Of a stretch of 32,568 nt of DNA, positions 1 to 32,568 are shown piece after piece. Position numbers and translations under genes: made by a program. Within the stretch, counting starts at the first letter, position 1. Each line of letters begins with the position of its first letter. The stretch is from Prevotellaceae bacterium (GTDB lineage: Bacteria; Bacteroidota; Bacteroidia; Bacteroidales; UBA932), in NCBI GenBank assembly GCA_031264875.1, contig JAISDK010000117.1, forward strand, positions 1 to 32,568, given 5' to 3'. The notes beneath the pieces are model-generated. The model did no database searches. It saw nothing but the letters and a program-made list of their open reading frames with translations, and was not told where the DNA came from.

Positions 1-430
1 AAAGCAAGGCTCTGCCTTGCAAAGCCCAAAACAGATAGCAAATTGTTCATGCAGTACGCCTCCTATTATACTGCGCGCAGTTCAAAAGTGTGAGATAGGA
101 AAAGTGTATTTCACACAGTCGAACAAACTGTCGTCGTCCGTCATTGCGAGGGCGTAGCCCGAAGCTTCGCTCGCAATGACGAGCGGCGATGTGATTACAT
201 CTCACAAAACCATCCCGTACGCAGTATAAATGTTTTGTATTCGGCGCTCATTTTATTTTCTTTATTCTGTTTCTGAATTTTGTATTTTACAAGGCTAGAG
301 CCTTGCTTTTAACACGACGTAGTCTGGAGACTACGCCGAGCGAGGGACTTAGGACTTATAAGCAATAGCATGGCTTAAATTGACGACATTGGGCGTTGCC
401 ACTACGCTATTGATTACGCTCTTTCAGAGC
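1..430. repeat. Partial copy, cut by the window edge, of a hairpin-rich composite repeat element. A second copy lies at 4878-5305.
   Basis: 1-26 matches 5034-5059. 227-344 matches 5122-5230 with one 7-nt indel. 372-430 matches 5255-5305. Imperfect nested inverted repeats (67-96 vs 199-228) surround a 12-bp-stem palindrome at 139-181. Confidence 0.7.
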
Positions 431-519
431 TGCACGCATCTTCGTTTAAACATTTACATGTTATTTATTTCGCATCCCATAACATTAATTTTTCGTGAGT
501 ACTTATCTGTACATTAACA

Positions 520-1848
520 TTACTTTCTGTTTCGTTTCATTTTCAGAACTTCCGTCTTACTCAGACGAATATAGTCCAACAGGGGAATATTTGCAGGACA
601 GGAGTAAGCGCAGCTTCCACATTCGATACAATCATGAGCGCTGTTTTTTTCGGATTCTTCGAATATTTTACATTCTGCCAGTCTTTTCAGCAGATACGGT
701 TCCAGGTTCATTGGACAAACGGAAACACAGCGTGAACAGCGAATACATGCGGACGCTTTTCTGCGATGCGATTCACGGTCGGGCATAATCAGTATCGCCG
801 AAGTGCTTTTCTGGGTTGGAGCGCCAGGATTGCTTGCCGCTTTTCCCATCATTGGTCCGCCAAATATCACTTTACCTGTGTTTTCCGGCATACCCCCGAC
901 AAGTTCCAGAAGTTTGGAGACGGGAGTACCTACTCTGACAAGTAAATTTTTCTGGACGGACATGTTTTTACCCGTGACAGTTACAATATTATCAACCAAA
1001 GGCTTGTTTTTTTGAACTGCTTCATAGACCGAAAATGCAGTTCCTACATTATGAACTATTGCGCCCACGTCAATTGGCAAACCTCCCGATGGAACTTCCC
1101 TGTTTGTTACGGCTTTTATCAACTGCTTTTCCCCTCCCTGAGGATATTTTTTTCTGAGAGGCACAATCCTGATACCCTGATATTCGGAAGCTATGGAATT
1201 TAATTTCTCAATTGCTTTTGGCTTATTGACCTCGACGCCTATATATGCAATGGACACGCCTATTGCTTTCTTCAATATCCGGATACCGGTCATTAATTCC
1301 TCTGTATGTTCCAGCATTACCCTGTAGTCGGAGGTTAGGTACGGTTCACATTCGGCGGCATTTATTATAAGATATTCTGCTGTTTTGCCCGGAGGCGCCG
1401 ACAGTTTTACATGCGAAGGAAAAGCTGCTCCGCCAAGACCGACCAGCCCCGAATCCGCTATTTTTTTCAATATTTCTTCTGCCGACAGTTTTATATCTTT
1501 CACTATACTGTCCGAACGGTCAATGTCTTCCAGCCAGTCATCGTTTTCGACCCTTATTGCTATCGCCTCCTTTTTTATTCCAAGATGGTCGGCCACCAAA
1601 TCAATACCGGTAACTGTACCCGACACGGATGAGTGGATATTTGCCGAAACAAAGCCTGTTGCTTTTGCGATAAGCTGTCCGACCTTAACCCTGTCTCCCT
1701 TGGCTACAGCGGGTGATGCCGGCGAACCTATATGCTGTGAAAGAAATATCTGGACAATGCCTTCGGGAGCAACAGTTTCTATAGCCGATTCCGCGGATAT
1801 TTTATTGTCGGCGGGATGTATTCCTCCGTATTTAAATGTTTTAATCAT
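520..1848 (-). CDS. rnfC: Rnf electron transport complex subunit C (RnfC)
   Basis: 442-aa ORF. The N-terminus MIKTFKYGGIHP...SQHIG.P is typical of RnfC. Two ferredoxin-type 4Fe-4S motifs are present (CIRCSRCVSVCP, CIECGSCAYSCP). It lies directly downstream of rnfB. Confidence 0.9.
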   Translation of the reverse strand: MIKTFKYGGIHPADNKISAESAIETVAPEGIVQIFLSQHIGSPASPAVAKGDRVKVGQLIAKATGFVSANIHSSVSGTVTGIDLVADHLGIKKEAIAIRVENDDWLEDIDRSDSIVKDIKLSAEEILKKIADSGLVGLGGAAFPSHVKLSAPPGKTAEYLIINAAECEPYLTSDYRVMLEHTEELMTGIRILKKAIGVSIAYIGVEVNKPKAIEKLNSIASEYQGIRIVPLRKKYPQGGEKQLIKAVTNREVPSGGLPIDVGAIVHNVGTAFSVYEAVQKNKPLVDNIVTVTGKNMSVQKNLLVRVGTPVSKLLELVGGMPENTGKVIFGGPMMGKAASNPGAPTQKSTSAILIMPDRESHRRKASACIRCSRCVSVCPMNLEPYLLKRLAECKIFEESEKNSAHDCIECGSCAYSCPANIPLLDYIRLSKTEVLKMKRNRK

Positions 1849-1875
1849 CTTCCAAAATTCAAATATTTATAATAC

Positions 1876-2718
1876 TCACTCACTCTTAATCTCCTGTTTT
1901 CTTGGGGGAAAATTCAGTTCCATAATTGCGTTTGTAGAACATTCGGGCGCGCATTTGCGACACAGCCGGCACTTCCCGTAATCGATATAAGCCAGATTAT
2001 TGGCTATGGTTATCGCATCGAAAGCACAAACCTTCTGACACTTGGTACAGCCGGTACATGCTGTTCCGCACGATTTTTTTGCCACGCCTCCTTTTTCTTT
2101 ATTAGCGCAGGAAACATATATCCGCCGATTCTTCGGACCTTTTTTTCTCAATTCGATGATCAATTTCGGACAGGCCTTGACGCAGACGCCACATGCAGTA
2201 CATTTTTCGTCATCCACTTCGGGCAACAGCGTTTCGGGATTGATATGAATAGCGTCAAAGCTGCAGGAAACCGCACAGTCGCCCTGTCCCAAACACCCGA
2301 AGCTGCAACCCGTATCTCCCGAATAGGTTGCTGCCATCACGGCACAGGAGACAGCTCCGTCAAACAGATTTGTCCTCGGCCTCACTTCGCATGAACCGGC
2401 ACAGCGCACAACCGCAATCAAAGGGTCTTTTACTACAGCTGTTTTCCCCAGATGTTCTGCCGCCATAGTCATTACACCATTTCCTCCAACGGGACAGAGT
2501 AAGGCCGAAATATCATCGTTTTTGACTAATGCTTCTGCAAAAGCCCTGCATCCGGCATAGCCGCATCCTCCGCAGTTTGCGCCGGGAAGTATCTCTACGA
2601 CTTCGTCAATACGGGGGTCTTCGAATACTTTAAATTTCTGAGCGACAAAATACAGGATTACAGCCAGCAAAACTCCAAGGGAGCTTAAAACTACTACTGT
2701 GAAAATGATTGTATTCAT
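1876..2718 (-). CDS. rnfB: Rnf complex subunit B (RnfB), polyferredoxin-like Fe-S protein
   Basis: 280 aa with an N-terminal TM helix, a CGGCGYAGC motif and several CxxCxxCxxxCP clusters. It is positioned between rseC and rnfC. Confidence 0.88.
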   Translation of the reverse strand: MNTIIFTVVVLSSLGVLLAVILYFVAQKFKVFEDPRIDEVVEILPGANCGGCGYAGCRAFAEALVKNDDISALLCPVGGNGVMTMAAEHLGKTAVVKDPLIAVVRCAGSCEVRPRTNLFDGAVSCAVMAATYSGDTGCSFGCLGQGDCAVSCSFDAIHINPETLLPEVDDEKCTACGVCVKACPKLIIELRKKGPKNRRIYVSCANKEKGGVAKKSCGTACTGCTKCQKVCAFDAITIANNLAYIDYGKCRLCRKCAPECSTNAIMELNFPPRKQEIKSE

Positions 2719-2723
2719 TAATT

Positions 2724-3149
2724 TTAGTCTGCTTTTTCAATATAAAAATAAAATTGTTTTTTGAGTTTTTCACGTACCCGGTATATCACAAGATAGTATC
2801 CTGCAAGCGATACCAGTGAAATTATACCTGCATGAAATTCGCCTGTTCCCATTTCGAGCAGAAACAAAAGCATCACTGTGACGATAATTACCGGCATAAA
2901 ATAAGCCAGTAAAACCGCCTTCATTCCCATACTTACTTTCATCATTACATTAACTTTATCGCCACACTGTATGTTTTGACCTGCATTAGGTACGGAAATA
3001 ATCTTTTCCTTTCGTTCAAAAGCAGAGCACAACCCTTTGGCGCTGCATCCTGAACATGCTGATTCACTGATAATATTCACTGCAATACTTTCAGTTGTTA
3101 TTTCCGAGACAATCCCCGAACGACTTGTGCAAGAAACATTTCTATTCAT
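2724..3149 (-). CDS. rseC: RseC/MucC family SoxR-reducing-system protein
   Basis: Small protein with an N-terminal Cys motif (CSGCSAKGLC) and two C-terminal TM helices. This is the usual first gene of the Bacteroidota rnf cluster. I prefer the ATG at 3149 over the TTG at 3158. Confidence 0.7.
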   Translation of the reverse strand: MNRNVSCTSRSGIVSEITTESIAVNIISESACSGCSAKGLCSAFERKEKIISVPNAGQNIQCGDKVNVMMKVSMGMKAVLLAYFMPVIIVTVMLLFLLEMGTGEFHAGIISLVSLAGYYLVIYRVREKLKKQFYFYIEKAD

Positions 3150-3186
3150 TGTGACCAACCGGTTCTAAAAAACTGATTTCGTTGTG

Positions 3187-3194
3187 CAAAATTA
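3187..3194 (-). promoter_or_regulatory. Bacteroidota-type -7 box (TAatTTTG on the minus strand) upstream of rseC-rnfBC
   Basis: The plus strand reads caaaatta, which is TAATTTTG on the minus strand, about 38 nt upstream of the rseC ATG. Confidence 0.35.
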
Positions 3195-3225
3195 TACAGA
3201 ATTATTGAATGTACAAATACGACAA

Positions 3226-4617
3226 TTATTTACTCATTTCTTCCTCGACTTCTTCCTGCGTTATCGGTATGCGTCTTTTTCCCAGACGCCGGCATCCTTC
3301 ATCCGTTATAACAATATTGTCTTCCAGTCGAATACCTCCGAAATCAATATATTCCCCGACCTTTTGAAAATTGATAAACGAACTGTTTATTTTTTCCGAT
3401 TTCCATTTTGCTATCAGGGCAGGAATAAAATATATTCCGGGTTCTACGGTCAGGACAAAATTCTTTTTCAGTTTGCGTCCCAAACGCAGGTTAGCCGTTC
3501 CGAATTGTGATGAACGCTGTATCTCATCGTCGTAACCGACATATTTTTCACCGATATTCTCCATGTCATGCACATCGAGTCCCATCATATGTCCAAGTCC
3601 ATGAGGGAAAAACAGGGCGTGCGCACCGCACCGCACGGCGTCTTCTACATCTCCCTTCATCAAGCCTACACTTTTCAATCCTTCGGCAATGATTTTGGCA
3701 GCAGCAATATGCACATTGTAATAGAACTCTCCGGGTTTTGAAATTTCCTGGGCAAGATTGTTGGCTTCTAAAACAATGTTGTATATGTCCAATTGTCGTG
3801 CAGTAAATTTACCATCAACGGGAATTGTTCGTGTAAAATCGGATGCATAACCCATATATGTTTCTGCTCCCGCGTCGGTTACGAGCATTTTTCCTGAACG
3901 GAGGATATTGTTGTGATTATGGTTGTGCAATATTTCCGAATTTTGAGACTGTATGCTTGGAAACGACGGCATTCCGTTTGCAGCGCCGGCAACTCCCTCC
4001 ATTGCTCCTGTAATCTGGTATTCAAATATTCCGGGTTTGCACAGCCGCATTGCGAGGGTATGCATTTCGTACCCTGTATCGCAGGCTCTTTCGATTTCTT
4101 CTATTTCACAGGGTTCCTTTTCGGAACGAAGCTGTACTATAGCTTTAATCAGCACCTTGGACGAATAGTTGCCCAATTCTCCAATTCGTATGCCCAGCAG
4201 TTCCGACAGTATAATCTTGCTGTCGCCACGGTAAGGAGGAGTAAAATGTATCTTCCGTCCTTTCCTGATTGCAGATAACAATTTGATTCTTAAATCCCTG
4301 TACGGAGAAACGGAATTAATTCCCGCCTGAGCCGCAATCTGTTCCATGGACGGCAGGTTTCCTGTCCATATAATATCTTCGATATCAGGTTCATCAGCAT
4401 AAATACAGTCTGTTCCTTCTTCGACGTCGATTACGCCTGCCAGATGTGGCAAGTTAAGTCCGAAGAAGTACAGAAAATTGCTGTCCTGCCTGAACCGGTA
4501 TGTATTTCCGGCATAATTTACAGGGGATTCGGTATGCCCCAAAAACAATACTACTCCTGATGGAACCAGGTTTCTGAGAACGTTTCTTCTATTTATATAG
4601 ATATCTGTTTTAAACAT
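3226..4617 (-). CDS. Xaa-Pro aminopeptidase / aminopeptidase P family (peptidase M24B)
   Basis: 463 aa. The M24 pita-bread metal-ligand motifs are present (DAGAE..YASD, HGLGHMMGLDVHD, VLTVEPGIY, GGIRLED). Confidence 0.85.
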   Translation of the reverse strand: MFKTDIYINRRNVLRNLVPSGVVLFLGHTESPVNYAGNTYRFRQDSNFLYFFGLNLPHLAGVIDVEEGTDCIYADEPDIEDIIWTGNLPSMEQIAAQAGINSVSPYRDLRIKLLSAIRKGRKIHFTPPYRGDSKIILSELLGIRIGELGNYSSKVLIKAIVQLRSEKEPCEIEEIERACDTGYEMHTLAMRLCKPGIFEYQITGAMEGVAGAANGMPSFPSIQSQNSEILHNHNHNNILRSGKMLVTDAGAETYMGYASDFTRTIPVDGKFTARQLDIYNIVLEANNLAQEISKPGEFYYNVHIAAAKIIAEGLKSVGLMKGDVEDAVRCGAHALFFPHGLGHMMGLDVHDMENIGEKYVGYDDEIQRSSQFGTANLRLGRKLKKNFVLTVEPGIYFIPALIAKWKSEKINSSFINFQKVGEYIDFGGIRLEDNIVITDEGCRRLGKRRIPITQEEVEEEMSK

Positions 4618-4877
4618 AATACAAATTAAGATTATTTTTTTTTCTCAAAAATAGGACATTTTTCCGAATAACTCAAAAAAAACACATTCATCCGGTCACG
4701 ACAGTCATTTTTTTAATGCTTAACAGCTGACTGTAAGGTATAAACCAAACTGCCTTTTCCCGATTGGAAATAATCGTTTTTACCCGGCAAATCTGCAAAA
4801 AAACACTTTTTGTTGTCTTTTAGGGATGCAAAATGAACAAGATATAACAGTTTTTAAATGGATCACTATACAAAAAG

Positions 4878-5305
4878 CGCTGAAAGAGCGACATCATTTA
4901 GCACAGTGGCAACGCCCTGTATAGAAAATACCCTCGCTCGGCGTAGTCTCCAGACCAATGTCATCAAGTTAAGGATTGATGCTGTCGATTAAAGTCTTTC
5001 GCTCGGCGTAGTCTCCAGACTACGTCGTGTTAAAAGCAAGGCTCTGCCTTGCAAAGCCTCAAAAACCAACGTAGAGACGTGGCGCGCCACGTCTCTACTA
5101 TTCAGTCAGTACGCATCATGTTAAATGTTTTGTATTCGGCGCTCATTTTATTTTCTTTATTCTGTTTTTGAATTTTGCAAGGCTATAGCCTTGCTTTTAA
5201 CACGACGTAGTCTGGAGACTACGCCGAGCGAAAGACTTTAATCGACAGCATTAAGCCTTAAATTGACGACATTGGGTATGCTATTGATTATCGGACTTTC
5301 AGCCC
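4878..5305. repeat. Composite palindromic, hairpin-rich repeat element (MITE-like)
   Basis: Inverted arms of about 66 bp at 4978-5043 and 5187-5252 carry one mismatch. A perfect 28-bp palindrome sits at 5071-5098. The outer inverted pairs are 4955-4972 vs 5307-5323 and 4878-4918 vs the copy-1 segment 395-430. No ORF is present. Confidence 0.75.
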
Positions 5306-5753
5306 TTAACTTGATGACATTGGTCGCTGACTTGCGGTTATGAAAATAATAATCTAAAATTAAGTTATTAAGGGATGTAAAAGAAATAAAATGTAACAGT
5401 TTCAGGATACTGCGCATTTTGATAATTGTCCGTAGGACATTCATATCAATAGCAAACCGTTTACCTCCCGCCACAAGCCTTTTAAGGCTTGCACGCGATT
5501 GTAAATACCGGGATTGTTTTTTATGATCGGGTTATGAAGCGGTTATCCCGTTCAACTCCTAACGGAGTTGTGGTATATGTATTGCCATATTTCTATTGAT
5601 ATTCATCCCCTATGGGATTTGAAATGCAGAATTTTATCGTACACTGTTTGCTGGATATGCGGATATGTTGGGAAACTTCGTTCAGTCATTAAATCGGCGA
5701 CATTGAACATTTACATGTTATTTATTTCGCATCCATAAAGGTATTCCGCTACA

Positions 5754-6707
5754 TCAAATTATTCCTTCTCTAAGGATACTGTGAATATGAACCATACCTT
5801 TATATTCGTTATTTTGCAAGACAATCAGTTGAGTTATCGAGCGGCTTTCCATAAGGTTAAATGCATTGATAGCCAATTCGTCGTAATCTATAGTCGCCGG
5901 ATTTTTACTCATAATATCCTTTGCTTTCAAAAGAGTAAAATCCCGGCGTTTCTCCAACATTCGTCTTAAATCGCCGTCGGTTATAATTCCCTCGAGTTTG
6001 CCGTCGTCCAGGACAGCCGTAGCGCCCAGCATTTTAGACGATATTTCAATAATAACGTCCTCTAAACCGGTATCTTTTCCGACAGCAGGCTTTTCTTTGC
6101 CAATAACATCGGCCACTCTGAGATACAGTTTTTTACCTAACGAACCGCCAGGGTGAACCCTTGCAAAGTCTTCCGCAGAGAAACCCCTGAGTCTCAGCAG
6201 GCATATAGCCAAAGCATCTCCGATAACCAGATGTGCAGTAGTACTCGACGTAGGAGCCAGATTATTGGGACAAGCCTCTGCATCCACGTATGCTTTAAGC
6301 TTATAGTCAGCCTGTTCTTCAAGATAGGATTCCGGAGTAGATACTAATGATACAATTTTGTTGCCCATACTTCTAATTAAAGGGACAAGTACTTTTATTT
6401 CAGGCGTATTTCCACTTTTTGACAGACAAAGAACAATATCGTCGGGAGTTATGATACCCAAATCACCGTGAATAGCGTCAGCCGCATGCATGAAAATAGC
6501 ATGAGTTCCTGTCGAATTTAATGTAGCGACTATTTTCTGAGCAATAATAGCGCTTTTACCCACTCCCGTAGCAATCAGCCGTCCCTTACTTCTGAAAACC
6601 GCCTTGACCGTCCGCTCAAAATCATCATCGACCAGAGAAATCAGATTATCAATCACTTTTGCTTCCGTTCCGATTGTTTTAATCGCCCATTGTTTTATAT
6701 CATTCAT
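5754..6707 (-). CDS. KpsF/GutQ family sugar-phosphate (arabinose-5-phosphate) isomerase, SIS plus tandem CBS domains
   Basis: SIS motifs are present (GVGKSAIIAQK, SKSGNT), followed by a C-terminal CBS pair. I prefer the start at 6707 (MNDIKQW). The longer ORF to 6791 would contain the promoter-like box at 6732-6739. Confidence 0.85.
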   Translation of the reverse strand: MNDIKQWAIKTIGTEAKVIDNLISLVDDDFERTVKAVFRSKGRLIATGVGKSAIIAQKIVATLNSTGTHAIFMHAADAIHGDLGIITPDDIVLCLSKSGNTPEIKVLVPLIRSMGNKIVSLVSTPESYLEEQADYKLKAYVDAEACPNNLAPTSSTTAHLVIGDALAICLLRLRGFSAEDFARVHPGGSLGKKLYLRVADVIGKEKPAVGKDTGLEDVIIEISSKMLGATAVLDDGKLEGIITDGDLRRMLEKRRDFTLLKAKDIMSKNPATIDYDELAINAFNLMESRSITQLIVLQNNEYKGMVHIHSILREGII

Positions 6708-6731
6708 ATTCGTTATCCTTAAAAAATGGCG

Positions 6732-6739
6732 CAAAGATA
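6732..6739 (-). promoter_or_regulatory. Bacteroidota-type -7 box (TAtcTTTGcg on the minus strand) for the isomerase gene
   Basis: The plus strand reads caaagata preceded by gc, about 25 nt upstream of the ATG at 6707. Confidence 0.35.
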
Positions 6740-7082
6740 ACATGTATTTTCGTATTCGACATTCAAAAGCAACCGTTTTGAACAGATCCATTCGAAAATT
6801 AAATCGGTTTAGTGAATTTTATCATCTTATACCATTAAATTTTTATTAACATGAACAAAGCAAAACTAAATGCTATACAGGGATTTAATCCTATTACTAT
6901 AGCCAGTATTGAAATTCCGGCAAAAAAAGTCGTAAAATTCAAACCCGGTTCAGATTTGAGTGACATGGTAAAGTAAAACAAGCAATTAATTTTTGTTATG
7001 TTGTAAATGGGGCTGTTCATAAAAAACAGTCCCGTTTTTTTGATTCGTCGTATAAAAATATCGCTTTTCAAAAAAAAAAGAA

Positions 7083-7090
7083 TAACTTTG
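7083..7090 (+). promoter_or_regulatory. Candidate -7 box TAacTTTGcg upstream of clpC
   Basis: taactttgcg lies 75 nt upstream of the ATG at 7165. A second match, tatttttg, is at 7140-7147. Confidence 0.3.
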
Positions 7091-7164
7091 CGACGGTTAT
7101 TATAGCATGTTTTATAATTATACATGTAGATTAGCGTGTTATTTTTGAACATATTAGGGGAATT

Positions 7165-9690
7165 ATGGAATTAAAAAAATTATCGGCTGAAGTAAATGAA
7201 ATTATTCGTTACAGCAAGGAAGATACTGTCAGGTTGGGAAACAATGTTGTTACTCCTGACCATTTTTTTCTGGGCATAATCCGGCACAGGGATAATGATG
7301 CTTGTCGGTTGCTTATAGAATTGAATGTTGATATGGATGAATATAAATATTTAATAGAAAATCAATTACGTTCATCCGATCAGGATGCTCAAACTACAGA
7401 CGCAAGTGAGCTGGGGAATCTGTTTTTGACAAGAGCAGCAGATATAGTCCTAAGAAAAATGCAGCTGGAAGTACGATCCATGAAAGAAACGGAAATCAAG
7501 GCCATTCACATGCTCCTGTCGATATTAAGTGAAGGCACTTCGTTTGTTACCAGGCAGCTAAACAGGGATTCCATTACCTACGATTCAGTAAAGGGACGTT
7601 TGACCGGAGACAAAACATTCAATTTCAACGGCGATTACGATGAAGATGATGAAGACGACGAAGCTGCCAACAGTCAAAAGACATATACAACATCAAAAAA
7701 TACAGGAACATCGGCAATCGACAATTTCAGTACGGATTTGACCAAAATCGCTGCTGAAAACAAAATGGATCCCGTGGTAGGCAGGGAAAAAGAAATTGAG
7801 CGTATTACACAAATACTGAGTCGGCGCAAAAAAAACAATCCCGTCTTAATCGGCGACCCAGGAGTTGGCAAAACAGCAATTATCGAAGGTCTTGCCCTGA
7901 GAATTGTGAACAATCAGGTGCCTAAGGTTCTGCTGAACAAACGGCTTATTGCTCTGGATATTGCATCAATAGTTGCCGGAACGAAGTATCGCGGGCAGTT
8001 TGAAGAACGAATGAAAGCCATTCTGGCTGAACTTCAGAAACATTCTGAAATAATACTGTTTATTGATGAGCTTCATACGATTGTAGGCGCGGGAGGCGCT
8101 CCCGGTTCGCTTGATGCAGCCAATATGCTGAAACCCATTCTTGGGCGAGGCAATTTGCAATGCATCGGAACAACCACTCTCGACGAATACCGCGTACACA
8201 TCGAAAAAGACGCCGCCCTCGAAAGACGTTTCCAGAAAATATTGGTGAACCCCACTTCGGCAGGAGAAACACTGGAAATACTTGAGAACATAAAAAGTAA
8301 GTACGAAGAATATCATCACGTGACATATACTCCCGATGCAATAAAAGCATGTGTAACCCTCACTGAAAGATACATCTCGGACAGAATGTTTCCCGACAAA
8401 GCAATTGATGCCTTAGACGAAGCAGGCTCGAGAGTACATGTTATGGGTGTGGAAATTCCGGAAATAATACAGGAAATCGAACTTAAAATCAGAAAAATAT
8501 ACGATTCAAAACAAAGAGCTGTTGCGAACCAGGATTATGAAAAAGCTGCCGAATTGAGAAATACTGAAAAAAACCTGCGTCATGATTTGGAAAAAGCTCA
8601 GCAGGAATGGAAAAAAGAATCAAATGACAACCGTCAAACAGTTGAGGCAGACAAAATTGCCGAAGTTGTTGCCATGATGACCAATGTTCCCGTACAGCGC
8701 ATTGCCAAGAACGAAAGCGAGCGTCTTATCGAGATGCCCAACGCTTTGAAAGGAAAAATTATTGGCCAGGACGAGGCTGTCGAAAAAGTAGTTAAAGCCA
8801 TCCGTCGTAACAGGGCTGGACTTAAAGACCCGATGAAACCTATCGGCACATTTATCTTCCTCGGTCCGACCGGAGTGGGGAAAACTCAATTAGCCAAGAT
8901 ACTAAGCCAGTATATGTTCGATTCCGACGACAATATGATTCGTATTGACATGAGCGAATATATGGAGAAATTTACAGTCAGCAGGCTTATCGGCGCGCCT
9001 CCGGGGTATGTGGGATACGAAGAAGGCGGTCAACTGACTGAAAAAGTGAGACGCAGACCGTATTCCGTAATCCTTCTGGACGAAATAGAAAAAGCGCACC
9101 GCGATGTGTTCAATATTTTGCTACAGCTTTTGGACGAAGGACAATTGACTGACAGCCTGGGCAGAAAAATAGATTTCAAAAACACAATTGTGATAATGAC
9201 ATCAAATATCGGAAGCCGCGAAGTGAAAGAATTTGGTCAGGGAATCGGTTTCTCTACAGCCATAAATAACGAGGAAGCTATCAGAAACAATACCAAAGGT
9301 ATTATCGACAAGGCATTAAAACGCAATTTCGCACCCGAATTTCTGAACAGAATTGACGATTTGATAATATTCAATTCTCTAAGGCGCGAAGACATACTGA
9401 AAATCACTGACATTGAGCTTAACGCCCTGCTGGAACGATTATATGCGTCCGGATATAAAATCGACATATCGGAAAAAGTGAAACTGTTTGTCGCCGAACA
9501 GGGATATGATCCCCAATACGGGGCGAGACCTTTGAAACGAGCAATCCAGAAACATATAGAAGACAATTTGGCTGAGGCAATTATAAGAGACGAAGCTATT
9601 GCCGGCGATTCGTTCGAGATTAGACTTGACGAAGACAAAAAAAGTATCATCGTGAACACTGTTAAAGTGGCATCCCAAATAGAAATATAA
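7165..9690 (+). CDS. clpC: ATP-dependent Clp protease ATP-binding subunit, ClpC type
   Basis: 841 aa. It has a Clp_N repeat and two AAA+ modules (GDPGVGKT and GPTGVGKT Walker A; DELH and LLDEIEKAH Walker B). A UVR-like linker ([15 protein letters not shown]) sits between D1 and D2. Confidence 0.9.
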
Positions 9691-9699
9691 TCATTTGCT

Positions 9700-10743
9700 A
9701 TGAGTGAAGAGATTGAAAAAGTTAAATCGTGGAAAATATTTTTGCCCGTACTCATTGGGCTGGCAGTAATTGCATATATGTTCTACAAAGAATTTGACCC
9801 TTCGACATTTGATGAAATAGATTTTACATGGCTTTCGGTGTTTTGGCTTGTAATGGCTATATTCTGCATCATTGGACGGGATTTCGGTTACATAGTGCGG
9901 ATAAGAGCGCTTTCCGAAAATCAGCTAACCTGGAGGCAGGCGTTTCGGGTGATCATGCTTTGGGAATTTACATCGGCCGTAACACCCTCGTCTGTTGGCG
10001 GAACAAGCGTTGCACTAATATATATTCACAAAGAAGGAATCAGCATCGGCAAAAGTTCGGCAATGGTAATGATGACCTCATTGCTGGATGAAGCGTACTT
10101 TGTGATAATGTTCCCGATACTGGCATTATCCATAGGGGTTAACAACCTTTTCGACATCGAAAATTCTCCCGGCTGGACACACGGAATTTTCTGGCTTGCC
10201 GTGATCGGCTACACAGTCAAGTTTATATGGGTTATAGCGCTTATATATGGAATGTTCGTTAATCCCAAACGACTGGGTAAAATGATATTCGCACTGTTCA
10301 AGCTGCCTTTTCTGAAACGCTGGAAAAGAAGCGCAACCAAGGCCTTGCGCGAAATCGAACTTAGCTCGACGGAACTTAAATCCAAGAAAAAATCGTTTTG
10401 GTTCACAGCTTTTTTAACCACTTTCGTTTCGTGGACCTCGCGTTACTGGATTGTAAACTGTTTGTTTCTGGCCTTCTTTGCCGTGCACGACCATTTTCTT
10501 ATCTTTGCACGTCAGCTGGTTATGTGGATTGCGATGCTGGTAACCCCCACGCCCGGAGGAAGCGGTATAGCCGAAATAATGTTCAGCAATTATCTGGACG
10601 AATTTATTCCCTTTGCGGGATTTGTCGTGGCTTTGGCGCTGTTGTGGAGGCTGGTAACATATTATCCGTACCTTATAATCGGAGTTTTTGTGGTGCCGAA
10701 ATGGATAAGCGACAAGTTCATCAGCAAAAAGAAACAGAATTAG
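9700..10743 (+). CDS. Lysylphosphatidylglycerol-synthase-type transmembrane (flippase-like, UPF0104) domain protein
   Basis: 347 aa and polytopic, with about 8 hydrophobic helices. The C-terminal [11 protein letters not shown] motif is typical of this family. There is no aminoacyl-transferase domain. Confidence 0.6.
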
Positions 10744-10747
10744 CATT

Positions 10748-13009
10748 ATGATTAAAGATATTGAAACAGTTAGAGAATTTTACCTGAATTTTGCCGGTAA
10801 AATCGATAATGTGCGAAAACATATTGCACGCCCGCTTACGTTGTCCGAGAAAATTCTGTATGCACATCTGTATGACGCCAATCAGCTGAAAATATACAAA
10901 AAGGGAGAAGACTACGTGAATTTCCGTCCCGACAGGGTTGCCATGCAGGATGCTACGGCGCAAATGGCCTTATTGCAGTTTATGAACGCGGGAAAGAAAA
11001 AATCGGCCGTGCCGGCAACCGTTCACTGCGATCACCTGATACAGGCAAGCAACGGCGCCGACAGCGATATTGCAGCGGCAGTAAGCAGCAACAGTGAAGT
11101 TTATGATTTTCTGAAAACAGTATCAAACAAATACGGCATAGGATTCTGGAAACCCGGAGCAGGCATCATACACCAGGTAGTTCTGGAAAATTATGCTTTT
11201 CCGGGCGGAATGATGGTCGGCACCGATTCGCATACCCCTAACGCCGGAGGCCTCGGAATGATTGCCATCGGAGTGGGCGGCGCAGATGCTGTGGACGTTA
11301 TGAACGGGATGGAATGGGAATTGAAAATGCCGCAACTGATCGGGGTAAAACTGTCCGGACGTCTTGCCGGATGGGCTTCACCAAAGGATATTATCCTGAA
11401 ACTGGCGGGAATACTCACTGTCAAGGGCGCAACCAATTCTATAGTTGAATATTTCGGAGAAGGAGCATCCTCGCTCTCGGCTACCGGAAAAGCCACTGTC
11501 TGCAATATGGGAGCTGAAATCGGAGCAACGACTTCGATTTTCTCTTTCGATGAAAATATTGCCGAATATCTTCGCAGAACCGGACGCGAAGAAGTTGCCC
11601 GAATGGCTGAAAACATTGCTCCCTACTTACAGGCTGATTCCGAAGTATCGGCAACGCCTTCAAAATATTACGACAGAATTATCGAAATAGACCTTGCGTC
11701 TTTGGAACCGTATATCAACGGGCCGTTTTCGCCCGACGCCGCCGTTCCCGTTTCCGAATTTGCCGCCAAAGTGACCAAAAACAATTATCCGTACAAAATG
11801 GAAGTCGGCCTGATTGGTTCCTGCACCAACTCCTCGTATCAGGATCTAAGCAGGGCGGCATCGGTTGCACGTCAGGCTTTGGACGACAATATCCCAATCG
11901 CCGCCCCGCTGATTATCAATCCGGGATCGGAACAAATCCGCTTTACCGCCGAACGCGACGGTCTGATTGCCGATTTCGAAAAAGCCGGAGCCGTGATTAT
12001 GGCTAATGCCTGCGGACCATGCATCGGACAGTGGAAACGTCATGCCGACAGTGACGAAGACAATACGAGGAAAAATTCCATCGTAACTTCGTTCAACCGT
12101 AATTTTGCCAAACGTGCTGACGGAAATCCGAATACCCACGCTTTTGTTGCCTCTCCAGAGCTGACAATGGCTTTTACCATTGCCGGAGACCTGCGTTTCA
12201 ATCCGCTAACCGACAGGCTGAAAACGGCGGATGGCAGGGAGGTGATGCTGAAAGCGCCACAGGGCGAAGTTTTTCCACCGAAAGGTTTCGAGGTAGAACA
12301 CAGCGGATATGTTGCTCCCGGAACAGGCAGCGAAGATGTGTCGATTGACCCTCATTCGGAACGTTTGCAGTTGTTGCAGCCCTTTCCCCCGGCAAATGAC
12401 AGCGACCTGCAAAACATGACGTTACTCATTAAAGTAGAAGGAAAGTGTACTACCGACCATATATCCATGGCGGGCGTCTGGCTGCGCTTTCGGGGACATC
12501 TGGAAAATATTTCCGACAATATGCTAATGGGGGCAGTGAACGCTTTTAACGGAAAAACCAGTTCGGCGCTCAACAGGCTTACCGGTCATTATGAAGCCGT
12601 TTCGACTGTTGCAAAACAGTATAAAGCAATGCAAATATCTTCCATAGTAGTGGCGGAAGACAATTATGGCGAAGGTTCGTCGAGAGAACATGCCGCTATG
12701 GAACCACGTTTTTTGAATGTCAAGGTGATACTGGCTAAAAGCTTTGCACGTATTCACGAAACAAATCTCAAAAAACAGGGCATGCTCGCCATCACTTTTG
12801 CCGATAAAAACGATTACGGAAAAATCAGGGAAAACGATTACATTTCCGTTGATACTACAGATTTCAAACAGGGAAAACCTCTGACTGTGATTCTCCGACA
12901 TGCCGACGGAACAACAGATGAGTTTAATGCTAACCATACTTACAACGAACTGCAAATAAAATGGTTCAGAGCCGGAAGCGCACTTAACAAATTGAAAATT
13001 GAAAATTGA
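10748..13009 (+). CDS. Aconitate hydratase (mitochondrial-type, about 750 aa)
   Basis: 753 aa. The aconitase signatures are present ([54 protein letters not shown]). Confidence 0.92.
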
Positions 13010-13109
13010 AAATTTCGTGCCGGATGAGAAACTGTAACTGTCTTTTTATGTGAGTGACTATTGGCTCAGTTAAAGACAAAAGCCAAAAATTATTTTTAAT
13101 ACTAACTTT

Positions 13110-13218
13110 TATACTGCGCTCGGTGTAAAATTGTGAGATAAAAATGTGGTGATTCTTCATGTCTTATGACGCTGTAGGCGTCTGAGATCAATAATGACGC
13201 AATTCACAAAACTCACCA
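13110..13218. repeat. Degenerate third copy of the inner module of the repeat family seen at 67-228
   Basis: tatactgcgc..N..ttgtgagata (13110-13140) resembles 67-98. ttcacaaaactcac (about 13203-13216) resembles 201-210. A small hairpin, gacgc-tgtag-gcgtc, is at 13168-13182. Confidence 0.4.
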
Positions 13219-13382
13219 TTTAGCTATTTCTTCTTTTATATTCGCTATAAGTTTAGGGAACTTCTCTTTCGTCGAGTTTAAAACCATGCTGTCTTTTGTC
13301 ATTGCTGCGTTTGAAGATTATTTGTATATAATGCAAAATATAATATCTCATTTCCGAAAATTACCTGTAAAATTCGTCGCTC

Positions 13383-13571
13383 ATTGCCGGCAATATTTCA
13401 TTTATTGCCAGCAATATTTCATTTATTGCCGGCAATATTTCATTTATTGCTGGCAATATGTCATTTATTGCTGGCAATATTTCTCATATTGCTGGCAATA
13501 TGTCGCATATTGCCAGCAATACGTCGCATATTGCTAGCAATATTTCATTTATTGCCAGCAATGTGCCGCTC
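13383..13571. repeat. Nine tandem 21-bp units, each carrying an ATTGC-N2-GCAAT palindrome
   Basis: Units start at 13383, 13404, 13425, 13446, 13467, 13488, 13509, 13530 and 13551. The cores are attgccggcaat, attgccagcaat, attgctggcaat and attgctagcaat. The half-sites are invariant and only the central 2 nt vary. The array is intergenic. Confidence 0.9.
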
Positions 13572-13600
13572 ATTTTTTCAGCGAACTGTTCATTTTTTTG

Positions 13601-13729
13601 TTATCTGTTAAGTGCATTGACCGGATTTTCGCGGCTTGTTTTATAGACCCGTCCGCCGACACAGAGGACAATAACCATAATCAGCGCGAGTAATATTGAC
13701 AGATAAATCCATGCGCTTATTTCGGTTTG
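13601..13729 (-). pseudogene. Possible relic of the C-terminus of an FtsX/MacB-type ABC permease
   Basis: A 42-codon open stretch on the minus strand reads QTEISAWIYLSILLALIMVIVLCVGGRVYKTSRENPVNALNR*. That is a TM helix followed by a basic segment and an NPVxAL tail, as at FtsX-family C-termini. An in-frame stop lies immediately upstream and there is no plausible full gene. Confidence 0.35.
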
Positions 13730-13833
13730 TTATATCATATATTTTGCCCTGATTACTGCAGTTTGTTTTGCCTGTAAACATAGGAAGTTTTTTAGTACTT
13801 TCGCCGTCCGAAACTATAGGATATATTATATAT

Positions 13834-14490
13834 ATGTATAAAAAATACGAGGCAATTATTTTCGATCTGGACGGAACTCTGATAAATTCTATTCCCGATA
13901 TTGCCGATTCGGTGAACGAAGTACTGTCGGGATACGGATATCCGCAATACAGTTACAGTCAGTATAAATACTTTGTGGGCAACGGGATAAGGCGGCTTGT
14001 GGAGCGATGTATTCCTCCCGAACATGCAACTCTCGAAAATATAGAGAATATTCACAGAACGGTGGTCGAAGTCTATGGAAATAACTGCGTAAACAAAACA
14101 CGTGTATATGACGGTATTTATGAGTTACTTGACGGCCTGTCGGCAAAACAGATAAAAAAGGCGATACTGTCGAACAAAACCGACAGCATCACGCAAAAGA
14201 TATGTGACAAACTGTTTTACAACAGTTGTTTCGACACAATACTCGGTGCAACGGACAGTTTCCCCAAAAAGCCGAATCCCAAGTCGGCGCTTTTCGTTGC
14301 CGAAAGCCTTTCCGTGTCTCCCGACAGGGTTTTCTATCTTGGCGACACGAGCATTGACATGGAAACGGCCTGTGCCGCAGGTTTTTTTCCGGCAGGGGTA
14401 TCGTGGGGATTCCGTCCGGTGGAAGAACTGGCCAGCTTCGGGGCAAAGTTTATTGCAGACAGCCCGATAGACTGTCTGCATTTTTTTTGA
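13834..14490 (+). CDS. HAD-IA family hydrolase, phosphoglycolate-phosphatase-like
   Basis: Motif I FDLDGTL, motif II SNK, and motifs III/IV KKPNP...GDTSIDMETA are present. I prefer the ATG at 13834 (MYKKYEAIIFDLDGT) over the upstream ORF start at 13768. Confidence 0.8.
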   Translation: MYKKYEAIIFDLDGTLINSIPDIADSVNEVLSGYGYPQYSYSQYKYFVGNGIRRLVERCIPPEHATLENIENIHRTVVEVYGNNCVNKTRVYDGIYELLDGLSAKQIKKAILSNKTDSITQKICDKLFYNSCFDTILGATDSFPKKPNPKSALFVAESLSVSPDRVFYLGDTSIDMETACAAGFFPAGVSWGFRPVEELASFGAKFIADSPIDCLHFF

Positions 14491-14502
14491 CAGGCGGTTA
14501 CG

Positions 14503-15483
14503 TCAGTTCGGCTTATATTTCGCCTGTTCGAATATTTTGTGATAATCGTCGTTGTCCATCAGTTCCCGGAGACTTTGGGGATTGTTTTTCATATACTTTG
14601 CTATTATATTGTATCCAATCCAGTTACAGGCTCTGCCGGGCGATTCGTGAGTAAACTGAGTGGTATTCGGAGCAGGCTCCGTCAGTTTTCTAATCTCAAA
14701 AGGGTTTGTTGAGAACAGCAGTTTCTCTTCAATCAGAGTTATCCACATGGTTTTTTCGTTATTTTTACACCAGCGTAGATGGTCGGCTGTAAATCCGAAT
14801 ATTAGCGAATCGGCTTCGTCGGGCAGAATCATTTTCGTGGCATAAAGAATTTTCCCTTCAAACAGCATTTTCGAAATCAGGTCATTGTTTTTTCTCGTAT
14901 CCAATGCCCATTCGCTGTCTGTCCAGGCTGCGATGTAATCGGAAGCGATTTTTTCGGGATACATGTTTCGCGACATGTATTTGTGAAATTTCAGTTTGCT
15001 GTAAAATTCGTAGTCCGCTCCCAGATACTTGTCCAGCCCGATGGCAAGAACGCTGTCTGTCAATATAAGAGACTGATTGTATCCCGAAATGTACGTGTAA
15101 ACTTTCGGGACAGGCTTGTCGGGAAAATAGTAGCGGTAGTATTTGAAAGCCTCGGTGAGCTTTCCGGTAAGTTTCCTCAAGTCGGGATACTGCTTTTTCA
15201 CATCGCTGTATGCCTGCATAACAATGGAATCGGTTTTGAACATATTGAAATATTCATTGAACGAACTGTCCCTGCAGTTTCCAATATCAAGAATACCTTC
15301 GGTATATAAGTCGAAGAATATCCCGTATTTATTGTGCAGGCTGTCAACGGGGCTGTTGAAAATATCCATGTCCAGGCGCTGTATTTCCATACTGAGGCTG
15401 ATATTCGAGATATCAGGCTTTTCGCTTTGACACGCAGCCAGCAGGCATGTTAAACATGCGATAGCAAAACAGTTTTTTTTCAT
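14503..15483 (-). CDS. gldB: Gliding motility lipoprotein GldB
   Basis: 326 aa with a lipoprotein signal (LLAAC|QSE). The C-terminal ESPGRACNWIGYNII...FEQAKYKPN and the central YYFPDKPVPKVYTYISG match my recollection of the GldB family. Confidence 0.7.
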   Translation of the reverse strand: MKKNCFAIACLTCLLAACQSEKPDISNISLSMEIQRLDMDIFNSPVDSLHNKYGIFFDLYTEGILDIGNCRDSSFNEYFNMFKTDSIVMQAYSDVKKQYPDLRKLTGKLTEAFKYYRYYFPDKPVPKVYTYISGYNQSLILTDSVLAIGLDKYLGADYEFYSKLKFHKYMSRNMYPEKIASDYIAAWTDSEWALDTRKNNDLISKMLFEGKILYATKMILPDEADSLIFGFTADHLRWCKNNEKTMWITLIEEKLLFSTNPFEIRKLTEPAPNTTQFTHESPGRACNWIGYNIIAKYMKNNPQSLRELMDNDDYHKIFEQAKYKPN

Positions 15484-15506
15484 GATTTTCTGCTACAGAT
15501 TTAATT

Positions 15507-17039
<1,533 letters not shown>

Positions 17040-17079
17040 TTATATATATTTACTGTCCCTTTACAGGGTAATTAACGCG

Positions 17080-17087
17080 CAAAAGTA
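17080..17087 (-). promoter_or_regulatory. Candidate -7 box (TActTTTGcg on the minus strand) upstream of atpD
   Basis: The plus strand reads caaaagta preceded by gcg, 41 nt upstream of the atpD ATG. Confidence 0.35.
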
Positions 17088-17159
17088 AGAAAAAACGGTG
17101 AATGTACAAATTAAACCGTCGTGTTAAAGTGTTGCATATACCTGTTGTTTTTAACATTT

Positions 17160-18716
17160 TCAGGCTCCTACTACTGTAACTGTTTTTCCGTTTACCGTTT
17201 TCCTGTGTATATAGATTTTATCGCTCCATTTGATTTTCTTGCGACGGTCGAAAACAACCATCCATCCTTCGTTGCAGCCGCATGTATCCATGTAGCGGAC
17301 AGTCTGTTGCAGACCCTTTTCCAGATATTTGACGCCATAGCATATTTTCAGTTCTATTGGATATTTCCTGTCCCCATATATAATGCAAAGATCGATGCGA
17401 CCCGCACCTATCGCCATTTCGCGGATAATCTGTCCGCCTCCATTGACCACCCTTTGCAGAAATGCCATCATCACCAGATGCGGCGCCGCTTCCCGGTAGT
17501 CAATTTTTTTCATGTACATTTCGCTGTTTTCGCGCCAAAACTGCTGAAAGTCACGCATCAGGTAATCCATGTCTATCTGTCCGTTCTTCAGATAGCGGGG
17601 CATCTCATACGGGTATTGCGGGTCTTTCAGAGCTTCCTGTGCGGAAAATGACAGTTTGCGTATAATTATTTCAGCATAAATGGGATTTGCCGGTTTTACT
17701 ATTGAGTTCACCACGCAAATCAGTCCCAAATCCTGTGCATACAGAAAATCGTCCGATTCCCTGTCGATAAGTTCTTCGCCGAGTATTAAGGGTTCTATTA
17801 CACTGCGTACCCGTTCTTCCTTAAGCCGTTCGAGCAGGCTGTCGATATGTGTGGGACGATTGAGGATAATATTTTGAATAGCTTCGTTCACCAGTTCTGC
17901 CGTGACGGGTTTTGAATAGTCCGACTGCAACAGTTTCACAATCGCTTCGCGGGCAATGGCATTAACTATCCATGGCTGTCCCTGCGTCTGTTCCCATGCA
18001 AGTTCAATAGCATCCTCTTCAAATTTCTGTCCGTTTTCTTCGGTATGCTGCCGGTAAAGGGAGGCGATTTCTTCCCTGGTGAAATTGTTCAGTGTAAAAG
18101 TCTCCGTAACTATGTTAAACGGACTTGCACTGCCGAGCGTCTGCCCGTCGGGACGCACCTTTGCCTTATAGTCGCGAATGTTACGCATACCAACCAGAGC
18201 TATGGAATGTACAAAAGGCACTGTGCTACGGTCATTATAACCGTCCCGCAATTGACGGAGGAAGGATATTAATGTTCCTTCGCTAAGGCAGTCGGCTTCG
18301 TCGAATAACATAACCAAAGGTTTGTCAAGCAACATGCAAAACAGTGTAAGCTCGGTATTTAATACCCCTGTAAAATTATCATAATCGGCTTCCTGTGCAA
18401 ATTCAGCGCTGTGAGGAATACCCGAAAATCGAAGTGTATTTTTAATCTTTTTTACAATTTCCGGTATGCCTTCTTTCGGTTCGCCAATCTCCTGCATACG
18501 TTCCAGAGAGCAATATACAGCGTAATATCTTCCCGATTCGTTGAGCCGCCGAGCCAAATCTCTGATATAGGTTGTTTTCCCGCTCTGGCGCGCCGCATGA
18601 ATAACAAAGTACTGTTTCTCGTCAATCAACTGTTCCACGCCTTTCAATCGGGTAGAAGCTTCTATCATATAATGTTCGTTACTGTTACAGGGTCCTGCTA
18701 TGTTGAAGTATCGCAT
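17160..18716 (-). CDS. P-loop ATPase (AAA/ORC-like) fused to a C-terminal PD-(D/E)XK nuclease-like module
   Basis: 518 aa. The N-terminus is MRYFNIAGPCNSNEHYM. Walker A is AARQSGKTT and Walker B is LVMLFDEAD. The C-terminal GAGRIDLCIIYGDRKYPIELK has the D...E-x-K restriction-endonuclease-fold pattern. Confidence 0.65.
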   Translation of the reverse strand: MRYFNIAGPCNSNEHYMIEASTRLKGVEQLIDEKQYFVIHAARQSGKTTYIRDLARRLNESGRYYAVYCSLERMQEIGEPKEGIPEIVKKIKNTLRFSGIPHSAEFAQEADYDNFTGVLNTELTLFCMLLDKPLVMLFDEADCLSEGTLISFLRQLRDGYNDRSTVPFVHSIALVGMRNIRDYKAKVRPDGQTLGSASPFNIVTETFTLNNFTREEIASLYRQHTEENGQKFEEDAIELAWEQTQGQPWIVNAIAREAIVKLLQSDYSKPVTAELVNEAIQNIILNRPTHIDSLLERLKEERVRSVIEPLILGEELIDRESDDFLYAQDLGLICVVNSIVKPANPIYAEIIIRKLSFSAQEALKDPQYPYEMPRYLKNGQIDMDYLMRDFQQFWRENSEMYMKKIDYREAAPHLVMMAFLQRVVNGGGQIIREMAIGAGRIDLCIIYGDRKYPIELKICYGVKYLEKGLQQTVRYMDTCGCNEGWMVVFDRRKKIKWSDKIYIHRKTVNGKTVTVVGA

Positions 18717-18833
18717 CGTTATAAAAATTTAATTTCACTTTTCTCATTTTCACTTTTATGATTATTGCTGTCATTATAATAACATTATAATGTGACATAA
18801 AAAATCGCAGACAAAAGTATAAAAAAATATTTA

Positions 18834-18841
18834 TACATTTG
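18834..18841 (+). promoter_or_regulatory. Candidate -7 box TAcaTTTG for the six-gene operon
   Basis: tacatttg lies 42 nt upstream of the ATG at 18883, in an AT-rich divergent intergenic region. A mirror box for the minus-strand gene (caaaagta) is at 18812-18819. Confidence 0.35.
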
Positions 18842-18882
18842 TCCCCCGAAAATATATCGAATATATAAATAAAGTAAATATA

Positions 18883-19512
18883 ATGAACTGCAAAATAGTA
18901 GGATACGACTATAAAAGCCTGGAAGTGGAACTCAATCCCTCGGAAAGTTTTTTCTGCGAAAAAGGCGCTCTTGTATATCACGAAAACGGTATCGAAAAGG
19001 ATGTTAGAGTAATAGACAAAGGATTAGGCGGTATGCTGAAACGCAAAATATCGGGCGAAAGCATCTTTCTGGTAGAGTTGAACAACCGGTCAGGCGCAGC
19101 GAAAAAAATGCTGATTTCAGGAAAAATGGGGCTGATTCCTGTTGATTTAAAACTGTTTGGAGGCGAAATCATTTGCCGTGCAGGCTATTATGTCGCCTCC
19201 AACAGGAACGTGGACGTTAACTTTTCACTCAACCTGTCATCCTTGATAAGCGACATGCAGCTGGCCATGCAGAAAATATCCGGTGACGCCACCGTTTTCC
19301 TTGATTCTGTCGGTTCGGCTATACGTTTGGACGTCAAAGCAGAATCGTCCGTCTATGTCGATGAAAAACACTTTATTTGTATCAATGCCGGCTCGATAGG
19401 CAATCTTCAGTCCACATTTTCCGCAAGAGGCTTTTTGGGAGGCGAAGGACTGTCGATGTATCACATCACCGGCCCTGCCACAGTGTATGTTTCCACACAG
19501 CAAACGAAATAA
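18883..19512 (+). CDS. AIM24 / TIGR00266 (DUF124) family protein
   Basis: 209 aa. It starts like the family (MNCKIVGYDYKSLEVELNPSESFFCEKGALVY), contains the ..GESIF.. motif and ends GEGLSMYHITGPATVYVS. Confidence 0.75.
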   Translation: MNCKIVGYDYKSLEVELNPSESFFCEKGALVYHENGIEKDVRVIDKGLGGMLKRKISGESIFLVELNNRSGAAKKMLISGKMGLIPVDLKLFGGEIICRAGYYVASNRNVDVNFSLNLSSLISDMQLAMQKISGDATVFLDSVGSAIRLDVKAESSVYVDEKHFICINAGSIGNLQSTFSARGFLGGEGLSMYHITGPATVYVSTQQTK

Positions 19513-19524
19513 AAATTATTTATT

Positions 19525-20580
19525 ATGAGACGATTACCTATATATTTTCTAATTGACGTTTCCGAATCCATGGTTGGAGAGCCTGTCGGTCTGGTGCAGG
19601 ATGGAATGTCAACAATAATAAAAGACCTGCGTACAGACCCTTACGCCCTGGAAACAGTCTATATTTCCATTATTGCTTTCGCCGGAAAAGCACAGAAAAT
19701 CACGCCACTGATGGAGTTATTCAACTTTTATCCGCCCAAGCTTCCTGTCGGAGGCGGCACTTCCCTCGGTAAAGCCCTTGATTTTTTGATGAACGATATA
19801 TCCGGCTCGGTAAAGAAAACTACCCTGGAAGAAAAAGGTGACTGGAAACCAATTGTTTTTCTGTTCACCGACGGTAACCCAACCGACAATTTCGACAGCA
19901 GCTTTGAACGCTGGAATCAAAAATACCGTCGAAGTGCAAACCTGATTGTCGTTGCCATAGGAACAGGGATTGACACGGGTATTTTCGGCAAAATAACCGA
20001 TAATATTCTGGTACTTAAAGATACGGATGCCGAATCTTTCAGAAAATTCTTCAAATGGGTTACGGCCTCTATCAAGACAAGCAGCGTGAGCGTCAGTGAA
20101 ATCAACGACGATGAACTGCATCTGGCTCCCGTAGGCAATGACGGATATTTATCCAAAATCAATTTGAACAAACATCAGGCACACGCGAAAATAGACGACA
20201 ATTATGCGGTCATATTAGCCAAATGCCAGACCACAAAACAGCCTTACCTTATTAAATACCGGAAAAGAATTTCATCCGGACAGTATTCCGAATTTGCTAT
20301 GGATGTGGTGGACTATAAGCTTGTAGGAGCCTATCCTGTAGATAATACCTATTTTGAATTATCGGAAAACACCGAAAGCGGCAGTAAAATAAACACCAGT
20401 TCCTTATCCGGATTTCCGGCATGTCCCTGTTGCGGAAACCAGTACGGATTCAGTTACTGTTCATGCGGAAAAGTGATATGCACCGGTGAAGAGGAAATTA
20501 CAAAATGTCCGTGGTGCGGAGTAGAAGCGCATTTCGGTTTTGGCGAAGGAAGTGCAGATATAACAAGAACAAAAGGTTAA
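19525..20580 (+). CDS. TerY-like von Willebrand factor A (vWA) protein with a C-terminal Cys-rich Zn-ribbon domain
   Basis: 351 aa. The N-terminus MRRLPIYFLIDVSESM carries the MIDAS DxSxS motif (Asp codon at 19555). GGGTSLG and FLFTDGNPTD are also present. The C-terminal CPCCGN..YCSCGKVIC..CPWCG falls at nt 20422-20520. Confidence 0.8.
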   Translation: MRRLPIYFLIDVSESMVGEPVGLVQDGMSTIIKDLRTDPYALETVYISIIAFAGKAQKITPLMELFNFYPPKLPVGGGTSLGKALDFLMNDISGSVKKTTLEEKGDWKPIVFLFTDGNPTDNFDSSFERWNQKYRRSANLIVVAIGTGIDTGIFGKITDNILVLKDTDAESFRKFFKWVTASIKTSSVSVSEINDDELHLAPVGNDGYLSKINLNKHQAHAKIDDNYAVILAKCQTTKQPYLIKYRKRISSGQYSEFAMDVVDYKLVGAYPVDNTYFELSENTESGSKINTSSLSGFPACPCCGNQYGFSYCSCGKVICTGEEEITKCPWCGVEAHFGFGEGSADITRTKG

Positions 20581-20591
20581 TATGTATATTT

Positions 20592-22325
20592 ATGGGAATT
20601 AACAATTTTACACCGGAATTATATAAAGTACTGCAGGAAGTCCATCAATCGTTGCAGGAAGTAAATCAAAATGTATCAATAATTCAACAAACTTTATCGA
20701 AAACAGTCGAAATCTTGCAGGGATACACAGCCTTGCAGGAACCGGTTGAAGATACTCAGGAATCGGCCAAAGATCTGCAGGAACCAGCCAAAGATCTGCA
20801 GGAACCGGCCAAAGATCTGCAGGAACCGGCCAAAGACCTGCAGGAATCGGCCAAAGATCTGCAGGAATCGGCCAAAGACACGCAGAAATCGGCCAAAGAC
20901 ACGCAGAAATTGGACGAAGCCCCTCCAGTACCGGACGAAATTTCGACAGAATCAAATGTATTAGAAGTTCAAAATACGCAAGCAAACATGAAGTTAGGAC
21001 AAGAAAACAATACTCCCGAAAACAGGGAAGAAGCAAAAAACAGAGCCTTTGATATTCAAATAAAAAATAAGGATATAAAATTCCCTCCCGGAAAAATAAA
21101 CCAGCAATATGCAATCAACTTTGACATTAAAAATCTCGGAATGCCGGATCTTGCAGAAGTTTCGTTCAAGGGACTGGAAGATGTTGGGTTACGATATTTT
21201 CCCGAAGACGGACAAATAAAGGGTATTCCGGTACAGGCAGGCGAACACAAAATCACAATGCTGTGTAAACGCAATGACTGGACGGAGGGACGGCCTGTTT
21301 TCGAGCGGGACATTAATCTTATTATCAATCATGACCCGCGTTCGCTGTGGCACAATATTCCTACTCCAACAGATATCGAATATTACAAGCCCGACGAAGA
21401 CAGTGAATTTGTGAAAATCGAAAACATGGAAACGGAAACGTCCGAACCCGGCGAAGAAGAATACCGTAGAAAAAATATGATTGCAGCAAGTCAGCGCGGA
21501 CGCTCACATGCCCACGAAGGAAAACCCCGCGACGATGATTTTGCATTGAATTTCAACAAAGAAACAGGATGGTACACAATGGTTGTTGCCGACGGCGCCG
21601 GTTCGGCCAAATACTCGCGGAAAGGTTCCCGGATTGCCTGCGAAACAGCTATTGACGTTTGCAATACGCAATTAGACGTAAACAGCGAAGATTTTGAAGA
21701 AAACATCCGGCTTTTCGAAAAAGCCCAGTCTCCGGAAAATCACGAAAAAATCGTTAGAATACTCTACAACATTATTGGCCAGGCGGCATTCCAGGCATAT
21801 AAAAACATCCAGGAAGAAGCGGAAAAACAACGCTATAACCTGAAAGACTATTCCACAACCCTGATACTTTCGATCAGTAAAAAATTTGATTTCGGCTGGT
21901 TCATCGCCGCATTTTGGGTAGGCGACGGAGGAATAGGCATTTACCGTAAAGAGCCGGAATACCTGAAAATACTTGGAGAACCCGACGGAGGCGAATTTGC
22001 AGGACAGACGAGGTTTTTGACAATGAACGAAATATTTGTATGGAAAAGCATGTCTAAACGCTTGCGTTTCGACATCGTGCCGGATTTTACCGCACTGGTT
22101 CTCATGACTGACGGTGTGACTGACCCGAAATTCGAGACCGACGCCAGCCTCAACAGCACCGGCAAATGGCATACATTGTGGGACGACCTGCAGGGAAAAA
22201 ACGAGGAAAATGCAAAAGTCGATTTTACAGGCGACATAGAACAGTCGGCACATCAATTGCTTAAATGGCTGGATTTCTGGTCGCGGGGTAATCACGACGA
22301 CAGAACGATTGCAATTTTATTTTAA
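20592..22325 (+). CDS. PP2C-family Ser/Thr phosphatase with an N-terminal heptad-repeat region and an Ig-like segment
   Basis: PP2C-like motifs are present (RGRSHAHEGKPRDDDF, VVADGAGSAKYS, LMTDGVTD, DDRTIAILF). I prefer the ATG at 20592, 11 nt after the vWA stop. The ORF-track start at 20505 would overlap the vWA gene by 76 nt. Confidence 0.75.
   Translation: MGINNFTPELYKVLQEVHQSLQEVNQNVSIIQQTLSKTVEILQGYTALQEPVEDTQESAKDLQEPAKDLQEPAKDLQEPAKDLQESAKDLQESAKDTQKSAKDTQKLDEAPPVPDEISTESNVLEVQNTQANMKLGQENNTPENREEAKNRAFDIQIKNKDIKFPPGKINQQYAINFDIKNLGMPDLAEVSFKGLEDVGLRYFPEDGQIKGIPVQAGEHKITMLCKRNDWTEGRPVFERDINLIINHDPRSLWHNIPTPTDIEYYKPDEDSEFVKIENMETETSEPGEEEYRRKNMIAASQRGRSHAHEGKPRDDDFALNFNKETGWYTMVVADGAGSAKYSRKGSRIACETAIDVCNTQLDVNSEDFEENIRLFEKAQSPENHEKIVRILYNIIGQAAFQAYKNIQEEAEKQRYNLKDYSTTLILSISKKFDFGWFIAAFWVGDGGIGIYRKEPEYLKILGEPDGGEFAGQTRFLTMNEIFVWKSMSKRLRFDIVPDFTALVLMTDGVTDPKFETDASLNSTGKWHTLWDDLQGKNEENAKVDFTGDIEQSAHQLLKWLDFWSRGNHDDRTIAILF
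20751..20918 (+). repeat. Eight tandem 21-bp coding repeats encoding the heptad D(L/T)Q(E/K)(S/P)AK
   Basis: Units begin at 20751, 20772, 20793, 20814, 20835, 20856, 20877 and 20898. Units 3 and 4 are identical and the others differ by 1-5 nt. The repeat is in frame with the phosphatase ORF. Confidence 0.95.
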
Positions 22326-22337
22326 ATATAAACACTT

Positions 22338-23834
22338 ATGGCACAGACTATAAAAATTACAGCAACCGACGGCTCGACCGTTGAGTTCATCGACGAAATA
22401 ATTGGAGCGGGAGGCATGAAAGACGTGTATTTCAGTCCCGACAAATCGTATGTTGTAGCCTTTTTCAGAGATAAGCAGGACTTTAACGCTAAAGACCGGC
22501 TGCAGAACATCACCGGAATTTACCGCGACAAAATATTCAAATCGGAAGGCGGAAACTACTGGCAAGACCTGTATTGCTGGCCTACTAAAATCGTGGAATA
22601 CAACGGAAAGCTGGGTTTAGTCAGCCCTACGTATCAAAAACAGTTTTTTTTCGCAAAAGGTTCCATCAACAATGATATGAATGGAATTAAAGGAAAGGAA
22701 AAGGAAGGAAAATGGTATGCTTCGGCCAAGAATCAAAATAAGATTCTCGCTCCGGAAGAAAAAGGCGACTGGTTCAAATATTTTCAGGTACTCATACGCA
22801 TAAGCCGCGCTGTCAGGCGACTGCATGCCGCCGGACTGGCTCACTCGGATCTGTCGTACAAAAATGTACTGATCGACCCGACTTCGGGCAAAGCCGCAAT
22901 CATCGACATCGACGGCCTGGTAGTTCCCGGAAAATACCCGCCCGATGTGCTTGGCACTCCCGACTTTATAGCGCCGGAAGTGATTTCCACAAAGCATCTG
23001 AAACTCGGCGATCCGGCACGGAAACTGCCCAGCATTGCCACCGACAAGCACGCTTTGGCCGTGATGGTATATATGTATCTGCTGTACAGGCATCCACTGC
23101 GAGGAGGAAAAGTATGGGACCTGGATACCGCCAAAGACGAGGAACTGTCGATGGGATTAAAGGCTTTATTCGTCGAGCATCCTAAAGACAAAGCCAACCG
23201 TGTTAAAATAAGCGATCTGCATCCGGGATGCCTGCCACAGGGCGACCCCGGAAAAATACCATATACCGTATGCGGCCCCTATCTGAAGAAACTGTTTGAC
23301 AGGGCATTTATTGATGCCCTGCACAACCCCCTGGCGCGTCCCACTGCAAACGAATGGGAAGATGCACTGCTGAAAACGGTAGATTTAATGCAGCCATGCC
23401 AAAATCCGGGATGCACCCACAAATGGTTTGTCTTCGATAACTCCACGAAACCGAAATGTCCGTTCTGCGGAACTGAATATCGAGGCGTTCTGCCCGTTCT
23501 CAACCTGTATTCCTCGCGGAGAGCAGGCTCGTTTACGCCCGACGACTACCGGCTAATGGTGTATCACAATCAGTATCTGTATCAATGGCATTCAAACAGA
23601 AACGTTTTCCCGAATGAACGGCTGACCGACGACCAGAAGAAACCCGTCGGATACTTTGTTTTCCACAAAGGTAAATGGATGTTGATAAACCAGAGGCTTA
23701 ACAGTTTGGAAGATAAAACGGAAGGTAAAACAATTCCTGTTGGCCAGGCAGTCGAACTGTCCGACGGAAAACAGATTCTGCTGTCGAAGGAAGACGGGGG
23801 AAGACTGATCATTGTGCAGCTTGTGAAAAACTGA
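22338..23834 (+). CDS. Hanks-type Ser/Thr protein kinase-like protein with a C-terminal Zn-ribbon and a beta-rich (FHA-like?) tail
   Basis: 498 aa. It has the Gly-loop IGAGGMKDVY, the catalytic loop HSDLSYKNVLI (Asp codon at 22848-22850) and a DFG-equivalent IIDIDG (22905-22916). GTPDFIAPEV is the APE motif. The tail carries CQNPGC...CPFCG. Confidence 0.75.
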   Translation: MAQTIKITATDGSTVEFIDEIIGAGGMKDVYFSPDKSYVVAFFRDKQDFNAKDRLQNITGIYRDKIFKSEGGNYWQDLYCWPTKIVEYNGKLGLVSPTYQKQFFFAKGSINNDMNGIKGKEKEGKWYASAKNQNKILAPEEKGDWFKYFQVLIRISRAVRRLHAAGLAHSDLSYKNVLIDPTSGKAAIIDIDGLVVPGKYPPDVLGTPDFIAPEVISTKHLKLGDPARKLPSIATDKHALAVMVYMYLLYRHPLRGGKVWDLDTAKDEELSMGLKALFVEHPKDKANRVKISDLHPGCLPQGDPGKIPYTVCGPYLKKLFDRAFIDALHNPLARPTANEWEDALLKTVDLMQPCQNPGCTHKWFVFDNSTKPKCPFCGTEYRGVLPVLNLYSSRRAGSFTPDDYRLMVYHNQYLYQWHSNRNVFPNERLTDDQKKPVGYFVFHKGKWMLINQRLNSLEDKTEGKTIPVGQAVELSDGKQILLSKEDGGRLIIVQLVKN

Positions 23835-23848
23835 CAGCCGTTTTCCGT

Positions 23849-24523
23849 ATGATACAGCATATTTCCTTTGACTTGTGGCTGACCTTGATTAAATCAAACC
23901 CTCTTTTCAAGCGCAAAAGAGCGGAAATGATTGCCGACAGCTTCCGTCCCAAAAATATGAACGTGGAACAGATTGAAGCCCTTGTCCAGCAAAAAGACAG
24001 GGTGTTCGACAGATATAATGAAATGACCGGAGTAAAAATACCGGCGCGCTTCATGTATCTCAGCGTACTGAAAGCCATCGACCCGCAATCCCGCAATGCT
24101 GATATCGAAAGCGTCCTCTGGCTGATGCTACAGTCCAATGAACTGCTAATGGACTATCCTCCACAGCTTTTAAACGATAAGATACCCGATATTCTCAAGG
24201 CTCTGCAGTCGGAAACCGGAAGCCTCAACATTGGAAGCAATACGGGATACATGGAAGGGTCGATACTGCGCAGAGTATTGAAAAAGATGGGCATATATGA
24301 TTTCTTTACCTTTTTTGTGTTTTCGGACGAAATACAGGCATCAAAACCGTCACCTGCTTTTTTCCAGTCAATTCTCGATAGAACCAGCTTCCCGAAATCC
24401 GGAATATTACATATCGGCGACAATCTGAAAACCGATTACCGCGGAGCCGTAAAATTCGGCTTCAAGGCGATACTGCTTACTGACTCAAATTATACTTTAC
24501 ATGACATTAAATCAAAACTCTAA
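23849..24523 (+). CDS. HAD-superfamily hydrolase with an atypical motif I (FDLWLTL)
   Basis: 224 aa. The motif I nucleophile Asp8 codon is at 23870. Motif II is GSNTG, the motif III Lys is in ASKPSP, and motif IV is HIGDNLKTDYRGA. Confidence 0.7.
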   Translation: MIQHISFDLWLTLIKSNPLFKRKRAEMIADSFRPKNMNVEQIEALVQQKDRVFDRYNEMTGVKIPARFMYLSVLKAIDPQSRNADIESVLWLMLQSNELLMDYPPQLLNDKIPDILKALQSETGSLNIGSNTGYMEGSILRRVLKKMGIYDFFTFFVFSDEIQASKPSPAFFQSILDRTSFPKSGILHIGDNLKTDYRGAVKFGFKAILLTDSNYTLHDIKSKL

Positions 24524-25379
24524 CCGAGAAATTATACGGTTTTCGGCACATCAAATCGATTCTCCCGACAGGTTCGACTTTTCGCCCGAAGAATATTCCA
24601 TATTCAAATACGGATCCGCAAATATTGCCCGCAAATTCGGGTACGAACTGGCCGACAGTTTCATTAAAAACTGCTTTTCACACCGTTACGACGGACAACC
24701 CGTCGCCATTCTCTCAAGCGCATACTCGCATATACCTACGGCGTCATTTTACATGAAAAATTTTTTCGCGGACAAGCTGAACGGATTCCTTTTCAGGAAT
24801 AATTTCCCGGTTGCGGAAGAGATTAAAATCCACCGTACAGTGACATACAGGGAAGATTACGGCGAAATGTCGGCAGACGAAAGGTACAGCCTGATCAAAG
24901 GCGACAAATTTTATGTCGATAAAAACCGTGTCGGCAATAAACTTCTCATATTTCTCGACGACATAAGGATAACAGGCACGCACGAAAGGATTATTGTCAA
25001 AATGCTTGATGATTACGGGATCTTCAACCCGTGCTTCATGCTGTTTTTTGCCGAACTGGCCGACAGCCGGATTCATCCTAAAATAGAAAATACGCTTAAC
25101 AATGCCTTTGTAAAAAAGCCGAGTGACCTCGAATGTATTATACGCAGCGGGCAATTCAGCTTTAACACCAGAACGGTCAAATTTATACTGAACAGCAGCC
25201 ATGATGAATTTGACAGCTTCGTGGCAAAAAGAGACAGCAGCTTTATCAGCGCCCTGTACTATAATGCCATAGGAAACGAATACTACCGCTTTCCTTCCTA
25301 CAGCCGGAACCTGATGCGGCTGATGGAACTGTGTGACATGCCGGCTGACAACGCTGAAGCGCCTCCCGGTTTTTTATAG
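24501..25379 (+). CDS. Phosphoribosyltransferase (PRTase) family protein
   Basis: 292 aa. The PRPP-binding signature is LLIFLDDIRITGTHE (about nt 24943-24987). The ATG overlaps the HAD gene by 23 nt, which suggests translational coupling. Confidence 0.65.
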   Translation: MTLNQNSNREIIRFSAHQIDSPDRFDFSPEEYSIFKYGSANIARKFGYELADSFIKNCFSHRYDGQPVAILSSAYSHIPTASFYMKNFFADKLNGFLFRNNFPVAEEIKIHRTVTYREDYGEMSADERYSLIKGDKFYVDKNRVGNKLLIFLDDIRITGTHERIIVKMLDDYGIFNPCFMLFFAELADSRIHPKIENTLNNAFVKKPSDLECIIRSGQFSFNTRTVKFILNSSHDEFDSFVAKRDSSFISALYYNAIGNEYYRFPSYSRNLMRLMELCDMPADNAEAPPGFL

Positions 25380-25428
25380 CAAAACATTACATCCCGAAAC
25401 TTATTTTGTGTATTAATTGCATTTTTAC

Positions 25429-25436
25429 TACGTTTG
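25429..25436 (+). promoter_or_regulatory. Candidate -7 box TAcgTTTGcg upstream of the nuclease-tpx pair
   Basis: tacgtttgcg lies 112 nt upstream of the ATG at 25548. Confidence 0.25.
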
Positions 25437-25547
25437 CGCTGTAGAATTATTCGGGTAATTCAGTTCGTTCAACAACATTTACAGTTAGGTAACTGATTTG
25501 CCATTTTTTTGCAGGAGTGTTATTTACAAATTATTTTCATATTGATT

Positions 25548-26084
25548 ATGGACAAAGTAAGATTAGTTGTTAAAGGTATTTCAGGCAACCGTGACAAGCC
25601 CGAAATATATGTTTTGATACTCGGAGAACAGGGCGAAAACCATGTTTTTCCCGTGGTTTTGGGATTTTATGAAGCGCAATCCATTGCCTTTTGCCTGGAA
25701 AATTCCGTTTCCAGGCATCCTTTTATCCACGACCTGTTTTTTGAACTCGCGCGCCTTTGCAACACCGAAATCCTGGAAGTGTTCATAAAAGATTTCCGAG
25801 AATCCAGCTTCTATGCGGAAATACTCTGTTTCAACGGAAAAACATATACCAGCTTCAACCTGCGGCTGTCCGATGCCGTCGCGCTGTCTCTCCGCTTCAA
25901 ATGTCCCATTTTCACAACAAAAGAAGTGCTTGACATGGTAGGAGTAAAGGTCTCGCAGAACAACAGCACTCTACTGGGGCAGTTCAGCATGGAAGAACTG
26001 TTGAACAAACTTAACGATGCGGTGCAGATCGAAGACTACGAAATGGCTATAACTATAAGAAACGAAATAAGAAGCCGTAAATAA
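25548..26084 (+). CDS. Bifunctional nuclease family protein (DUF151) with a C-terminal UVR motif
   Basis: The N-terminus MDKVRLVVKGIS...YVLILGE...PVVLGFYEAQSIA matches the family. The C-terminal EELLNKLNDAVQIEDYEMAITIRNEI is UVR-like. I prefer the ATG at 25548 over the TTG at 25509. Confidence 0.7.
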   Translation: MDKVRLVVKGISGNRDKPEIYVLILGEQGENHVFPVVLGFYEAQSIAFCLENSVSRHPFIHDLFFELARLCNTEILEVFIKDFRESSFYAEILCFNGKTYTSFNLRLSDAVALSLRFKCPIFTTKEVLDMVGVKVSQNNSTLLGQFSMEELLNKLNDAVQIEDYEMAITIRNEIRSRK

Positions 26085-26114
26085 ACAGTATTTTAAATAT
26101 AAACACGATTTATC

Positions 26115-26936
26115 ATGACAGGAATAACATTTAGAGGCGAGCCTGTGACTATTACAGGACACGAAACAAAAACGGGACAGACAGCTCCCGACTTCACCCT
26201 GACCGGAGTAGCTATGGACCCCGTGAAACTGTCCGATTTTAAGGACAAGGTAAAAATCATATCGGTATTTCCCTCAATCGATACCGGTGTATGCGCCCTG
26301 CAGACCAAACGGTTCAACAGGGAAGCCGCAAAGCTTGGCGAAGACATTGTGATTATTTGCATATCGAAAGACTTGCCTTTTGCGCAGAGCCGGTTCTGCG
26401 GAGCCGAAGGTATCGACAGGGTGGTAACGCTGTCGGATTACAAAAACAACGAATTTGGTGAAAAATACGGCTTCCTGATAGACGAACTCGGACTGCTGAC
26501 CAGAGGTGTCGTTGTGATCGACAGGGACAATGTGGTGCAATATGTTGAATACGTGAAGGAAGTTGCCGAAGAACCCGACTACCGCAAAGCTATCGAAGAA
26601 GCCAAAAATGCCCTGTACCCCACGTCTGCCGATTTGGCCGCAAAACTCGAAAACGCGGGACTGTCAGGCGAACAGGCGGAACAGGCGCTCAATATTTTAA
26701 GAAATCATCTGGAAAAACGCCTGCCTGCATTCGTCGGGGAACATCTTACGGAAATATTCGAAGGTAAAAAACTTGACCTTACTGATATATTGAGAAATCA
26801 GGCAGAAGAGTTTACCGGCGAAGTAAAGGATGCGCTGGGTAAACTGGCCGACAAAACGGAAGAAGTTTCAGGCAAATTTTCGGACAAGGCAGAACAGGCA
26901 TTTGCCAAAATTACCGAGTTCTTTGCAAACAAGTGA
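26115..26936 (+). CDS. tpx: Thiol peroxidase (Tpx, atypical 2-Cys peroxiredoxin) with a helical C-terminal extension of about 105 aa
   Basis: Residues 1 to about 167 are full-length Tpx (APDFTL, SVFPSIDTGVC, FCGAEGI). The Tpx-like end reads EPDYRKAIEEAKNAL. The ORF then continues without a stop for about 105 more residues. Confidence 0.8.
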   Translation: MTGITFRGEPVTITGHETKTGQTAPDFTLTGVAMDPVKLSDFKDKVKIISVFPSIDTGVCALQTKRFNREAAKLGEDIVIICISKDLPFAQSRFCGAEGIDRVVTLSDYKNNEFGEKYGFLIDELGLLTRGVVVIDRDNVVQYVEYVKEVAEEPDYRKAIEEAKNALYPTSADLAAKLENAGLSGEQAEQALNILRNHLEKRLPAFVGEHLTEIFEGKKLDLTDILRNQAEEFTGEVKDALGKLADKTEEVSGKFSDKAEQAFAKITEFFANK

Positions 26937-26961
26937 ACCGCTGTATTGAAAAAAAGATTTG

Positions 26962-26988
26962 AACGCCCGTCGTATGACGGGCGTTTTG
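26962..26988 (+). terminator. Rho-independent terminator after tpx
   Basis: The stem aacgcccgtc / gacgggcgtt (26962-26971 / 26976-26985) closes a gtat loop and is followed by tt. Confidence 0.6.
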
Positions 26989-27266
26989 CCTATAAGTCTT
27001 AAAGTCTTTAAGGACTTTAAAGTCCTTAAGATTGACAGGCAATAGCCCTGAAATAGCATGAAATAACCGGTTTACACTCTTTTCAGGGTTTTACTTTGCT
27101 TATCGTGTTTTCTATAGTAATTTCAATCTTGCGGGTTTTGCTGTCGATATTCATATCATATAATATCCTAACTGTGTGTTCATTCTAACTGTGTTACATG
27201 AGAACAAAAATCTGTATTACCGGCACGATGCTCAAATGAAATTCGGTTGATATAATAAAGAATCCT

Positions 27267-27274
27267 TACCTTTG
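27267..27274 (+). promoter_or_regulatory. Candidate -7 box TAccTTTGcg upstream of guaA
   Basis: tacctttgcg lies 36 nt upstream of the ATG at 27310. Confidence 0.4.
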
Positions 27275-27309
27275 CGCTTATTTTAAAAGTACAGATAACA
27301 TTTAGTTAA

Positions 27310-28839
27310 ATGCAAGAAAAAATACTTATAATGGATTTCGGCTCTCAATATACCCAACTGATAGCACGCCGGTTGAGAGAGCTAAACGTATATTGTGAAA
27401 TATATCCGTACAACAGTTTTCCCGAACTTGACCGCTCGGTACGTGGAATAATACTGTCGGGAAGCCCCTGTTCCGTGAACGATTCCGGTTATTTGAAATA
27501 CGACGCGACGAAGTTCAGAGGCGCCGTGCCGGTACTGGGAATATGCTACGGCGCTCAACTTCTGACGCATCTGCAGAACGGAAAAGTACAGGCGTCGGAA
27601 CACAGGGAGTACGGAAGAGCCAGTCTGGAGACAATCGATGCGTCCGACGAGCTGATGAAAGGCATTGATCTGCACTCGCAGGTATGGATGTCGCACGGCG
27701 ATTCAATAACCGTTTTGCCCGAAGGATTTACAGTTGTGGCAACCACGCAGAACATACCCGTTGCAGCCTTTCGCATCGAAAACGAAAGGACATGGGGCAT
27801 ACAGTTTCATCCCGAAGTTACCCACAGCGCCGACGGCGTAACGCTTCTAAGAAACTTTGCAATGAACATCTGCAAATGCTCGGCGGACTGGACTCCCGCA
27901 TCCTTTGTCGAAAACACAGTCGAGACGCTCAGGGAAAAGCTGAAAAACGACAAGGTTGTACTGGCGCTGTCGGGAGGCGTCGATTCGTCGGTTGCCGCCT
28001 TGCTGCTGCACAGGGCAACAGGCGCAAATCTCACCTGCATATTCGTCGATCACGGCTTGTTAAGGAAAAACGAATACAGCGAAGTCATGAATGTTTACAG
28101 AGAAACAGGACTGAACGTAAAGGGTGTAAACGCCTCCGCCCTGTTTTTCGAGGATTTGAAAAACGTTTCCGATCCCGAAGCAAAACGGAAAATCATCGGA
28201 CGCGACTTCATAAAAGTGTTTGAAGAGGAAGCGCACAAATTGAAGGATATCAAATGGCTTGCCCAGGGAACCATCTATCCCGACGTCATCGAATCGGTTT
28301 CGGTCAACGGGCCTTCGGCAACCATTAAATCGCACCACAATGTGGGCGGATTACCCGACACAATGAATCTTAGCTTGATAGAACCGCTGAGGCTGCTGTT
28401 TAAAGACGAAGTCAGGCGGGTGGGAAAAGAACTGGGACTGAATCCCCTGATCCTTAACCGGCATCCCTTCCCCGGACCGGGACTTGCAATCAGGACGCTG
28501 GGCGAAATAACCCCCGAAAAAATCTCGCTCCTGCAGGAAGCCGACGATATTTTCACTAAAAAGCTGCACAGCGCCGGACTGTACCACGAAATATGGCAGT
28601 CGGGAGTAATGCTGCTGCCCGTAAAATCGGTAGGAGTAATGGGCGATGAACGTACATACGAATACACTGCCGCCCTGCGTGCCGTTCACTCTACCGACGG
28701 AATGACAGCCGACTGGGCGCATTTGCCATACGAATTTCTCGCCGAAGTCTCAAACGAAATAATCAACAAAGTGCGCGGCATAAACCGGGTGGTTTACGAC
28801 ATCAGCTCAAAGCCCCCTGCAACAATAGAATGGGAATAA
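27310..28839 (+). CDS. guaA: Glutamine-hydrolysing GMP synthase
   Basis: 509 aa. It has the GATase-1 domain ([11 protein letters not shown]), the ATP-PPase loop SGGVDSSV and the conserved C-terminal KPPATIEWE. Confidence 0.95.
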
Positions 28840-28844
28840 ACAAA

Positions 28845-31664
28845 ATGAAATTCACAATGAAAAAGCTTTTTTTGCTTGACGCATACTCCTTAATTTTCAG
28901 AGCGCACTATGCCTTTATTCGCAGGCCGATAACCACATCAAAAGGATTTGACACATCGGCGATATTCGGATTTACCAAAAGCCTGCAGGATGTGCTGAAA
29001 AAAGAACATCCAACACATATTGCCGTGGTTTTCGACCCGCCAGGAGGATCGTTCAGATGCAGCATGTACACTGAATACAAGGCCACAAGGCTACAAACCC
29101 CGGAATCAATAATCACCGCCGTTCCAATAATCAAGGAAATTCTGAAAGCCTACAACATCACTGCCGTGGAGATTGAAGGCTATGAAGCCGACGATGTGAT
29201 AGGAACAATGGCAAAACTGGGCGAAAAGGAAGGCTATGCAGTTTACATGATGACGCCCGACAAGGACTACGGCCAGCTCGTGTCATACAATGTCTTCATG
29301 TACAAACCGAAACGGTCGGGCAACGAAGTGGAAATACTTGGGCAGGACGCTATTTGCGAACAGTACGGCATCCAGCGTCCCGAACAGGTCATCGACATTC
29401 TTGCCCTCTGGGGCGATTCCGTCGATAACGTACCCGGAGCGCCCGGAATAGGCGAAAAAACAGCAATGAAGCTGATCGGCAGCTATGGAAGCGTAGAAGA
29501 AATATACCGTAACCTCGACAAGCTGAAAGGCAGGCATAAAGAATCGCTGGAAAAAAACGAGGAACAGGTACGCCTGTCTAAAAAGCTGGTAACCATAGTC
29601 ACCGACATTCCATACGAGTGGAACGACGAAGCCCTGAAACTGAAAGAGGCCGATACCGAACGGCTGAGAGAACTGTTTACCGAATACGAATTTTTCTCGA
29701 TGCTGAGGGAATTAAGTAAAAAACCTGTTTCGCCGGAAGTCAAGGCACAGGAAGCATTCGGCCAGATGTCGCTTTTCGACAGCGCGGCGGCGGACGAAGA
29801 GCAGGCCGAACACGAATCCGAATCCGAACCCCTACCCGACCATAAGACATGCGAAGATACCGAACATACCTATAATATACTGACCGACGACAGGGAAATC
29901 GACTTGCTGATAAAACGTCTGGAATCGGCATCCGAATTTTGTTTCGACACGGAAACCACCGGTCTTGATCCCTTCGACTGCCGGCTCGTGGGAATGTCGT
30001 TTGCCCTTGAACCCCACGAAGCCTGGTACGTTCCCGTATATTCCAACAGTCCCGAAAAAACGCAGGCGCTGGTCGGCAAATTCAAGCCGGTATTTGAAAA
30101 CAGCAGTATTGCAAAATCGGGGCAGAATCTGAAATTTGACATGGAGGTACTTAAAAGTCTTGGCATTGAAGTCAGCGGAGCGCTATACGATTCGATGCTG
30201 ATACACTACCTGCTGAATCCCGATGCACGTCACAACATGGACTATCTCTCGGAAGCATATCTCGACTACACTCCCATTCCGATAGAATCACTGATCGGAA
30301 AACGGGGCGCCAACCAGAGAACCATGGACGTAGTTCCGATAGACAAAATCGGTGAATATGCCGCCGAAGACGCGGACATATCGCTACAGCTCAGGCTGAA
30401 ACTCTTCAAAGCCCTTGAAGAGGAAAACATGCAGGAGCTTTATACCGGAATAGAAGCCCCTCTCATCGGAGTGCTTGCCGATATCGAAGCTGCCGGAGTA
30501 CGCGTGGACACCGAAAGTCTTAGGGAACTGAATACCGTGTTTACCAAAGAACTGGACGCTCTGGAAGTGGACGTGAGAAGCCTCGCCGGAGAACCGGCGC
30601 TGAATATATCTTCGCCAAAGCAGCTTGGAATCGTTCTCTTTGAAAAACTGAAAATTGCAGGCGCCAATGTCAAAAAAACCAAAACAAAACAGTATTCCAC
30701 CGACGAGGAAACACTGGTTTCACTCAGAGACCTGCATCCCATTATAGACAAAATCCTCGAATACCGAAGCCTGAAAAAACTGCTCTCTGCGTATGTCGAA
30801 TCCCTGCCCCTGCTTATAAACCGGTGGACAGGCAAAATACACACTTCATTCAATCAAGCTGTAACAACCACCGGACGGCTGAGTTCCAACAGTCCCAATC
30901 TCCAGAATATCCCTATCCGCGACACAAGGGGACGGAAAATACGGAAAGCATTTATTCCTTCGGACGATGAACATATCCTGCTTTCCGCCGATTATTCGCA
31001 AATAGAACTGAGACTCATGGCACACCTCAGCCGGGACGCCGGAATGATAGAAGCATTTCTGCAAAACGAAGATATACATGCCGCTACGGCCGCAAAAATC
31101 TATCATACCGACATCGACCAGGTGACCAGAGAACAGCGCTCCAAAGCCAAAACTGCAAACTTCGGAATAATCTACGGCATATCTTCATTCGGACTCTCGC
31201 AAAGGCTGAACATATCGCGCACCGAAGCAAAACAGCTGATCGACGGATATTTTGCCTCATACCCGAAAGTCCGGGAATACATGGATGCAACAATACGGCA
31301 GGCGCAGAAAACAGGCTATGCGGAAACACTGTTCGGTCGAAGAAGATATTTACGCGACATAAATTCGGGAAATTCAATGATACGGGGAATGGCCGAGCGA
31401 AACGCCATCAACGCACCGATTCAGGGAACAGCTGCCGATATTATCAAAGTGGCAATGATTGGCATAAACAAAATATTTAAAGAGAAAAAACTGAAAACCG
31501 TCATGATTCTACAGGTTCACGACGAACTTGTGTTTGACGTGTACAAGCCCGAACTGGACGAAGTAAAACAAATTGTGGTAAGCGAAATGCAAAATGCCGC
31601 ACACTTGAGCGTGCCCCTGACTGTAGAATGTGGTACCGGCACCAACTGGCTGGAAGCTCATTGA
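28845..31664 (+). CDS. polA: DNA polymerase I
   Basis: It contains 5'-3' exonuclease, 3'-5' exonuclease (FDTETTGLD) and family-A polymerase motifs (DYSQIELR, KAKTANFGIIYG, QVHDELVFD). The start is ambiguous between 28830, 28845 and 28857. The 28830 option overlaps the end of guaA. Confidence 0.92.
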   Translation: MKFTMKKLFLLDAYSLIFRAHYAFIRRPITTSKGFDTSAIFGFTKSLQDVLKKEHPTHIAVVFDPPGGSFRCSMYTEYKATRLQTPESIITAVPIIKEILKAYNITAVEIEGYEADDVIGTMAKLGEKEGYAVYMMTPDKDYGQLVSYNVFMYKPKRSGNEVEILGQDAICEQYGIQRPEQVIDILALWGDSVDNVPGAPGIGEKTAMKLIGSYGSVEEIYRNLDKLKGRHKESLEKNEEQVRLSKKLVTIVTDIPYEWNDEALKLKEADTERLRELFTEYEFFSMLRELSKKPVSPEVKAQEAFGQMSLFDSAAADEEQAEHESESEPLPDHKTCEDTEHTYNILTDDREIDLLIKRLESASEFCFDTETTGLDPFDCRLVGMSFALEPHEAWYVPVYSNSPEKTQALVGKFKPVFENSSIAKSGQNLKFDMEVLKSLGIEVSGALYDSMLIHYLLNPDARHNMDYLSEAYLDYTPIPIESLIGKRGANQRTMDVVPIDKIGEYAAEDADISLQLRLKLFKALEEENMQELYTGIEAPLIGVLADIEAAGVRVDTESLRELNTVFTKELDALEVDVRSLAGEPALNISSPKQLGIVLFEKLKIAGANVKKTKTKQYSTDEETLVSLRDLHPIIDKILEYRSLKKLLSAYVESLPLLINRWTGKIHTSFNQAVTTTGRLSSNSPNLQNIPIRDTRGRKIRKAFIPSDDEHILLSADYSQIELRLMAHLSRDAGMIEAFLQNEDIHAATAAKIYHTDIDQVTREQRSKAKTANFGIIYGISSFGLSQRLNISRTEAKQLIDGYFASYPKVREYMDATIRQAQKTGYAETLFGRRRYLRDINSGNSMIRGMAERNAINAPIQGTAADIIKVAMIGINKIFKEKKLKTVMILQVHDELVFDVYKPELDEVKQIVVSEMQNAAHLSVPLTVECGTGTNWLEAH

Positions 31665-31718
31665 CAGCGTTAATGGTTAGCGGTTGTCGCCGACAGAAAA
31701 GATATTTACAGAAAAACA

Positions 31719-31754
31719 TTAAGCCGCAAGTATTGTAAAAGACTTGCGGCTTAA
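31719..31754. terminator. Bidirectional hairpin terminator between convergent polA and the radical SAM gene
   Basis: The 13-bp stem ttaagccgcaagt / acttgcggcttaa (31719-31731 / 31742-31754) closes a 10-nt loop. Confidence 0.55.
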
Positions 31755-31757
31755 CTA

Positions 31758-32568
31758 TTAATCGCCAAGCGCTTTTTCGTATTTTTGATTCCTCAGCCAG
31801 GGATCAAATCCGGCCTCCCGTATCGCATCCTGTATTCCTTTGGCATCAAATCTATGGGAAGCCCCTGCTGCCGACACTACATTTTCCTCTATCATAATTG
31901 AGCCGAAATCGTTTGCTCCCGAATGTAAGCATATTTGTGCCGTATCCTTGCCGACGGTCAGCCACGACGCCTGTATATTATTGATATTTACCAGCGCTAT
32001 CCGGCTTATCGCTACCATTCGCACATATTCGGACGGAGAAACAGGCCTGATAACATGCTTTTTGGCCATGCGTGTGCCAGCCGACTGTACAGGCCAGCAA
32101 ATAAAGGCAAGAAATCCACAGGTTCCCGCCGGCCGCTTATCCTGCAAATCCCTGATCAGAAGCAAGTGTTCTATCCTTTCGGACAATGTTTCGATGTGTC
32201 CGAACATCATGGTTGCCGAAGTCGGCAGATTCAAGGCATGTGCCTCGTGCATAACGTCAATCCATGCTTTTACATCCGGTTTACCCGGCGACAATTCCTT
32301 TCTTACTCTGTCGCTTAATATTTCGGCTCCGGCTCCCGGCAAACTGTCCAGTCCCGACTTTACCAGTTCTTCCAAAACAAGCCTGTAGCTTTTTTTCTCT
32401 ATCCGCGCAATATGCGCAATTTCCGGAGGCCCCAATGCGTGAAGTTTCAAATCAGGATATTTTGCCTTTAGCTCCCTGAACAGCGAACAGTAAAATTCAA
32501 GACCGTACCCTGGATGCAGCCCGCCCTGTAACAGCAGCTGGTTTCCACCTCTGCGAAACAGTTCCTCA
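31758..32568 (-). CDS. Radical SAM enzyme of the MqnE/MqnC/CofH family (futalosine-pathway type), 5' end outside the window
   Basis: The reading frame stays open upstream of the listed Met to the window edge (..EELFRRGGNQLLLQGGLHPGYGLEFYCSLFRELKAKYPDLKLHALGPPEI..). The C-terminal part (GANDFGSIMIEENVVSAAG) is typical of the family. I cannot discriminate MqnE from MqnC by eye. Confidence 0.7.
   Translation of the reverse strand, partial: EELFRRGGNQLLLQGGLHPGYGLEFYCSLFRELKAKYPDLKLHALGPPEIAHIARIEKKSYRLVLEELVKSGLDSLPGAGAEILSDRVRKELSPGKPDVKAWIDVMHEAHALNLPTSATMMFGHIETLSERIEHLLLIRDLQDKRPAGTCGFLAFICWPVQSAGTRMAKKHVIRPVSPSEYVRMVAISRIALVNINNIQASWLTVGKDTAQICLHSGANDFGSIMIEENVVSAAGASHRFDAKGIQDAIREAGFDPWLRNQKYEKALGD

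Follow-up and report, generated by a model that had tools for sequence, protein, structure and literature searches.

A conserved six-gene block of a Prevotellaceae contig as a probable TerD-less derivative of the Bacteroidota ter operon

Gene sets of the ter and TerY-P kind are found very widely in nature, and the chemistry and signalling ascribed to them are still predictions made in 2012. In the passages of citing papers that concern them, AIM24 proteins, the TerY-P triad and a module of a phosphoribosyltransferase (PRTase) and a HAD hydrolase were tied to ter systems by Anantharaman, Iyer and Aravind (2012). According to one later paper, the ter biosynthetic module comprises either two or five enzymes, always including the PRTase and the HAD hydrolase, and is predicted to yield a ribonucleoside derived from a pyrimidine (PMC11994780); another has the signal made by this pair sensed by TerB/TerD (PMC7824862). 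TerD often has AIM24 as a neighbour, and the two are regarded as probable partners (PMC5822837). The triad itself consists of a vWA metal-binding protein, a PP2C phosphatase and a Ser/Thr kinase (PMC7699616), the last of these fused to a zinc ribbon (PMC11090510) or, in the type studied by Gao et al. (2020), reported with an OB fold (PMC11090510). As a first-pass annotation of the DNA described here had rightly stated, a TerY-P system of three genes gave protection from T7-like phages in the heterologous screen of Gao et al. (2020) (PMC7699616, PMC11090510), and phage inhibition was historically conferred by ter clusters as well (PMC7824862).

The locus described in the following is a block of six co-directional genes at positions 18883-25379 on the + strand of the window, i.e. 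the whole 32.6-kb stretch of DNA that was analysed. Pfam searches place all six proteins above the curated cut-offs in the families that the first-pass annotation had named for them:

18717-18882, no strand: divergent intergenic region, 166 nt, 80% A+T
18883-19512, + strand: AIM24-family protein, 209 aa (Pfam PF01987, 5.8e-37)
19525-20580, + strand: TerY, a vWA protein with a C-terminal Cys-rich TerY_C metal-binding domain (PF15616, 1.5e-45; PF00092, 3.7e-10)
20592-22325, + strand: PP2C-type phosphatase, 577 aa (PF13672, PP2C_2, 7.5e-40, residues 302-520)
22338-23834, + strand: Hanks-type Ser/Thr kinase, 498 aa (PF00069, 1.2e-9)
23849-24523, + strand: HAD-superfamily hydrolase of a special subfamily, 224 aa (PF13419, HAD_2, 1.1e-12)
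24501-25379, + strand: PRTase_3 ('ComF-like') phosphoribosyltransferase, 292 aa (PF15610, 1.5e-78)

These genes, in the order AIM24, TerY, PP2C, Ser/Thr kinase, HAD hydrolase and PRTase_3, are separated by 12, 11, 12 and 14 nt, while the last two overlap by 23 nt, and the ORF coordinates thus agree with the spacing proposed earlier. The longest ORF of the third gene starts at 20505; the start at 20592, 11 nt past TerY, is backed by relatives. The intergenic region upstream of the block, which had been described as an AT-rich divergent promoter region, is indeed rich in A+T. It contains two candidate Bacteroidetes-type -7 promoter motifs, both recognized as consensus matches only: TACATTTG at 18834-18841 on the + strand, 42 nt 5' of the first ATG, and TACTTTTG at 18812-18819 on the - strand. 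A scan with sigma-70 and terminator consensus sequences was uninformative on this Bacteroidota sequence. The GC content of the block equals the window mean, and every other large ORF of the window is a housekeeping gene according to Pfam scans.

The motifs quoted in the first-pass annotation, i.e. DVSES in TerY, HSDLSYKN, DIDG and APE in the kinase, and the PRTase loop LLIFLDDIRITGT, are all present and conserved across 80-89 homologues. In TerY, the MIDAS is intact (D11-x-S13-x-S15, T79, D116), and in 83 homologues its residues as well as the cysteines vary hardly or not at all; a search by sequence found no solved relative. The adjacent phosphatase has a long and variable N-terminal extension, in which a coiled-coil with a heptad repeat, encoded by a 21-nt tandem repeat of 7.9 copies (20734-20899), is followed by a beta-rich segment; its catalytic-type motifs (RGxSH, DGxG, GDGG, TDG, DDRT) are conserved in the homologue alignment. 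The kinase carries a C-terminal zinc ribbon (C354, C359, C374, C377) and, behind it, a beta-rich C-terminal domain. Its HxD, N, DxG and APE motifs and the four zinc-ribbon cysteines are invariant in the homologue alignment, and its putative catalytic lysine appears to lie in the glycine loop, as in WNK kinases. Together, these Pfam matches and conserved motifs bear out the identification of the three genes as a TerY-P triad with TerY, PP2C and a zinc-ribbon kinase side by side. No other gene of the cluster is as conserved as that of the kinase: identities among the Bacteroidales loci compared are 79-91% at a nearly constant length of 496-499 aa, the identity to a Chitinophagaceae locus is still 61%, and 4476 homologues were found at E<=1e-10. 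In its AF2 model (mean pLDDT 62), the core is poorly modelled, whereas the C-terminal domain (residues ~385-496) is all-beta and confident (pLDDT 85-94). Because of this poor core, Foldseek says only 'protein kinase' for this gene, and the search with the whole model leaves the C-terminal domain unnamed.

The AIM24 protein is related to the NCBIfam model TIGR00266 but scores 63 bits against it, below the cut-off of 96.6; its sole solved relative is the hypothetical protein PA3696 (PDB 1YOX). At the other end of the block, the HAD hydrolase has retained motifs II (SNT), III (SKP) and IV (GDxxxxD) in 83 homologues, but its motif I reads S-F-D-L-W-x-T-L-I, with an invariant Trp in place of the Asp+2 general acid/base. 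A simple 5'-nucleotidase step is therefore not assured for this enzyme. The PRPP loop of PRTase_3 is intact (D153-D154-x-x-x-T158-G159-T160). A profile search of PDB sequences with this protein returned nothing meaningful, while Foldseek matches its AF2 model (pLDDT 85) to type I PRTases (HGPRT, PyrR, ComF, ShosT) at E about 1e-4 to 3e-4, so that the PRTase fold is confirmed at the level of the predicted structure. The likeness to ShosTA/ComF-type PRTases is one of fold only (12-15% identity, TM 0.3-0.4), and these differ from PRTase_3 in their accessory domains and partner genes.

How this block relates to known ter systems became clear from a comparison with about 170 related loci, of which 89 non-redundant ones with a TerY-P triad and sufficient upstream DNA were used for the tally. 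TerD/vWA genes lie upstream in 85 of these 89 informative loci and are absent in four. In the 85 loci, the genes of the block make up the 3' portion of an extended ter operon of Bacteroidota with the order TerD (two to four copies), vWA, (bPH_2), vWA, (AIM24), TerY, PP2C, kinase, (HAD, PRTase_3) and P-type cation ATPase. The full operon occurs with the same gene order in L001-L003, in Tannerella, Dysgonomonas and Prolixibacteraceae genomes, and in at least 41 human-gut and rumen contigs. Likewise, the Bacteroidota ter cluster of Anantharaman, Iyer and Aravind (2012) has the six genes in identical order and a kinase with a zinc ribbon. The six-gene architecture, which the first-pass annotation did not know to have been characterised, is not a new wiring in view of these loci; the two-enzyme PRTase-HAD module and the place of AIM24 beside TerD were, as PMC11994780 and PMC5822837 indicate, already part of the 2012 work. 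The link drawn in that annotation between the PRTase-HAD pair and ter biology, by contrast, holds: the two-enzyme module of classical ter clusters is present in the block (PF15610, PF13419), in keeping with the passage of PMC11994780 on two-enzyme modules.

Protein identities between the block and its TerD-bearing Bacteroidales relatives are 44-88%, with AIM24 the least and the kinase the most similar. The closest of these relatives, L171, has the same 12-nt gap between AIM24 and TerY, and the 23-nt HAD/PRTase_3 overlap is found both in TerD-bearing clusters (L001) and in TerD-less ones (L084). What sets the window apart is the loss of the two to four TerD paralogues, the two small vWA genes, bPH_2, an 84-aa ORF and the downstream P-type cation ATPase. 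TerD was found in the 32.6-kb window neither with Pfam nor with phmmer and TerD queries, and Pfam scans of all large ORFs detected no TerC, TerB or TelA, which are also missing from the Bacteroidales relatives examined; the earlier statement that the window holds no TerD, TerC, TerB, TelA, ATP-grasp or lyase gene thus stands. The start of the block also differs from that of the full cluster, with either its own AT-rich promoter region, as in the window, or V-ATPase genes upstream, as in L086 and L088.

The TerD-less form is not confined to the window. At least five other metagenomic contigs (L084, L086, L088, L169, L170) carry the same six genes in the same order without TerD, with amino-acid identities to the window of 64-91% (83-90% for AIM24 among the TerD-less relatives); L085 has the six genes too, on a contig that ends within AIM24, leaving its upstream side unseen. 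The flanks vary among the six-gene contigs and include V-ATPase genes, Band_7, mannitol dehydrogenase and a CCA-adding enzyme, and DNA homology to the TerD-less relatives is confined to positions 18823-25323. The adjacency of the six genes is hence not due to chance, and the block is a conserved unit. Against three relatives, dN/dS is 0.05-0.2 for all six genes, at synonymous sites near saturation; for AIM24 by itself, values of 0.02-0.08 were obtained. All six genes are under purifying selection, with their catalytic motifs intact. Because the six genes survive alone among unrelated flanks and at low dN/dS, the block is, as judged from sequence, a conserved and presumably functional TerD-less derivative of the Bacteroidota ter operon. 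Its one distinctive trait is that a single small lineage has lost TerD, both small vWA genes and the P-type ATPase; the block is a natural cut-down version of the predicted ter system, and no new class of system is revealed. An upstream AAA/PD-(D/E)xK gene was considered as the mobile element behind the TerD deletion, but the related gene in L090 is only 26% identical and thus gives no evidence for this.

With moderate confidence, we therefore regard the block as what is left of the ter-type stress-response operon of Bacteroidota after the loss of TerD, retained as one transcription unit: the 3' segment of the ancestral operon, of which a small Bacteroidales sub-lineage has kept only these six genes, in several chromosomal settings. 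The functional steps suggested here follow the model that citing papers, in the passages concerned, attribute to Anantharaman, Iyer and Aravind (2012). PRTase_3 would join a base-like compound to PRPP, and its HAD partner would process the 5'-phosphate to yield a nucleoside-like small molecule that could signal stress. Whether the metal-binding TerY is phosphorylated would be set by the kinase together with the PP2C phosphatase, and through this phospho-switch the response might be tied to a cue from divalent cations or envelope stress. Since the proposed sensors TerD and TerB are gone, AIM24 would be the best remaining candidate for a ligand-binding or output protein. Full clusters neighbour not only the P-type cation ATPase but also Metal_resist/LTXXQ genes, which points to cation or metal stress. 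The block most likely serves to tolerate stress of a chemical, cation or envelope kind, and a dedicated anti-phage function is less likely. Literature searches found no experimental work on the TerD-less six-gene form, nothing on TerY-P, PRTase and AIM24 combined, and nothing relevant on experiments with Bacteroides TerD, PP2C or vWA proteins. A lineage that has discarded TerD, the small vWA proteins and the cation ATPase defines a minimal set of AIM24, phospho-switch and two enzymes that is maintained by purifying selection and, at 6.5 kb, is clonable, so that it can be used to look for the metabolite, for the substrate of the kinase and for what AIM24 does.

It is possible, although we consider it the less probable reading, that the block does not act on its own: it would be the far half of a ter operon that was split and moved apart, and would need to cooperate with genes for TerD, small vWA proteins and the cation ATPase elsewhere in the genome. 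TerD or TerC may sit beyond the 32-kb window, and the block might therefore not be self-sufficient. That 85 of the 89 informative loci have these genes physically joined to TerD and vWA fits such a dependence, as does the description of AIM24 as a probable partner of TerD (PMC5822837), and rearranged operons do exist: in L039, HAD-PRTase-ATPase come first and the TerD-vWA-TerY-P part follows downstream; in L031, the genes of the kinase and of PP2C are located about 7 kb away on the opposite strand; and on a Hymenobacter plasmid, the two operon halves are divergent. However, within the window, no TerD or vWA gene lies in the 18.8 kb that precede the block or in the 7.2 kb that follow it, and none is found in the available flanks of L086, L088 and L170.

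We consider it unlikely that the block is a self-contained anti-phage or abortive-infection system, in which TerY-P would sense infection and the PRTase/HAD pair would stop phage replication by draining PRPP or nucleotides or by making a toxic nucleoside. The phage protection conferred by TerY-P and ter clusters, the fold-level resemblance of the PRTase model to the defence toxin ShosT, among many other PRTases, and the different places of the block in different contigs are compatible with this idea, and the triad shares its three-component logic with the system of Gao et al. (2020). Unlike in that system, the window triad shares an operon with AIM24, HAD and PRTase_3 and lies outside a defence island, and its kinase has a zinc ribbon, whereas the Gao type is reported with an OB fold. 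PADLOC-DB v2 contains TerY-P models. TerY and PP2C, in another difference from the Gao et al. (2020) system, matched no PADLOC defence model even at E<=10, and the kinase matched generic kinase models only (PD-T4-6, mad6, MkoA). The PADLOC check that had been proposed for the block gave no system-level match at default or permissive thresholds, nor was any system matched among the neighbouring genes. The survey of gene neighbourhoods showed that the six genes recur as a block, but not that they sit in defence islands: the neighbours in the window are all housekeeping genes, the GC content is that of the window, and mobile-element genes are absent. The earlier notion of a conflict system thus finds no support, and the finding by itself lends none to a defence function. 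The links of the ancestral cluster to a cation ATPase and metal-resistance genes argue in the same direction.

The pair of HAD and PRTase_3 is also found in phages. A tblastn search of GenBank phages detected distant PRTase_3 copies (about 31% identity), with HAD-PRTase_3 pairs in 157 phages, as would be expected of a cassette for metabolism or signalling more than of an effector of host suicide; a scan of IMG/VR with the PRTase alignment found no relative of the window's PRTase clade. As in the window, the cassettes of a Phapecoctavirus, a Rhizobium phage and the Rhizobium plasmid pRL10 consist of an overlapping pair with a D-x-W-x-T-L HAD motif. Unlike the block, they occur alone or beside TerC, and the 4-9 kb of flanking DNA covered in these three records has neither a TerY-P triad nor AIM24 among its annotations.

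A bolder extension of the stress-response reading seems more doubtful still. The six-gene form might be a fully autonomous minimal ter system, in which AIM24 replaces TerD/TerB as the receptor of the nucleoside-like signal made by PRTase_3 and HAD, the Trp-containing HAD enzyme acts in a non-canonical way (e.g. through a long-lived phospho-enzyme or phosphotransfer), and the kinase with its WNK-like glycine-loop lysine gates the system. If so, nature would offer no simpler way to approach the ter metabolite and what AIM24 proteins do in bacteria. Lastly, that the block is merely the decaying rest of a ter operon without a function of its own, as the loss of the 5' genes and the 3' ATPase gene might suggest, is highly improbable and largely refuted by the six intact ORFs, the low dN/dS against three relatives, the invariant catalytic motifs and the persistence of the six-gene form in at least six diverged contigs.

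The six genes are packed on one strand, as the first-pass annotation had described: its coordinates, gaps and 23-nt overlap were all recovered, and each protein matches the family named for it.

Open reading frames of the six-gene block (Pfam family assignments above curated thresholds)
18883-19512, + strand: AIM24
19525-20580, + strand: TerY, with TerY_C (1.5e-45) as a second, diagnostic domain
20592-22325, + strand: PP2C phosphatase
22338-23834, + strand: Ser/Thr kinase
23849-24523, + strand: HAD protein
24501-25379, + strand: PRTase_3 ('ComF-like'; 1.5e-78)

Successive gaps between the first five genes are 12, 11, 12 and 14 nt, and HAD and PRTase_3 overlap. The PP2C ORF can be extended back to 20505, but we prefer the start at 20592, as PP2C in relatives begins a few bases past TerY. 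In NCBIfam, AIM24 gives only a sub-threshold match to TIGR00266, and the HAD protein gives generic HAD-IA matches. The 166 nt upstream of AIM24 are 80% A+T, and both strands there bear TAnnTTTG, a motif of the Bacteroidetes -7 promoter type; on the + strand, it next occurs between genes ahead of the following gene at 25429. The placement of these consensus matches would fit a single transcription unit. The GC content of the block (0.449) matches the window mean (0.443).

All other large ORFs in the window are housekeeping genes, including those for Rnf subunits, aminopeptidase P, a Clp-family AAA+ chaperone (ClpB/ClpC-type), aconitase, GldB, an F1-beta ATP synthase subunit, a bifunctional nuclease, Tpx, GuaA, PolA and MqnC, which bears out the earlier statement that classical Ter genes are missing from the neighborhood, as far as the window extends. 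Within the interval 14503-17039 (- strand), gldB comes 23 nt after the F1-beta-type gene (15507-17039), without an intervening epsilon-subunit gene; in locus L002, the beta and epsilon genes adjoin. The gene divergent from AIM24 (17160-18716, - strand) codes for an AAA ATPase (AAA_35, 4e-8) whose C-terminus has a PD-(D/E)xK-like motif; PADLOC gave no system hit. In locus L090 (8253-9977, + strand), another member of this family, 26% identical, lies inside a ter operon at the usual position of TerY.

To place the block among its relatives, homologs of the PRTase, the kinase and AIM24 were gathered and about 170 loci were taken from genomes and metagenomes; their ORFs were labeled by phmmer, with the window proteins and the TerD, small vWA, bPH_2 and P-type ATPase proteins of locus L001 as queries. 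A long co-directional operon recurs in Prolixibacteraceae/Mariniphaga, Tannerella, Dysgonomonas and many human-gut and rumen Bacteroidales, and the same genes make up its distal portion. Its full order is TerD (two to four copies), vWA, (bPH_2), vWA, (AIM24), (84-aa ORF), TerY, PP2C, kinase, (HAD, PRTase_3), and a P-type cation ATPase often comes next; Metal_resist/LTXXQ genes also neighbor these full clusters. The HAD-PRTase_3 pair is optional, being absent from 41 gut-type loci with sufficient downstream sequence to judge, and in Pedobacter and Mucilaginibacter it is flanked by TerD genes with no triad nearby. Six Prolixibacteraceae/Mariniphaga clusters (L015, L016, L018, L019, L023, L026) proceed from AIM24 and the 84-aa ORF directly to PP2C, without a TerY_C-bearing TerY, so the vWA member of the triad may be dispensable, or its role may be taken by an upstream small vWA protein.

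Of the non-redundant loci that contain the triad and reach 3 kb or more upstream of it, 85 have TerD/vWA genes there and 4 lack them. The proposal that the six-gene composition is a new architecture is thus not upheld, all the more since its components had already been linked to ter: according to papers citing the comparative genomics, AIM24, the triad and PRTase plus HAD, including a two-enzyme version, were all part of that description. AIM24 is described as a double beta-helix protein and frequent TerD neighbor (PMC5822837), and the triad as TerY together with PP2C and a zinc-ribbon kinase, hypothesized to act as a metal-sensing phospho-switch (PMC11090510, PMC4978471). The biosynthetic module is reported in two- or five-enzyme versions, each with PRTase and HAD, with a pyrimidine-derived ribonucleoside as its predicted product (PMC11994780), and these enzymes are thought to produce a signal sensed by TerB/TerD (PMC7824862). 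Our literature search yielded no experimental study of the Bacteroidales cluster. What is new is a minimal, TerD-less version of a kind already known and computationally described.

This form is shared by the nearest relatives of the window (L084, L085, L086, L088, L169 and L170; PRTase 67-81%, kinase 82-91% identical), which carry exactly these six genes in the same order as far as the contigs reach, with no TerD/vWA upstream in the available flanks. At the DNA level, the window resembles these contigs only across 18823-25323, and the flanks vary: upstream, L170 has an unknown gene and an antiporter gene, and downstream, other contigs have two Band_7 genes, mannitol dehydrogenase or a CCA-adding enzyme. 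For all six genes, dN/dS against L084, L086 and L088 lies at 0.02-0.21, synonymous sites being near saturation. The block is thus neither an incidental adjacency nor a decaying remnant. The closest TerD-bearing relative, L171 (kinase 87% identical), has four TerD and two vWA genes, AIM24, TerY, PP2C and kinase, and shares the 12-nt AIM24/TerY spacing. Since every outgroup has TerD, parsimony makes its absence the derived state. V-type ATPase genes adjoin the block in three TerD-less relatives (L086 3101-3198, L088 3952-3980, L170 1-1579). In L086 and L088, these are D/I/K genes immediately upstream; the gene for subunit K shares the strand of the block and ends 96 and 27 nt, respectively, before it, so a joint transcript may be made there.

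The best-supported reading is that the block represents a cut-down ter-type stress module. The kinase/PP2C switch would act on metal-binding TerY and would be coupled to the synthesis of a nucleoside-like compound by PRTase_3 and HAD, which leaves AIM24 as candidate for the receptor or output role. The earlier interpretation is partly supported: it stands for the families, the triad and the ter link, and falls for the novelty of the arrangement. Alternatively, the operon may be split, the block and far-off TerD genes cooperating in trans. A dedicated defense system is another possibility: a TerY-P triad was indeed active against T7-like phages (Gao et al., 2020; PMC7699616), as the first-pass annotation had stated, although a kinase-OB fusion is reported for that system (PMC11090510), and PADLOC models, suggested as a check, matched neither TerY nor PP2C of the window. 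Given the housekeeping context and the cation ATPase and Metal_resist/LTXXQ neighbors of the full clusters, we favor cation, metal or envelope stress over phage defense. That the block is a remnant of a ter operon is essentially excluded by the dN/dS values. As a TerD-less minimal form, it offers a compact natural construct for testing ter-system chemistry.

On the protein level, TerY retains a complete MIDAS together with the cysteines of TerY_C, and PP2C its metal-binding motifs. The N-terminal extension of PP2C contains a 21-nt tandem repeat (20734-20899; 7.9 copies, 88% matches) encoding the heptad LQE[PS]AKD; as this extension varies and PP2C lengths in close relatives span 525-623 aa, the repeat region probably serves as a linker of variable length. 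Constraint is by far strongest on the kinase (79-91% identity and 496-499 aa across the Bacteroidales families compared; the others go down to 44-65%). Its HSDLSYKN, DIDG and APE motifs are invariant, as is Phe42, where the beta3 'VAIK' lysine would be expected; the glycine loop G-x-G-G-M-K-D-V-Y holds an invariant Lys28, to judge from the sequence placed as in WNK kinases, in a core that AF2 models poorly. C-terminal to this core come a four-Cys zinc ribbon and an all-beta domain, the latter modeled with confidence. This hyper-conserved kinase with its glycine-loop lysine is one new small observation.

A second is a tryptophan in the HAD protein. Motif I reads S-F-D-L-W-x-T-L-I in 83 of 83 homologs, so that Trp stands at Asp+2, where HAD phosphatases have their general acid/base; motifs II-IV are intact, including the Mg-binding acidic residues. 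D-x-W-x-T-L also occurs in PRTase_3-overlapping HAD genes of Phapecoctavirus and a Rhizobium phage; the Trp is thus seen in Bacteroidota (window 23849-24523), Rhizobium phage RHph_I1_18 (L173 3285-3950) and Escherichia phage phiWec179 (L174 3328-3984), and HADs of this type partnered with PRTase_3 may form a distinct subfamily. PRTase_3 itself has an intact PRPP loop, and its model (pLDDT 85) is that of a type I PRTase with distant likeness to HGPRT, PyrR, ComF and ShosT. Its homologs occur in 157 phage genomes, among them large Phapecoctavirus, Klebsiella, Rhizobium, Brevundimonas and Campylobacter phages. HAD and PRTase_3 overlap in both phage records examined, one of which has a TerC gene near; in phiWec179 (L174 3328-6587), PRTase_3 adjoins the TerC gene, and an anaerobic ribonucleotide reductase gene is near. 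On plasmids, the pair stands on its own in Rhizobium pRL10 and lies beside a divergent TerD-vWA-PP2C-kinase operon in Hymenobacter.
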